Source: a virus
Lineage: Duplodnaviria; Caudoviricetes
Length of the DNA stretch: 64,000 nucleotides
Virus record (IMG/VR): IMGVR_UViG_3300037067_016777
Coordinates: 160,001 to 224,000 of that record
Direction: 5' to 3' (one strand)
Shown: in pieces, positions 1 through 64,000 of the stretch
Layout of the letters: each line of letters opens with the position of its first letter
Position numbering within the stretch: position 1 is the first letter of the stretch
The notes under the pieces: model-generated
Told to the model about the DNA's origin: nothing
Seen by the model: the letters and a program-made list of their open reading frames with translations, nothing else
The model's database searches: none
Position numbers and translations under genes: made by a program

Positions 1-2
1 CG

Positions 3-182
3 AGATTAGAAACTATCGAAACTAGATTGGATAAATGTGCTCTTTGTATGTGTCGCACTCGTAATCGTTGTACAATATGTGGTTGTTTTTTGGATATAGG
101 ACCAGGCGAAATGGATGGTAAAGCTCTATGGCCTGAATCTTTTTGCAGTTTAGGTGAATGGTTTGAAGAGGATGATCGATGA
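3..182 (+). CDS. Partial (5'-truncated) small Cys-rich protein, DUF6171-like
   Basis: Frame 3 is open from the window edge: RLDKCALCMCRTRNRCTICGCFL...KALWPESFCSLGEW. The TGA stop overlaps the next ATG (ATGA). Confidence 0.6.
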   Translation, partial: RLETIETRLDKCALCMCRTRNRCTICGCFLDIGPGEMDGKALWPESFCSLGEWFEEDDR

Positions 183-838
183 TCAAATCACTTCACAATC
201 TTTATAAAGGTGCAACAATTGCTGTTGTTGGATCGGGGCCGACAGCCACCAATTACACACAAGGTAAGGTTGATGTTTCAATAGGTGTTAATGGGGCAGC
301 TAAATTTTGTTCGAACCCTAGAGCAGATAAGTTCGATTATTTTATGTGTGGAGATGTTAAATCATCAACATTTGATTGGTTTAACATTGTTTGCTCTAGA
401 GTTAGAGTAATTGCAAAGTTGACTGCTGCACCAGACAAAATTCTTTATCCAGATGCGCTATTTCCAAACATTAAGCGTGATGCTGTCCCAACCGCAAAGC
501 AAAATTCAATAATATTACCTTTACCAATTAAGCCACATCTTACTTTTATATATAAATGGTGGAAACCAGATCGGCTTAAAAATGACATGAATTATCTGAT
601 GTTTGGTGGGACTATCAGTTGTTGTGCTGTTCAGTTAGCTTATATTATGGGAGCTGCTAAGATTGTATTATACGGTTGTAGCTTCACAAGCACAGGCAAT
701 CACTATTTTTATTACACAAGAAGACCGGGCACTATTTCTGATAGCCAGCGTGCAGTTATGAGTATGGTTATTAGCGAAATAAAGAAACGCGGAGTCAAGA
801 TTGAAGCTGTTGGTCACACGATGCTTGAATTAACTTAA
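179..838 (+). CDS. Maf/DUF115-like or sialyltransferase-like (GT29/GT42-type Rossmann) glycosyltransferase
   Basis: IAVVGSGPT, IGVNG, GGTISCCAVQLAYIMGAAKIVLYGCSF...HYFY. Confidence 0.65.
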   Translation: MIKSLHNLYKGATIAVVGSGPTATNYTQGKVDVSIGVNGAAKFCSNPRADKFDYFMCGDVKSSTFDWFNIVCSRVRVIAKLTAAPDKILYPDALFPNIKRDAVPTAKQNSIILPLPIKPHLTFIYKWWKPDRLKNDMNYLMFGGTISCCAVQLAYIMGAAKIVLYGCSFTSTGNHYFYYTRRPGTISDSQRAVMSMVISEIKKRGVKIEAVGHTMLELT

Positions 839-855
839 CAATAGAAAGACGAAAA

Positions 856-2361
856 ATGTCAACTGCTACAATTATAATGTCGGTATTGAATGAGGAATAT
901 ACAGAAAAGACGATTGATACAATTGTAGCCAACACGACGCCTGGATTGATCGATGAATTTATTATTGTTGACGATTGTAGTAAAGTACCTGTTGTAATAG
1001 ATAGGCCGAATGTTAGAATTATACGAAATCAACTGCGGGAAGGCTTGCAACGATCGCGTAATATTGCTGCTTCTGCTGCAAAATCGCCAATTATAGTATC
1101 AATAGATGCACACGTTAAGGTTGCATCAAATTGGTTACCGCCGATTATTGCTAGATTGACAGAACGGTATAATTGTGTTGGTGTACCTCTAACTAGAGGT
1201 CTTGATGCGCCGACTTGGATGGAAACTACAGCCGCTTATGCCAAGACTGGTTGGCGTTGGAATCTTGATTTTAATTGGATTCACGACGATGGTCGCGATA
1301 TAACACCATGCTTAGCTGGCCATTGTTTTGCATTTACTAAACAATGGTGGGACGAAATCGGTGGATTTGATATTGGGATGTATAAATGGGGATGTGAAAA
1401 TATTGAATTCTCATTGCGTACTTGGCTGGCTGGCGGCTCAGTTGAGATTATTCGCGATTCGATAGTAGCGCACTGGTTCAAGAAAAATTTCAACTATGAT
1501 CTTGATACTACGACTCTCGAACAGAACAAAGCACGGATAGCTGAAGTATGGTTCAATGATTATAAGAAACTTTTTTATCAGGCCATACGCAAGAAACCTG
1601 GCGATATCAAGTTCGGCGATATATCAGAACGCACAGCTATACGAGATCGAATTCAGAAGCGACCATTTGAATGGTTTTTAGATAATTTCTTGCCGGACCT
1701 GCGTGGTATAGAAATGTTGAAAAATAAGCATGCTAATGCACGTATCGCCATATTAGGTGCTGGGCCATCTTTAGATCATGTAACTAGTGGGATATTAGAT
1801 GATTTTGATGTTGTTATTGGCGTGAATTATAATGCATTAGTATTCAGTTGCGATTATGTTATTTTCCATGATTTAAAACCAGCAGAAGCAGTAATAGATG
1901 CCAATCGTTATCTTCCAAACCAGTTACTTATTCCTAAAAAATTGAAAACTGGGGCTGGTTCTACGTTGGTTGAGCCGCCACATAAGTTTTCCGATTGTGT
2001 GACTTTTGAGCTCGGATCGCAAGATAATGATTCTTGCTTGAATAATAAAGACCAACCATTCTTTCACCATGCCTCTACCGTTCATACAGCGATACATATA
2101 GCAGCGTTCATTGGAGCGAAGTCTATAACTCTATTTGGGTGTGATGCAAGACTTGCTCCTGACGGTCGCAGCCACACTACCTTGGTTCCGCAGTATAATA
2201 AAGGTAAATACTGGCCTGACAACAAAGATACTGAAAATTATATAGCTCGAATCAACCGGGGATACGATATGCTACTTGGGCCATTAAAGAAATGGAATAT
2301 TCAATTGCTGCGTTATGAATATATGGTTAGCAGTCAAAGAGCAGCAGGGCTTCAAAGGTAA
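856..2361 (+). CDS. GT27 polypeptide GalNAc-transferase-like glycosyltransferase fused to a C-terminal Maf/sialyltransferase-like domain
   Basis: N-domain: IIVDDCS, REGLQRSR, DAH, TPCLAG, WGCENIEFSLRTWLAGG, ARIAEVW, GDISER, FEWFL. C-domain: ILGAGPSL, IGVN, STVHTAIHIAAFIGAKSITLFGCD. Confidence 0.8.
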   Translation: MSTATIIMSVLNEEYTEKTIDTIVANTTPGLIDEFIIVDDCSKVPVVIDRPNVRIIRNQLREGLQRSRNIAASAAKSPIIVSIDAHVKVASNWLPPIIARLTERYNCVGVPLTRGLDAPTWMETTAAYAKTGWRWNLDFNWIHDDGRDITPCLAGHCFAFTKQWWDEIGGFDIGMYKWGCENIEFSLRTWLAGGSVEIIRDSIVAHWFKKNFNYDLDTTTLEQNKARIAEVWFNDYKKLFYQAIRKKPGDIKFGDISERTAIRDRIQKRPFEWFLDNFLPDLRGIEMLKNKHANARIAILGAGPSLDHVTSGILDDFDVVIGVNYNALVFSCDYVIFHDLKPAEAVIDANRYLPNQLLIPKKLKTGAGSTLVEPPHKFSDCVTFELGSQDNDSCLNNKDQPFFHHASTVHTAIHIAAFIGAKSITLFGCDARLAPDGRSHTTLVPQYNKGKYWPDNKDTENYIARINRGYDMLLGPLKKWNIQLLRYEYMVSSQRAAGLQR

Positions 2362-2366
2362 TTATT

Positions 2367-2684
2367 ATGGCTGTTGTGGCGCTATTAGTTGCATTGGTGG
2401 CTCTAGCTGTCGCACTCATAGCACTCGGACTAGTTGTAATAATTTATCGAGAAGCCTTTGTTAATCGCAACTTGGAAAGACCGATTACGCAAGCTCCCAC
2501 CGGAGGAAATTCCAGAGAGCAAAGAGCTACAGCGCGAACTGCTAATGCCACCGAGCAGCCTATTTCCTCTTCATTTCTCAACGCGCCAGATATTACCCCC
2601 GAAACGCTTGCCCCATTGCTTGGACGACCACCCTTGCCTAAAGGTGGATTTGGAACAAAAGTCGTCACAAAGCGTAATAGCTGA
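2367..2684 (+). CDS. Small single-pass membrane protein
   Basis: N-terminal hydrophobic stretch of about 26 aa followed by a low-complexity tail. Confidence 0.7.
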   Translation: MAVVALLVALVALAVALIALGLVVIIYREAFVNRNLERPITQAPTGGNSREQRATARTANATEQPISSSFLNAPDITPETLAPLLGRPPLPKGGFGTKVVTKRNS

Positions 2685-2760
2685 CGAAGAGTTAGAGGAA
2701 TCAATTTTTGTATTTGGATTAGATGGATTACAGGACGACTGTATAACCAGGAGAACGGCA

Positions 2761-3831
2761 ATGAATGCAATCGGTATTGATATTGGAACTAAGAATATAG
2801 TTCTTTCTTTTCGCAATAATAAAAAATTAATATTTATTAAAGAGATTAATGGCTATTACTTAATTCCGCGTCCTAGTAAATTCATAGAAAATATGTTGGA
2901 CGATCCCAACAAGACACGCTCTGATGGGACACGCCGACCAGCAAAATGGATTCGTTTAGATGGCAAGGATGGGATTTATATTTTGGGCAAGGATGCTGAA
3001 GAATTAGCTTATGCACATAACGATACTTTATTGCGACCGATGGCAGAAGGTGGAGTCGCTCCAGACGAAGATGCATTGATGATCCTATCAAGCATTGTAC
3101 AAGGTTTGCTGTCGATGTGTGAACATGATGCTGGTGTATTCGAACCAGAGATTACATTATGCTATTGCACAACAGCAAAAGCATTGAATCATGCAATGAA
3201 TATCGACTACCATCAGCAAGTTTTGAATTTAATTATCTCTAGCTATGAGACGACATCGACAATCAAGACAACTTCTATCAAAGAATCGCATGCACTTGTC
3301 CTAAAAGAGACAGCTGATGCTACTGGTATTGGTATATCATGGGGAGCAGGAACTGTTACAGTTAGTTATGTTTTGTGGGGTAATGAGATTTATTCGTTTA
3401 GTTGGGTTGGTGCTGGCGATTGGATTGACTCAGAAGTTGCTAAACGACATGGATATGATCCAGATGCACCTCGTAAGAAATCAGCAGAAACACCAACAAC
3501 CGTTTGTCGCACAAAAGAAACGATTGATTTGACACATAGTTATACATCGCGGCTTGAATTAGACATTATATTGCATTATCGCATTCTTATTCAAAATGTG
3601 ATTCGTGGAATTGTTCAAGGTTTTATCGATAACGAAACAAACGCGCGTATTGATAAACCGATCGATGTATTTATGGCTGGTGGGACGTCAAGTCCGTCTG
3701 GATTTGAGGAAATGGTCGCCGAATTATTCCAAGAAGAGAAGATGCCGTTTGCTATCAACAAAATAAAACGATGTAAAGATCCGCTATTTGCTGTTAGCGA
3801 AGGGTGTCTTATCGCAGCAGAAACATCTTAA
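2761..3831 (+). CDS. Actin/MreB/ParM-fold ATPase
   Basis: IGIDIGTKN (phosphate 1), GISWGAGT (phosphate 2), MAGGTS (adenosine). AGGAG precedes ATG 2761. Confidence 0.75.
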   Translation: MNAIGIDIGTKNIVLSFRNNKKLIFIKEINGYYLIPRPSKFIENMLDDPNKTRSDGTRRPAKWIRLDGKDGIYILGKDAEELAYAHNDTLLRPMAEGGVAPDEDALMILSSIVQGLLSMCEHDAGVFEPEITLCYCTTAKALNHAMNIDYHQQVLNLIISSYETTSTIKTTSIKESHALVLKETADATGIGISWGAGTVTVSYVLWGNEIYSFSWVGAGDWIDSEVAKRHGYDPDAPRKKSAETPTTVCRTKETIDLTHSYTSRLELDIILHYRILIQNVIRGIVQGFIDNETNARIDKPIDVFMAGGTSSPSGFEEMVAELFQEEKMPFAINKIKRCKDPLFAVSEGCLIAAETS

Positions 3832-3835
3832 AAAT

Positions 3836-5233
3836 ATGCAAGTCGACGCTAGTCAATATTCCGGTCCCAAAGAATTTGCGCATTTACATGTGCATTCTCT
3901 GTTTAGCTCTTTAGATGGCGTTCCTTCTGCAGAGCAATATGCTGATGCATGTTTGAAATCTGGTTTTCCGGCTATGGCCGCTACAGAGCATGGCCATATG
4001 GCGTCGTTTCCCGATATGTATTTTGCTTTCAAGAAACGAGGCTTAAAATATGTCGCCGGATCAGAAGTATACTATAATGATTATGAAGAGCTACGTAGAA
4101 AATTCGATGGAGTTGGCAAGAAACCGAAATCTTTACCAGAGTCTTTGCAATTTCGTATCACACGTAATCGCCACCTTACTATCCTGGCAAAAAACGCTAT
4201 TGGTGTTTCCAATTTAATAAAATTGACGACTTTGGCGTGGGAAGACGCTTATGGTGGTAAACCGCGTATTTGGTTTGAGAAGCTGTGCGAACGTAAAGAG
4301 GGTTTAATAGTCTTATCTGGCTGTATAAATGGCCCATTAGCATATGAATTGCGATTAGATATTGAATCCAATATTCAAAAAGGTAAACCGTGCTCGCGTA
4401 GTAAAGCCGATAGAACGGCATTGGAATATCTGAAGAAATTCAAGGATGTGTTTGGTGAGGACTTCTTTATAGAAGTGCAGATGCCATGTATCCCCGAATT
4501 GCATGACGTAGAGGTATTCCGCAGTTTAATTGAATATGCTGATGGGTGTGGTGTCAAAGCAGCAGTCACCAACGATAGCCACTACCTGACACGTGACGAT
4601 GCATATCTTCAAAAGATTATGATGGCGGTCGATCAAAAGACCAATATTTATGATAAAAACATGTTCGCATCGCAGGGCGACGAGCAATTTTTTAAAACGA
4701 GGGCTGAGCTTTGGGCAACATTCAAGAATGGTGGTTATTCAGATGGTATAGATGACGCTAAATTTGAGGAGATATGCGATAATACGTTACTGATAGCAGA
4801 GCGATGCGACAAGCTTGCACCAGATACATCTCCTAAAATCCCAAATTGGTCTACTATAGAGCCAGGCACAAATGCAAATGATGCATTGCGCAAAATAGTA
4901 GACCAACAACTCCAATTGCGTAGCTGGGATAAGAGTACTGAAAGATTTCCTTGTGATGGGCGAGATGTTACATATGCAGAACAAGCAGAGATAGAGCTGA
5001 ATAGGTTTATTGATAAAGGCTTCTCCAGTTACTTCTTAATCACTAGAGACTGGATACAATGGGGTAAAAAGCAAGGATGGATTTTCGGACCACGCGGTTC
5101 GGCTGCTGGTTCACTCGTATGTTATCTGTTGGGGATTCATAATATCAATAGCCTTAAATGGAAATTGAGTTTTGATCGTTTCTTAGCTAGTTCGCGTGGT
5201 GGTTATCTTTTAAAGGTTAAAGTTGATGGATGA
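3836..5233 (+). CDS. dnaE: DNA polymerase III alpha, N-terminal part (PHP domain plus start of palm)
   Basis: HLHVHSLFSSLDG, TEHG, HLTILAKN, LSGC, TNDSHY, GPRGSAAGSLVCYLLGI, LSFDRFL. Confidence 0.92.
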   Translation: MQVDASQYSGPKEFAHLHVHSLFSSLDGVPSAEQYADACLKSGFPAMAATEHGHMASFPDMYFAFKKRGLKYVAGSEVYYNDYEELRRKFDGVGKKPKSLPESLQFRITRNRHLTILAKNAIGVSNLIKLTTLAWEDAYGGKPRIWFEKLCERKEGLIVLSGCINGPLAYELRLDIESNIQKGKPCSRSKADRTALEYLKKFKDVFGEDFFIEVQMPCIPELHDVEVFRSLIEYADGCGVKAAVTNDSHYLTRDDAYLQKIMMAVDQKTNIYDKNMFASQGDEQFFKTRAELWATFKNGGYSDGIDDAKFEEICDNTLLIAERCDKLAPDTSPKIPNWSTIEPGTNANDALRKIVDQQLQLRSWDKSTERFPCDGRDVTYAEQAEIELNRFIDKGFSSYFLITRDWIQWGKKQGWIFGPRGSAAGSLVCYLLGIHNINSLKWKLSFDRFLASSRGGYLLKVKVDG

Positions 5234-5648
5234 ATATATAGATTCTTTGCGATCACTACATGCTGCAATGAGCGATTATTTATTATTAGTTGGTGAACCA
5301 TGTCCATTATTAGGACAACTCTGCATGCGTCTTGTTGAGATAATAGGTTGTCTGCCTCCAGGCAATGAACCACAGACGGATAACTTAGACAAACTCACAT
5401 CACTTATTTTAGAAGCTGCTATACTTGGTGTTATAAATAGATTAGAAGAACTACAACCAAAATCTGAACCGTGTCTGCGAAGTGCAAAGGATTGTATGAA
5501 AATCACAGGCACACTTAATACACACGATCGTTGTGGCGTATTTTTCAAAGTGCTTGGCATAGCAATAGCTGGTTTACAGGAAATTACTGGTAGCGAATAT
5601 CCACAACTTTCAGACGGCAGTGGCAAAAAGCTTAGAGGTACACAATGA
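5226..5648 (+). CDS. Hypothetical helical protein between the dnaE halves
   Basis: Overlaps both neighbouring genes; no recognisable motif. Confidence 0.6.
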   Translation: MDEYIDSLRSLHAAMSDYLLLVGEPCPLLGQLCMRLVEIIGCLPPGNEPQTDNLDKLTSLILEAAILGVINRLEELQPKSEPCLRSAKDCMKITGTLNTHDRCGVFFKVLGIAIAGLQEITGSEYPQLSDGSGKKLRGTQ

Positions 5649-6118
5649 AGATTTCAATATACGCTTGCGGCTATAGTATTGACAATGGCAAGCCTACGCA
5701 ACGTGGTGCTTGTGCTGCTGGGCTGCATTATGTTGATGATCACGATCGTAGGGCTATTAGAGTTATCAGTGAACCTGTTGGTAATAGTACAGGGCCTCAA
5801 TGCGATTTAAAAGCCGCTATATTGGGTTTGATGAGTATTAAGGCGACTCCTGTATTACGATTGCGCAAAGCATCAGTTGAGTTAATTACAACAAAGTATG
5901 TTGCGCAATTTATGGAGCGTACGGATGGTGAATTTAAATTAATACCAAAGAAGAATATTGAATTGATACGCCGATTTCGCGAAAAGGCTGACTTGTTCGA
6001 TAATTTGGCTGTGCAGGTAGGGACAAAAGAGCAATTACAACAATCTTTCGACATAGCCAAAACAACAGTAGAAACTGGTATTGGTAGTGACAGCGAAACA
6101 ATCATGACAACAACATAA
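5645..6118 (+). CDS. RNase HI-fold protein, probably catalytically degenerate
   Basis: IYACGYS at the IYTDGS position; GNSTGPQCDLKAAILGL resembles TNNRAELxAxIxAL; KKNIELI resembles KNxDLW. Confidence 0.55.
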   Translation: MKISIYACGYSIDNGKPTQRGACAAGLHYVDDHDRRAIRVISEPVGNSTGPQCDLKAAILGLMSIKATPVLRLRKASVELITTKYVAQFMERTDGEFKLIPKKNIELIRRFREKADLFDNLAVQVGTKEQLQQSFDIAKTTVETGIGSDSETIMTTT

Positions 6119-6135
6119 TAGACATAGATCTCAAT

Positions 6136-8937
6136 ATGGGAAAATATGATTTTGATACCATTGTGAAGGCCGCATACAAGAAAATCAATCGGCTTGGATT
6201 ACCTGTGATCTATACCAAGAGATTAGATTTTGAGATAGAACAAATTCGTATGCAGGGAGCTCAAAGGTATTACGAAGATTTAATAGAGTCTGGTAAGAAG
6301 TTTGATAAAAACCCAAACCAGTTGCTGCTGCCGTGGTTGCTAGATCGATTTACTGGTGATGCTGATATTGATCCTATTGCGCATAGAGACGGACCGCTGA
6401 TGCTCAGTGCGAAGTATGATGATGTTCAAGATATTCTAAAGAAAACTGGAAAATTGCCAGTAGATATTCGCCAAGATGATGATAAACCGGATATTGATAT
6501 TGATTGTTTACCAGAGGTAAGGAACCAAATTAAGGATTATGTCGCTAAACGCTATGGCAAGCATAATGTGGCCAGTGTTGGTACTTGGCAAGCTTATTTA
6601 TTTAAGCAAGCCATTGCAGATGCTTATGCTGGTCTTGGCCTGGAAAAAATCAATCGAGATCAAGGAGCCAAGAACAGAGCGATCGAATTAACAAAGATTC
6701 TGCCAGATGAAGTTAATGAGATGCGAGAAGGTGGATATGGTGTTTGTAAGGGGCGTGTGAAAGAAAACGGTGTCGATAAAGAATGTGGTGTTAAGCACAA
6801 AGGTTTAAAATGTCCGCAATGCCAGAGTGAAGATACTGATACGCCAACTATTGCTATGATAATGAGAGATTATCCAGAAATTGGGAAATTCATAGCAGAA
6901 GATAAAGAAGTACATCAACAAGTAATTGATACCGCTATTCGTCTAGTTGGTCGCATCAAGCATGCTGGTAAACATGCTGGTGGTCTTATTATTGCAGATC
7001 GAGACTTATTCGGTAATGTGCCGATGCAATATGATAAAAAGACCAATCAATGGGTTAGTATTTGGACGGAAGGTCGTAATACACAACTGTCGAAGTTTGG
7101 TTATGTTAAGTGGGATGTGCTCGGATTAAAGAATCTGTCTTATATAAAGACAGCTTGTGCGATGATTAATGAGAATCACGGAATTTCTTTTGGCGACCGG
7201 CTCGAAGGTTGGGATGAATCAGATCCTATTAATAATGTTGCTGGATATTATTGGGAGAATGGTGAAAGAAAAGCGATACCGCTTGAGGATCCGGCAGCAC
7301 TAAAATTAGCTAATGACTCGCAGACTGACAGCATTTTCCAATTTGATACTGACCTTGCTAAACGGACGCTATCTGCTGGCGTGCACGGTTTTCGCGATTT
7401 ATTGATCTTCAATGCAATGGGACACCCTGGCCCGATGCAATCTATACCTGATTACGTTAAGAATAGAGATGATTACAGCAATAAATGGGCAAAAGGAGAA
7501 CATCCAGATATTGTTGAAATTCTGAAACCAACGAGCGGTGTGATTGTGTTTCAAGAACAGCTTACATCTATCTGGCAATGCGTTGCCGGGTTTACAGGTC
7601 CAGAGTCTCAAGACGCTAGAAAAGCTGTTGCAAAGAAATGGAAGGAAAAGCTTAAGCCAGTTAGGGAACATTGGCTAGTTGGTGCTAGCAAAAAGATCGG
7701 TGAATCGAAAGCACGTGAATATTGGGATAAGATGGAGACATTCGGCCGCTACGCCTTTAATTTGAGTCACGCTATTTGCTATTGTTTATGGGCGTATCGC
7801 TGTTTGTGGCTTAAGGCACATTATGCTGAGGAATGGTGGGCTAGTGTGATGGGGACGTGCGATCAAAAAGCACTTGAGCGTTATATGAGTGCTGCACGTG
7901 GTGAGAATGTAAATTTTGGTGAGATTGATATTGCAAAGCTTACATTGCGTCCTACTGCACATTCTGGCCCGAGTGTGCAGGATAAACATATTGCATTAGG
8001 ATTAACCAGTTTAAAGAAGATTGGTGATAAGGCGGCAGATGCTTTTGTAGATAAAGTTGGCAATAATGTTTATGTTGATATTGATGATTTTATAGAGAAG
8101 AAAGGTAAGAGTAAGATTCTCTTTGAGCGTCTTATTAAACTAGGCGCATTTACAAAATTACATCCCAACAAAAGAGCTACTTGGATGTGGTATTTGCACC
8201 AGCACGGTACTGGGACTGTTGAGGAATTTGAATTTAAGGATGTTGACGAACAGGCTAAGGTGGAGATAGTTGAATCTAAAGCACAGCAGCTTAGTAAAAA
8301 ATCGAAGTTGAAGACTTTTAGCTATCCAATTAAAATTCTGAAGGCTTATCATGTTCGTCGCCTTATGGCGAAAGCTAATTGGACTGAAGAGACGATTGCT
8401 GCAGAAAGAGATCGTCAAATCGCAGTATTCAAACAGACATATCCTAAACGAAAAGTAATACCAGCTAAAATCTTGAACTATCGGCCTACTATTAAAGTTA
8501 CACATAAAGATATTATTGATTTATATCCTGATGACTACGAATTTATTCAAGTGCTTAAATTTGAAAAGGAATTTTTGGGTTATCATTGGCATTCTCCGAT
8601 CGATCTATATCGAACTAGTGGCAATCATACAGTCGACAAATCCAAGTTAAATGATTGTTTAGAAGGGGTGATAGAATCTATTGTGCAAGCTAAGACTAAA
8701 AAAGGCTCTGATATGCTTCGTATCGTGGTCTCTGATGGTCATAAGACGTGCTTGGTGCTAGTTTGGGAACAAGATATAAGAAACCAAACTAAGAAGAATC
8801 TGACTGTAGATAAAGGTGTTAGAATGAGGGTAGATTATGACAAAGATCGCAATAGTTTTGTTTTGAAGAGAGGTACTGTTATTGAACCTCTATGGACAGA
8901 AGAAGCCTGGCAAAGGCGACAATCTGACGCAGAATAA
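6136..8937 (+). CDS. dnaE: DNA polymerase III alpha, C-terminal part (palm, fingers, HhH, OB)
   Basis: KPDIDID, GKHAGG, KWDVLGLKNL, IFQF, IVFQEQ, YAFNLSHA, LKAHY, EKEFLG, C-terminal OB fold. Confidence 0.93.
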   Translation: MGKYDFDTIVKAAYKKINRLGLPVIYTKRLDFEIEQIRMQGAQRYYEDLIESGKKFDKNPNQLLLPWLLDRFTGDADIDPIAHRDGPLMLSAKYDDVQDILKKTGKLPVDIRQDDDKPDIDIDCLPEVRNQIKDYVAKRYGKHNVASVGTWQAYLFKQAIADAYAGLGLEKINRDQGAKNRAIELTKILPDEVNEMREGGYGVCKGRVKENGVDKECGVKHKGLKCPQCQSEDTDTPTIAMIMRDYPEIGKFIAEDKEVHQQVIDTAIRLVGRIKHAGKHAGGLIIADRDLFGNVPMQYDKKTNQWVSIWTEGRNTQLSKFGYVKWDVLGLKNLSYIKTACAMINENHGISFGDRLEGWDESDPINNVAGYYWENGERKAIPLEDPAALKLANDSQTDSIFQFDTDLAKRTLSAGVHGFRDLLIFNAMGHPGPMQSIPDYVKNRDDYSNKWAKGEHPDIVEILKPTSGVIVFQEQLTSIWQCVAGFTGPESQDARKAVAKKWKEKLKPVREHWLVGASKKIGESKAREYWDKMETFGRYAFNLSHAICYCLWAYRCLWLKAHYAEEWWASVMGTCDQKALERYMSAARGENVNFGEIDIAKLTLRPTAHSGPSVQDKHIALGLTSLKKIGDKAADAFVDKVGNNVYVDIDDFIEKKGKSKILFERLIKLGAFTKLHPNKRATWMWYLHQHGTGTVEEFEFKDVDEQAKVEIVESKAQQLSKKSKLKTFSYPIKILKAYHVRRLMAKANWTEETIAAERDRQIAVFKQTYPKRKVIPAKILNYRPTIKVTHKDIIDLYPDDYEFIQVLKFEKEFLGYHWHSPIDLYRTSGNHTVDKSKLNDCLEGVIESIVQAKTKKGSDMLRIVVSDGHKTCLVLVWEQDIRNQTKKNLTVDKGVRMRVDYDKDRNSFVLKRGTVIEPLWTEEAWQRRQSDAE

Positions 8938-9044
8938 TTCTTAGATCTTCTAATCAAAAGCGTTGCTATAGTTTGTGTTATTCTAGGTATATATATCTAG
9001 ATAAAATTTAATTATAGATTGGAGGCTCAAAACACAGGTACAAC

Positions 9045-9453
9045 ATGTCGACTAATATAACTGAAAACAATATCAATGTGCTATTATATAAAATCAAGAA
9101 TTTGGTATATTTCGATACTTTATTTGCGCTTGAAGAAGACTTTAATAAAACTGGATTGAGTGTGCAACTTTCTGGTGGCAATAGAGTAATATTGTGTAAG
9201 ATTATTGGAGGTAAAGCAAAAGCATCGGTAGCGATGGAAGATTATATATTCCTTGGTCCTTTTGCGTATGCTGAAGCTAAACAAGAAATATCGGGGCGCT
9301 TAATTTCATCAATTTCTGATTTTGTAATGAACCATGCTGGATCGCCAGACAAAATTGAGAACTTGCCACGTTTATGGCAGCAGGGCGTGAAAACGTACGG
9401 TCAAGTGATTCGCATAATAGATGAAGATATACAAGAAATTGCACAAAGCATAA

Positions 9454-9461
<8 letters not shown>
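9045..9461 (+). CDS. Hypothetical protein
   Basis: 138-aa ORF with AGGT RBS; overlaps the next gene. Confidence 0.65.
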
Positions 9462-11361
<1,900 letters not shown>

Positions 11362-11454
11362 TATTTGGTTTTTCCGATTATGTGTGCAGTTATACTAAGA
11401 AACAAATTTTAATTGTTGATCGCACCTAGATAGGCACCCTTGCATTTAGAGTAA

Positions 11455-15870
<4,416 letters not shown>

Positions 15871-15954
15871 GGTTTAGAATATCTGACACATCCAACCAAA
15901 CATAATGAGGATGGTATCGTGTTTGACTATCTGGACTAGGACCGCCAGTATATT

Positions 15955-17568
15955 ATGAAATTCAAAGAATTCAGAACTATTCAGCTTACTAGCGTGCCAG
16001 TTTTTGGCGACAATCCTCCAGAAAATACTGTATATGAGTGGTTTGTTAATATTGGTTTAACTACACAGACGTTATATTATCGATATCCAGATGGAACTGA
16101 GAGGATTGTTGCTGGCGGTGGCCAAATCGGATTGACCGGCGCAAGCGGTGCAACTGGGATAGCTGGGGCTACTGGTAGTGGCGATACAGGTGCTTCAGGG
16201 GCAACTGGCCCAGGCGGTGGTCCTACCGGTGCGACAGGATCGACAGGCCCTGCTGGTCTTGTCGGTGCAACCGGTATTGGGTTATCTGGTGCCACTGGTT
16301 CAACTGGACCACTAGGTGCTTCCGGCGCTACGGGGCCATCAGGAGGGCCTATTGGCTCGACAGGTGCTACTGGCCATGTTGGTGCTACTGGTGCAACCGG
16401 ACCGTCAGGAGGGCCTACGGGAGCCACAGGAGCAACCGGTATTGCTGGAGCCACCGGATTAATTGGTCTGTCTGGCTCGACTGGAATCGCAGGCGCTACT
16501 GGCACTGGTATAGCTGGGGCTTCAGGAGCAATTGGTGCTACTGGGCCTATAGGCTCAAGTGCGACAGCTGGCGCTAACGTAATAATAAATGGTGGCTTTG
16601 ATTTTTTCCAGCGTAATGGAAATACAGCAGTATCTTACTATTCTGCTACTGACGACACATATTGTTTTGATCGCTGGGTTAGCTTAAGCGAATCAGCCGC
16701 AACTTCTACTCTGCGATACAATCTAACGACAGGTACGTCAGCTCAGCCTGGCCCATTTGTTGGAGTTTTGAGAAATTTATCTGGATCAGCGCAAAGAATG
16801 GGATTATTGCAGATCGTTGAGGGATTTAATTCATTTCTATTGCGTGGACAATCTATAACTTTACAAGCAACAATAACTACTAGCGTTGCCGTCCGATATG
16901 CAATATTGGAGTGGACTGGTGTGGCTGATACTGTGACGAGCGATATTGTTAGAGACTGGGCGAGTACTTCATACACTGCAAATAATTTCTTTTTGAGTAG
17001 TAATCTTGCAGTTACAGCTATTGGTTCCATCGCTTCTACAGGATCTATCGCTTTAACTGCGACCGTAAGTGGTTCCTGCAATAATTTGATTGTTTTTTTC
17101 TGGACTGAATCACAATTAGCAAACAACGCACAGATATATCTAGCAAATGTTGATTGCCATACTGGTAGTGCTCGCGTTATGAGTCCAAGACCATACGCAG
17201 AAGAATTAACACTATGCCAACGATATTACGAGAAGAGCTATAACGTTGATGTAAAACCAGGCACAGTAGCAACGCGAGTTGGAGCAGTTGGCTCGACTGT
17301 CTTGTATGGCAATACCTGGTACTTAAATAACTTTATGGTATACTATACGACTGAAAAGCGTACACATGCAGGCCCGAGATTATACTCGCCGCAAACTGGT
17401 GCAACGAATTATGCTGGTGAGTATACTATGCAGCAGGCTTATGTAGCAGATCGACGTTTGCAAATTCTCAATAATGGTACAAAAGCATATGGTGTTGCGT
17501 CTGACGATGGAACTTTTAATGTGAACAACGTCATATGGCATCAATTTACGACAGAATGCGAATTATAA
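15955..17568 (+). CDS. Collagen-like fibre protein, paralog A
   Basis: G-X-Y block; [13 protein letters not shown]; [13 protein letters not shown]. Confidence 0.85.
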
Positions 17569-17584
17569 AACTGGCAAAAGATTT

Positions 17585-19210
17585 ATGAAATTCAAAGAAT
17601 TCAGAACAATTCAGCTTACTAGTGCGCCAGTCTTTGGTGATAATCCACCAGAAAATACCATTTATCAATGGTTTACTGTTGGTAGTAGTTCTACAGTCGT
17701 TATTAACTGCCGATTCTCTGATGGTAGTGAAAAAACTGTATCTGGTGGATCTGGATCTATAGGCGCGACCGGCAGTACTGGGCCTGTTGGCTCTACTGGT
17801 CCTTCTGGCGGCCCAATAGGTGCCACTGGTCCAATTGGTCTAGGTGCAACTGGTTTTACTGGTGCAACTGGTGCAACTGGAATTGGTGCAACTGGGCCTT
17901 TAGGTGCTTCCGGGGCAACCGGGCCGTCAGGAGGTCCTACAGGTGCTACTGGAGTCACTGGCGCTTCTGGCGCTTCTGGTGCCACTGGCCCAGCAGGAGG
18001 CCCTGTAGGTGCCACTGGAGCAACTGGTACTTCTGGCGCTTCTGGAGTAGGAATAAACGGTGCTTCTGGAGTAGGAATAAACGGTGCTTCTGGAGTAAAT
18101 GGCGCTTCGGGATCTGCTGGATCAATAGGACCGACAGGTGCTACTGGTATATCCGGATCTGCTGGTGCTACAGGCCCTACTGGCCCGAGCGGTGAGTTAA
18201 TAGGTGCCAACGTAATAATAAATGGTACTTTCGACTTTTTTCAACGAAATACCAATACAACACTTACAGCATTTACTTCTGTAGATGATACTTATTGTTT
18301 TGATCGCTGGGTGGCTTTAACTCAATCTAATGCAATATCAACATATCGATGGAATCCCGCTACAGGTACATCAGCTTTACCTGGCCCATTTGGTGGGCGG
18401 ATAGTACAAAGCAACGCAACAGCACAAAGAATGGGCTTACTACAGATTGTTGAAGGAAGTAACTCTTTTGCGTTGCGAGGGCAGACAGTAACACTTCAAG
18501 CGTCGATAACTAATACATCAGGAAATACGCGTTTTGCAATATTGGAATGGACTGGTGTGTCTGATACAGTAACGAGTGATGTTGTTAGAGATTGGACGAG
18601 TACAACATATACTGCGAATAATTTCTTTTTGAGTAGCGGTATAACGGTTGCCGCTGTTGGTAGCGTAACATCTGGGACTAATATACCTGCTGTTCTTACA
18701 GGAACGATTAGCGGTTCTTGCAACAATTTGATCGTTTTCTTTTGGACTGAATCACCAGCTGCACAAAATATTGCAATGGTTGCATACAATGTAGACTGTC
18801 ATATTGGCAGTTCGCGAATTTTTAGTCCTCGCTCATTCGGAGAAGAATTGATGCTGTGCCAGCGATATTATGAGAAGAGCTATAATATCGATACTAAACC
18901 TGGCGCAATTACACGGCAAGGATCGCTAGGAGCGCTTGTGGCTGTCGGTCAGGGCAATTTTTGGTTGATGCAGTGCACACATACATATATGGTGCAGAAA
19001 CGTGTTTATGTTGCTCCAAGATTTTACTCTCCTTATACTGGTACTTTGGGTTATTGTAGTGAATATAATACATCGCAAGGTTATACTGCTGATCGCGGTC
19101 TTCAAATTATGGAGGCCAGCCCAAGAACATATAGCATAGCATCAAATGATGGTACTTTCACCCAGGGCGCTGCAGAGTGGCATCATTTCGTGGCAGAATG
19201 TGAATTATAA
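17585..19210 (+). CDS. Collagen-like fibre protein, paralog B
   Basis: Same N-terminus ([13 protein letters not shown]) and same C-domain as 15955..17568. Confidence 0.85.
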
Positions 19211-19232
19211 AAATTGACAGATTGGGCGTAAA

Positions 19233-19697
19233 ATGGCTGCAATCACAATCAGCATCGGAATTACTGGTCTGACTAATGTTAAGGCATTGCCATATAATGT
19301 TGATTTCACACAGGTGTGGAATGGCACTAGCCTCGTGGCGATTGGATCAGCTGTCCCATCATTTATTAATATGATCGAGGTAATAGTCAACGGTGTTGGC
19401 AGCGGCAATTATAAAGCTGAGCTACCAACATCACTTAACACTATAAGTGATAATGACGGTCTTGCGATTTCAATATACAGTTCTGGTAATCCAGCATCTG
19501 TTAGCGATCCACTTTACGGATATATTCCGCCATCGTGTCAGTCGACGTTAATAAAAGCTGTAACAGATGCAATTGCTGCACTCGAAATAAATATAGATCC
19601 TTGTGAATTACGCCGTGCATTAGAGGGCATCACAATTAAACCGACACGCACTATATTGGGTCCTTGCCAACAAAATGCTGTTACTTTATGTCGTTAA
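19233..19697 (+). CDS. Hypothetical, probably virion-associated protein
   Basis: Follows the fibre genes on the same strand. Confidence 0.6.
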   Translation: MAAITISIGITGLTNVKALPYNVDFTQVWNGTSLVAIGSAVPSFINMIEVIVNGVGSGNYKAELPTSLNTISDNDGLAISIYSSGNPASVSDPLYGYIPPSCQSTLIKAVTDAIAALEINIDPCELRRALEGITIKPTRTILGPCQQNAVTLCR

Positions 19698-20603
19698 TGT
19701 GACTTTACGACGTAGTAATTTTACAAGGCAACTCCCTAAATCCATAAAATAATCATGTTCTGCCATAGCACCAATACATTCAATGCCTAATTTATTGAGT
19801 GTAGTTAAATCGGGTTTTTGGCCCTTGGGTATGGCTTCTGCAATAGTTGTACCATCAATTAGTTCAAATTGCTGTATGAACTGCATAAAATAAGGACCTG
19901 GGATTGGTATGTCGCGTAAGAAATAAAACATATATCGGTTTTTAGCTACGTTGCTTACTTTGAAGAAATTAATATAATCATCAACAACTAAGACTTGATT
20001 TGCACCTTCGAAGTTCAGGTCGTTTGTCTCAACATGATAATACCACACTTGTGTTGTTGATAATTTTGGATGTGGAACTCTTGTTAGTTCATACAATTTA
20101 GACAATTGAATTGTGCTAATCATATGATCAAACTCGATTCTCTTCCCTCCCCATATTACATAATGATCACCAATTTCAGATACTGCACCTTTGTTACTAT
20201 TATCAACCAAACTCTGGCCATATTTTATTTGCAATTGATTATATAATTGATTAACTTTTATGCTATAAACGAAATGATCGCCTCTAGATTTAATGCAGGG
20301 CAATGCTTGCGATGGGACTTCTTGACCAAATACTTTATTTAGCCATCCATTAATAATAAGATCGTCTGATGGTAATAAGCCGCCACCTAGTGAATAAAGG
20401 GTTTTGTAGATAAATGATATTTTGCCACCAAAATGCGCAATTAGATCATCTATTCGTTCATCTCTAATAATGAAGTTATCGGCTAATGCTGGACGAAAGC
20501 TATAAAAACGAGAGCGTGAAAATGGTATAACTAACCATTGGTCACCTAGAATTTCTTTAGCAAGCAGCCCAACGATGCCACTACCTAATATTACTCCTTG
20601 CAT
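19686..20603 (-). CDS. FAD/NAD-binding oxidoreductase-like protein (UDP-galactopyranose mutase/protoporphyrinogen oxidase fold)
   Basis: VILGSGIVGLL Rossmann motif, FDHMISTIQL, C-terminal CIGAMAEHDY. Confidence 0.6.
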   Translation of the reverse strand: MQGVILGSGIVGLLAKEILGDQWLVIPFSRSRFYSFRPALADNFIIRDERIDDLIAHFGGKISFIYKTLYSLGGGLLPSDDLIINGWLNKVFGQEVPSQALPCIKSRGDHFVYSIKVNQLYNQLQIKYGQSLVDNSNKGAVSEIGDHYVIWGGKRIEFDHMISTIQLSKLYELTRVPHPKLSTTQVWYYHVETNDLNFEGANQVLVVDDYINFFKVSNVAKNRYMFYFLRDIPIPGPYFMQFIQQFELIDGTTIAEAIPKGQKPDLTTLNKLGIECIGAMAEHDYFMDLGSCLVKLLRRKVTLTT

Positions 20604-21040
20604 GCTAATCTCGATATTTTTTGTGCGACAGTGAGAGAATCATCATTAGATATTTTTTCTATTGGTGTTACTGCTTCATCAAGCTCACATCGAGATAATT
20701 GCTTGCTATCAAAAGGGTTTACGAATGGATCGATAAATGTTGGAAGCGGTGGGACAACTTCTGGTTTGCCAACACCACATTCTGGGCATGCGACAAATTT
20801 GTATCCATATTGTTCTACAATATTGCATGCATCAATATAAAAACCTGCACAACAGAAAGGACACATAGCAGAGAATTTAGATGGTAAGTCAAGTACAAAT
20901 TCAAATGGTCTTGCTGATGTTATAGCTGCTGGATTTGGTTTTTCTGTTGGTACGGAGACAATAAAGTCAACCAACTGAAATTGTGTTGGATGCTCATTTG
21001 GTAATAATATTATCTTGTTTGAATCGCTTGCGATGACCAT
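20591..21040 (-). CDS. Zn-ribbon hypothetical protein
   Basis: CPFC...CPEC. Confidence 0.65.
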   Translation of the reverse strand: MVIASDSNKIILLPNEHPTQFQLVDFIVSVPTEKPNPAAITSARPFEFVLDLPSKFSAMCPFCCAGFYIDACNIVEQYGYKFVACPECGVGKPEVVPPLPTFIDPFVNPFDSKQLSRCELDEAVTPIEKISNDDSLTVAQKISRLACKE

Positions 21041-21498
21041 TCTTTATCCTTGCTATTTTGAATTTCTATTGCTTTGGTTTTTAGTTGTGTGAAAACATCA
21101 TTAGATACCCACAATTCTACATACTTTTCATCTATAACTTGAGTAGATGGATTTCCATTTATATCGACAGCAACAACAGATACACAAATATAGAAGCATG
21201 TAAAATTCCCATGCATGAGAATACCGCTCAGATCGCAAAAAATCCCGTTTGGGCACGATCTATTATCAATTATTCTACTTGGTTTATAACATTTAATAAT
21301 GATAGCCTTCAGCTCTGCCATGCATCGTGAGCAGATATCAAAAGAATATGTAGGAGTAATTCCATGTGCAAAAGACATAGAATTATTGGTGACGGTGACT
21401 TCTTTGGCATCGAATGAATAGTATGTAAATTTCTCCACAATCTGCATGCCACAGCGGTCGCAGTTGATGCCATGTTTATCTTGTGTTAACATATCCAT
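21010..21498 (-). CDS. Cys-rich hypothetical protein
   Basis: CDRC, CSRC; internal duplication (GINCDRCG / GIFCDLSG). Confidence 0.65.
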   Translation of the reverse strand: MDMLTQDKHGINCDRCGMQIVEKFTYYSFDAKEVTVTNNSMSFAHGITPTYSFDICSRCMAELKAIIIKCYKPSRIIDNRSCPNGIFCDLSGILMHGNFTCFYICVSVVAVDINGNPSTQVIDEKYVELWVSNDVFTQLKTKAIEIQNSKDKEWSSQAIQTR

Positions 21499-21527
21499 CC
21501 TGGAGTTGATTTTAGTATTATTTACAT

Positions 21528-22238
21528 ATGGATTTAAAAACGTTTGATTGGCAATGCGGTTCTAATTATCCTTACAGACAGAGAGAAATAATTTCTAATT
21601 GGGATGTTGCGAAAATGGCTATACAAGAAACACATCACGAGCGTAAATTGCGAATGCTTAGACAACTCAGCTTATGCTGTAGTGCTTGTAGTTGTTGTGA
21701 GCTTGGTAGGAAAGACGCAGAGAAGAATGGGATTTGCCGTGATCCGCATGTATTGTCTTCTATGACCCCATCGCGAATATTTGTTGTCGGACAGAATCCT
21801 GGCATTGAGGAGTTGAAACAAGGAATACCGTTTGTTGGTCAGTCTGGTAAAAACTTCGATAAGGAGTTAGCTAAGCATAATGTTGATCGATCGCAATTTT
21901 ATATAACTAACGCAGTGCGATGCTATACAACTGATAACATTAAACCGCCGCAATTATGTGTCGACAAATGTAAGCCATTCCTGATGATGGAAATTGGCTT
22001 GATGAATCCGCAATTGGTCGTTACATTAGGTGCGGTGGCTTTTGAATGCCTTTGTCCTGGATGTGTTTACAGTCAAGCATTGGGGAATATTACTACAAGC
22101 ATTATGTACGGCGTTAAAGTGTTTGCTATTTTGCATCCGTCGCCATTAAACTTGACACAATCAGATAGAAGAACTGCTTTTGAACGACAAATAGCCGTAT
22201 TATGCAAGATTTTAAATCGGATTACTGAGGTTGAATAG
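21528..22238 (+). CDS. Uracil-DNA glycosylase, family 4
   Basis: Fe-S Cys cluster, VGQNPG, PFVGQSG, ITNAVRC, HPSP. Confidence 0.9.
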   Translation: MDLKTFDWQCGSNYPYRQREIISNWDVAKMAIQETHHERKLRMLRQLSLCCSACSCCELGRKDAEKNGICRDPHVLSSMTPSRIFVVGQNPGIEELKQGIPFVGQSGKNFDKELAKHNVDRSQFYITNAVRCYTTDNIKPPQLCVDKCKPFLMMEIGLMNPQLVVTLGAVAFECLCPGCVYSQALGNITTSIMYGVKVFAILHPSPLNLTQSDRRTAFERQIAVLCKILNRITEVE

Positions 22239-22638
22239 ATTCTGTATTCTCTGGCTCTTCGAGATTATATGGTGCTAATCGATATACTGGCTTTCTGTCA
22301 TGTGTACTTTTGCGCAAGACATATTCATTGCCATTTTGCCGTAGTAAACCTTTCATTCTCATCATGAGTGATGATGGATTAGTAACAGCTGGGCTCGAAG
22401 CTTCTAACAATTTACTGATTTCTACAGATTCTCCAGTTGGAAACGCAGCTAACAATATATTATAAGCGGCTTGTGTAGCTAGGGTTTCAGGATCTGTCCT
22501 AATCGGTCCTCTAGCTTTCTCGTTCGCTGCAGATTTAATATTCTCTAATGTTTCTGCGCTAAGCTGCCGAACGTCCTCGGCAATAATCTTTTCAATTGGA
22601 TCGCCTAGGTCGACAGATATGACATTGATTCTCGCCAT
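22222..22638 (-). CDS. Hypothetical protein, possibly winged-helix
   Basis: GGAG RBS before ATG 22638 (MARINVIS). Confidence 0.65.
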   Translation of the reverse strand: MARINVISVDLGDPIEKIIAEDVRQLSAETLENIKSAANEKARGPIRTDPETLATQAAYNILLAAFPTGESVEISKLLEASSPAVTNPSSLMMRMKGLLRQNGNEYVLRKSTHDRKPVYRLAPYNLEEPENTESIQPQ

Positions 22639-22736
22639 AGTAATTCTCCATTTTTGTTGTGTATTTAAATTACAGGGATTTAAATACGAGTGTGAAATGT
22701 ACAAACCACACGCGTGGCAAGACGAGAGAATAGCCG

Positions 22737-23501
22737 ATGCAGAACAACAGTTGCATAATATGCGGATCTGATAAGAATCTCAACACTGAATTCGTCGTGA
22801 CCGTCGACGATCAGAAAGTTACGGTCAAGGTTTGCGATGAGCATGCAGACGATATAACTCCGAAAGCAGCTAAGGTTGCATATTTGAAATGGAAGTCGAC
22901 TCGCGACACACAGATGCAGGAGTTTTTAGCACAGGCTGCCAAGCTTGGTATGACTGTAGTACCACAAGGTAGCGGATTAGTTGTAGCGACATCAGCGACA
23001 TCAGCTATACCAGCGCCGATACCATCTACACCAAAATCTGTTATAAGCGAATTACATGGTGGCCGAGAAGACGGTATATTGCCATCTTCAGAAGTTGACA
23101 ATGTTATGCAGAGACGTGTGGCAGGTATGTCTGGATCTATTGATGGACAAGGAGTTGAAAGGCATAATGCCTATGATCCATCTGAACTAGATTCGAAGCT
23201 GCCAGATGGTGCAAGAGATGGTTTAGTGAAAATGGAATTGGCTGAGGGCAGGCATGGGACGCCATTGGCTATCCCAGCAATTAGACAAGATGGGCTTGGC
23301 ACGACGAGGGTGAGGATTGCAAAGACTGTGACCGATGCAGATTTGCAAAAGCGGTTCAAGCAGCAAGCAGCCGCTGATCATTCTTTTAAAGACGGCTATG
23401 ATATTCACCCTTGTCCGATGTGTAAGGGTGACGGTATGATCCGGAAAAGCCCGTCAGAAACTATAGTATGCCCCAAATGTGGTGGCTCAGCATTGCTTTA
23501 G
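22737..23501 (+). CDS. Zn-finger protein with a C-terminal DnaJ-type CxxCxGxG finger
   Basis: CIIC...CDEH; CPMCKGDG...CPKCGGS. Confidence 0.7.
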   Translation: MQNNSCIICGSDKNLNTEFVVTVDDQKVTVKVCDEHADDITPKAAKVAYLKWKSTRDTQMQEFLAQAAKLGMTVVPQGSGLVVATSATSAIPAPIPSTPKSVISELHGGREDGILPSSEVDNVMQRRVAGMSGSIDGQGVERHNAYDPSELDSKLPDGARDGLVKMELAEGRHGTPLAIPAIRQDGLGTTRVRIAKTVTDADLQKRFKQQAAADHSFKDGYDIHPCPMCKGDGMIRKSPSETIVCPKCGGSALL

Positions 23502-23746
23502 AGACCGGGCGGCGATAAACTGAATTGCCTAGTAGACACACCTAAAAATCTGCGATGTCGCGGTTTCATTGGTGTGCCTGTTGCTTGAGACGTAAAACCA
23601 GAAACTCTAGAACCAAAATCACCACAATTATCAGGTTTGGTGTCGATAGTACTCATGCCCAATATTGGTTTTCGGCCATATTGATGACCTGAAGCACGAG
23701 CTAGAGCTTTAATAAGATCACCTTCGCTCAACAATAATAATTTCAT
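23498..23746 (-). CDS. Small hypothetical protein
   Basis: Starts MKLLLLSE; translationally coupled to the upstream gene. Confidence 0.6.
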   Translation of the reverse strand: MKLLLLSEGDLIKALARASGHQYGRKPILGMSTIDTKPDNCGDFGSRVSGFTSQATGTPMKPRHRRFLGVSTRQFSLSPPGL

Positions 23747-24186
23747 TGTGTGCTACCGGGTGATTGTCCTGGCTTGCTAACAGCAATTATCCCTTCAAGA
23801 TCTGGATGGTATCCGGCATCTTGTTCGCACCATCCATCTCCATCGCCAACTTCTTCTTTAATAGTTTCGAGTATTCCTATTGCTTTTTCTCGTTCAGTAC
23901 CACAAATGCCCTGGGTGCACATTTCTTGCATCATAGCTTTTTCGAACAATGGATCGGTAATATATTTATAATTATGGACTTTGCGAAAAGCCCGGCATAC
24001 TCCCTCATGACAGACTAAATCAATTGTTTTCAACTCGAATAGATCGTTAATCTGTTCTTGTAGGTATTGGAGAGATTTAGCATCCATATCAGCTAGATCT
24101 TTGGGCGGATCTTGTAGCCCTAATTTAACCTTATGTTGTAGATATGTTTGAATCGCTTCAGTTAGCAATTTTTCGTTGCTGTTCAT
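23743..24186 (-). CDS. Hypothetical protein
   Basis: AGGAG RBS; 147 aa. Confidence 0.7.
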   Translation of the reverse strand: MNSNEKLLTEAIQTYLQHKVKLGLQDPPKDLADMDAKSLQYLQEQINDLFELKTIDLVCHEGVCRAFRKVHNYKYITDPLFEKAMMQEMCTQGICGTEREKAIGILETIKEEVGDGDGWCEQDAGYHPDLEGIIAVSKPGQSPGSTQ

Positions 24187-24221
24187 TTGTATTCTCCTGT
24201 ATAATGTTTGCTTGACGATAG

Positions 24222-24551
24222 ATGGGTATAAATAACTACTTACCAGAGGAACCTCAACCGATAATTCAACAATTAGATCAGGTTGAATTATTAACTGTTA
24301 AGCGGGTAAAATATTTATCTACTAAACCAGGATATGCTCCAAGCCCACATGGCAAATGGAGTGTTGTAGGGATAATTGAGGGAGATGCTTTGCTTGCAAA
24401 AGACAATACTCTCATCCGTATTCCACTTGGGGATATTAGAAAGGCTTGCACACACAATCGCCAACAAGTCATAGATTGTTTGGCAGAAATCTGCTATAAA
24501 GGCAAAAGCAATGGCAAAAAAGAAACCAGTACCGAAACCAGATCAGGGTGA
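24222..24551 (+). CDS. Hypothetical protein
   Basis: 109 aa; overlaps the recA start. Confidence 0.6.
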   Translation: MGINNYLPEEPQPIIQQLDQVELLTVKRVKYLSTKPGYAPSPHGKWSVVGIIEGDALLAKDNTLIRIPLGDIRKACTHNRQQVIDCLAEICYKGKSNGKKETSTETRSG

Positions 24552-25653
24552 AACGGATGACTTCGGTGAGCCGATTCAGAAGATGACGTTTGATGAGATG
24601 TATGCCGAATTGGAAAAGAAATTCGGCGATTCGATTCACTGGGGCGGCGAAACGGCTATTAAACCGACAAAATCAATATCAACCGATTTGCCTAGTTTGG
24701 ATATAGCATTAGGTTGTCGTGGTATTCCAGATGGTAGGATTGTAGAAATATATGGTGCGGAATCAAGTGGTAAGACAACACTTGCTTTACAAATAGTTGC
24801 TAGTTTTCAAAAGCACGATAAACTGGTTGCTTATATCGACGCGGAACACGCTCTAGATTATGATTGGGCAACACATATTGGTGTGGATGTTAAGAAATGG
24901 TTACTGTCTCAACCTGACAGTGGCGAACAAGCATTTGATATTCTGACTTCACTTGTCCATTCAGGCATAGTCGGACTTGTAGTAGTAGATTCAGTGGCTG
25001 CGCTTGTGCCTCAAGAAGAGTTAGATTGCGATATAAGTGATGTTAAGATTGGTGCTCAGGCAAGATTGATGTCCAAAGGTTTACGCAAATTAGCTGGTAA
25101 ATGCCTTAGGACGGGAACTACTGTGATATTTATCAATCAGCTTCGCGATAAGATTGGCCAAGGCGGACCTAGCTATATTAAGCAAGAAACCACTCCTGGC
25201 GGTAGGGCTTTGAAATTCTACTCATCTGTTAGGCTAGAGGTTCGCAGAGCAGAGACGTTGCGTGAAAACGACCGGCCGTATGGGTTAGTCAGTAAGATCA
25301 AAATTGCGAAGAATAAGGTTGCTCCGCCATTTCGTTCTGCGAGCCTAGAAATCCATTTCGGTGCAGATGGGATTTATGGTTATAACAAAACGTTGTCGCT
25401 GATTGATGCTGGAATTGAAACCAAGGCGATTTCGCTAAAAGGCTCTAATTACTATCTTGGCGATCGCAAGATTGCTGTAGGTAAGAAGAAGTTAATTGAC
25501 ATATTAACTTCAGATGAGGAATTGCTTAGGCTTGTTTCTGACGAAACATATCGCATAATGGAGACAGGGCAAATAACTGGTCCTGTAGTGGCCGATAGTT
25601 CTACCAAAGATACAGAAGAGGTAGATACTCAGAGTTTCGACGAAGAAGGATAG
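24511..25653 (+). CDS. recA: RecA recombinase
   Basis: GRIVEIYGAESSGKTT, DAEHALD, VVVDSVAAL, QARLMSKGLRK, IFINQLR, GGRALKFYSSVR, KNKVAPPF. Confidence 0.97.
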   Translation: MAKKKPVPKPDQGETDDFGEPIQKMTFDEMYAELEKKFGDSIHWGGETAIKPTKSISTDLPSLDIALGCRGIPDGRIVEIYGAESSGKTTLALQIVASFQKHDKLVAYIDAEHALDYDWATHIGVDVKKWLLSQPDSGEQAFDILTSLVHSGIVGLVVVDSVAALVPQEELDCDISDVKIGAQARLMSKGLRKLAGKCLRTGTTVIFINQLRDKIGQGGPSYIKQETTPGGRALKFYSSVRLEVRRAETLRENDRPYGLVSKIKIAKNKVAPPFRSASLEIHFGADGIYGYNKTLSLIDAGIETKAISLKGSNYYLGDRKIAVGKKKLIDILTSDEELLRLVSDETYRIMETGQITGPVVADSSTKDTEEVDTQSFDEEG

Positions 25654-25663
25654 GTAACCATAG

Positions 25664-25981
25664 ATGGCCAAAGCCCCACTCTACGATATTGGTCAAATAG
25701 TATATCTAAAAGAGTCAGCTGCCTTGGGATTCTTAGAGGCTTATGCTATTAAGGATATGGGATATCAACCTAATGGCAAGCTAATTTATACGTTAGTGAC
25801 ATCTCTGAAATCACCGGCAGCCGTTCAAACAATCGGTGACAGAATAACTGGCCAACGAGTTTTACCAATCAGGTTTTATGAAGAAGATCTGATTGAATAT
25901 AGAGAAGCACTTGAGATGTGTATATTAAACTTGCAAACTCAACTCAATGCTTTGCAACGTTTATATCAAGGGCTCACATGA
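25664..25981 (+). CDS. Hypothetical protein
   Basis: Coupled (ATGA) to the helicase gene. Confidence 0.65.
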   Translation: MAKAPLYDIGQIVYLKESAALGFLEAYAIKDMGYQPNGKLIYTLVTSLKSPAAVQTIGDRITGQRVLPIRFYEEDLIEYREALEMCILNLQTQLNALQRLYQGLT

Positions 25982-27393
25982 TTGAAGCGCTTCAGGTTGA
26001 ACAGGACGCTATTTCCATTGATAGCCCTTTTGGTCCAAACATGGAAGCTGGCGTTATATCGCTAATTCTTGATTTTCCTGAATTATACATACCAATAGCT
26101 AAGTTTTTTACTGCAGAATTATTTTCAAGGCCAGAAATAAAGTATGTCGTGGCTGCGCTAAAGCAAGATTATGAAAAATTTGGCGTTATACCATCACGTG
26201 CTTTGCTTCACGATCGTTTAGCTAAGCAATTAACTGCAGACGATCCACATCAAGAAATATTAGGTGCTGTTAAAAGATTATCTGATCCAAGAGAAACGCC
26301 AATAATACGCCAAATCTTACGTGAATGGGTTGAACACCGATCCTATGAGCAGTTATACTCTGATGAGGCAATAGCAGCACATGCGCGTGGGGATCATGAG
26401 TTTCTCCGCAAGATTGTCGACTCTGCTTCTAGCATCAATTTAATCGGAAACCAGGGTTTTTGGTTTTTCGACCAAATTGATGAAGTGTTCGTAGATACAG
26501 CCATAGAACATATTGGTACTGGTTTTAAGGGATTAGATGAGAAACTCAACGAAGGCGGCCCATCTCCTGGCGAAGTGCTGATTATTTTGGCACCGACAGG
26601 GGTTGGGAAAACATTGACGATGATCAATATGGCGTTCGCTGCGATGGCTAAAGGCCATAATGTTCTATTCGTTACGTTCGAATTATCGACATATAAAACA
26701 GCTATACGATTAGTTAGTCGTATGTCGCATACAGCTATAAGAGATTTCGCTCGCGCTAATATTGATACATTATCTGAAACAGATCAGAGTAGTATACGTG
26801 AAAACCAAAATAAAGTGCGTAATATTGTTCGAGTCAATAGAGGTAAAATGGGTGAATTGGTTATTTATGAATTACCACCAGATGAATGTAGTGTCGACAA
26901 TATTTATGGCATTATAGAAACCAATCGTAAAACAAGGGGATGGGAACCGAAAGTAGTGGCTCTCGATTATTTAGAATTAATGCTTAGTCGCCACAGCTAC
27001 AATAATACTGAGGGCGACTACACTAGGCAGAAGAGTGTAGCTACTGAAATGCGCGGATTGGCAAAAAATGAAAATGTGCTTGTTTATTCTGCTACACAGA
27101 CCAATCGTAGTGGGGCAAAAGCTGATAAGCAAGGGCAAAACCCAAACCAAAATGCTGAAGCTGCCCATATAGATCTAGACAAAGCGGCGGAGAGTTTTGG
27201 AAAGGCTATGCCAGTTGATTATGTGGTTAGCCTGAATCAGACAGAAGATGAGTATAAAAGAGGTGAAACCGACAAAGTGAACGGCTCTGTTATCAGGCTT
27301 TGGATAGCGAAAAACCGCAATGGTCCAAAGTTTTGCTCTATATCTACAAGCGTATTTTATGATAGAATGGAAATTGTTGAAGTTAATGGCTAA
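25978..27393 (+). CDS. DnaB/T4 gp41-like replicative helicase
   Basis: APTGVGKT, VTFELS, LDYLELM, SATQTNR, IAKNRNGP. Confidence 0.92.
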   Translation: MIEALQVEQDAISIDSPFGPNMEAGVISLILDFPELYIPIAKFFTAELFSRPEIKYVVAALKQDYEKFGVIPSRALLHDRLAKQLTADDPHQEILGAVKRLSDPRETPIIRQILREWVEHRSYEQLYSDEAIAAHARGDHEFLRKIVDSASSINLIGNQGFWFFDQIDEVFVDTAIEHIGTGFKGLDEKLNEGGPSPGEVLIILAPTGVGKTLTMINMAFAAMAKGHNVLFVTFELSTYKTAIRLVSRMSHTAIRDFARANIDTLSETDQSSIRENQNKVRNIVRVNRGKMGELVIYELPPDECSVDNIYGIIETNRKTRGWEPKVVALDYLELMLSRHSYNNTEGDYTRQKSVATEMRGLAKNENVLVYSATQTNRSGAKADKQGQNPNQNAEAAHIDLDKAAESFGKAMPVDYVVSLNQTEDEYKRGETDKVNGSVIRLWIAKNRNGPKFCSISTSVFYDRMEIVEVNG

Positions 27394-27411
27394 TAAACCA
27401 GGGAGCCAATC

Positions 27412-27813
27412 ATGGCTGAAGACGCTTTACTCGCTCGATCTTTCTCTGCCGTTATTGAAATGATACAGCCGAAGAAAGATAAGTATCAAGTGACTCCGAT
27501 TTTGGTCGGAAACGATTTTGTTGCGATCGCACCAATTACAGTAAAGAAAGAAAGCACCATTTTTGTGCCCGATGAGGAACCGACTATCGGTATCATCGTT
27601 GGCATGGGGCCGCTTGTTCCGGAAGGTATGCGATCGGCTTTTGTTGTTGGCAACGTGGTTAAGTTCAATCCGAAACAGTTTATTTGTAACTTGGATGGAT
27701 TGTACCAAGCGTACGGCAAGGCGCGTGTCGTATTGACTCGTTACATCAATATTTTGGCGGCAGTACCCGGAGAGTCGGTCATGGTGATCGGACTCGACAA
27801 AGCGAAAGAATAA
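27412..27813 (+). CDS. GroES-like co-chaperonin
   Basis: STIFVPD...GIIVGMGP...VGNVVKF...NILA. Confidence 0.65.
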   Translation: MAEDALLARSFSAVIEMIQPKKDKYQVTPILVGNDFVAIAPITVKKESTIFVPDEEPTIGIIVGMGPLVPEGMRSAFVVGNVVKFNPKQFICNLDGLYQAYGKARVVLTRYINILAAVPGESVMVIGLDKAKE

Positions 27814-27823
27814 TGGGATAATA

Positions 27824-28234
27824 ATGCCGCGATATAACTATATCTGTAATGATTGTGTGGCTGCTCGTGAGAAGGAAGTTTGTAGGCCGCTCACTGATGA
27901 CGAGCAATCCGAAATCGTCTTTGAGGTTTCGCATAGTATCGTGTTTCCTCCAAAAAAGGAACTGCGAAAACTGACGAAGTGTCCCTTATGCGATAGCTAT
28001 GACACACACATTACTTTGCTGGGGACAGACCAGAGTATTCGTATTCGCGGCGGCGATTGGCGTGAATTTCGAAAGAAAAACGCCAAGGCTCTGCAACGTG
28101 ATATGGCATTGCACCAGTTGCAGAACGACGACCCATATGGGTACATGAGAACGTCAGATGATAAGGCAGAGCTAGCTGATAAGCTTCGCACAGGTGGTAG
28201 AAGACAGACTGACAAGAAGCATTTTTTAACATAA
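27824..28234 (+). CDS. FmdB-like Zn-ribbon protein
   Basis: MPRYNYICNDC...CPLC. Confidence 0.7.
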   Translation: MPRYNYICNDCVAAREKEVCRPLTDDEQSEIVFEVSHSIVFPPKKELRKLTKCPLCDSYDTHITLLGTDQSIRIRGGDWREFRKKNAKALQRDMALHQLQNDDPYGYMRTSDDKAELADKLRTGGRRQTDKKHFLT

Positions 28235-29425
28235 ATGGCTCGTACTGATAATAACATCAGCTATTTCTGTGCATTATATGACAGAAGGATGCTACCGGTT
28301 GCCGCTGGGGTAAAAACTCCGAATAGTAGTAACATTTTTCCTCTTTACCATTCTGGTGCTGGTAGATCGATATATGACATTGAGCAATCAGTCAAGAAAC
28401 TCAATCGCTGGATGGAGCAATCTTTATTACAAGATAGAGTTCTTGTTGTAAATGACTTCAAGTCAATACTAACTGGTTTTAAATTCGGTTTACCAAGAGA
28501 AGCCTTGAATGTCTACGATGTCTTTACGCCTATACCAAAGGTGCAATTGACATTTGAGGAGACTTCATTTGTAATCAATGATATGCTATCTGATATACAG
28601 AAGCAAAGATTGAGGCTTTGGCAGAAGGTTGCGGCGAATGCTTCTGTCGTCTATGAAAGCCTAGAACGACAAGGAATCTTGGTTGGCGGTTTACACAAGT
28701 TCCCACATTGGACGCATCGTACGGTCAGTGGTCGTAGTAAAAACACAGGTTTCAACCTTCAAGGAACATCTGCAAATGATGATATATCAGACCCATGTGG
28801 TAATAATTTAGATTATTTCATTAATTTCGATTGGAGAGCAGCAGATATACGGATAGCTGCTATACTTAGTAGGGACAAACATTTAAATGAGATGTCGATT
28901 GAGTCAGATCCATATTTGAAATTGTCAGAAATGCTTGATATGCCGCGAAAAGATTGCAAAATAATGTTATTGCGTGCAATTAATTCTATTGATATTGACA
29001 ATCCTATTTTTCAATTATTCCCAGACTTGCGTGAGTGGATGATTGCGCAGAAAGAAAAATTAGATAATAGCCAACCGATCACTAGTATTCTCGGCAGAAC
29101 ATTCTTTAACGCTGAAAAGCCAAGATCTGCTTTCAATTCAACTATGCAAGGGTCAATTGCACAAGCAATGCAATTGACTATAAGGAGAGTGTGGGAACTA
29201 TATTTCAGGCTATTAGCTGAGACTCATGATTCTATAACTATAGCCTGCGCTAGAAACGAGGTAAAAAATACGATGCACACGATAGCTAATATTATGTGCA
29301 GACCGTTTGAGGGAATATTAAATAGCAACCCAGTATTTCCTGTACGAGTCAATATTGGGAAAGAATGGTGCAAATGGAAGCCATGCAGACTATATCTCGA
29401 TGTAGATAAATTTCAACCATGTTGA
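28235..29425 (+). CDS. Short family A DNA polymerase-like protein
   Basis: TVSGRS, NLQG, motif A FDWRAADIRIAAILSRD, AFNSTMQGSIA, motif C THDSI. Confidence 0.8.
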   Translation: MARTDNNISYFCALYDRRMLPVAAGVKTPNSSNIFPLYHSGAGRSIYDIEQSVKKLNRWMEQSLLQDRVLVVNDFKSILTGFKFGLPREALNVYDVFTPIPKVQLTFEETSFVINDMLSDIQKQRLRLWQKVAANASVVYESLERQGILVGGLHKFPHWTHRTVSGRSKNTGFNLQGTSANDDISDPCGNNLDYFINFDWRAADIRIAAILSRDKHLNEMSIESDPYLKLSEMLDMPRKDCKIMLLRAINSIDIDNPIFQLFPDLREWMIAQKEKLDNSQPITSILGRTFFNAEKPRSAFNSTMQGSIAQAMQLTIRRVWELYFRLLAETHDSITIACARNEVKNTMHTIANIMCRPFEGILNSNPVFPVRVNIGKEWCKWKPCRLYLDVDKFQPC

Positions 29426-29457
29426 TGTATTTGATAAGATAATAAAGGCAACTTATT

Positions 29458-29976
29458 ATGGTAAATGAAAAAAACGACGCATTACCACAATGGTTTCAAG
29501 AGCATGTTCCGCTCGATTTAGCCAACAGTCCTTTATTTCAATTCAAAATCAAATTACAAAATGGCAATACCTGTGAAATTAATTTAGTAGCAGATATCGA
29601 CATAAATTTCGAGATATTAGAAGAACAACACGAGCGGATTCCAGCACAATATATTTATTGGGCAGCAATTTATAGCGAATTAAGATGTGCCGTTGCTATA
29701 TTAGAATTGAAAATGCGGTCGAAAAAGAATGTAGTGCTGCGTAAAACACTCGAAGAATTCAGAGCGCGTAACGCGAAAACTACAGATAAGCAGATAAATG
29801 CGATTGTTGACGGCGATCAGGATTTAGTTAAGTCTGAGGCTGAACTTGCTATATTACAGAGAAATTGTGGAAAAGTATATCATATGGTTGAAGCAATCAA
29901 GCTAAGATCGGAGCATTGCCGATCGTTGGCTGGCTTTAAGCGTCAAGAAAAAGAACAATCTGGTAGACAAACCTAA
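29458..29976 (+). CDS. UvsY-like recombination mediator
   Basis: Coiled-coil with KTTDKQINAIVDGD; lies next to the SSB gene. Confidence 0.55.
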   Translation: MVNEKNDALPQWFQEHVPLDLANSPLFQFKIKLQNGNTCEINLVADIDINFEILEEQHERIPAQYIYWAAIYSELRCAVAILELKMRSKKNVVLRKTLEEFRARNAKTTDKQINAIVDGDQDLVKSEAELAILQRNCGKVYHMVEAIKLRSEHCRSLAGFKRQEKEQSGRQT

Positions 29977-30019
29977 TCCTTGTCAGGCGACTACAAGGAC
30001 AAACTCAAGGAGATTTAAG

Positions 30020-31204
30020 ATGGCATATGACATTGAAGCTATCAGGCAACAAGTCAGAAGCAAGATGAAGAAGGGGAAAGATCCGACTGAATTTCGTGCA
30101 CCGAAAGCCGAAGGCGATAAAACGCTGAAGTTCAGGTTTTACATTCTGCCACCACTACAGATTGGTGATATTTGTAATGATGGCAAATCAACGTGTGAAC
30201 GCGAAATGGAATTGTTTGCGATTGCAAATGGCAGCCATTATATCGATAACAAGCGAATTGGCTGCCCTCGCGCCATAAATGAAGAAGAATGTGCAATTTG
30301 CAATTATGGTTTTGATCTTCTGAATGAGGTCGATGGCTCTAGCGAAGAGGGTAAGAAGAGACGCTCAGAAATCAGCAGAGCACTCCTACCAGCTCAATAC
30401 AATTTGGTCAATATTTATTTCCCGGCTATCGACGCCAATCCGGAAGAAGTTCGCGGCAGAGTTTTTTGGTACAACGCTCCAAAGACTCTTGTTGATATGT
30501 GGCTTGAATGTCTCTATCGTGATGATGATGGTGGCGACCCAGATGAACCGTTGCCGTTTGGTGTGTTCTACGATGAATGCAATGCGTATCTTTTCCAGCT
30601 TGAGGTGTTCAAAGATGGTCAAATGAACAGCTACAAGCGATCGAAGTTCATGGTTTCGACAGCGCTCAAATCGCGTCCAATCGCTGTCGACAAGGCTACC
30701 AAGAAAATAGATATGAAGCGGATCAAGGAAATTCTTGCTAAGCGACATAACTTATGGGAGAAAATGCCAGCAGTTGATCTTGAAGAGGTGGCTAAGGTCG
30801 CTGCGGCTCTTAGTGGTCGTGCAGTAGCAAAAGCCGCAGCGACTGGCGGATTTGATCATGACGAAGATGCATTTTCTGAAGGCGAAGAGCCAGTACAAGA
30901 GGCTCCAAAGCCAGTATCTAAGCCGGTTGCTACGAAAGCTGTAGCGAAACCAGTGGCGAAACCAGTGGCTACGAAAGCTGTTGCAAAGCCTACCGCTAAA
31001 GTTGTTGCAAAACCTGCTGCAACAAAGCAGAAAGAATCGCCTGTAGAAGAACCAGTTGCACAGGAGTTAGAAGACGAAGAGTTGTCCGGTGAGACTCCTG
31101 TTGACGAAACCGAAGAGATTGAAGCTGAGGCTGAGGAAGCTTCTGAAGAATTAGACGAAGTTGATGGTGAGGTCGACCGTCTACTAGACGAACTTAACGG
31201 TTAG
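30020..31204 (+). CDS. gp32-like ssDNA-binding protein
   Basis: FYILPP, H...CP...CAIC Zn site, YKRSKF, acidic tail ending DRLLDELNG. Confidence 0.75.
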   Translation: MAYDIEAIRQQVRSKMKKGKDPTEFRAPKAEGDKTLKFRFYILPPLQIGDICNDGKSTCEREMELFAIANGSHYIDNKRIGCPRAINEEECAICNYGFDLLNEVDGSSEEGKKRRSEISRALLPAQYNLVNIYFPAIDANPEEVRGRVFWYNAPKTLVDMWLECLYRDDDGGDPDEPLPFGVFYDECNAYLFQLEVFKDGQMNSYKRSKFMVSTALKSRPIAVDKATKKIDMKRIKEILAKRHNLWEKMPAVDLEEVAKVAAALSGRAVAKAAATGGFDHDEDAFSEGEEPVQEAPKPVSKPVATKAVAKPVAKPVATKAVAKPTAKVVAKPAATKQKESPVEEPVAQELEDEELSGETPVDETEEIEAEAEEASEELDEVDGEVDRLLDELNG

Positions 31205-31224
31205 TCAAAAAGTTACGAGATTAC

Positions 31225-31262
31225 ACAGGACGTAAGAGAGGGATCCCTCTCTTACGTCCTGT
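31225..31262 (+). terminator. Perfect 38-bp palindrome, probable terminator
   Basis: ACAGGACGTAAGAGAGGGA-TCCCTCTCTTACGTCCTGT followed by TCTTTATT. Confidence 0.8.
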
Positions 31263-31285
31263 TCTTTATTATAAGGTTTAATAGT

Positions 31286-32197
31286 ATGGGCGATCAGAAA
31301 TGCACACTACTTGTAGATGCTAGAAATTTGATGTATCGCGCGATCTGGGCTGGTAGGAAGCCTTCGGCCAAGTATCAGCATCAACATTCATTCACCATTA
31401 TGCTTAGGTTTATGGTTGGTTGGATTGATCGTTTTAAGCCTGAGAGTGTGAGCATATTTTGGGATGCTAAACGAGCAACCCTGTGGCGGATGAAAATTTT
31501 TGCTGGATATAAAGATAAATCAGCAGATAAACATGCGATAGATATTAAAGATGAATTAATTAGTACACAGCTTGCTGCGAAAGCTATGTTCGCTAAAATG
31601 GGTTGTAGACAATTTAGTAAGGAGCATATGGAAGCAGATGATTTAATTTATGCTGCTTGCAAAATTTTAGCGCCATCTCCGGTCATAATATGTTCTTCTG
31701 ACAGCGACTATAATCAAATAGTATTCCGAATGCCTCATGTTCGATGTTTTGACCCAATGAAAGAGCATTTTGTACAGCAAATTAATTACGACCCAGTAGT
31801 TCAAAAAGCTTTATGTGGTGATACATCTGACCGTGTAAATGGTTATGAAGGAATAGGCCCTGTGAAAAGTACGGCGATGGCAAAATCCAGCAAAGATCGA
31901 GCGGAGTTCTTATCTAAAAGAGGGATTGCACTATTTATTAGGAATATGTTGTTAATAGATTTGTCACTATGTCCTGAACTTCTAAAAAACCAACTATATG
32001 TCCAGAAGATATTAGATACACAGCCGACCTTTGATAAGAATGAACTATTCAATTTGGCTCGTAAATATAAAATAAATGGGTTTGTTACTGAATATAACAG
32101 ACTAGCATCCAGATTCAAGCAGTTTGTAGAGGTTGGCGATGATAAGGACAGCGAGCCAAGTGGGCAGGTCGAATGTGTCGACAGCGAAGAGCCATGA
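31286..32197 (+). CDS. 5'-3' exonuclease (T4 RNase H/FEN family)
   Basis: LLVDARN, WDA, EADDLI, SSDSD, GDTSD, GIGPVK. Confidence 0.92.
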   Translation: MGDQKCTLLVDARNLMYRAIWAGRKPSAKYQHQHSFTIMLRFMVGWIDRFKPESVSIFWDAKRATLWRMKIFAGYKDKSADKHAIDIKDELISTQLAAKAMFAKMGCRQFSKEHMEADDLIYAACKILAPSPVIICSSDSDYNQIVFRMPHVRCFDPMKEHFVQQINYDPVVQKALCGDTSDRVNGYEGIGPVKSTAMAKSSKDRAEFLSKRGIALFIRNMLLIDLSLCPELLKNQLYVQKILDTQPTFDKNELFNLARKYKINGFVTEYNRLASRFKQFVEVGDDKDSEPSGQVECVDSEEP

Positions 32198-32855
32198 ACG
32201 TAGAGTAGCCAAGCTATTGACTGAATGGTCTGGAAGGGAATTTCGGAGGCGGAGAGTTGAAGGTAGAGAGTCAGATACGGTCTTACGAGATTTAACTGGC
32301 GATGTAGTACCTGCTGATGCTAAAAATCGGTGTCATTTCAATCTAGAAGCTAAAAAAGGTAAGGGCTTTAGTCTGACATCCCTTCTCGGCGGTTGTAAGA
32401 CGTGTACTATGAGCGGGTGGTACCACCAGTCGACCTATGACGCCATTTTAGTATCCAAAGCTCTTGATCTTGATATTAAGCCGATGGTGTTTTTTAAGCC
32501 CAACCCCAATCTTGATTGGATTGTATTTGATGCATCTGCTTTAGAGTTTTTGCGGCCAAAGCATATTCCGACAACAGATTTAACATGGCCTGCTTCGAAG
32601 CGACTATGGTTTCCACATTTACTGTTCGACCATTATGCATATTGCGGAAGTATATCATTCAATATAAGCCACACCAAAAATAGGAAGAATAGGGTGATTG
32701 TTCCATTACAGCTGGCACCATGCTTTATCTGCTCTTGGAATGATTTCGCCGCTAACATCAATCCAGACTCTTTCTTTTTTGGTGAATTATGGCATGCGGT
32801 GGATGTGGAAACAGAAAACCAGTCAGAGTCGCAAGGTCGAATAAGCCTACTATAA
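32133..32855 (+). CDS. PD-(D/E)XK nuclease, Holliday junction resolvase-like
   Basis: KSHERRVAKLL, GDVV, LEAKK, PMVFFK. Confidence 0.7.
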   Translation: MAMIRTASQVGRSNVSTAKSHERRVAKLLTEWSGREFRRRRVEGRESDTVLRDLTGDVVPADAKNRCHFNLEAKKGKGFSLTSLLGGCKTCTMSGWYHQSTYDAILVSKALDLDIKPMVFFKPNPNLDWIVFDASALEFLRPKHIPTTDLTWPASKRLWFPHLLFDHYAYCGSISFNISHTKNRKNRVIVPLQLAPCFICSWNDFAANINPDSFFFGELWHAVDVETENQSESQGRISLL

Positions 32856-32946
32856 TTAAACAAATGCCTATAAGAAATCCAACTTTGCAAACAGCATCTC
32901 AACAGATACGCACCCAACGCATAGGAGTAAGAAAGGCAAGAGTATA

Positions 32947-33237
32947 ATGGCGTGTGGTTCGTGTGGTGGTGCTGCAGCAAGAGCAATACAAAAGAGAGCC
33001 ATCGGAGAGCAGGCCAAGGCTAAACCCGTCTCGAAACCAACTCAAATTCCGAAAATACGCCCGACGTCAACAACGAGAATTGTTATCGCTGCACCTAATA
33101 CTGCAATAAAAATCAAGCAGCAATTAAAAGATTTGAAGAAATGCCCATTATGTGGATCGGCGTTATCTCCAATTATATCAGGCAGTGGTGCTAGAAATCG
33201 CAAAAAATGTACTCGTTGTAATCGGACATTTACATGA
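32947..33237 (+). CDS. Small basic Zn-finger protein
   Basis: MACGSCGG; CPLC...CTRC. Confidence 0.65.
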   Translation: MACGSCGGAAARAIQKRAIGEQAKAKPVSKPTQIPKIRPTSTTRIVIAAPNTAIKIKQQLKDLKKCPLCGSALSPIISGSGARNRKKCTRCNRTFT

Positions 33238-33770
33238 TAGAAATTATATCGATAATTGGTGCATGGCTGATTTGTGCTATAGCGGCTGAACGTGCTGCGG
33301 AAGCCATTACTACGTCAGTATTTTTCTCGCCATTAAGGCAGTTTTTAGCAAGAATTTCATTACTAGAAACTTATAGGCAAGTTGATGGGACTTGGCCATC
33401 GGTTAAGTATAGAGGTTGGATGTTTAGTCTAACTAAGACGATAGGAAGATGGCTCTCTGATTTAGTATCTTGCGGGTGGTGTACTAGTCTTTGGACGTCG
33501 TTGTTTTTCTCTTGCTTTCTTCCTGGGAAATGCCTATCGTACGAGGCTGGAGATAATCTGATAGTTAAAACGATAGCTCTTTGGGGACTCGCGAATTTCT
33601 ACCACGCTGTATTTAGACTTTTACACAATGGGCGTGTGGCAGCAGTCGACATAAATCTTCGGATAATCGATTCCGAATCTACAGAACATAACTACGGAGG
33701 CACTGATGGAGAGTTTGGAGAGAGAATTAGCCAGGAGAACACAATCGGAATTGAACCGCCAGAGGTTTGA
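33234..33770 (+). CDS. DUF1360-like membrane protein
   Basis: Hydrophobic segments; LVSCGWCTSLW. Confidence 0.6.
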   Translation: MIEIISIIGAWLICAIAAERAAEAITTSVFFSPLRQFLARISLLETYRQVDGTWPSVKYRGWMFSLTKTIGRWLSDLVSCGWCTSLWTSLFFSCFLPGKCLSYEAGDNLIVKTIALWGLANFYHAVFRLLHNGRVAAVDINLRIIDSESTEHNYGGTDGEFGERISQENTIGIEPPEV

Positions 33771-34227
33771 GACTCCGACAATCAGGACCGCTTCCGATAT
33801 CAAGCGTGCACTGGCTCAATTAGAGCCAAATACTCGTCTTAATACTGATGATGTTGTATTAGCTGTAAATATGACGGGCACAGATACTGATAATCATAGC
33901 AAAAAATTTCATGTATCTGCCAAGACTAAGACCAACTCTGCTCGCGATATTTTGATTGAAGGTCTAAATGTAGTCAAGCGGCGTGAAGAAGAAATTGCTA
34001 AAATTTCTAACCAGCAATCAATAGTTGTCGTTAACGGTAAAGAAATGAAGTCTCCACCGGTAATATCTGAAGATACTTTTTTAGCTATTGATCCTATCAT
34101 TAGTAGGACGCTTGGTGGTTATCGCAGTGGTCATTTTATCCAGTGGGATCTAGTTGACGGTTTTACTTATAGATATGATATATACATCCATCGCTTGACT
34201 CGATTTAAAACAGAAGAGAAATCATGA
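33706..34227 (+). CDS. Hypothetical protein
   Basis: GGAGG RBS; 173 aa. Confidence 0.65.
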   Translation: MESLERELARRTQSELNRQRFETPTIRTASDIKRALAQLEPNTRLNTDDVVLAVNMTGTDTDNHSKKFHVSAKTKTNSARDILIEGLNVVKRREEEIAKISNQQSIVVVNGKEMKSPPVISEDTFLAIDPIISRTLGGYRSGHFIQWDLVDGFTYRYDIYIHRLTRFKTEEKS

Positions 34228-34532
34228 GAGAAATAGAACTGCCCCCATTGGCGACTTATAGAGCATTGGCGACTTGGACACCACGCTATGCTGATTTTGT
34301 CGTTTGGGCTGGTTGGTTTCGTGTTTGGTTTGGTTTAGTAAATGACTTTGATATCAAACACAACAAAGTGTCGATGATTTTTGATGGGACGCCGCGATTA
34401 TTGTTTACGATGACAGATGCTGAGATGAAGAAAAATGCGTATGTTTTTGATGTTGATTATGTACGTAATAATCAACGAGGTCGCTGGTATGTTGAGCAGA
34501 GTATAGATGGCAACACAATCTGGTATATCTAA
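34224..34532 (+). CDS. Hypothetical protein
   Basis: Translationally coupled ORF. Confidence 0.65.
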   Translation: MREIELPPLATYRALATWTPRYADFVVWAGWFRVWFGLVNDFDIKHNKVSMIFDGTPRLLFTMTDAEMKKNAYVFDVDYVRNNQRGRWYVEQSIDGNTIWYI

Positions 34533-35091
34533 AATTGTCCCGGCTATGCTGCCACACCCTGAGCCGTTATCCAACACGGCTTTGGTTTCTAATATGTTGT
34601 GTTATATTGTTAAATATTACCAGAATATTGGTATTAGTTGCTTAATATCGCACAATAAAGATGATGTAGTTGTATTAATGGGCGATTGGAACGGAAATGT
34701 CATTGACCTAGGTGGTAAAGATCCTCTAGTCTTAATAGTGATTGATTTCTTGCAAAACCAAGCCAAGCGATTATTGGCTATTTCGAATGCAGCTGGCGTT
34801 AAGCAGGCCATTTATTATTTTGCTCTTGATACTGGGATACCGGTATTAGTTGATATTAGGCTAAGTTTGAATAAATTCCTTGGGCCTGGTATGATTAGAG
34901 ACGTGTTTGGTAAAACTTTTGATACGCAACAAATATTAAAAATAGATGTAATGTCTGAACAGCTTTTAGAGCAGATAAAGAATAGAGCTGGAAATTACAG
35001 CGGTGGAGTAATAATTAAACCGAGTAGATCTAGATTTATGGAAGTTAATGATAAACCAGTGCCACTTTATGTAGGAGTTTCATCATTCTGA
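34507..35091 (+). CDS. Hypothetical protein
   Basis: Coupled ORF; faint ligase-like GGVIIKP. Confidence 0.6.
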   Translation: MATQSGISKIVPAMLPHPEPLSNTALVSNMLCYIVKYYQNIGISCLISHNKDDVVVLMGDWNGNVIDLGGKDPLVLIVIDFLQNQAKRLLAISNAAGVKQAIYYFALDTGIPVLVDIRLSLNKFLGPGMIRDVFGKTFDTQQILKIDVMSEQLLEQIKNRAGNYSGGVIIKPSRSRFMEVNDKPVPLYVGVSSF

Positions 35092-35609
35092 TTTTAACAG
35101 CGGGGCTTCCTAAATCAGGTAAGAGTGAAGTTATAGATAGGCTTCCCAGAGGTGATCGTCAATGGCATATAATTAGACCGTCCGACTGGATACCGGAGAA
35201 TTTAGCAACGCTAGACAAAGAAACTCAACAATCGTACAATATTGGCTGTTGGTCTGTTGCATTAGATAAATGTAAAGAAGCTATTGCTGACATTAACCCA
35301 CGAGATATTATAGTATTAGATGCATGTAACTCGAAAAGCAATACGTTGGTGACTTTGATTGCCGACGCAAAGGCAGCATTGCATAATGTTGTTTTACTAT
35401 TTGTGCAATCTAATATGAATTTATGCTTGGCTAGAGATGCAAAACTAACTGATTCATTGCTTCGTTATTATACAGAAAGATTTAAAGTGTCATTGCCAAA
35501 ATATAAGAAACTATGCAATGCATTTTTAGTTGTGCGGAACAATGGAACATTTGAACAACTTGAAACTGAACTACATGACACTTGGAAGCAGCTGTGCCAG
35601 AGTATCTAA
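35085..35609 (+). CDS. P-loop kinase (AAA_33/PNK-like), ATT start
   Basis: Frame open from ATT 35085: (M)LILTAGLPKSGKS...IIVLDACN. AGGAG lies 7 nt upstream; in-frame TAA at 35052. Confidence 0.75.
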   Translation: MLILTAGLPKSGKSEVIDRLPRGDRQWHIIRPSDWIPENLATLDKETQQSYNIGCWSVALDKCKEAIADINPRDIIVLDACNSKSNTLVTLIADAKAALHNVVLLFVQSNMNLCLARDAKLTDSLLRYYTERFKVSLPKYKKLCNAFLVVRNNGTFEQLETELHDTWKQLCQSI

Positions 35610-37408
35610 ATCCGCACCCACACGATTTATATTTAGTTGGGCCTAATGGCGATACAATACATATACGCAAGGGGCGTCGTGTAAGATTGCCAGATTTTTT
35701 TGATCGCTACGCTAATAAAGACGGAAAAGGATATTTAGTTAATGTGGATCAAATACCATCAGTACCACAGAAACGAGAAATCAAAACATCTCGACAAGCA
35801 GTTAGACCGGTTCAATTAAACAAACGCATAACAAAAGAAGTAAAACGGCAAATAGTAGGCCGTGTGAGAAGAAACGTTGATCTTGTTAGTTCTAAATCAT
35901 TCTCAAAGAGCGAGTTTGCAATTAGCGATGGTATTGGTATTGGGATTTTGACATATAATAGGTCAGAATCGTTGCATCGGTTAATAAGCTCTATTGTTAA
36001 GTACACAGATACATGCCGCACCACTATCTTTATTAGCGATGATGGTAGTACAGATCCAAACCAATTATCATACTTATCTGAGCTTGAATTACGTGGTGAT
36101 ATTGTAGTGCTTAGAAACAATCAGCAATTGGGAGTCGCTGGCAATAGCAATCGTTTGATGCGATGTTTGTCGAGATTCCCTAAGAAGATCTTACTAAACG
36201 ACGATGTTGAGATATTGAATAGTGGGTGGGAGCATTTTTATTTTCTTGCGATGCAGAGGACTGGTTTTCATCATTTTTGTTATCGACAACCTGGTGTGTA
36301 TGGCGCTGCTAAGGGTGTTAGTACTAATATCAATAATATAACCCTAAATGTCGTAGATAGCAAACCACACGGTGCTGTTATGGCATTCGATCATATTGCT
36401 TTTTCAAAAGTTGGTTATTTTGATGAACAATTTGGTCAATATGGCGTAGAGCATGTCGATTGGTCTGCTAGATTATCAGATAGTAGACTGCAACAACCAG
36501 GATTTTTTGATGTTGACGGATCTAGCTCTTACTTTTTAGTACATCCAGAACATTCATCTGTTGAAAATAGAGTTGAAAAATTTAAACATGCTAAATCAGT
36601 TTTGAGTGCTATTGGTGTTAGGCCGTCTTATGTGAGTGCTAGCGATGCAACTGTTGTTCCGCGTATTTCTTGCGTCATACCTTTCAGGGAAATCGATAGA
36701 AAAGGTTCGATAATTACCGTACTTAATAGTATTAGAGCACAACGATTTCCAGATATTGAAATCGTAATGGTTGAGGAAGATACTGTTTCTAAAATAGCTG
36801 ATGCAGAATGCGATCCTGCAAGGCATATTTTTATTGCTGGTCTTCCAGGTGCTGCATTTAATAAGAGCAAGGCTTGGAATGCTGGGGTTGCAGCTTGTAG
36901 CTGCGATATGCTTGTATTACACGATGCTGATACGTTGGCACCAAGTTGTTATTTTAAATCAGTGGCAAATGAATTGAGCGAGGTTGAATCTTGTCATCTT
37001 TGTAAGCAGATTTTTTATATTGGCTCGACAGAAACGCATAATATCAACGCTACTGGAACTATCGATCGCCCTAGATATGAGCATATGGTCGATTATTTTG
37101 AGGGTGGATCTATCGCATGTCGTAAAAAGGCTTATTGGAAAGTAGGTGGTTTTGTTGAAGAATTTGTTGGCTATGGTGTTGAAGATTGCGACTTTTATTT
37201 TAGGATATCTAAGGGAACTACTTGGAGAGAAAATCGCCATTTCGATTTATTGCATCTGCACCATGGCAGGGTTGAGAATTGGACGATGTATCACCAAAAA
37301 AACAAAGAGATAGGCGCTAAATTATCAGCACTATCCCTTGGTGATAGAATAGGAAGGCAGCGGCTGTTATTGACACAAAGTGGTAGAGGCCATTGTTTAG
37401 GTGAATAA
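35594..37408 (+). CDS. Double-domain GT2-family glycosyltransferase
   Basis: ILTYNR, SDDGS, LLNDD, YGVEHVD; second domain VIPFR, FNKSKAWN, LHDAD, GYGVEDCDF. Confidence 0.88.
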   Translation: MPEYLNPHPHDLYLVGPNGDTIHIRKGRRVRLPDFFDRYANKDGKGYLVNVDQIPSVPQKREIKTSRQAVRPVQLNKRITKEVKRQIVGRVRRNVDLVSSKSFSKSEFAISDGIGIGILTYNRSESLHRLISSIVKYTDTCRTTIFISDDGSTDPNQLSYLSELELRGDIVVLRNNQQLGVAGNSNRLMRCLSRFPKKILLNDDVEILNSGWEHFYFLAMQRTGFHHFCYRQPGVYGAAKGVSTNINNITLNVVDSKPHGAVMAFDHIAFSKVGYFDEQFGQYGVEHVDWSARLSDSRLQQPGFFDVDGSSSYFLVHPEHSSVENRVEKFKHAKSVLSAIGVRPSYVSASDATVVPRISCVIPFREIDRKGSIITVLNSIRAQRFPDIEIVMVEEDTVSKIADAECDPARHIFIAGLPGAAFNKSKAWNAGVAACSCDMLVLHDADTLAPSCYFKSVANELSEVESCHLCKQIFYIGSTETHNINATGTIDRPRYEHMVDYFEGGSIACRKKAYWKVGGFVEEFVGYGVEDCDFYFRISKGTTWRENRHFDLLHLHHGRVENWTMYHQKNKEIGAKLSALSLGDRIGRQRLLLTQSGRGHCLGE

Positions 37409-38371
37409 ATGCGAGTTTTATTTTGTAATCCGCCTGGCGGTGCCTTCACATTCATCACACAGGGTATGATTAATGCCTTACGTGATATTGGCTGTGCTGC
37501 CGAGCGTTGGGATGGTAAACGCGAAACTTGGGATCTATTTTCACCCGATGTTTATGTGGGATGCACAGGGCATCGGCAAAATCCGCCAAATACTCATCAG
37601 TGTAAAGTCGCTATCCATGTTAACCCGTATGGGCCGACAAAAATCGATCCGAACATCAATGAATCTCAAGGTGCTATCGATTGGGTAAAGTCGATAAAGC
37701 CAGATGCTGTTTTTGGATATGGGCATGAGTCTGACCGCCATTACTGGTCTTTTTGGGATAAAAATGGCATCCTGTGGGTTCCTATGGCGACTGCTGGCGA
37801 CGTTACAATATTTAATGTCGCTAATGGAGAGCATAGCAAGTATGATATTGGGTATGTTGGCGGGCGTTGGCCGTATAAGGCTAAGGACATAGATGCTTAC
37901 TTGTTTCCGGTTTTACGAGACACAACAATATCACACATGGTTCGTGGCTGGGGAACGTGGCCTGACAATTTATGCGGCGGGCCGATAACTGACAACGAGG
38001 TTCCGATATTATTAGCGAGCTGTAGGATAGCGCCATGTATTAGCGAACCACATACACTGGTCTATGGTATTGATCTTCCTGAGCGAGTGTTCAAATCTGC
38101 CCTAAGTGGTGCGGTTGTAATACACGATCCTGTCCCTAAATTAGATAGATACCTACCGCATATCATAATTGCCAGTAATCCAAAAGTGTTTCACTATGAG
38201 ATCAAAGGATTGCTGAAAGACCCTAGTTGGCTTCCTAAAATAGCACAACAACAACGCGATGATGTTTTGGAGGCGCACACTTATCATCACAGAATGGCAA
38301 CATTGATGTCGGCAATGGGTTTCAATGATACGGCATCTGCTTTATTATCAGCGGTATCGAGATTTAAATGA
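37409..38371 (+). CDS. GT-B (CgeB/GT4-like) glycosyltransferase
   Basis: DIGYVGG, ERVFK, HTYHHRM. Confidence 0.8.
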   Translation: MRVLFCNPPGGAFTFITQGMINALRDIGCAAERWDGKRETWDLFSPDVYVGCTGHRQNPPNTHQCKVAIHVNPYGPTKIDPNINESQGAIDWVKSIKPDAVFGYGHESDRHYWSFWDKNGILWVPMATAGDVTIFNVANGEHSKYDIGYVGGRWPYKAKDIDAYLFPVLRDTTISHMVRGWGTWPDNLCGGPITDNEVPILLASCRIAPCISEPHTLVYGIDLPERVFKSALSGAVVIHDPVPKLDRYLPHIIIASNPKVFHYEIKGLLKDPSWLPKIAQQQRDDVLEAHTYHHRMATLMSAMGFNDTASALLSAVSRFK

Positions 38372-39327
38372 TTGCGATTGATTTCTCAATGCTTAGCCAA
38401 AATAGGCTGCCACGTTGTGCATATCAACTTGCTAATCTTGCGGAAATCGCTGATAGGATGCATTTGCCTATAAAGGTTGTTGTGAAAGATGGCCAATTAC
38501 AAGAGCATCATATACTACAACGTGTGAAGCATTTACTGTCGGACAATTATGATAACGTAAAGATATATATCGCGAAATCCGACACTTTCTTTTTTGATGA
38601 TAATTGGAAGAATATAGCTAATCTACCTGCGTTTAAAGTGTGTCTATGTTCATCAGATAGGATATTCCGAGAGAAAAGAATGCCATGGCAAGGCAGAATG
38701 GGTGGTCCAGTTCAAGATCGATGTGATCTATTTATGCCAGTCAATTGCTCGTCTGAGCTATTAAAAACATATAGTCATAAAACAATAACTGTTGCGCATC
38801 GGCCTTCGACGCAAGTTTTTGATCTGCTTGCGAAGAAAAAACTAGATCTAGCTTTTCTCGATGATAATATTCAAGTTATCAGAGATGCATTTAAATATGA
38901 CGTCATTGGTTTAGCTGGTTTTATGGGCCGGGCTGGTTATGGGGAGCGTATTAAGCTTGAGGGGATGCCAGATTGTGTGAATTTGAGCTTCATAGCGAAT
39001 GCATCAGCAGAACGATATTTGAAGTATTTACTCTCTTATAGGGCGTGTGTTGATCTGCGTGGTGCTGGCGATAAAAGTCTTCGTTTTGTTGAGGCGGTTT
39101 TATTTGGCCGAACTGTAATAGCAAAGCGGCAACAATCACCATATGACCCTCCGCTTGTTGATTGTTATAATACTATTTTAGTTGAGAATTGGGGCGATAT
39201 TGCTAAGAGGATAGATCTTGATTTGTGGAAAAGAGTTGCAGATCAAGCAACTAAAGATTATCTTAGCCATTGGTCACAATTAGCACAATTCAAAATGATT
39301 TTGAGGAGAGCGAAATGGTTAACGTAG
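38368..39327 (+). CDS. Putative GT-B glycosyltransferase
   Basis: YLKYLLSYRACVDLRGAGDKSLRFVEAVLFG resembles the exostosin/GT-B C-terminal motif. Confidence 0.6.
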   Translation: MIAIDFSMLSQNRLPRCAYQLANLAEIADRMHLPIKVVVKDGQLQEHHILQRVKHLLSDNYDNVKIYIAKSDTFFFDDNWKNIANLPAFKVCLCSSDRIFREKRMPWQGRMGGPVQDRCDLFMPVNCSSELLKTYSHKTITVAHRPSTQVFDLLAKKKLDLAFLDDNIQVIRDAFKYDVIGLAGFMGRAGYGERIKLEGMPDCVNLSFIANASAERYLKYLLSYRACVDLRGAGDKSLRFVEAVLFGRTVIAKRQQSPYDPPLVDCYNTILVENWGDIAKRIDLDLWKRVADQATKDYLSHWSQLAQFKMILRRAKWLT

Positions 39328-39614
39328 TTATAGAGTTTGACGATCAAAATAACGATAAGCTTTTTAGATTTATTATAAAGAATCAACCAGATGATTGTAT
39401 TTGGTTAGAAAAGGGTGATGAGATTGGATTCGATCTTGTTGAGTCTAAGGAATTCTTCTATGTTATAGTCTCTAGGAAAGCTTATTTAGTAGGGCAAACA
39501 TGTCCTTTCTATATAATCTGTCGTCCGCAGTGCTTTATTAATGCTGATGCTGCGTTAGTAGTATTAGAGAAATTTAAGGCACAATTTGGCGATGATTTAG
39601 TTCTCGATCCTTAA
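39315..39614 (+). CDS. Hypothetical protein
   Basis: GAGGAG RBS before ATG (MVNVVIEF). Confidence 0.6.
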   Translation: MVNVVIEFDDQNNDKLFRFIIKNQPDDCIWLEKGDEIGFDLVESKEFFYVIVSRKAYLVGQTCPFYIICRPQCFINADAALVVLEKFKAQFGDDLVLDP

Positions 39615-39964
39615 ATATTTATGATTAAATTGTGATCTGGTTCGTATTCAAGTATCTCAATGTCGAAGCGAACAACGTCTTTTAGTTTCCTAGGAAAGGT
39701 TAATTCAATAGCCTTCCAACCCTTTGTGTCCATCCATTCGGCATCTCTCATTTTAATATCAACAACTCCGCACAACCATTCTTTGGGTAGGTTTTTTCTA
39801 ACAAATTTGCCAGCCAGAGTAGCTGTTTCGAACAATGGTACTACAGGGTAATCTTTACCTGCCTCCCACATTACTAGTATAGGTATCCATTTCTCAGAGC
39901 CACACTCGCTCTTTAATTCTTGCCTAGTCATATGCCCTTGAGTACAGAAAACAGCATACATCAT
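39611..39964 (-). CDS. Hypothetical protein
   Basis: 117-aa ORF with AGGT RBS. Confidence 0.65.
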   Translation of the reverse strand: MMYAVFCTQGHMTRQELKSECGSEKWIPILVMWEAGKDYPVVPLFETATLAGKFVRKNLPKEWLCGVVDIKMRDAEWMDTKGWKAIELTFPRKLKDVVRFDIEILEYEPDHNLIINI

Positions 39965-40058
39965 AAACCTATTTAGAAATATTATGCGTGCAAAACTAAT
40001 ATGTGGGCAGAGAACAAATATTCAAATACAAGACTAAATTTCTTGAGGAGTTTAATTC

Positions 40059-40472
40059 ATGAGCGCTCAACCAGCCAATACCGCGATTTCGGTCTATCGT
40101 AATGTCCGAAGCTACCGGAAGGCCCTCCGTCATGAAGCTGTGGCGGCATTGACCAAGCGGCTTCGTCCGTTGATCATGAGTGTGCCTGGCGAGGAAATCC
40201 TGGTCGGTGTCTTGACCAGGGATACCGCTGTGCAGGATTTCAGCCCTTACTGCGGCGAAGCTCGCTTCGGCGCAGGTCGCGGCTTCCCAATCGTGGTCGG
40301 TCTGTACCAGGTCAAGACGTTCGCGACTGCCCAGGAGAACCTGCCGAGCATCGACTTCGCTTTCCAAATTGGTTCGGACATGTTCCTTACCAATGTTGCT
40401 GCTGGTCTCACTCGGGACCTTCAGGGCGATTTGCGAAACGACACGCTTGTTCCACCGGTCGCCTCGACTTAA
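40059..40472 (+). CDS. Hypothetical protein with GC-rich codon usage
   Basis: GAGGAG RBS and its own terminator. Confidence 0.75.
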   Translation: MSAQPANTAISVYRNVRSYRKALRHEAVAALTKRLRPLIMSVPGEEILVGVLTRDTAVQDFSPYCGEARFGAGRGFPIVVGLYQVKTFATAQENLPSIDFAFQIGSDMFLTNVAAGLTRDLQGDLRNDTLVPPVAST

Positions 40473-40506
40473 TGCTTTCGATGGCATTATGAACGCTGCG
40501 TAAAAT

Positions 40507-40537
40507 GAAGCGGCGGCCTTTATGAGGCCGCCGCTTC
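40507..40537. terminator. Intrinsic terminator between convergent genes
   Basis: GAAGCGGCGGCCT-TTATG-AGGCCGCCGCTTC. Confidence 0.85.
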
Positions 40538-40543
40538 TGTATT

Positions 40544-40852
40544 CTATTTTAACAAATCCATAATTTTGCGTTTTCTAGCTTCACATATTTCTCTTATCAA
40601 TATTGCGACAACTGGTTTAACCCCCCATACGTTGCCGGAATTAGAATGTTCATTGAGCACAGAAAAATATCCATCATAGCTATCACTTGAAGACATCTCT
40701 ACTCTGATAATTTCATCGTCGAAATAAAGGCTATCACCATTTGTCCTTGATGGGATTCCTGGGAACATCATACTCAGAGCAGCAGAGATTTTCTCGAATG
40801 ATCTCGCTCTGACTTCATCGTGTGTCATTTTTTCTCCTATACATGTGGCCAC
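40544..40852 (-). CDS. Hypothetical protein
   Basis: AGGAG RBS precedes the internal MTHDE, which is the probable start. Confidence 0.6.
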   Translation of the reverse strand: MATCIGEKMTHDEVRARSFEKISAALSMMFPGIPSRTNGDSLYFDDEIIRVEMSSSDSYDGYFSVLNEHSNSGNVWGVKPVVAILIREICEARKRKIMDLLK

Positions 40853-40921
40853 CTCAATTTAAATACACTTAAAAGAGTTTGCCCGCCAAAAATAATTTAT
40901 CCTATAACATTGGAGACAGAC

Positions 40922-41455
40922 ATGTCAGCTCTAGTGCCTTTCACTGCTTATTTTAGAACAATACCTGCACGTAATAAGAGTAAATGGGATTATATTAGAG
41001 ATTTGCAGCGTTTAGGAATAGCATTATATTCTGAGTTGGAATCTGTCTCGCAGATAACAATTCCAGAACCCGGTGGCGGACAAAATCAAATGAGCGGACA
41101 GTTCGGCAGCATCACGAACGGTGCTGGTGTACGCCCGCAAATTGGTAATAATCCATCACTGCTTATGATTGAGGGGTTTTATACTGCTGCTAGCAGCCCA
41201 AGTGCTCAGCCAGCGCCAGCACTTACGCTCATACACTCGAACGAAGTATTAACTGGACCGAGAGGGCCACGGCTATGGGACGGTACTACGGGCCAACCGA
41301 CAGCTGTAGTCGTAGCAGAAGTATCAACCCTTCGCGGTATTTTGAATACAGCCGCTTCTGCTATTGCAGATGATTCTGGTGGACATCCAGAGTTGTTTAG
41401 GTTAACTTACAAGAATATTATATATGGCGACGCGGGTCAGACATTCCCATCATAA
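40922..41455 (+). CDS. Hypothetical protein
   Basis: GGAG RBS before ATG 40922. Confidence 0.65.
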   Translation: MSALVPFTAYFRTIPARNKSKWDYIRDLQRLGIALYSELESVSQITIPEPGGGQNQMSGQFGSITNGAGVRPQIGNNPSLLMIEGFYTAASSPSAQPAPALTLIHSNEVLTGPRGPRLWDGTTGQPTAVVVAEVSTLRGILNTAASAIADDSGGHPELFRLTYKNIIYGDAGQTFPS

Positions 41456-41475
41456 TTATCTTGAGTAGATAAGCC

Positions 41476-42030
41476 ATGGATCTACGTGACTTATCTAAAT
41501 CGATGGTGTTATTCGAGAATCGCCATAAAATTATTGACTCTCTTGATAGTATATTGCAGCAGATTGGTGTTCCGGCCGATCTGATAGGAGGAGTAGCGTT
41601 AGGCTCGTATAATTATACTAGGAACACTGAAGATATCGACATACTAATTGATAGATCTGATTACGATAAAGTAGCGAATGTAATAATCAATAACGGTGGT
41701 AGTAGTTTGGGTAAGAATAATAAGTTCTATTTATCTGGCTATACTGTCCAAATCTGTTATAGTGGTCTTAAGGTTCGGCATACTACATTCAAGAAACCAT
41801 CTAACGCTGAACCTGGGTTGAAGGTAATAGGCTTACCACAATTGCTATTGATGAAGATTGAAGCCGGCATTAGTCAATTCAGACATCGTGCAGATTTTAT
41901 AGAGCTAGTTAAGAGGAATAACATTTCATTGCAATATTTAGAGGATCATGTTTTTGGCTCATTAGATAAGATGGCAAGAGCCCAAGCAATTGAATTATGG
42001 AAAAGGGCACAAAGCGAACTTGATGAATGA
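41476..42030 (+). CDS. Nucleotidyltransferase (AbiEii/MenT/DUF6036-like, Pol-beta fold)
   Basis: LIGGVAL..Y...RNTEDIDIL, LLLMKI, RHRADFIEL. Confidence 0.8.
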   Translation: MDLRDLSKSMVLFENRHKIIDSLDSILQQIGVPADLIGGVALGSYNYTRNTEDIDILIDRSDYDKVANVIINNGGSSLGKNNKFYLSGYTVQICYSGLKVRHTTFKKPSNAEPGLKVIGLPQLLLMKIEAGISQFRHRADFIELVKRNNISLQYLEDHVFGSLDKMARAQAIELWKRAQSELDE

Positions 42031-42033
42031 TAT

Positions 42034-42105
42034 GCGGTCTTAGTGTAGTGGTAACACATCAAGCTACCAGCTTGATAACGGGAGTTCGATCCTCGCCAGG
42101 CCGCT
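42034..42105 (+). tRNA. tRNA-Gly(ACC), no encoded CCA, bulged T-stem
   Basis: Acceptor GCGGTCT/AGGCCGC; D-stem GTGT/ACAC; anticodon stem TCAAG/CTTGA with loop CT-ACC-AG; GTTCGATC T-loop; discriminator T. Confidence 0.8.
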
Positions 42106-43710
42106 TTAATTAATCTGTTTTATAAACCTAATAACTGGCATACCGTTTATTTTAATTAAACCAGCCGATTCGGCATATTCTTTTTCTGACATTCTTATTC
42201 GTTTCGCCTGATCCCACACAGTTTTCTTGTGATATCTGTGGCCATTGGCGTCGATATACCAATAGCTCGGTTTTGTTCGACCATCAAGAATCCATCCTGC
42301 AGCCTTGTATATAACTCCACTATGATTTGCTCCAACGTCTGCAAAAGAAATAAGACATTTGATGTTGTTTGGAATTAGATTGACAGAATGGGCTAAAAAC
42401 CAAGATGCGAAATTCTTCTTGTGGTAGCTTGGATGTATGCAAAATCTATCCAATTCTAATATTGATGTTGTTGGCAATTTTAATCGGTCCGCCGATTGCT
42501 TTCTTGTTACCGAATTGAAGCTAGTGCAGGCTATTAGCAAGTCGCCAACAAACGCACCTATTTTTAGTCCGCCTCTACTTTTTGATAGATAATGGTACTG
42601 ATTTAGGAAGGTGTTTGACTCTTCGGATTGTATTAGTCTGATTTCGACATTGTTAAAGTCAAAAATTTCTTGTTTTGGCTCGATGCTAAGAATCTTAGAT
42701 ATACGATCGCGAATGCAATTAATACCATAAAACTCATATTCATATATATAATGTAATTCATATTCTTTAGACAAATGTCTTTCCCAATAAGTGTGTTTTT
42801 GCTTATCTCGCAACTGTCTTTCTGGTCTCGAATGCCAGTAACTTCCTTGACACTCAATAAGTATTCTGCGGCCATTATATTCAAAGCCAATATCAAAAGT
42901 CCAAGGACCAAGTGCAATCTGTGTAGCATTGATATTATAGACATCCTTCAATATTGAAATAATAATTGTTTCTAATATTGAAGTTTTCGGTTGCTTTAAC
43001 TTGGCTATCGCCTGCTTTGACTGATACGAAGAGTTAGACCAAAGTTTTTTAGATGACTCAGATATTTTTTGGCGATATTCTTCATTTTCCCAAATCTTTT
43101 TCGATCGCTCTGATTGTTGAAAAGCGACGACTGGATCTTTAAACGCTAGTTTTATTGCATTAGATGTTTTTATGCGATATTGGCGATCTGCCCATAGCGC
43201 TTTAGTTCGTACTATATTGGCATTTTTAACTTCTGGCTTATTTAGTGCTTTCTTGACTGCAGCGGTATGTCGTTTCTTTATTTCTTCGTCCGTTCTACAT
43301 CTAGACAATGTTTCAACTGCTTTATTATGATCGTTTTCCCTTAACATCCTTTTCTTTTGAGACATAGACTGTTTTTTGCGATATTCTTCAGATTGCATAA
43401 TATAATTGCATTTTTCTCTGAAGAGTTTATTGCTATGTAGCTGTTGTGATGCGATTTGCATATTTTTAATAACTGACGGCTTTTTGCAAGACTTCTGAAT
43501 AGCAGCAGTTGTGCGCTGCCTGAACTCACTGTTCTGCCATTTTAATTTACACCCCTCAGATGGTGTTCTTGTCTGTATATTGAATTTTTTAAGCCATTTG
43601 CCTATACACCTGTTGCCGACACTGCATATTTCGGCTATCTCATTAATACTGAACATTTTTTGTTCGTAGTGTTCAGACAGCCAACCACGGTCCTGGTATA
43701 ATTTAGCCAT
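42106..43710 (-). CDS. Endonuclease (HTH + NUMOD-like repeats + Vsr/DUF559-like domain) fused to a Mom-like GNAT domain
   Basis: FDIG...LIECQGSYWH...RDKQK; YHYL, LELDRFC, ISFAD...HSGVIYKAAGW. Confidence 0.75.
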   Translation of the reverse strand: MAKLYQDRGWLSEHYEQKMFSINEIAEICSVGNRCIGKWLKKFNIQTRTPSEGCKLKWQNSEFRQRTTAAIQKSCKKPSVIKNMQIASQQLHSNKLFREKCNYIMQSEEYRKKQSMSQKKRMLRENDHNKAVETLSRCRTDEEIKKRHTAAVKKALNKPEVKNANIVRTKALWADRQYRIKTSNAIKLAFKDPVVAFQQSERSKKIWENEEYRQKISESSKKLWSNSSYQSKQAIAKLKQPKTSILETIIISILKDVYNINATQIALGPWTFDIGFEYNGRRILIECQGSYWHSRPERQLRDKQKHTYWERHLSKEYELHYIYEYEFYGINCIRDRISKILSIEPKQEIFDFNNVEIRLIQSEESNTFLNQYHYLSKSRGGLKIGAFVGDLLIACTSFNSVTRKQSADRLKLPTTSILELDRFCIHPSYHKKNFASWFLAHSVNLIPNNIKCLISFADVGANHSGVIYKAAGWILDGRTKPSYWYIDANGHRYHKKTVWDQAKRIRMSEKEYAESAGLIKINGMPVIRFIKQIN

Positions 43711-43847
43711 ACAAATATATTTGGGTGTTTGGTGCTATAATGAATTGTTTAGTTTATTTACCTTTTGAGCTAAAAGCGGACGTAATGAAAAGATATGCAT
43801 CGCTGTGTTTGTGTGTTCGATGAAACGGTAAAAGAGGATTTGATGTT

Positions 43848-44555
43848 ATGGCTATTATCGGACCGAACGATTTGCCGGTGGTTTTGAAGCTGAACTCAGA
43901 TCCAATGAAGGCTTACTGTTTAGCTCAACTCGGCCACCCGGCAGTTGCCGTTGAAATCGAGGAAGCCCAATTTGAGATAGCATTGCGCGTTACGTGCGAT
44001 TTTATAGCCGGATATTTCCCAAGAGAACAAAAACTAAAACTATTTTATACTGAACCGTTGGTTGCAACATACCCAATGCCAGACGATGCTTATTGGATCC
44101 AAGAGGTCCAGTGGGATCCTGTCACGACTAGGATAGATGATGTGTTTGGAGCTGAGAGTTTCCTCTTTTGTGTTGCTGACAATCTTAAGATTCTTGATAA
44201 AGACAATAGATTGCAGCCTGTTTCAGATTGGAAGACGCATTGGAAAGCTAAAACTCCATTTGGTCGCCGAACGCTAAAGATTGTTAAGAGGAAGATCGAT
44301 AGAACAATGCCGAAAAGGCGATTATTCTATGGTAATGGAATGATAGAAGCTACAACTAGTCATGTGGTTAAAATTGGCGGTAAGTGGCGTGAATTCGGTG
44401 AAGTAAATATTGGCGACCGTGTGCACGGGGTCAAAGATATGTTTGGGATACAGAATGTCGAGTGTTTTGAATCAACAGATGCGATCTCAATCAGAGCAAA
44501 TGGTGCTGGATGCTATTTTGGTTGCACCGAAGGCGAGCCGATCGTTATACACTAG
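43848..44555 (+). CDS. Neck protein (gp13-like) N-half fused to a Hint/intein-like domain
   Basis: Residues 1-107 include YCLAQLGHPAVAVEIEEAQFE. From Cys108 (44169): CVADNLKI, IEATTSH, WREFGEVNIGDRV, CYF, IVIH-stop. Confidence 0.8.
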   Translation: MAIIGPNDLPVVLKLNSDPMKAYCLAQLGHPAVAVEIEEAQFEIALRVTCDFIAGYFPREQKLKLFYTEPLVATYPMPDDAYWIQEVQWDPVTTRIDDVFGAESFLFCVADNLKILDKDNRLQPVSDWKTHWKAKTPFGRRTLKIVKRKIDRTMPKRRLFYGNGMIEATTSHVVKIGGKWREFGEVNIGDRVHGVKDMFGIQNVECFESTDAISIRANGAGCYFGCTEGEPIVIH

Positions 44556-45573
44556 ACATAAAGATTCCGCTGAGTTTGATCCAGTTAAATTCACTCCTAA
44601 AACAATCCATAATAAGAAATCAATAGACATCGATCGTCTTATAGATTTCTTCAAATCCGACCACACTCTTGGCGATTGTGCTATAGAGTTTAGATGCAGT
44701 ACTGCTACTATCAAGCGAAGATTAAGGGTTGCTGGTGTAGACACCTCGATCTATAACCATAGTCAGATCGCTGTCGACCGTTCTAAAAAAGTTCGTGCTG
44801 TCGTTCTGCCGCCAGACGAAGAGATTCGCCATATGCTGGTCGACCTAAATTTAGATACCAAAACTGTCGCCGAAGAGTTTGGTGTCCACTTCAATACCAT
44901 AAGGAACATATCTAGGCGACTTGGTATAGAGAAGAATAGGAAAGATGTGGCAAAATCGATGAGTGTTAGACACTTAAAGATGCATGGTTATAGACATCCA
45001 GCACAACGTCCGGACGTTTTAGCCAAAACGAGGAGATCCAGTGGTAGAGTAAAGTATAGCGATATTAACGGCCGCACTTTTTTGTTCCGTTCACTGCATG
45101 AGCTTGGATATGCGTTGCTGCTAGATAAACGTGGTGCGGAATGGCAATATGAAGAGATGCATGTGCGTTATATCGATATGTTGACGGGAAAGCAGCGGAT
45201 TTACGTTATCGATTTTACTGTGGAATCTAATGGGCTGGTTGAGTGGATTGAGGTAAAACCGAACAACAAGATGATACCGGACGACAAAAGAATATATGCC
45301 AGTAGGAGAGCAGAAGATGCTGGTGTCGTTTATCGCGGATTAGTCGAGGAAGAGAGGCTAGAACTATGGGAGCTGTTGAAATCTGGTTACCGTCAAGAAT
45401 TTATACAATTTATGTTCCTCGCACCTAATCGCAACGCAAAACAGATAAGTTATTGGTTTAGTAGTAGTAAAGATGCTACTGAATTCAAGCTTGATGGATG
45501 GCGTAGACATAATATGCGCGATTATGGAACAGCACTACACACAGTGGTTTTCAGGCGTATTGAACAATTATGA
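44500..45573 (+). CDS. HTH-containing TnsA-like PD-(D/E)XK (homing-type) endonuclease
   Basis: Two HTHs, HPAQRPDV, FRSLHE, WQYE, YVIDF, IEVKP. Start uncertain. Confidence 0.75.
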   Translation: MVLDAILVAPKASRSLYTRHKDSAEFDPVKFTPKTIHNKKSIDIDRLIDFFKSDHTLGDCAIEFRCSTATIKRRLRVAGVDTSIYNHSQIAVDRSKKVRAVVLPPDEEIRHMLVDLNLDTKTVAEEFGVHFNTIRNISRRLGIEKNRKDVAKSMSVRHLKMHGYRHPAQRPDVLAKTRRSSGRVKYSDINGRTFLFRSLHELGYALLLDKRGAEWQYEEMHVRYIDMLTGKQRIYVIDFTVESNGLVEWIEVKPNNKMIPDDKRIYASRRAEDAGVVYRGLVEEERLELWELLKSGYRQEFIQFMFLAPNRNAKQISYWFSSSKDATEFKLDGWRRHNMRDYGTALHTVVFRRIEQL

Positions 45574-46586
45574 TTGACAGAACACTTAAACAGTTTTTTA
45601 CACATGATTACGATTTACTTCTACCAATTCTGGTCTCTTATCCGATAAGAGAGCGGCTAGTTATTGATCCATTTGCTGGTGAGCAACATTTATTGCGGTT
45701 AGTAGATTGCGATAAGATTGCAGTTGATGTTGATGCATCTGTAAATCCAGACATTGTAGCTGACTCATTTAACGAGTTGCCAAAGTTTGAATCGTGTGCG
45801 GTTATAACAAACCCGCCATACGCTCATTGGCACATTTTGCAGCGCGAAAATCAGAGACTAGCGGAAGCTGTGATGCTCGCCGGATATGTTGATTTATATG
45901 AATATAGTATTAGGCGGGTGATCGATCAGTTAGGATTTTGCCCGATCTATGCAATCTTGCCAGAGAATTTTATTGCGTCTAGGACTACCAGACTAAGGCG
46001 TGAGTTGTATAAGCATATCAAAGTAGTTCAGATTCATACACGCTCGTTATGTGACGATACAGAACAGCCTACTGTTTTTGTAGTATTGACGCCGGAGGAG
46101 ATTGATGACACCGATTTGTGGATAGATGATAAATTTACAGCCAAGATTTTAATAACGGCAGACGGATTACAGCCGCGATTAGAGGCAATCGGTGACTATG
46201 TTGACTTTGGTATGAAACCTTGGCAAACAGAGGAACAACGCAATACTTCTATATTACTTAAGGCAACTGATGGTGGTTCTGAGAACAACCGTATTAGGCT
46301 GATGACAGTAGCGGAACAATTTCCGGGTCTACGTCATTTCCATAACAAAATTAGCGATAGAGCCTATATTCAAATAGTACCAAAGATAGAATTATCTGAT
46401 AGCCAAATTGAATTACTAAAAATGGCTTTTAATAGGTGGGTAGATAAGTGGAGGAGCGATACTTTTGGACTCGGCCTGACTTCATTTAGGAATAACTCTA
46501 ATGGATTCAGAAGGAAGAGACTAGATTTCAAATTGGCAAGATTAGTGCTAAATAACTTGATCGATAAGCTTCTGCCTCATCGCTGA
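45570..46586 (+). CDS. Amino (N6-adenine) DNA methyltransferase
   Basis: QFFT, IDPFAGE (motif I), ITNPPY (motif IV). Confidence 0.85.
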   Translation: MIDRTLKQFFTHDYDLLLPILVSYPIRERLVIDPFAGEQHLLRLVDCDKIAVDVDASVNPDIVADSFNELPKFESCAVITNPPYAHWHILQRENQRLAEAVMLAGYVDLYEYSIRRVIDQLGFCPIYAILPENFIASRTTRLRRELYKHIKVVQIHTRSLCDDTEQPTVFVVLTPEEIDDTDLWIDDKFTAKILITADGLQPRLEAIGDYVDFGMKPWQTEEQRNTSILLKATDGGSENNRIRLMTVAEQFPGLRHFHNKISDRAYIQIVPKIELSDSQIELLKMAFNRWVDKWRSDTFGLGLTSFRNNSNGFRRKRLDFKLARLVLNNLIDKLLPHR

Positions 46587-47303
46587 CTCGCTTAATTCAG
46601 CCAACCGCGAGACATAGGCGTTCTGACACTGGTTAGCAGCATCAATCTTTGCTTGATCGACCTCGATACCATCACAAATAAATATGAATTTATCGTTAGG
46701 TTGTGCTTGAGCACACTGTTGCATACTTGTTTTTCTATCGCCCTGGGAACCGCCGTCTGAATCGCCATAGCGAAGATATAACCAAATTCGTTTATTTCCG
46801 AATATAATCACACCATCAGGTTTGGTTGGCAGTCCGCTGTCTTTTGGCTCTCCGATTTTTAGTTGACAGAATGGCGGCGACATTTTCGAGAACACGTTCC
46901 TGACAGCACCTTTTTGGTCGCTCGATTTTTTGTTGCCATTTGTAGATCGTTGGCTGTTATAGACTACAGTTACAACATGATGTCTGATTTGATCATAGGA
47001 TAAATTCAGAGATTCAAACTCCTTGATGATTTCGTCGTCAGAGATCGAATATCCATCTTTGCGTGCTTTTTGACAACTTGTTCCGTTCGAGCCCAGAGCC
47101 ACGAGCATAATATCTATAGCTTGTATCTGCGCTCTCGGGTCTGTTCTGTACTTCCCAAAGTACAGCATTGATGCAATAGTGTTAATCATTTTGGTGTCAT
47201 AAATTATTCTATATCTGTACCCCGGAGGGAAACCGATCGAAGTTAGGTCGATTGCAACCGCGCTAGCTGCTAATGCTGTAGCCTTACGTGCTTTCTGTGC
47301 CAT
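46548..47303 (-). CDS. Putative restriction endonuclease
   Basis: KPDG...YLRY.DSDGGSQ...FIFICDG; convergent with the MTase. Confidence 0.55.
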   Translation of the reverse strand: MAQKARKATALAASAVAIDLTSIGFPPGYRYRIIYDTKMINTIASMLYFGKYRTDPRAQIQAIDIMLVALGSNGTSCQKARKDGYSISDDEIIKEFESLNLSYDQIRHHVVTVVYNSQRSTNGNKKSSDQKGAVRNVFSKMSPPFCQLKIGEPKDSGLPTKPDGVIIFGNKRIWLYLRYGDSDGGSQGDRKTSMQQCAQAQPNDKFIFICDGIEVDQAKIDAANQCQNAYVSRLAELSESAMRQKLIDQVI

Positions 47304-47330
47304 GAGATTAAAGATAGAATGGAGGTTGTT

Positions 47331-48023
47331 ATGAGACTAATAATTGTACCGTTTGTAAGCGTGTCGGCCTTCTCTGATATAAATACTGGCGATCTATTCC
47401 TATCAGAGAAGGCTTATGAAGAGAAACAGGAATCTCTTATAAGGCATGAGCTAGCACATTTATATTCGAATGACCCCGACCACGGCAAAATGTGGTCCGA
47501 GTTAGCAGAGCAACCACTACCAACGGTCGACTTGTTTAAGAAGATGCGAAAGCGGCTTGGCATTCCACAACATATTGCTGCGAATATAGGCAATATTTCA
47601 GGCGTTCAAAACATACTCACAGATTATTATCTTTTACAAGCTTATCGCCGTTCTTCACAACAAATTCTTGGGACTATCGGACACTGGGAAGTTTTAAATG
47701 AAGGTGGTAGTGGCCCAACAAACCAGCTGATTCGATTATATCCAACACCAAAGGGCGCATTTCCGGTTGTGGTTGTTTATTATCCAACAATTACACATTT
47801 CAGAAGTCCCCAAGCGCGTATGCTGGCTTCCGAAATGCTGTTGGCTGAAACGAAAGTGATGGTCGGTGCTGCACGTAGAAAAATCGCTGGTATACCTATG
47901 CCAGACGGTGGTAGCCTAGCACTAGACGGCGAGGCATTAGTCGCAGAAGGAAAAGAAGAGAAAGCTGCCATCATAGAAAAGGCTATACATTTGGGAGAGC
48001 CTATGGGTTTTGTGAAAGCATGA
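47331..48023 (+). CDS. HExxH metallopeptidase-like domain fused to the neck protein C-half
   Basis: GGAGG RBS; LIRHELAH...DHGKMW; then IRLYPTP, GAARRKIAGIPMPDGGSLALDGEALVAEGKEE (gp13-like C-terminus). Confidence 0.8.
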   Translation: MRLIIVPFVSVSAFSDINTGDLFLSEKAYEEKQESLIRHELAHLYSNDPDHGKMWSELAEQPLPTVDLFKKMRKRLGIPQHIAANIGNISGVQNILTDYYLLQAYRRSSQQILGTIGHWEVLNEGGSGPTNQLIRLYPTPKGAFPVVVVYYPTITHFRSPQARMLASEMLLAETKVMVGAARRKIAGIPMPDGGSLALDGEALVAEGKEEKAAIIEKAIHLGEPMGFVKA

Positions 48024-48029
48024 TTAAAA

Positions 48030-48251
48030 ATGCAGTTTATTACTCGTCATCTCGATTATGTTAATATAATCTCATCTTATAAGTCAGGAGTTGCGATATC
48101 TGACTTAGCTGAGCGGCATAGTGTTGGAATCCACATTATTTATAAGGTGCTAGAGAACTGCTGCGAACGTCCTCAAGTTGACGACTTGTCTGCTGTTTCG
48201 GTTCCACAAGACCGGCCTATCCGCAAAGGTAAATGGAATAGAACGAGTTAA
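48030..48251 (+). CDS. Small HTH protein
   Basis: YKSGVAISDLAERHSVGIHIIYKVL. Confidence 0.6.
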   Translation: MQFITRHLDYVNIISSYKSGVAISDLAERHSVGIHIIYKVLENCCERPQVDDLSAVSVPQDRPIRKGKWNRTS

Positions 48252-48316
48252 GGATAGATTTCTTGTTCCTCTAAACGTCGACATATCAAAGATATCGTAG
48301 AAAGTTGAGGTATCAA

Positions 48317-48508
48317 ATGAGTCCATTAAATAAAGTGTGTTTTACGGTTTGTATGGTTTCGATTGTCATTAGTGCATTACTAGGTTTAGCTATGATATGG
48401 ACCGATATTGATCCAGAAATAACATCAAAGACATTTCTGACTTTACTTATCTTTTTTGTAAGCTCAGCGGCAATTAGCGGCGTCAATGCATTTTTCAAGA
48501 GCAAGTAA
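48317..48508 (+). CDS. Small two-TM membrane protein
   Basis: GAGGT RBS; two hydrophobic helices. Confidence 0.65.
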   Translation: MSPLNKVCFTVCMVSIVISALLGLAMIWTDIDPEITSKTFLTLLIFFVSSAAISGVNAFFKSK

Positions 48509-48510
48509 TA

Positions 48511-48783
48511 ATGCATTTATCTCTTTTAAATGAGTCGGGTCCGCAATTCGATATTCTCGAAAAGGGTAAGATAAATCTCACGGACGATGAGCGCGAGCGA
48601 GTTATGATCGCTAAGGCTGTTTGGCATTTTGGTTCTAACGGTAAGCCGAGTCCAGCCATTAAGAAAGCGATAGTGCGTGGTAAGACTTATTACTATTGCA
48701 ATACGCACCGTTGTTATCAATCTGCGAAGACTTTAGATGGTGCTATAAAGAAATTCTTTGATGTAGTGGAGCCTTCAAGTTAA
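48511..48783 (+). CDS. Hypothetical protein
   Basis: Starts MHLSLLNE. Confidence 0.65.
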   Translation: MHLSLLNESGPQFDILEKGKINLTDDERERVMIAKAVWHFGSNGKPSPAIKKAIVRGKTYYYCNTHRCYQSAKTLDGAIKKFFDVVEPSS

Positions 48784-48792
48784 ATCTACACT

Positions 48793-49638
48793 ATGCGACT
48801 TCATTTGTTATCAGAAGGAATTGTGGCATCGGAACTTGGTGATGTCACTAAATTAAAGAATTCATTAGCTAATCAATTAATGATTGCTCTTGAGCGGTTA
48901 GGTTTTCGTAAACCTAATATGAAACCAGCTGAGAATCCGACTGATGATGCGATTGTCTATATAGAGGCTGGACAAAACGCACTGACTAGGGAATCTCAAA
49001 CGATAGTGGTTACGATAGAAGACGATGATAGTGTAAGAATACAAATCCCAAGCGATATTAGTAGATCTGGTAAGAAGAATCTGGCTGAAATTTTGGGAAT
49101 AGATGATTTCTTTATTACCGGGTCAGTCGGAGAAGCTATTGCCAGGTTAAAGGCTATTAAGCGTAAAGCGGATCATCTAATACAAAAAAGCGGTTTGCGT
49201 GGCTCGTTATCTTCAGGCCATATAGGAGAAAGTGAAGAACCACCAGCTGTCGACTATACGGTCGGCGAATTTCAGGTAAATTCAACTAAAAACGGTAGAT
49301 TCTTATCAAGCCAGCTAGAACGTTTTTTAAATGCTAAAATGCCGAATTTGATAGTTTTAAGGCAATCTGTATGGGAGCCTAGGGCGCAAACTGGTTGGCT
49401 ATCTTGCGCAACTGTAATATATATGTGTCGTGGCACAACAAGTTTAAAACAACAGCTTAAGGAATTATTTGCTCAAGAGGACTATTTTGATTTTATACCG
49501 ACGCGCTATAAGACGATCGGCATAGCGTCTACTGTAGAAGAATTTCTTGGTTTATATGGTCACTATGAATTAAGCCCTACATGGACAAATATTATTAATA
49601 ATATGGCTGATAAGTTTGAGGCAGGAATGGTTGATTGA
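48793..49638 (+). CDS. Hypothetical protein
   Basis: Starts MRLHLLSE. Confidence 0.7.
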   Translation: MRLHLLSEGIVASELGDVTKLKNSLANQLMIALERLGFRKPNMKPAENPTDDAIVYIEAGQNALTRESQTIVVTIEDDDSVRIQIPSDISRSGKKNLAEILGIDDFFITGSVGEAIARLKAIKRKADHLIQKSGLRGSLSSGHIGESEEPPAVDYTVGEFQVNSTKNGRFLSSQLERFLNAKMPNLIVLRQSVWEPRAQTGWLSCATVIYMCRGTTSLKQQLKELFAQEDYFDFIPTRYKTIGIASTVEEFLGLYGHYELSPTWTNIINNMADKFEAGMVD

Positions 49639-49699
49639 TATTTTAGTAGTAGATGACTACAGGTTCGCATAAAATATATGGTGGCAGGGAGATGCTACC

Positions 49700-50221
49700 A
49701 TGCGACAAATCTATATAGCAAATAAACTTGAAGTGATAGGCCCTGATAGTGTTGCTATACCCGGATGCGAGCCCGAATCTTCCTTTTCAACTACAAGTCT
49801 TTCCTGGTTGCGTAATTGCAAGAGCACCTATGTGAAATTATCTATTGCACTAGCCGCTATTCCTGGGTCTACTATCGAGTGGCAAATAAATAATGGGCAG
49901 TCGAATGGAGCTACAAAGAAGTGGTTTGTATTGCCGCCATATTATCCTGGCTGTCCGTGTACTCCAATGCCAGATTACTATGCTATTCTTCGAAGCTTAG
50001 GCTCTTCAGATGAATTACCACCGACACAACCAGATTGTGCTGTGTTAGATCAGGGTTGGTGTCCGGCCAAGAACTTTAAAGAACAACTACCGCCACCGGT
50101 GAAACGCTATGTCCCAGAAGGTGAGATTTTCGGAATTACGCCATCATTATTATTTGGGCCGTACTATTATGGCAATGATCCACGAGACAGCCCAGCAGAT
50201 GATTTCCCTCTGACGATGTGA
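49700..50221 (+). CDS. Pro/Cys-rich hypothetical protein
   Basis: GGAG RBS; located in the structural region. Confidence 0.65.
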   Translation: MRQIYIANKLEVIGPDSVAIPGCEPESSFSTTSLSWLRNCKSTYVKLSIALAAIPGSTIEWQINNGQSNGATKKWFVLPPYYPGCPCTPMPDYYAILRSLGSSDELPPTQPDCAVLDQGWCPAKNFKEQLPPPVKRYVPEGEIFGITPSLLFGPYYYGNDPRDSPADDFPLTM

Positions 50222-50228
50222 GTAGAAT

Positions 50229-50831
50229 ATGATTTATAATTTTAGTGGCATAAATGAGCAAGCAACAAGTACTCAAATAGATTTTCGTAGTGATGTGCAG
50301 CAGAATAATCCATTATATCAAGTACAAGATATAGATGCACCGGATATAGCGTTAGTTAAGAAAACAGCAATAGAGATGATTCAGGTTAATGGTGCTCTTG
50401 TTCGAGTCCATACTAGAACGGATAATATGGACCACGATAAAGTTTTTGATGAAGATACTGACCCAACATACTGGGCACCAATTAGTATCAAAGGATTCTT
50501 CGTACCAAATCCAATGGAATATGAATTGACTTTATGGGGTGTAGACTGCCCAAATAAACAAGAGATTGTATTTGCTCTTGAACAAGTAGTCGGTTTGAAG
50601 CCGAAGAGATTGTTTCGCCCAGGTGATTTAATAGAGCTACCGTTCGATTCTCAATCGCAACAGAAGCCTAAATACTTCATGATAGACAACGCATCTGAGG
50701 TGGGTAACTTCAGATATGTCTGGCTATATCTGAAGTGTGTGACTACACTTATAGTTGGCGATGTTAACTTGCGACCTGCTCAAGATGCTGTAGAGACAAT
50801 TGACGAGTATACCGACGAGATCGACGGATGA
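50229..50831 (+). CDS. Neck/head-closure protein (gp14-like)
   Basis: EMIQVNG, DKVFDED, LTLWGVD, RPGDLI; gene order. Confidence 0.65.
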   Translation: MIYNFSGINEQATSTQIDFRSDVQQNNPLYQVQDIDAPDIALVKKTAIEMIQVNGALVRVHTRTDNMDHDKVFDEDTDPTYWAPISIKGFFVPNPMEYELTLWGVDCPNKQEIVFALEQVVGLKPKRLFRPGDLIELPFDSQSQQKPKYFMIDNASEVGNFRYVWLYLKCVTTLIVGDVNLRPAQDAVETIDEYTDEIDG

Positions 50832-51183
50832 ACCTAATTTCTTGTGCTTTGCAACATCGAAAAAAGAATTTTCAAATCCGAGAGAATTGATTGGCCAAAT
50901 CGGCTTAGATTTGGAAGCTAAAGCCGGTAAGATAGGTAGTTTGTTTCGTGGGAATATACGTAAGGAGTTAGAAAAATTATCTGATAAAAAGAATATAATT
51001 ATATCAATAGAGCAGACAATCAATGGCTCTCTGATATCGTTAAAAATTGAGGATTGGGTTGATAAATTAGAGAAGGCAACAATAATAGAGGAATTCAAAG
51101 ATTTGATGGATCGCATCGGTGCTACTACTAGCGTCTGTTCTGGCGGATCTATCCCTGGTAGTTTAGTAGCACTTCTAAAATAG
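50800..51183 (+). CDS. Hypothetical protein
   Basis: Fills the gap between structural genes; start uncertain. Confidence 0.5.
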   Translation: MTSIPTRSTDEPNFLCFATSKKEFSNPRELIGQIGLDLEAKAGKIGSLFRGNIRKELEKLSDKKNIIISIEQTINGSLISLKIEDWVDKLEKATIIEEFKDLMDRIGATTSVCSGGSIPGSLVALLK

Positions 51184-51193
51184 GATAAATAAG

Positions 51194-52066
51194 ATGGCTA
51201 TCCATGAATTTACGCCACACGTTTTAGAGCGAGAGAGAACCTCTAATCCTGTTCCTGGCCCAGAACGCAATCCGCATATTGAGCTATATCCAGTGGGTGT
51301 AGCGCAGAGCAGCGATGTTCAAGGTGGCCGCTCTAGCATTTATGGCGAGACACTCGGCAGCCAGCCAGAGTTTATTCAAGAGTTCCTGATGCCGGGTTTT
51401 CACGCTCTTGACGAAGCGATGAAAACATATTGGTCTGGAATTAGAATACCAACTAAAGATGCCTACAGGTTTATGAGGGTTAAGATAGCTGGTGGCGATA
51501 AGAGTATTCTGATATGGCGTGATCAATTAAAAGAAGGACGAGTAAAATTTCCTGTTGCCTCTATTAGTCGGATCAGCCATGAATTCAATCCACAGAAGTT
51601 TAGTACGCCTGTGTTAGCGATGGCTCGCAGATATACTAGCAGTCGCATGGATCGAGTTGCTTTAATAAGGCGGCCAGTGCCTTTTTTGGTGAAATATACG
51701 CTCACAATATGGGCGTCTTATAAAGGTGAAGCCGATCACGCATTAGAACAGATTCTGCCACGATTCAATCCGTTAGCTGAATTCGTAATGTGTGATCAAC
51801 ACTTACGCGGTAGTGTACAGCTAAGATTTGAAGGGTCTGCCGACGCCAGCGAAAAGGAAGTTGGTTTTGATCAGAAAGCCAAAATACGATACGAATTTTC
51901 AATGACTGCTGAGGCTTGGCTGCCATTGCCAGAACTTATAGTTCCAACTATTCTTGGACACGCCACTGTGATTAAGGAATCTGCCACGAATGAATTATTA
52001 TCAATGGGACGAGGAGATACAACTAGACTGTTTTGTAAGCCTGACGTTGGTGGTTGGGATATTTGA
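51194..52066 (+). CDS. Tail terminator/sheath stabiliser (gp15-like)
   Basis: FPVASISR, PVPFLVKYTLTIW, EQILPRFNP. Confidence 0.75.
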   Translation: MAIHEFTPHVLERERTSNPVPGPERNPHIELYPVGVAQSSDVQGGRSSIYGETLGSQPEFIQEFLMPGFHALDEAMKTYWSGIRIPTKDAYRFMRVKIAGGDKSILIWRDQLKEGRVKFPVASISRISHEFNPQKFSTPVLAMARRYTSSRMDRVALIRRPVPFLVKYTLTIWASYKGEADHALEQILPRFNPLAEFVMCDQHLRGSVQLRFEGSADASEKEVGFDQKAKIRYEFSMTAEAWLPLPELIVPTILGHATVIKESATNELLSMGRGDTTRLFCKPDVGGWDI

Positions 52067-52134
52067 GCGTTATGAATTATAATGTTTAAGATGTAGATAT
52101 ATGATTACTGTACTGTGATTGTAGTAGAGGATTT

Positions 52135-52383
52135 ATGAAACAACACAACAGAGAAACCAATTTTGTAGTGCAGATTTACAACTGTAGCACACAGATGATA
52201 CCGATTTCTGTGAGACCGCCAGGAGGCGATTTCTTTCTACATGAGCAGACAATTTACCTAAGGCGAGGTAAGACAGTCCGATTACCGAAGAGTTTCTTAA
52301 ACGATTCGCAGATTTCTAATTTGACCTCAAAACGGATGATAAGAATTCTGCATGATAGTGAGAAGGCCGCTATTAATAGTTAG
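52135..52383 (+). CDS. Small hypothetical protein
   Basis: GAGGA RBS. Confidence 0.65.
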   Translation: MKQHNRETNFVVQIYNCSTQMIPISVRPPGGDFFLHEQTIYLRRGKTVRLPKSFLNDSQISNLTSKRMIRILHDSEKAAINS

Positions 52384-52448
52384 CAGCTTATATCCATATA
52401 TCTCATCGCTATTAATAGTTAACGGCTTACATCCATATATATATCTCA
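52368..52448. repeat. Imperfect 39-bp tandem duplication
   Basis: CGCTATTAATAGTTA.C.GCTTA.ATCCATATAT at 52368 and 52407. Confidence 0.85.
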
Positions 52449-52676
52449 GGATGTGCTATAAATTAAATCATATTATCCTGGCAAGTTATTGGTATATTGA
52501 TAGATGGTTTTGTGATGCATAAGAGAACACTACATAGGAGAGTAGTGAAGTAGACAATGGCCGAAAACGAGTTTGCAGAAGCGAAGGTTATATCAGGAAA
52601 TATAGTGGTGAAAAACTGTGTTATGTTTATTTAGGCAAATCTACCATAGTTTGATACTAGACAACGGAGATTAAAA

Positions 52677-55535
52677 ATGCCGACCTACCTTTCGCCGGGA
52701 GTTTATCCTAGGGAAATAGACCTTAGTGCAGTTACTGGCCAAACTGGGCCGCTTCGTGCGGCATTTGTTGGAACTGCCAAAAAAGGTCCTCTGAATACTC
52801 CAGTCTTTGTAAGTGGTGCTCAACAGGCTATCGACACATTCGGAGAGCCGTTTGTCGATAGTTATCTGATGTATGCAGTCCTCGCCTATTTGGAGGAAAG
52901 CAATCAAGCATATGTCATTCGGGTTGGTATTGAATGCCAAGATGGACAGCCTGTAGAATTAGGCGATGTTTGTATTGATACTTCTGGATCTCGGGTGAAC
53001 GGATGGGGTCGGATTCCAGTATTCACTGGTATCGATTACGGCAAATTACTTATGCGAGCTGTGTCGACAGCTTCGCCCGTTGTCTTTCATGATGCTGCTG
53101 TCGAGAACATAACGTTTACTGATGTTAGTGTGTCAGTTACTGATGGGCCAACCAGCGCAACATTGCAATTCACCGGCGAAACCGATCTAAGCGATAGCTA
53201 TACTGGTTGCACTGACGACACTTTTTCATTATTCATTACTGGCGCTTCAGACGATGGATACATGATAAAGGGAGCAACATTCCAGCTATTCCGCAGCCGC
53301 GATAATGCATTGATGGTTAGTGGTACTTTGGACGAGAAGGTAACGGGGGCTACGAGCACCAGTACTAATATTGTAATCGGTGACGGTCTTGAATGCAACA
53401 TTCTTGTTACTGATGGCCGCCTTGACACCAATGACGTATTCTCGTTCACAGCAAAACCGTACAACAGAGAGCTAGAAGTAGAGGTTGAGGGTGTTGGTGG
53501 CACTTATATTATGCCAGTTGCTACCTATACTTCAGCAGACACTCTAGTTGCCGCAATCAATCTGCTAATTGCAACTGAGGATTATGTTGCTGTTGCAGAT
53601 ACTGTTGCTAGTGTTGAATATCCAGAATTGCGTACGAAGGTTGCTGGGGATCGTATTCAGTTGATAGGATCATGTGCTTTTGCTTCTGAGGTTGGAGTGC
53701 AGCAATATGCTTATGACATTCCACGTAGTTATTTGTATGGCTCTGATGCTGAACCATTTTTCATCAACAGCCAAAGTAATCGTGTAGCAATCGACATAAT
53801 CCCAGCAGATAGAAGCGACACTATCAGTGTCGCTTTTACTATTCCTGTCGGAACGAATTTGTCAGCTACAACCATAGCAGCGGCCATTAATGGCAATGGG
53901 ACTTATGCTGGCGAGACATACTTTACATCATTTGCTATCACCGCTCCTGGCGATATTCCGCATGTTGTTGTTGTAACTTCAGATGGACATAGGCTTGATC
54001 AGCTCTATTTGAAGGCTAATTACTCCAACCTTAAGACATTGATGTTTGCCGAGGAAATCGGTGTACTTTCTCCTTACACGAAAGCATACCGTGGGTTTTC
54101 TGACAGTCGCGTGTCGCTGCCTGATACTGGTGAAATCACGCCATCTGTGCCGTTATCTTGCGAATTAGCTCCGAGCGGACCAGATTGTGCGCTCGACACA
54201 GCTTATTTCGCCAATATTGTCGGATGGTTTGTCGCATCGAGCGCTGGGACGTGGTTGGACGATTACACTCTGACGCTCTCACTGCAGACTCAAATTGCAG
54301 GCAATGCGGCTGCACGTTATCAGTTAACTATGACTGATCCAGACGGTGCTACTGCCGAGAGCATTCAAAATCTCAGTTTCGATAAGACTGACGATCGATA
54401 TATCGGTAATGTTTTGAATCCTGGCTCCGCTTACGGTGGAGTTAGTGGTAATGAGTTTATCAATTGGGAAGATCGGCCATCATTCTTAAATAATGATGAA
54501 CTTGATCCAAGTACCTACGAAGTTAGGCAGCCTGCACAGTTGTCGAAGCAGATGTTTGTTGGTGGTACTAATGGCATACCGGTAGATCCAGCATATTCGA
54601 GCGAATTGGATGCTGCGATTATTGGTAATGCACAAGATTCAAGCGGCATGTATGGTGTGCAGAACTCTGAGACTTATGACATTAATTTGCTGGTAGTTCC
54701 AGGGATGACATCTGGTGCGGTCATTGGCCAAGGATTGCAACTGTGTGAAAGTCGTGGCGATACCTTGTTTGTCGTCGATCCGCCGTTCGGTCTTCGCCCA
54801 CAGCAGGTTGTCGATTGGCATAATGGGATGTTGTTATCTGATCTTTCAGCTGCAATCAATAGCAGTTATGGTGCATTGTATTGGAGCTGGGTGAAGATTT
54901 ATGACCAGTTCAGCAAGCAATACATTTGGGTTCCACCATCTGGTCAGGTTGCTGGAGTTTTTGCTCGTACTTCCAATGTGGCAGAGCAATGGTATGCCCC
55001 TGCTGGTATCAATCGCGGAGTTTTGAATACAGCATTGGACGTTGAATACAACCCAAGCCAGGGAGAGCGTGATCTGTTGTATGGTAGTGGTAATGCTGTC
55101 AATCCATTGGTATCATTCCCGAAAGATGGTATCGTGGTTTTTGGGCAGCGAACACTGCAACGATCTACCACAGCACTAGATAGAGTAAATGTGCGGATGC
55201 TGTTAATTTACTTAAAGAAGAATCTGATTCAAACGCTCAGATCATTTGTGTTCGAGCCAAATGATGCTACTACTTGGGCGCAGGTCAGAACGCTAGTTAA
55301 TCCATTTTTGGCAGATATCCAAGCACGTCGTGGACTTGACGCTTACAACGTGGTTTGCGACGAGTCAAACAACACACCGGCGAGACGAGACCTTAACCAA
55401 TTGTGGGTATCGGTTTTCATTAAGCCGACGAGAACTATCGAATTCATCGTGCTTAATCTCGTTGTGATGCAGTCTTCAGCTTCCTTTAGTTCAGAGGAAA
55501 TCTTGGCTGCTGGTGGTGTCGTAGTAAGCGGGTGA
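52677..55535 (+). CDS. Tail sheath protein (gp18-like)
   Basis: YLSPGVYPREID, WYAPAGINRG, VFGQRTL, RVNVRMLL, FEPND, IKPTRTIEFI. Confidence 0.96.
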   Translation: MPTYLSPGVYPREIDLSAVTGQTGPLRAAFVGTAKKGPLNTPVFVSGAQQAIDTFGEPFVDSYLMYAVLAYLEESNQAYVIRVGIECQDGQPVELGDVCIDTSGSRVNGWGRIPVFTGIDYGKLLMRAVSTASPVVFHDAAVENITFTDVSVSVTDGPTSATLQFTGETDLSDSYTGCTDDTFSLFITGASDDGYMIKGATFQLFRSRDNALMVSGTLDEKVTGATSTSTNIVIGDGLECNILVTDGRLDTNDVFSFTAKPYNRELEVEVEGVGGTYIMPVATYTSADTLVAAINLLIATEDYVAVADTVASVEYPELRTKVAGDRIQLIGSCAFASEVGVQQYAYDIPRSYLYGSDAEPFFINSQSNRVAIDIIPADRSDTISVAFTIPVGTNLSATTIAAAINGNGTYAGETYFTSFAITAPGDIPHVVVVTSDGHRLDQLYLKANYSNLKTLMFAEEIGVLSPYTKAYRGFSDSRVSLPDTGEITPSVPLSCELAPSGPDCALDTAYFANIVGWFVASSAGTWLDDYTLTLSLQTQIAGNAAARYQLTMTDPDGATAESIQNLSFDKTDDRYIGNVLNPGSAYGGVSGNEFINWEDRPSFLNNDELDPSTYEVRQPAQLSKQMFVGGTNGIPVDPAYSSELDAAIIGNAQDSSGMYGVQNSETYDINLLVVPGMTSGAVIGQGLQLCESRGDTLFVVDPPFGLRPQQVVDWHNGMLLSDLSAAINSSYGALYWSWVKIYDQFSKQYIWVPPSGQVAGVFARTSNVAEQWYAPAGINRGVLNTALDVEYNPSQGERDLLYGSGNAVNPLVSFPKDGIVVFGQRTLQRSTTALDRVNVRMLLIYLKKNLIQTLRSFVFEPNDATTWAQVRTLVNPFLADIQARRGLDAYNVVCDESNNTPARRDLNQLWVSVFIKPTRTIEFIVLNLVVMQSSASFSSEEILAAGGVVVSG

Positions 55536-55559
55536 CAGTCCGACGCGACGAATAGACGG

Positions 55560-55583
55560 GAGGGCCAGCTTTCGCTGGCCCTC
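55560..55583. terminator. Hairpin terminator after the sheath gene
   Basis: GAGGGCCAGC-TTTC-GCTGGCCCTC. Confidence 0.75.
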
Positions 55584-55607
55584 TTCGTATAAAGATATCA
55601 CACTTGA

Positions 55608-55760
55608 TTTAGATAAGCATGGACGGCATCGGTCAAGTGGCTATATAAGTGGTTCACTAAAATTATCAATAATCTGTTGATGGTTTAGATAAGTGCGAAC
55701 AGCATCGGTTAAGTGGTTATCTACAAGTGGCTCGCCAAAAGTATCGATAATCTGCTGATT
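55608..55760 (-). repeat. Two tandem 76-78-bp units encoding a tail-sheath-like peptide
   Basis: Units begin TTTAGATAAG at 55608 and 55684. The minus strand reads QQIIDTFGEPLVDNHLTDAVRTYL. Confidence 0.85.
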
Positions 55761-56768
55761 GCTTGTGATAACGATGTTGTTGTGTGGGCATCTACCATAG
55801 AGGCCCTTAGCTTTATTACAATTTGCACACAAAAGCTGCAAATAATCTGGATAATCATTAGCGATAATCCAACTAGCAGTTACCTGTTTAACCTCTTTGC
55901 GATGTTCGTTACCATCGTTGTTGATATGATCAAATTCTAAGAAGGCCCAATTAGACTCACCGCAGCAAACGCATTTACCACCGTAATGAGCAATAGCTTT
56001 TAATCGTATTTTGCGATTTTTGTTGTATGGTATAATATCTTTACAATGAGGACAAACTTTGTAATTAGCAACACCGCGATTACAATTCGCACACAATATT
56101 CTTAGATCAGTTGGGAATTTATGTCTTATTATCCAACTCATCATATGCATACCAACTAGACGTCGATGACGCTTGCCGTCGCCGTTAATGTGATCTACTT
56201 CTAAAAATTCGTAAGTTGTCTCACCACAGCATGCGCATTTTGCACCATAACGATCCAGAACTTTTTCACGGTCTCGACGCCATTTGCGTTTGCTAGCTTC
56301 TACGTGAATGTCGTTACATTTCTTACAGCGTATTGATTCGTCAACAGATAAGTCAACGCCACATACTATGCATTGATTTTTTGCTCTGCGGTCATTGTAT
56401 CGCTGCATAATAATCAACGTTTGATAAGCTGTATGGCTAGCACAATAAATCTTGCCTGGTAATGGTGCTTTGCCACATCTAGGGCATAATCCTTTTGCAA
56501 TCCAGCGCTTATCATGGACGATGCGTTCTCTTTTGCCTTTCTCTTTACACTTATCGCACATTTTGCCTTTTGTGATGTGCTTCCCACACAAGCAAACTCC
56601 TATGGCTTGTCTGGCTTTCCGAGCAGCCTTTCGTCTCTCGCTTTTCCTGGTCAGACATTTAGAGCACGACGACTTCTCCGAATCGCGAGGACCACCGCAC
56701 ATCAAACATAAGTTATTGGTGATACGGTGCTGACGCTGGAGAGGATATTCAGTTTTGCGATCTTTCAT
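55641..56768 (-). CDS. Tandem-HNH endonuclease with N-terminal Cys4 repeats
   Basis: Two copies of C.CCGE...FLE.DHIN.DG..HR...LCANCN; four CxxC repeats. Confidence 0.88.
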   Translation of the reverse strand: MKDRKTEYPLQRQHRITNNLCLMCGGPRDSEKSSCSKCLTRKSERRKAARKARQAIGVCLCGKHITKGKMCDKCKEKGKRERIVHDKRWIAKGLCPRCGKAPLPGKIYCASHTAYQTLIIMQRYNDRRAKNQCIVCGVDLSVDESIRCKKCNDIHVEASKRKWRRDREKVLDRYGAKCACCGETTYEFLEVDHINGDGKRHRRLVGMHMMSWIIRHKFPTDLRILCANCNRGVANYKVCPHCKDIIPYNKNRKIRLKAIAHYGGKCVCCGESNWAFLEFDHINNDGNEHRKEVKQVTASWIIANDYPDYLQLLCANCNKAKGLYGRCPHNNIVITSNQQIIDTFGEPLVDNHLTDAVRTYLNHQQIIDNFSEPLI

Positions 56769-56888
56769 GACGCACCTATGGTGAAAATGAACGTCCAATG
56801 ATTAAATACATTTCCACAAACATTGAAATTATGACGAGGGTCTTGCCCATCAATTTGGTGGTCTAACCAACCTCGAAGGAGGGTCTTC

Positions 56889-57395
56889 GTGCCAGGCTTC
56901 AACATATGTGGTACAGGTAGCGGGCCAGCCTCCAATTTGGAGACTCGTAGAAAACATCGCTGGGTTTTTCGAACCCTTGGTGATATTAGCTCCGCAGCTT
57001 TGCTGGTCTTACAATCAGCATCGCGGCCGAACTTTAAGTTCGCAGAGCCAGAAATGCACCATGACCAGGAAGTAGCTTACTTCGCGGGTAAGCAGACCTG
57101 GGAGCCGGTGAGTATGAAGTGGTATGACGTTGAGCAAAGCCCAGATGTGTCAGATACAATCTACGTGTGGTTGAACACGGTTTGTGAATTGACCACGGCC
57201 ACTGTAGCTGCTCCATCTGTTTACAAGAAGCAAGCTACTTTGGAGATGATTGGTGCTTCTGGCAACACCACAGAGACTTGGACGATGTGTAATGCGTGGC
57301 CCAAGGAAGTGAACTGGGGTGACTTGGATTATACGGCGACTGATATCGTGACGATTGAAGCGACGTTGCGATATGATCGCGCTATGAAGAATTAG
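56889..57395 (+). CDS. Major tail tube protein (gp19-like)
   Basis: SRPNF, YFAGKQTWEP, NAWPKEVNWGDLDY, LRYDRA; AGGAGG RBS with GTG start. Confidence 0.9.
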   Translation: MPGFNICGTGSGPASNLETRRKHRWVFRTLGDISSAALLVLQSASRPNFKFAEPEMHHDQEVAYFAGKQTWEPVSMKWYDVEQSPDVSDTIYVWLNTVCELTTATVAAPSVYKKQATLEMIGASGNTTETWTMCNAWPKEVNWGDLDYTATDIVTIEATLRYDRAMKN

Positions 57396-57423
57396 TAATT
57401 GGTTCTTCGACGACAGAAATACC

Positions 57424-57470
57424 CGGCCCCACCACATCAAATCTAAAATGTGGTGGGGCCGATTTTATTT
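57424..57470 (+). terminator. Terminator after the major tube gene
   Basis: CGGCCCCACCACAT...ATGTGGTGGGGCCG followed by ATTTTATTT. Confidence 0.85.
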
Positions 57471-57482
57471 GGAGACACTCAA

Positions 57483-57998
57483 ATTCCAGGCTTCAATATC
57501 GGCGACGTCTATAGTTCTGAAGCACCAACAGCCAAGATCGAGTTGGCGCGCCAACATCGTTGGAAATTTGCGACCTTGGATCCATTGAAAGCAATACTAA
57601 TATATGCACATAAATCCGGCAGACCAAAAATAGAAATCGATAGGGCGACATTACATCATCAACAAGATTGTATTTATTTTCCTGGTAAACAGAAATGGTT
57701 GCCAATTGATATAACTTTCTATCACACAGTTGGCAGTACTGATTCTGCTTTTGAGATATATAAATGGTGGTCGACAAATGTTATAGATATTACTAAATCT
57801 GTGATTAGTTTGAAGAAACAAACATGTACCTTGGAATTGCTTGATGGCAATGACGCTGTAGTTTATAAATATATGATATATGGTTGTTGGCCGTCCAAAA
57901 TTACACCAGACGAACTAGATTATGCTTCGTCAAAGATTAGTGAAATCACATTTACGCTTGAAATGGATAAGGCAATTGAGCTACACGAGGAAGGGTAA
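57483..57998 (+). CDS. Tail tube-like protein 2, ATT start
   Basis: (M)PGFNI matches the major tube N-terminus; GGAG RBS; YFPGKQKW, GCWPSKI..ELDY. Confidence 0.8.
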   Translation: MPGFNIGDVYSSEAPTAKIELARQHRWKFATLDPLKAILIYAHKSGRPKIEIDRATLHHQQDCIYFPGKQKWLPIDITFYHTVGSTDSAFEIYKWWSTNVIDITKSVISLKKQTCTLELLDGNDAVVYKYMIYGCWPSKITPDELDYASSKISEITFTLEMDKAIELHEEG

Positions 57999-58003
57999 TC
58001 GAA

Positions 58004-58549
58004 ATTCCAGGATTTATTGTTGCAACTGATGTTGGTGCCGGAATTGCTGCCACAGAGAACAGCTTAAAACCTGTTTATCAATATACCTGGGAAATTTTTA
58101 ATCTGTTTGAAGATACACGCAACTTATTCCCAACAAAATTATTAGCTAAGGATGCTACATTACCAACATTTACTATCGCTAAAGATACGACAGATGGATC
58201 GTCTCTAGTCTATAAATATGCTGGGATGGTTACATGGGAAGATGTCAGGATTACTTTTTATGATGTTGTGGTTGATTCTTCTAATAGGGCGTCAGATATT
58301 ATTAAGAGCTGGCGCGAAAGAGTGTGGTCAGCCGATACAGGTCTTAAAAGTCCAACAGATTACAAAAAAGATTCTATTATAAAAGTATACAATTTAGATT
58401 TTACATCTGTGACAACATGGACTTTACACGGCAGTTGGCCGCAGATTGTCAAAGAGGGCGATTTGACATATACCGCAACAGAAGTGAAAGTCATTGAGGT
58501 TACTGTTGCGTATGATTGGGCCGATTCAATATCAACAGATGAAGAATAG
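58004..58549 (+). CDS. Tail tube-like protein 3, ATT start
   Basis: (M)PGFIV; frame open from 58004; KYAGMVTWED, GSWP...GDLTY, AYDWA. Confidence 0.8.
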   Translation: MPGFIVATDVGAGIAATENSLKPVYQYTWEIFNLFEDTRNLFPTKLLAKDATLPTFTIAKDTTDGSSLVYKYAGMVTWEDVRITFYDVVVDSSNRASDIIKSWRERVWSADTGLKSPTDYKKDSIIKVYNLDFTSVTTWTLHGSWPQIVKEGDLTYTATEVKVIEVTVAYDWADSISTDEE

Positions 58550-58613
58550 TATAGAAAATCTCTAATTTGGTAGATATAATCTAGGCAACATAAACTTGTT
58601 TCATAGGTGAATT

Positions 58614-59606
58614 ATGTCAGATCGCGTAGAAGAAGAAGTTCGTCTTACTAGTAGAGAAATCCAACAGCCGCAAGAAACTAAGATATTGACTGAAAAGCCA
58701 GTTTCCGAGCTATCTAAGTTGGTCGGTAATGCAACATCAGATATAGATATTGTTGATATTATTTCAAGAGCTTCGCCTGAGCAACTTATTCCATGGGAAG
58801 AGACGACTCTTCCTAGTAAGGGTTTATACTATGGTTGGTCGTCTGGTGTAGTATCTGTCAAGGCGTGGTCTGCAAAAGTCGATAAAATCTTAGCTACTGC
58901 GAGATTAGCACAGACTGGCCAATCAATTGACTATATGCTTCAAGAATGTTGCCGTTTCCCTGACGGTTTCGATATTCAAAATATGCTGGTTGGTGATCAG
59001 ATTTATTTATTATATTATCTTCGTGGCATTACACACGGTAATATTTATGAGTTTGCTTCAACCTGTCCAAACGAGCAATGCCAGCAAGCTGCTACTAATA
59101 CTGTTGATTTAAATGATCTTGTTTCTACTATTGTTTGGGCAGATGAATCATTGGGCAACGAGCCATTCAAGATTACATTGCCATATTTGAGCAAAACAAC
59201 GGAAAGAGAAATTACGGCATCGATTAGATTTCTGCGAGTACACGATGCTAACACTATCCAAAGAGCAAAAAAAGCGAAGAATATGTTAGTTGGTGGCTCA
59301 AGGGCTAAGATTAAGCCGCGAGAACGTGCTAGACAAATTGTAGATCATAGCCACGACGAAGTAGTACTAGACGATTTAGTGACACAAAATATCGAAACTG
59401 TAATTGTCGATATTATGGGTGTCAATGATAGATTTAAGATTAAAAATATTGTTAATAAAATGCACTCTACTGATATTGCTGTTATTAGAGAATGGTTATC
59501 TAATCATACTCCAAGTATTGAGACTACGATTGAGATACAATGCGCACATTGTAATGAATCTTATCGTACAATGCTACCAATTACAGAATCCTTTTTTCGT
59601 CCGTAG
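58614..59606 (+). CDS. Baseplate hub/assembly protein (gp26-like)
   Basis: LPSKGLYY, CPNEQC, LPYL, CAHC, LPITESFFRP. Confidence 0.7.
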   Translation: MSDRVEEEVRLTSREIQQPQETKILTEKPVSELSKLVGNATSDIDIVDIISRASPEQLIPWEETTLPSKGLYYGWSSGVVSVKAWSAKVDKILATARLAQTGQSIDYMLQECCRFPDGFDIQNMLVGDQIYLLYYLRGITHGNIYEFASTCPNEQCQQAATNTVDLNDLVSTIVWADESLGNEPFKITLPYLSKTTEREITASIRFLRVHDANTIQRAKKAKNMLVGGSRAKIKPRERARQIVDHSHDEVVLDDLVTQNIETVIVDIMGVNDRFKIKNIVNKMHSTDIAVIREWLSNHTPSIETTIEIQCAHCNESYRTMLPITESFFRP

Positions 59607-59637
59607 GTCCCACGAGCAATGCGAAAAGGAGTGGGAA

Positions 59638-59820
59638 ATGCTGATGGAACAGCAATTTGCATTGCGATGTGGAGTTGGCGGGACCGGAGAACTTACACTC
59701 TTCGAGCAAAACTCCATGACTGGTGAGGAACGTGCTTGGTGGTATAAGAAATTGGAAAGGACTGCAGAAGAGCGTAATAAAAAAGAATCTGCATCGACAC
59801 CAAGCCTACCGCATCACTAA
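59638..59820 (+). CDS. Small baseplate assembly protein (gp51-like)
   Basis: AAGGAG RBS; NSMTGEERAWWYKKL. Confidence 0.55.
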   Translation: MLMEQQFALRCGVGGTGELTLFEQNSMTGEERAWWYKKLERTAEERNKKESASTPSLPHH

Positions 59821-59876
59821 TAATCTGTCGGGGTCTCTACCCTAGCAAAGATATTGAAATAAGGTGAGGTGAATGC

Positions 59877-60752
59877 ATGGCCACATATCAACGAATTTCT
59901 GCTAGACGTGGTAATACAGTCCAGCTTGATACACGATTTTTACGTGGTGGTGTAGCAACTGCACCATACGCAATACGGAAAGTAGAAATATACAAGACAC
60001 AAATAATTCCATCGAATTTAATTGCTACGTTTGTCGTAGTTGATCCGTGCGATCCAAATTATCCATCTCCAGTCGAGTATATTAGAACGAATACTCCATG
60101 CGGGCCATGTGGAACAGAAGGAGAAGAAGGTGTAATTGTTCCTGGTGAATATAGATTATTGTTAGAGATACCAGCAGATGCAGCTGTTCCAGACATTTAC
60201 TATGACGTTTGGTATTATATGCCAACAAACCCCTGTGAAATGGAAGAATTTGCATCGTCGTGTATTGTCGATACTGCCGGTTGTGTTCAATATCCAGATC
60301 TTGATGATCCACTATTAAGCGGTCTTATAATACAGTCTTGTAATAGATTTTGGGTTTATTCAGACGATTGGGATGTTCAGGACGGTTTAACTGCAATTAG
60401 ACTTGGATTTGAGCCGCTTGATCAAAAATTCCAACAACCAGAACTTCGACCGTTAGAAATTGGCATTATGCCATTACCATTATATGATTACGATTTTAAC
60501 CTAGTTGCTCCAATTTTACCACAATTGACTGGCACTATTACAATCTCGACTGAAAATAACGAAATATTAGTAGAAGAATATCCACTTACTCTTGGATTGC
60601 GACAAGGATCGTACCGCTCTAACCCATATGTATTCCGTTATATGGTCGATTCGATGCAATTTCTAAAAGGAACTTACCAGTACAAAGTAACTGCAATACT
60701 GCCTGACGGAACAACTCGGACTAGCAAGACATTTATTTTAACGATATCATAG
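59877..60752 (+). CDS. Hypothetical virion structural protein
   Basis: GAGGTG RBS; beta-rich; tail region. Confidence 0.65.
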   Translation: MATYQRISARRGNTVQLDTRFLRGGVATAPYAIRKVEIYKTQIIPSNLIATFVVVDPCDPNYPSPVEYIRTNTPCGPCGTEGEEGVIVPGEYRLLLEIPADAAVPDIYYDVWYYMPTNPCEMEEFASSCIVDTAGCVQYPDLDDPLLSGLIIQSCNRFWVYSDDWDVQDGLTAIRLGFEPLDQKFQQPELRPLEIGIMPLPLYDYDFNLVAPILPQLTGTITISTENNEILVEEYPLTLGLRQGSYRSNPYVFRYMVDSMQFLKGTYQYKVTAILPDGTTRTSKTFILTIS

Positions 60753-60754
60753 TT

Positions 60755-63493
60755 ATGACAACAAAAATCGGGCTAACAACATATATAGAAGTGATTCAAG
60801 TTACGCCATTAGTGAGTAGATTTAATATTAGTAATATTATATTAGGTGCTTCAAGATGGCAGAATCCAGGTAATCGTTTTGATGTGATGGGCGATGGTGT
60901 CGTTGATATTAATGACTACAATGCAATAGTTAATTATATTGCAAGTCATGGTAGTGGAGTACTACCAAAAAATAGAATTGCAAATCAACCTTATGTCGAT
61001 GTTAATGGAGATGGTAAGGTTGATAGTCAAGATATATCTCAAATATTAGCATATCTACAGAGCAAGAAATTAGTAGACAACACAATAACTGCAGAATATA
61101 ATATTTCTGATTTTAAGATTCAACGAGATCTTGTAGATCCTGCTGTAGTTGTGACTGTTAAGGATGTAGCTGCGTATAAAAACATATTTCCAACTAGTGA
61201 TTATTTGGTTTTTTTAAGAAATCTATCAACTAATGAATTAACTGAAACCACATACGCAACTGCCGTATCGAGTCGCGATAGTCTTGTGTTTATTGATAGT
61301 GATGTTATTGTGCCAGTGCATCCGTTTACTCCAGGATGTTATAACAATTCATGTGTTTTCAGACTTATACAATCTAGAATCGCAGCAAGTGAGATATTAC
61401 CGATCCGATTCAACAAGACAGCTGGCGCGACTGGTGTTTCAACAGCCGGTACTGGGCTACCTATGCCAGGCATGGATACGAGTGAGATGCCAGTGCCTAC
61501 AACGGTAACAGAAACAACGGCGACAGTAGTTGACACAATAGAAACGACTACAACTACAGCCAATAAGACGGATGTGGTAGCACCACCAGTTGTCTTACTT
61601 GATTTATTTCCATCTACATGTGCGATAATCGGCGAAATTAAATTAGTTGCTACATCTATGCATGGAGATAACAACTCAGGAGTTACAACTTGTACGGCAA
61701 AGATGACATCAAATACTGCACCATCGCCATATGTATCGAGTGCAGATAGTGAATATTTTATCAACAATCCGACATATCTTGGGCAGTACGTTTTTAAATC
61801 GTTCAACCATGGTTCTTTGCAAATCTCAACAAATCTTGATCCGACTACGCCAGATTTTTATCATTGGGTTGGCGGACCATATGAAATAAATTGGGCATTA
61901 TCTGGTGGCGACGATCCTTCTCGTATGGCTGGCTTTATAAGTCCGTCAACAATATCCGGCAGTTATATGATATGCTTAGAGGATGAAGGACCTCCTCGTG
62001 GATCTGTGTTCGATTCATGTGTGCTAGTGATACCACAATCAGATGGATCGTGTAAGTGTCTATGGAATGGCGAGTCAAATCACACATATACTCATAAACT
62101 GTATAGTCCTGATGGTAATATACTATTTGATCCGTTTCAGAGAGGAGATGTTTGGTATACTTGGGCTATAGCATCATCTTCTTGCCCAGCGTGGAAGGCG
62201 TTTAATAGAACAAATTCAAGTGAAACCGACATTTGGTCGAGTGCATCAATTAGCTTTCCACATTTTTTGCAATATGATTTTAGCAGTGCTGTAATCATAA
62301 ATAAGTATGCAATACAGGAACGCAATTCAGCAGATTATACGGGATTTCCGAAGAACTTTACGTTTCAAGGATCAAATGATAATATTAATTGGACGATATT
62401 AGATTCCAGGGTGAACGTTTCAGCTCCAGGGCCAGCTAGTTGGAGCCCTTACTTCACATTTAATAATGGAACAGCTTATCGTTATTATCGATTAAGCATA
62501 ACTGCTGTAGTTGGCAATATCAATAGAGCAGTTGTAGCTGAGCTTAAGTTAATCTGTGCTTCTATGGATGGGGCCGATAACAGTGCTACTAACGCTTGTA
62601 CTGCAATAATGGCATCAAATAATGTTCCGAGCCCAAACGCTACTAACGCAAGCAGCGAATACTATTCTGAATATCGATCTACTTATTATTCAGCATGGAA
62701 AGCATTCAATAAAACGAATCTTGGTGAATCCGATAGATGGATTAGTGCAGCGTCGATCGCACCGTGGTATGTTCAATATGATTTTGGTGCTGGAAATGCA
62801 ACGGCTATAAACAAGTACGCAATACAGGAACAGAATTATAGCGGCACTACAGTGGTAAATGGTGAAATCGTAAATGAACAGAATTATAATTGCGATAACG
62901 GATTTCCAAAGGATTTCTTGCTCCAAGGTTCTAATGATGCAAGCAACTGGACTACATTAGATACTCGGACTAGTATCGCGGCCCCCGGTATGAATAATTG
63001 GTCTGATTGGTTTACATTTGATAATGGCACATCATATCGTTATTATAGGGTTTATATCACTGCTATTAATGGACAGCTTCCTATGCCGATTGCCGGTGAA
63101 ACAACATCTGATTGTGTGATTACTGCCAGCAGCAATGCGACGATACGTAATGTTGTAATCACGCAATATAATGAAGATGAAAGGACCTCTACATTTGCGA
63201 CTACTGGGCATTCGCAAACAACGCTATATTCTAATCAAGATCTTTTAATTACTTTTAATGCGCACGACTATCAAGGTGTTTATACTGCTTCACTATGGCT
63301 TGATGGCATTAAAATTCCGATCACAACAGGACCGCAGGCTAATACGAGTATTGGCGGCATGGATTTTGGTGTAGCAATTGGGAAGCGTGCTTCTGGGACA
63401 CATACTTACACGATTATTGCTACGAATAACGATGGTTATTCGACGTCACCATCATATTCGTGTTGGTTTACTATATTACAGGGCGGAGCATGA
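60755..63493 (+). CDS. Virion adhesin-like protein: dockerin-like EF-hand pair, Thr-rich linker, two discoidin (F5/8C)-like domains, Ig-like end
   Basis: DVMGDGVVDIND / DVNGDGKVDSQD; two copies of AWKAFN...QYDF...PK.F..QGSND...WT.LD...YRYYR. Confidence 0.78.
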   Translation: MTTKIGLTTYIEVIQVTPLVSRFNISNIILGASRWQNPGNRFDVMGDGVVDINDYNAIVNYIASHGSGVLPKNRIANQPYVDVNGDGKVDSQDISQILAYLQSKKLVDNTITAEYNISDFKIQRDLVDPAVVVTVKDVAAYKNIFPTSDYLVFLRNLSTNELTETTYATAVSSRDSLVFIDSDVIVPVHPFTPGCYNNSCVFRLIQSRIAASEILPIRFNKTAGATGVSTAGTGLPMPGMDTSEMPVPTTVTETTATVVDTIETTTTTANKTDVVAPPVVLLDLFPSTCAIIGEIKLVATSMHGDNNSGVTTCTAKMTSNTAPSPYVSSADSEYFINNPTYLGQYVFKSFNHGSLQISTNLDPTTPDFYHWVGGPYEINWALSGGDDPSRMAGFISPSTISGSYMICLEDEGPPRGSVFDSCVLVIPQSDGSCKCLWNGESNHTYTHKLYSPDGNILFDPFQRGDVWYTWAIASSSCPAWKAFNRTNSSETDIWSSASISFPHFLQYDFSSAVIINKYAIQERNSADYTGFPKNFTFQGSNDNINWTILDSRVNVSAPGPASWSPYFTFNNGTAYRYYRLSITAVVGNINRAVVAELKLICASMDGADNSATNACTAIMASNNVPSPNATNASSEYYSEYRSTYYSAWKAFNKTNLGESDRWISAASIAPWYVQYDFGAGNATAINKYAIQEQNYSGTTVVNGEIVNEQNYNCDNGFPKDFLLQGSNDASNWTTLDTRTSIAAPGMNNWSDWFTFDNGTSYRYYRVYITAINGQLPMPIAGETTSDCVITASSNATIRNVVITQYNEDERTSTFATTGHSQTTLYSNQDLLITFNAHDYQGVYTASLWLDGIKIPITTGPQANTSIGGMDFGVAIGKRASGTHTYTIIATNNDGYSTSPSYSCWFTILQGGA

Positions 63494-64000
63494 CATATAC
63501 AATATCATTTAATAATAGATATATGGTTACTGGGTTTGTAAATGCAAGCCTCCTACCCGGCACGCCATTTATTAATATGTGGGGTAATGTCACGGTTGCC
63601 AGTCTTCTAACAACAGATAAGAAGGGTGTCACAAGCAGAATTAGCAGGCGTTTGCAAAGCCAAAATCAAGACAACATATCTGTAGCTTACGATGAATCGA
63701 CATTAGATTCAATTTTAGCATTATTGCGTATTTGTCGTTGGCCTAATATTTCATATTATACGGCTTTTTCAAGCAACGCAAATACATCATATCCATGTAC
63801 AGTTACGAATCTTGAAACCAATCAATGGGTTTCTCAACCGATTGATATAGATATCGATCACACAATATTTACAACGCAATATGCTATTTGGTATACACAC
63901 CAACTAGAATATTCCGGTTTTCATATACCTCAAAATAGTGACATCTGGAGTGGCGGTTTGGTTTTAGGATCATCAGGCACAATGATCGATCTGGGCGAAT
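63490..64000 (+). CDS. Partial (3'-truncated) hypothetical protein
   Basis: ATG overlaps the previous stop; frame open to the window end. Confidence 0.65.
   Translation, partial: MTYTISFNNRYMVTGFVNASLLPGTPFINMWGNVTVASLLTTDKKGVTSRISRRLQSQNQDNISVAYDESTLDSILALLRICRWPNISYYTAFSSNANTSYPCTVTNLETNQWVSQPIDIDIDHTIFTTQYAIWYTHQLEYSGFHIPQNSDIWSGGLVLGSSGTMIDLGE

Follow-up and report, generated by a model that had tools for sequence, protein, structure and literature searches.

A bulged tRNA-Gly(ACC) gene beside a Mom-domain gene in a jumbo phage, and its possible role as a glycine carrier

Why should a phage carry a glycine tRNA with the anticodon ACC, whose adenine at position 34 is avoided by cells? The question is raised by a 72-nt gene at positions 42034–42105 (+ strand) of a stretch of 64,000 nucleotides, referred to here as the window, which corresponds to bases 160001–224000 of a 269-kb IMG/VR record. 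The record represents a jumbo phage (CheckV 74% complete) that was seen in the groundwater metagenome from which it derives; three landfill metagenomes also contain it at low depth, and no RNA run was among the sequencing runs listed for the stretch. An earlier note on this DNA had called the gene a tRNA-Gly with the very rare ACC anticodon and had proposed either a dedicated decoder for fibre translation or an escape variant of an anticodon nuclease target. As described below, the call stands; the two mechanisms are possible, but they are not the best supported.

Sequence and structure of the tRNA gene

ARAGORN and Rfam agree on a tRNA-Gly(ACC) at these positions. The score against RF00005 is 38.6 bits, compared with a gathering score of 29. 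The gene is the weakest tRNA of the phage, since the other three, Leu(UAA), Arg(UCU) and Thr(UGU), reach 64, 62 and 45 bits. The GlyRS identity set (G1-C72, C2-G71, G3-C70, U73, C35, C36) is complete and, like A34, was read directly from the sequence, as the earlier note had stated; charging by GlyRS is predicted. The acceptor stem comprises 7 bp with U73 as the discriminator, the variable loop has 4 nt, the T loop contains TTCGA, and the tertiary positions U8, A14, G18G19, G15-C48, G53-C61, T54-Psi55-C56 and A58 are intact. The gene resembles a canonical elongator tRNA in that it forms a cloverleaf with these positions and exceeds the gathering threshold of Rfam. It departs from one in two respects: the T stem is not a continuous run of 5 bp but has one extra base on its 3′ strand, and the anticodon is ACC and not GCC, UCC or CCC.

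The extra base is a G at 42095 (+ strand), located between the T-stem pairs 51-63 and 50-64 and treated as an insert in the Rfam alignment; ARAGORN draws this region differently, with a G:G mismatch and one extra C. The anticodon loop (42064–42070, + strand) is CUACCAG, with seven nucleotides, A34 at 42066 and the combination C32/G38. As C32-G38 and U33-A37 are able to pair, the whole anticodon arm forms a perfect palindrome centred on ACC, which RNAfold closes into an 8-bp stem with a 3-nt loop. CCA is not encoded, which is uninformative because it is missing from all four tRNA genes of the phage; no CCA-adding enzyme was found encoded by the phage. TadA acts on anticodon loops of the Arg(ACG) type. 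The loop of the present tRNA carries C36, not G36, and the only deaminase of the phage is a divergent CDA-fold zinc protein of 127 aa (HAE...PCxxC; G000:143214-143534, − strand, outside the window), for which NCBIfam returned no TadA or dCMP-deaminase equivalog match.

The letters themselves appear secure. A separate Logan assembly of the source sample reproduced 41976–43065 with zero differences at a depth of 12, and a contig from a landfill metagenome of another study was identical over 41957–42117, which includes the whole tRNA, at a depth of 2.7. Because both give identical letters, A34 is not an assembly artefact. Other contigs in the runs X1 and X4 (groundwater, landfill) match the tRNA (window 42040–42108) at ≥80% identity; these variants carry one additional base within the anticodon loop or directly beside it (C behind 42063, A behind 42065) and join the tRNA to 41418, thereby skipping the 184-aa ORF described below.

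Isolated phages gave no match to the tRNA region, nothing resembling the tRNA was found in the tRNA sets of related jumbo phages, and exact-pattern scans of viral and metagenome contigs returned no close relatives. An origin from tRNA-Trp was considered and dropped, as there is only generic D-arm and anticodon-stem similarity to tRNA-Trp and tRNA-Gly(UCC) of isolated phages.

Glycine tRNAs with A34 in phages and the reading of GGU

According to the literature, no tRNA-Gly with A34 is found in the three kingdoms, where it was ‘never observed’ (PMC7293025), and tRNAGly-ACC is one of eight universally missing, ‘prohibited’ tRNAs, the same set being said to be lacking in phages (PMC8007984). An engineered tRNAGly-ACC, which shares the anticodon with the tRNA described here, was chargeable by GlyRS and a poor ADAT substrate, and its loop was destabilised in simulations (Saint-Leger et al. 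2016, PMC4928997).

IMG/VR was searched with a generic Gly(ACC) pattern (GCGG...TRG...YTACCA...GTTCRANYC). Among the matches listed, 80 loci (L100–L179) were analysed with ARAGORN, yielding at least 79 tRNA-Gly(ACC) genes with at least 33 distinct sequences on varied backbones; 13 of these genes were scored with Rfam and reached 42–72 bits. With N at position 34, the same pattern provides an anticodon-unbiased viral sample, which consisted of 59 TCC, 20 GCC, 2 CCC and 2 ACC. ‘Very rare’ is therefore an apt description for cells (PMC7293025, PMC8007984, PMC4928997) but not for phages, in which ACC makes up ≈2% of the tRNA-Gly matches sampled. In prokaryotic genomes only 13 of 80 pattern matches were real tRNAs; Gly(ACC) is consequently far denser in viral DNA. 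We found no description of a recurrent phage tRNA-Gly(ACC) in the literature, and the recurrence of canonical representatives (for example at L100, L101, L107 and L151) contradicts the published view that phages lack it (PMC8007984). Huge phages also contain other A34 tRNAs counted as ‘universally missing’, namely Ser(ACU), Ser(AGA) and Leu(AAG). A copy of tRNA-Ser(ACU) at L092 (G009:160691-160775) scores 56 bits and has the loop UUACUAA; further A34 tRNA sites are L098 (G008:44168-44249) and one locus each among L100–L179.

Among the ACC matches listed, the loop was UUACCAA in 48 of 80 and CUACCAG in 29 of 80. Both keep a potential Watson-Crick pair between positions 32 and 38, like GCC-type loops, so that C32/G38, correctly noticed before but taken to be unusual, is a recurring trait. 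The canonical phage Gly(ACC) tRNAs thus have the anticodon, and about a third of them the loop, in common with the tRNA under study. They differ from it in their continuous 5-bp T stem, their scores of 49–72 bits, an often encoded CCA and their hosts, which among the matches listed are mostly GGT-rich phages (49–77% GGT) and mostly have no Mom gene; the exceptions in GGT content among those sampled are L103 and L111 with 18–20%. These canonical tRNAs look like real GGU decoders.

Could the present tRNA be a dedicated decoder as well, reading GGU through A34:U3, and perhaps other GGN codons, for a GGT-rich proteome that includes collagen-like fibre genes? Several observations speak for it. GGT is the commonest glycine codon of the phage (40% over 267 ORFs). 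The earlier statement that it prevails in the collagen genes is borne out by codon counts, with 46–69% in the three largest collagen-like G-X-Y tracts and 31–39%, still the commonest, in two smaller genes. The anticodons UAA, UCU and UGU of the other three phage tRNAs each match the top codon of their family. The loop has seven bases with U33 and A37, and engineered tRNAGly-ACC was active in elongation according to Boren (1993), as cited in PMC4928997. Against this stand the lowest Rfam score among the tRNAs of the phage and the fact that close relatives sharing this codon usage and the collagen-like genes manage without the tRNA. Together with the distribution of the T-stem bulge given below, this leaves the decoder a serious but rather unlikely explanation.

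The second earlier proposal, a spare tRNA-Gly whose altered loop evades a tRNA-cleaving defence (an anticodon nuclease or a PARIS-, retron- or Schlafen-type system), appears improbable. Loop-altered phage tRNAs that evade tRNA-targeting defences are documented (PMC10264068, PMC11464382, PMC11555353), and A34 and C32/G38 depart from host-type loops; however, nothing here implicates an anticodon nuclease specific for Gly, no defence context came to light, and neither the T-stem bulge nor the position at the stop codon of a Mom gene would be explained.

Bulged glycine tRNAs, Mom genes and a polymorphic cassette

The tRNA is wedged between two convergent genes. On the + strand, an ORF of 184 aa (41476–42030) ends with its stop codon 3 nt 5′ of the tRNA and shows a sub-cut-off match to Pfam NTP_transf_5 (PF14907; E=8e-4). 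The two are probably co-transcribed; a promoter/terminator scan found neither a promoter nor a terminator belonging to the tRNA above shuffled expectation nearby. On the − strand lies an ORF of 534 aa (42106–43710) with HNH-endonuclease-like N-terminal and middle parts and a C-terminal Mom (GNAT) domain, which the earlier note had missed. It matches the PHROGs Mom-like (4e-25) and HNH (8e-16) families and Pfam Mom (PF25680; 6e-20). Its stop codon and the 3′ end of the tRNA are separated by 0 nt, in convergent orientation. The Mom domain proper extends over 42148–42648 (− strand), and its family profile matches Mu Mom (PDB 8BV8) at 1e-25. R92 and S106 are conserved in the family and align with the Mu Mom residues that we take to be R111 and S124, allowing for a numbering offset of the crystallised chain.

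The phage has three Mom-domain ORFs (G000:95309-95764, G000:253490-253927 and window 42148–42648), each being a C-terminal Mom domain behind ≈300–400 aa of HNH-like sequence; the other two have no tRNA. HNH-Mom looks like a selfish, spreading gene family of jumbo phages. The relatives G004, G006, G148, G149 and G165 likewise contain two or more Mom-domain ORFs.

The extra base in the T stem had been noticed before and read as a defect. It recurs, however, as a purine bulge between the pairs 51-63 and 50-64 (positions 63/64) in seven distinct Gly-type tRNAs. Apart from the present one, of which a uniform structural scan found exactly one in this phage genome, these are L115/L154, L171, L360, L480/L547, L548/L550 and L526/L549; six of the seven have the loop CUACCAG. 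The tRNA at 42034–42105 exhibits all traits of the group, i.e. the purine bulge, five T-stem pairs, the Gly acceptor, U73, C35C36, CUACCAG and a Mom gene. In an alignment of four diverged members (the present tRNA, L115/L154, L171 and L360) the bulged cloverleaf pairs in 84 of 84 cells, and compensatory changes occur at 13 of 21 pairs, including two T-stem pairs and all five anticodon-stem pairs. None of 500 shuffles reached the observed covariation, and slid registers came nowhere near it. By this comparative evidence the bulge is a conserved family trait and not a sign of decay.

The remaining three members, L480/L547, L548/L550 and L526/L549, were recovered by a covariance model; ARAGORN misses them because their D and T loops are non-canonical as well. 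L547 (G157:6869-6941), L548/L550 (G148, G149) and L549 (G185:2275-2347) combine the bulged T stem with an encoded CCA, D loops without GG and T loops without TTC, and all are located in Mom-encoding phage contigs. As a classifier the covariance model (R1) was rejected: its score does not separate bulged from canonical Gly tRNAs. An explicit structural scan was therefore used instead, in which a candidate needed a flawless acceptor stem of the Gly type, U73, an anticodon stem of 5 bp and C35C36. The scan returned four bulged and three canonical tRNAs at Mom loci, two bulged and 30 canonical ones at ACC loci, and no bulged but 56 canonical ones at viral control tRNA-Gly loci (bulged versus canonical, Mom versus control loci, p=6e-5). 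Hence, the bulge is a feature of neither the 56 control genes nor the 30 canonical Gly tRNAs of ACC loci, which argues against a plain decoder. The sampling leans to ACC, three members having been found by the ACC pattern and the covariance model itself carrying ACC. The family is apparently unpublished.

Six of the seven bulged members are found in Mom-encoding genomes, versus 4 of 76 canonical-ACC contigs among the matches listed (p=4e-6). Moreover, five distinct Gly-type tRNA or tRNA-like genes, two of them without a clean bulge, lie at −110 to +24 nt from a Mom stop codon. Besides the present tRNA (0 nt, convergent with Mom) these are L115 (4–8 nt after the stop, same strand as Mom), L013/L496 (24 nt after the stop, same strand), L537 (overlapping the Mom end by 46 nt, convergent, 71% identical to the present tRNA) and L526 (embedded in the last 110 nt of Mom, same strand). 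In a sixth case, L480, the tRNA is 709 nt downstream of Mom. Non-Gly tRNAs were nearby in only 1 of 80 Mom loci. The loops of the Mom-linked members are CUACCAG, CAUCCAG (no U33), CCUCCGG (no U33, G37) and UUUCCAA; positions 33, 34 and 37 vary, while C35 and C36 are kept. Judged by these loops, the decoding positions of the Mom-linked members are free to vary and the GlyRS determinants C35/C36 are retained. The genomes of bulged sisters, furthermore, have GGT shares of 6%, 16% and 32%, which also speaks against the decoder; since the L115/L154 phage is the one with 6%, reading of GGU does not explain its tRNA.

The association has its bounds. ACC in general is only weakly associated with Mom (7 of 80 contigs among the matches listed versus 0 of 50, p=0.04), and the claim is consequently confined to the bulged subset. 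Most Mom homologues have no tRNA nearby; when the surroundings of 19 HNH-Mom relatives were searched with Rfam at E≤1, the L013 tRNA was the sole match. L171 does not lie next to the Mom genes of its genome, no Mom gene was detectable for L360 (a bacterial MAG), and the neighbours of both gave no Pfam clue. Within these bounds, sequence comparison places the tRNA in a conserved family of glycine tRNAs with a bulged T stem that is tied to Mom DNA-modification genes. The best explanation for it is a working but non-canonical glycine tRNA of this phage-borne family.

Synteny with L005, which has 46 nt in its place, delimits a cassette of 1,834 bp (42013–43846) that contains the tRNA and the HNH-Mom gene. 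The joint of the empty site (42012→43847) was present in three metagenomes at depths of 38, 25 and 4.8 and is deeper than the cassette form. The insertion site is a hot spot: L070–L072 have nothing between a 211-aa ORF and a neck-like gene, L005, L069 and L073 have the 184-aa ORF but no tRNA, and L073/L074 combine the 184-aa ORF with an HNH-Mom gene of 55% identity and have only 39 nt in place of the tRNA. As the sister phages and L073/L074 lack the tRNA, only this genotype has it, and HNH-Mom does not necessarily bring it along. The neck/head-closure-like gene is split in the window (43848–44167 and 47583–48005) and continuous in L005 and L069–L074; the 3.4-kb insert (44168–47582) carries an HNH/TnsA-like ORF (44410–45573), a DNA methyltransferase-like ORF (45570–46586) and a − strand ORF.

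The tRNA neighbours a homing-endonuclease-like gene in an intergenic hot spot that is hypervariable, is absent from all sister phages and has a low Rfam score. These traits might indicate a functionless gene that is decaying or hitch-hiking, or that is left over from a homing or integration target and was carried along with the mobile HNH gene. This is, if anything, a little less probable than an escape variant. Compensatory changes preserve the bulged cloverleaf in members that have diverged strongly, no tertiary or Gly identity position is damaged, and HNH-Mom occupies the site in L073/L074 without the tRNA, which is hence not simply its target site. Least probable is that the tRNA is a partner or substrate of the 184-aa nucleotidyltransferase-like protein (3′-end addition or repair, or a toxin/resistant-tRNA pair), as might be suggested by the weak NTP_transf_5 match and by an ORF that ends 3 nt before a CCA-less tRNA and is probably co-transcribed with it, because the Pfam match is below the cut-off, L005, L069 and L073 have the ORF without the tRNA, and the absence of CCA is common to all four phage tRNAs.

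A possible glycine donor for Mom

The function of Mom itself suggests a connection. Mu Mom is a GNAT enzyme for which Gly-tRNAGly is the glycine source and N6 of adenine in dsDNA the acceptor, whereupon the glycyl group on adenine rearranges to yield 6-NcmdA; it accepts all three E. coli tRNA-Gly isoacceptors and cannot dispense with R111 and S124 (Silva et al. 2026, PMC13219725). Phage tRNA genes are not mentioned in that paper (PMC13219725). The neighbouring ORF resembles Mu Mom in its Mom domain (Pfam 6e-20; 8BV8 1e-25), in which the two essential positions are kept, and the co-substrate of Mu Mom, tRNA-Gly, is the kind of molecule that the gene at 42034–42105 encodes. It differs from the Mu system in that Mu uses host tRNA-Gly of any isoacceptor, while here Mom is fused behind an HNH-like region and occurs in three copies per genome, one of them with an odd tRNA-Gly of its own.

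A dedicated glycine carrier for Mom is therefore our preferred reading of this tRNA, with a probability of roughly one half. The tRNA would be transcribed at the end of a two-gene + strand unit, its CCA would be added by the host, and host GlyRS would charge it with glycine. The Mom domain of the adjoining HNH-Mom protein would then take the glycyl group from Gly-tRNA and transfer it to N6 of adenines in phage DNA, the product being Mom-type 6-NcmdA, which would shield the DNA from restriction. EF-Tu reportedly contacts the T-stem pairs (Sanderson and Uhlenbeck 2007, as cited in PMC7826273). The bulge in this region and the closable A34 loop may keep most of this tRNA pool away from translation. 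That the tRNA is charged, that this Mom domain uses it and that EF-Tu or the ribosome uses it poorly are the inferred parts of the scheme.

A glycyl donor for Mom is the most economical reading. It is supported by the adjacency, the family structure, the link to Mom genes, the biochemistry of Mu Mom and the sharing of one polymorphic cassette by the tRNA and the HNH-Mom gene. There is also evidence that opposes it. The closest relatives, L073/L074, have the same HNH-Mom gene at the same site without the tRNA; a private tRNA is not required, given that every host isoacceptor serves Mu Mom (PMC13219725); the tRNA points towards the Mom gene from the opposite strand and is not co-transcribed with it; and ACC fits GGT, the commonest Gly codon of the phage. 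For these reasons a decoder role, alone or in addition, keeps a real though minor share of the probability, and the earlier idea of a dedicated GGU decoder retains the codon usage and the canonical Gly(ACC) tRNAs of GGT-rich phages in its favour, while the Mom-linked bulge and the sister genome with 6% GGT prevent it from being the best supported. A private supplier of glycine for disguising phage DNA is the more likely of the two.

Two known systems offer parallels. In Staphylococcus aureus, non-proteogenic tRNA-Gly species serving FmhB, FemA and FemB are charged by GlyRS but are poor partners of both the ribosome and EF-Tu (Rietmeyer et al. 2020, PMC7826273); they are reserved for a tRNA-dependent transferase and are set apart by features of their D and T arms (PMC7826273). 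By analogy, the bulge and the closable A34 loop may guard against translational competition. The case is one of analogy and not of membership, for the staphylococcal tRNAs belong to a lineage confined to staphylococci, have UCC anticodons and no T-stem bulge, and serve peptidoglycan synthesis. In the ssrA islands of Dehalococcoides, mom homologues contain a conserved, unexplained 76-bp tRNA-Gly-like ‘pseudo-tRNA’ (McMurdie et al. 2011, PMC3146451). There, too, a mom homologue and a tRNA-Gly-like gene are physically linked within a mobile element. Compared by description only, the Dehalococcoides sequences lie within the first 150 bp of mom, whereas the phage cases are at or over its 3′ end on either strand; the present tRNA belongs to a phage and lies on the strand opposite to Mom, directly against its 3′ end.

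More tentatively, and at less than even odds, phages may have evolved a class of glycine tRNAs that is orthogonal to translation and serves as a private aminoacyl carrier for Mom-type DNA hypermodification. Such tRNAs would meet the needs of GlyRS while combining the A34 avoided by cells, a loop closable through C32-G38 and a bulge at the EF-Tu site. If true, no tRNA class before it would have been devoted to the modification of DNA. The use of Gly-tRNAGly by Mom for this purpose was itself shown only in 2026. For annotators, low-scoring tRNA-Gly calls beside mom genes should not be thrown out as pseudogenes. The finding also bears on the reason for which A34 is excluded from glycine decoding. 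If the link to Mom is functional, it would extend the roles of tRNAs to phage-encoded, non-translational tRNAs for DNA hypermodification, parallel to the cell-wall tRNAs of staphylococci, and would provide a testable system of three components, namely the tRNA, GlyRS and the Mom domain.

Follow-up and report, generated by a model that had tools for sequence, protein, structure and literature searches.

The locus examined here raises the question of how a phage structural protein could be produced from a gene that lies in two pieces, the first fused to a Hint domain that stops short of the terminal Asn of inteins and the second to a putative zinc protease. In the window (the whole stretch of 64,000 nucleotides that was analyzed), the two pieces and the genes between them are as follows.

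43848-44168, plus strand: N-extein of a gp13-like neck protein, residues 1-107, ending ...GAESFLF; aligns to residues 1-107 of intact homologues.
44169-44555, plus strand: complete Hint domain of 128 aa (Cys108, T169-x-x-H172, C-terminal His235), then TAG, without terminal Asn; from AF2, Foldseek and profile matches.
44500-45573, plus strand: free-standing TnsA-like (PD-(D/E)xK type) putative homing endonuclease with HTH repeats; from Pfam Tn7_TnsA-like_N.
45570-46586, plus strand: DNA methyltransferase with an NPPY motif; phrog_18657 E 9.5e-16 and a weak Eco57I match.
46548-47303, minus strand: 251-aa ORF convergent with the methyltransferase gene; no family match.
47322-47326, plus strand: GGAGG ribosome-binding site of piece 2, read from the sequence, 5 nt upstream of ATG 47331.
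47331-47582, plus strand: candidate mini-zincin of 84 aa (HELAH...DHGKMW), ending ...GIPQHIAA right before the junction; from the motif, invariant residues and weak profile matches.
47583-48023, plus strand: C-extein of the neck protein, starting NIGNISG..., stop included; aligns to residues 108-254 of intact homologues.

The split gene was identified as a homologue of T4 gp13, the profile of the intact family matching the gp13 chains 9mkb and 9lu4 with an E-value of 5.7e-23 over residues 15-247 of the profile and 7-308 of the 309 of gp13. Relatives of piece 2 carry a precomputed PF26809 Phage_T4_gp13 annotation, and a neck/tail module with a gp15-like gene (51194-52066) and a sheath gene (52677-55535) lies downstream, in the same gene order as in relatives. 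The preliminary description had read the neck gene as two pieces meeting at ...ESFLF-NIGN..., and both ORFs were found as described, with intact homologues of 253-254 aa alignable across the break (...GAESFLF|NIGNISG). At the break, piece 1 reads ...ESFLF|CVADN, codon 108 being TGT, and piece 2 reads ...HIAA|NIGNISG; since uninterrupted relatives read ...ESFLF|NIGNISG..., the alignment places the break exactly at F107|N. The N-extein is 95% identical to that of P0072/L009. Asn was the +1 residue throughout: in the window, in the intact homologues without exception and in each piece 2 that was examined. The start of piece 2 is probably ATG 47331 rather than 47319, as judged from the GGAGG five bases before it, which gives the N-terminal domain its 84 aa. 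The intact copy elsewhere that the preliminary description had allowed for was not found, a search of the 269-kb phage genome giving no second gp13-like sequence.

Residues 108-235 of piece 1 form a complete Hint fold (AF2 pLDDT 91-96). Foldseek matched it to whole mini-inteins, BIL and Hedgehog Hint domains with E-values down to 1.5e-7, the top structural match being BIL2, and gave a TMt of 0.82 against the 127-aa gp41-1 intein, while profile matches included the Prp8 intein, BIL domains (one from Clostridium among the top) and the DnaX mini-intein. Position 108 was Cys in 86 and Ser in 13 of 99 piece-1 sequences, the block-B His (H172) was kept in all 99, and the catalytic Hint was never lost in about 100 piece-1 homologues. 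The protein ends in ...IVIH followed by TAG, that is, at the penultimate His of an intein and with no Asn. The same stop directly after this His was seen in 98 of the 99 proteins, with differing stop codons and independently of any overlap with the endonuclease gene, whose probable ATG (44500) lies here inside the last part of the Hint coding sequence. In a few sub-lineages the last residue is Lys or Ser, or the Hint is followed by a tail, so that the terminal His is not strictly needed. The domain therefore has an N-terminal nucleophile without Asn-dependent C-terminal cleavage, as in BIL and Hedgehog-type Hint domains. The same genome held no Hint paralogue, and a search for the Hint on longer proteins (other host genes) found none, which is weak evidence for its absence there because the search was word-based.

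To our knowledge, the first C-extein residue has to be Cys, Ser or Thr in all known forms of protein splicing, a requirement that limits the sites open to inteins and leaves a scar in engineered ligations. Canonical inteins (class 1-3) were considered and rejected: Cys/Ser1 and the block-B TxxH are present, but there is no C-terminal Asn, Gln or Asp joined to a C-extein, and residue +1 is Asn instead of Cys, Ser or Thr. A near-invariant Cys222, taken as a possible mark of class 3, did not alter this, position 108 being always Cys or Ser and Cys222 being Ile or Met in some sequences. A split intein with a divided Hint was likewise rejected, as piece 1 alone covers whole mini-inteins and piece 2 has no C-intein; because the fold is complete, nothing is left for a C-intein to complement, and the Asn at +1 makes known trans-splicing impossible. 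Judged from these residues, canonical splicing, standard split-intein splicing included, is excluded. The Phe|Asn site and the intact catalytic residues of the Hint and the zincin have nevertheless been kept by many diverged phages in a single-copy, essential virion gene, which implies that protein-level repair other than splicing must operate.

The extension of piece 2 was assigned to the zincins from its motif, its invariant residues and weak profile matches. Its HExxH...H pattern resembles SprT, WLM and abylysin, and it is predicted to fold as beta-beta-beta plus helices, zincin-like, with block F/G absent. The Pfam SprT-like match of piece 2 reached 13.2 bits (cut-off 25.6), the best family members gave E-values of 5.6e-4 for SprT-like and 2.1e-3 for WLM, several members showed weak SprT-like, WLM or M78 matches, and proabylysin and projannalysin profiles matched at E 0.02-0.07. 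Across 14-16 homologues, down to 22-40% identity, a D, an E and two His were invariant; within the motif these are the E, the second His and the downstream His, the first His being nearly so (Asp in one clade, giving DExxH). The fold model of piece 2 was of low confidence (mean pLDDT 59), and Foldseek with it returned nothing significant, T4 gp13/gp14 and abylysin/jannalysin appearing only at E 0.04-2.5, with the zincin-type matches at 1-2.5. An ESM Atlas search with the zincin part gave no usable match, no zincin paralogue was found in the same genome, and a complex prediction for the Hint (98-235) with the zincin (1-100) scored 0.00, which is evidence neither way. The composition proposed in the preliminary description was thus borne out in its parts: a complete 128-aa Hint ending IVIH-stop without Asn, a piece 2 with its own GGAGG and an N-terminal HELAH...HGKMW domain of about 84 aa, probably a SprT/WLM-like zincin in place of a C-intein, and a junction without Cys, Ser or Thr, altogether not a standard split intein.

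The pairing is not confined to this phage. The search for other Hint/HExxH-fusion pairs that had been suggested found the two kinds of piece, Hint and zincin, together in 18 of 20 split loci, both domains being absent from all 61 intact loci (61/61), and the two-piece architecture also recurs across 98 full-length piece-1 homologues. This recurrence is far beyond chance, and deeply diverged phages retain the architecture. All four parts (Hint, zincin and both exteins) showed pN far below pS in every pair compared, with dN/dS values of 0.1-0.5 where computable, synonymous sites being mostly saturated; both the Hint and the zincin are under purifying selection. Among the INPHARED named phage records, piece 1 had no match and piece 2 a single weak one.

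The gene following the Hint matched Tn7_TnsA-like_N at E 4.9e-5 and 24.2 bits, below the cut-off of 26.5, and shares 45% identity with its positional counterpart in locus L001, for which a weak TnsA-like match is also recorded. Homologues occupy the gap in 15 of the 20 split loci, or 16 counting a weak match in L003 (E 2.3e-6), and are absent from the intact ones. At least 5-6 gains or losses of the cassette have taken place, with split alleles persisting and spreading. The same sample also contained contigs that run across the site without the cassette; their flanks differ by about 13% from the window, which identifies them as a different strain with an empty site. The insertion is a mobile cassette, presumably of the homing type, in an essential single-copy gp13 gene, in agreement with the selfish multi-gene cassette proposed earlier. 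There is a single gp13 copy, split and intact loci are patchily distributed, and an empty-site allele exists.

As the mechanism of repair we prefer, tentatively and at a confidence that stops a little short of probable, a trans-ligation by two enzymes, for which we infer thioester formation, self-cleavage at Ala|Asn and ligation. The cassette (Hint, TnsA-like endonuclease, mini-zincin) sits between the codons for Phe107 and Asn108, and two precursors would be made. In the first, the Phe107-Cys108 bond would become a thioester by the action of Cys108 and the block-B Thr/His of the Hint; in the second, the zincin would cut its own C-terminal tail at Ala|Asn and free the alpha-amine of the first C-extein residue. 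Co-folding of the gp13 halves would bring this amine beside the thioester, and its attack would join Phe to Asn by a native peptide bond and set the Hint free, giving a neck protein with the junction-spanning ...ESFLFNIGNISG.... The protease would thus stand in for Asn cyclization and the alpha-amine for the Cys/Ser/Thr nucleophile, so that the element could occupy a site closed to ordinary inteins. A structural parallel is the proabylysin zymogen, in which a C-terminal tail lies in the active-site cleft and touches the zinc (PMC5557861), a geometry that by analogy may suit cleavage in cis at the end of the domain.

Ligation is favored indirectly. One TGT-to-TGA change at codon 108 would suffice to make a native N-half, yet the Hint is kept everywhere; if non-covalent assembly were enough, it should have decayed, and none of the about 100 homologues has lost it. 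The near-universal C-terminal His and the precedent of BIL2, where an amine resolves a Hint thioester, point the same way. Against ligation, an alpha-amine attacks a thioester slowly without catalysis, and we know of no Hint domain that uses an alpha-amine. The statistically weak zincin assignment (sub-threshold Pfam matches, PDB profile E ~0.02, pLDDT 59) also counts against it, as may, going by the aligned proteins, the sub-lineages whose Hint ends in Lys, in Ser or in a tail, the DExxH clade and the insertions that lie immediately C-terminal to the junction.

The main rival, nearly as likely as ligation and a serious possibility in itself, is that the halves are never joined: the Hint would be removed by hydrolysis or thiolysis of the thioester, the zincin would cleave itself off, and the native-ended halves would assemble non-covalently. 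The conservation of catalytic residues and the exact junctions would be explained by it too, and N-terminal cleavage is known for inteins without a C-extein nucleophile. In T4 gp13 and P0126, insertions follow directly on the junction, which points to a loop where a nick might be tolerated. When a homing endonuclease gene splits a phage protein, the fragments can function as separate chains, as shown by nrdA of Aeromonas phage Aeh1, which is split by insertion of mobE and works as two polypeptides held non-covalently by short tails (PMC3045599). The Aeh1 gene is likewise an essential phage gene split by a homing endonuclease gene, with no catalytic self-processing domains. What speaks against leaving the halves unjoined is that, if free halves sufficed, the phage could do without the Hint after one nonsense mutation at codon 108, whereas a full catalytic Hint is under purifying selection in each of the about 100 piece-1 homologues, and the conserved C-terminal His would serve no purpose in N-terminal cleavage alone.

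It is improbable that the added domains stay on as association handles or chaperones for the halves, or that processing is limited to one of the two. Split NrdA is indeed assembled with the help of extensions that come from a mobile element (PMC3045599), but retention here would not account for the invariance of the nucleophile, of the block-B His and of the residues for zinc binding and catalysis, and the most conserved segment of a ring-forming neck protein would hardly be expected to accommodate two bulky tags (128 and 84 aa). That the gene is decaying and non-functional, with the neck function dispensable or supplied from elsewhere, is very unlikely: the L085/L086 relative does have piece 1 without piece 2 within 10 kb, but the strong purifying selection on all four parts, the architecture kept across deep divergence and the single gp13-like sequence of the genome argue against decay, which had been named earlier as an alternative. 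Joining of the halves as RNA or as DNA (by an intron or by programmed excision, the in-frame extensions being incidental), also raised earlier, is the least credible reading, as the cassette-skipping contigs that might suggest it belong to the other strain with the empty site, no Rfam intron model (group I/II) matched over 43500-48300, the extensions are conserved folded domains under selection, and piece 2 has its own ribosome-binding site.

Fractured genes have been reported in which a free-standing homing endonuclease gene lies between the halves of a split intein (Dassa et al. 2009, PMC2677866). The present locus shares with them a patchy mobile distribution, mainly in environmental phage, and differs in its undivided Hint, complete on piece 1 save for the Asn, in a piece 2 with a zinc protease and no C-intein, in a host gene that is structural rather than a DNA-metabolism enzyme, and in its TnsA-like endonuclease. 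In BIL2, from the Tetrahymena BUBL locus, a lysine amine is reported to attack the Hint thioester to form an isopeptide bond (PMC8616854). BIL and Hedgehog domains have the same Hint fold and N-terminal Cys and a thioester resolved by an external nucleophile, but they conjugate or release cargo and are linked neither to split-gene repair nor to an endonuclease-bearing mobile cassette; making a normal peptide bond with an alpha-amine would be new by comparison. We know of no partner protease for these Hint domains. Minigluzincins and SprT/WLM proteases (Wss1, Spartan) share the HExxH helix, the downstream His ligand and a domain of ~85-110 aa, whereas the domain here, with sequence similarity under curated thresholds, is an N-terminal pro-domain on half a virion protein and always ends at the extein junction. 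No description of a Hint or intein with a zincin-type metalloprotease in a split gene or in gp13 was found in the literature. If thioester aminolysis after proteolytic unmasking is true, proteins would be ligated in nature by a new chemistry in which no nucleophilic side chain is needed, and tools for traceless, residue-independent ligation could be modeled on it; double self-cleavage with non-covalent assembly would still be a new strategy by which a selfish element offsets the cost of splitting its host gene. Either reading widens the picture of genes in pieces drawn from fractured genes.

The other genes between the pieces are particular to this locus. The methyltransferase is extra cargo with no homologue in the other 19 split loci. 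The convergent 251-aa ORF, which had no match in Pfam, PHROGs or NCBIfam, is likewise present only here among the 20 split loci, and is possibly the restriction partner of the methyltransferase.

The gp13-like neck gene of this jumbo, myovirus-like phage (one 269,105-bp contig from a groundwater metagenome, bases 160001-224000 being the window) is split. The locus, 43848-48023, contains five ORFs and is followed by the genes for a gp15-like protein and the tail sheath.

ORFs of the split neck locus (window positions)
43848-44555, plus strand: piece 1, 235 aa, the gp13-like N-extein (residues 1-107) and a Hint domain from Cys108
Listed start 44410, probable start ATG 44500: TnsA-like endonuclease ORF
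45570-46586: methyltransferase with NPPY motif
46548-47303, minus strand: convergent 251-aa ORF
47319/47331-48023, plus strand: piece 2, a small zincin domain and the C-extein

A search with piece 1 returned 269 relatives at E ≤ 0.01; about twenty among the matches listed were uninterrupted proteins of 253-271 aa, with identity up to 95% over residues 1-111. The aligned uninterrupted relatives read ...DVFGAESFLF/NIGNISGVQN... (the slash marking the junction), and in the window the break falls at ...ESFLF/CVADN in piece 1 and ...PQHIAA/NIGNISG in piece 2. A profile from 29 intact homologues aligned to almost the whole of the T4 gp13 chains of known structure (E 5.7e-23). No second sequence like either gp13 half was found elsewhere in the 269-kb genome, so that the split gene is its only gp13.

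Residues 108-235 of piece 1 were modeled by AF2 with 64 homologues at pLDDT 91-96, the N-half in isolation being poorly defined. Foldseek matched the Hint model to whole mini-inteins and intein-like domains, the best being BIL2 of Tetrahymena (E 1.5e-7), along with the gp41-1 intein (TMt 0.82 over 127 residues), the Mtu RecA, Npu DnaB and DnaE inteins, a Clostridium BIL domain and the Hedgehog autoprocessing domain. Prp8 inteins, a BIL domain and a DnaX mini-intein were also found by a sequence profile of the Hint; no Pfam model was significant on the window piece 1 protein alone. Among 99 full-length sequences, 86 have Cys and 13 Ser at position 108; all have the block-B His and 88 the block-B Thr. 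In 98 the protein ends exactly at the penultimate His; a few sub-lineages have a Lys or Ser end or a short tail. The stop after this His is TAA, TAG or TGA, and the end is the same with or without overlap by the endonuclease gene.

In piece 2, a GGAGG five bases 5' of the ATG at 47331 precedes an 84-aa domain with HELAH...DHGKMW. An Asp, the Glu and two His do not vary among 14-16 homologues (22-55% identical within the domain), and the first His of HExxH is nearly invariant; one clade (L016, L022-L025, P0193 and P0149) has DExxH, the first zinc ligand changing from His to Asp with the Glu and the other two His retained. Pfam matches among 14 members were to SprT-like (five, best E 5.6e-4), Peptidase_M78 (four) and WLM (two), all below the curated cut-offs, and profile matches to two minigluzincin zymogens, proabylysin and projannalysin (E 0.02-0.07), aligned the HExxH helix and the third His. 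The AF2 model of piece 2, three strands then helices, was poor (mean pLDDT 59), and a fold search with it gave no significant match. The family assignment is statistically weak; the matches agree with the SprT/WLM-like label of the preliminary description, which also fits the minigluzincin hits, since Wss1 and Spartan are placed in that family (PMC4559962; PMC5557861). The zincin ends at the junction in every case, its last two residues being mostly small (AA, AG, GA, GS, SA) and occasionally AF or SF. In four piece 2 relatives (L006, L007, L052 and L056) the domain is shortened to ~66 aa, without the N-terminal strands but with HExxH and the downstream His. A second, partial C-extein start (NIGNI or VGNIS) occurs a few residues ahead of the true junction in some piece 2 proteins, as in locus L003 (11672-11920) and protein P0125 (75-95), and L003 and L004 have a Phe next to the piece 2 junction, on its N-terminal side, mimicking the N-extein end. 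These partial copies and the Phe may be traces of recombination or co-conversion.

HMMs for the N-half, the Hint, the zincin and the C-half were run on the window and 84 related loci. All 61 intact genes were without Hint and without zincin, whereas 18 of 20 split loci combined a Hint-bearing piece 1 and a zincin-bearing piece 2 on the same strand, 0.9-5 kb apart; the Hint-zincin pairing is a conserved unit. At one of the two remaining split loci the contig ends before the pair is complete. The other, L002, corresponds to L085/L086, a 262-kb relative assembled twice independently, where no endonuclease, zincin or C-half was found within 10 kb either side of piece 1 and the next virion gene directly follows the Hint-bearing piece 1 (L085:10001-10714; L086:3180-3893); its piece 2 may be encoded far away, as a truly unlinked pair, or be lost. 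Of the 20 split loci, 15 have a TnsA-like endonuclease homologue between the pieces (16 if the weak L003 match at E 2.3e-6 is included); none was found adjoining an intact gene. Most often the cassette runs Hint, endonuclease, zincin, with the pieces ~1 kb apart. Only the window locus among the 20 has the methyltransferase and 251-aa ORF (45570-47303) inside the cassette, as extra cargo that looks like a restriction-modification pair. These two genes overlap by 39 bases, and the 251-aa ORF belongs to no known family.

In twelve locus pairs, synonymous sites were mostly saturated or nearly so (pS 0.57-1.0); pN was 0.11-0.40 in the Hint and 0.26-0.53 in the zincin, and dN/dS, where computable, 0.1-0.5. 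The extein tree needs at least six changes of split state, five of them forced by well-supported branches; the window extein lies inside a clade of 11 intact alleles (100% support) and is 95% identical to that of L009. An empty site occurs in contigs of another strain, differing from the window by ~13%, in the source sample and a landfill sample; they join 44162 to 47586 through TTATTCAAC, that is, ...FLF-N.... For window positions 43000-49000 (runs X1-X4), short contigs from a landfill metagenome of a separate study matched segments of the cassette at 100% identity, the methyltransferase and zincin among them; the source being groundwater, the same phage with the same cargo is present in several habitats, at least two.

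Catalytic self-processing is almost certainly the role of both the Hint and the zincin, which are predicted to restore the native ends, Phe107-COOH (or its thioester) and H2N-Asn108. We tentatively favor ligation, at a little under an even chance: the gp13 halves would fold together, holding the Asn108 alpha-amine close to the Hint thioester, and the unmasked amine would attack it to form the native peptide bond. Hydrolysis of the thioester, with the halves remaining non-covalently associated, is a serious if less probable possibility. Against ligation stand the insertions that adjoin the junction in T4 gp13 and P0126, which hint at a nick-tolerant loop; the ligation chemistry is moreover a proposed one, and the zincin involved is statistically weakly assigned. 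Codon 108 is, however, TGT, and a single change to TGA would leave exactly the native N-half; without ligation the Hint would be dispensable and expected to have been lost many times, yet ~100 of ~100 piece 1 homologues retain it with its catalytic residues. The C-terminal His is likewise kept although it plays no part in N-cleavage, its absence from a few lineages counting against ligation. In inteins generally this His sits beside the +1 residue, and by analogy its neighborhood may be a docking place for the incoming amine. Ligation is further favored by the experimental precedent of amine attack on the BIL2 Hint thioester (PMC8616854) and by the proabylysin zymogen, whose C-terminal tail occupies the active site and contacts the zinc (PMC5557861), a geometry that would be compatible with cis cleavage right at the C-terminal end of the zincin domain. 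An intron is very unlikely, as the region has no Rfam match, the extensions are folded and selected, and a separate ribosome-binding site serves piece 2. Decay of the gene is excluded by the selection data and the single gp13 copy, and standard cis- or trans-splicing by the absence of a terminal Asn, a C-intein and a +1 nucleophile.

The locus shares its gene layout with fractured genes, in which a free-standing homing endonuclease gene lies between split-intein halves (PMC2677866), but lacks the divided Hint and +1 nucleophile that define them. BIL and Hedgehog Hint domains have a thioester resolved from outside the domain, as is proposed for the window Hint, which differs in being paired with a protease. 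We know of no protease partner for BIL or Hedgehog Hint domains, and a full-text literature search found no description of a Hint or intein combined with a zincin-type protease. The protein chemistry of the cassette has a substantial chance of being categorically new. Three canonical inteins, all with Ser at +1, occur in relatives at other sites within the same ~30 residues: GAE/C...HN/SFLF (P0129), YRKF/C...HN/SQK (P0101) and NIGNI/C...GN/SGVQ (P0134), the last a full intein nested within a zincin-bearing piece 2.

Adjoining piece 1 upstream, 42106-43710 (minus strand) encodes a 534-aa protein, a nuclease fused to a Mom-like domain, the nuclease part having a weak REase_MTES_1575 match and matching PHROG HNH-endonuclease families. 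Several relatives (L003, L019, L022 and L028) have homologues beside or within the gp13 locus, which makes the surroundings of the neck gene a general hotspot for selfish nuclease genes. A tRNA-Gly (anticodon ACC, 42034-42105) directly follows a nucleotidyltransferase-like ORF (41476-42030, weak NTP_transf_5 match).
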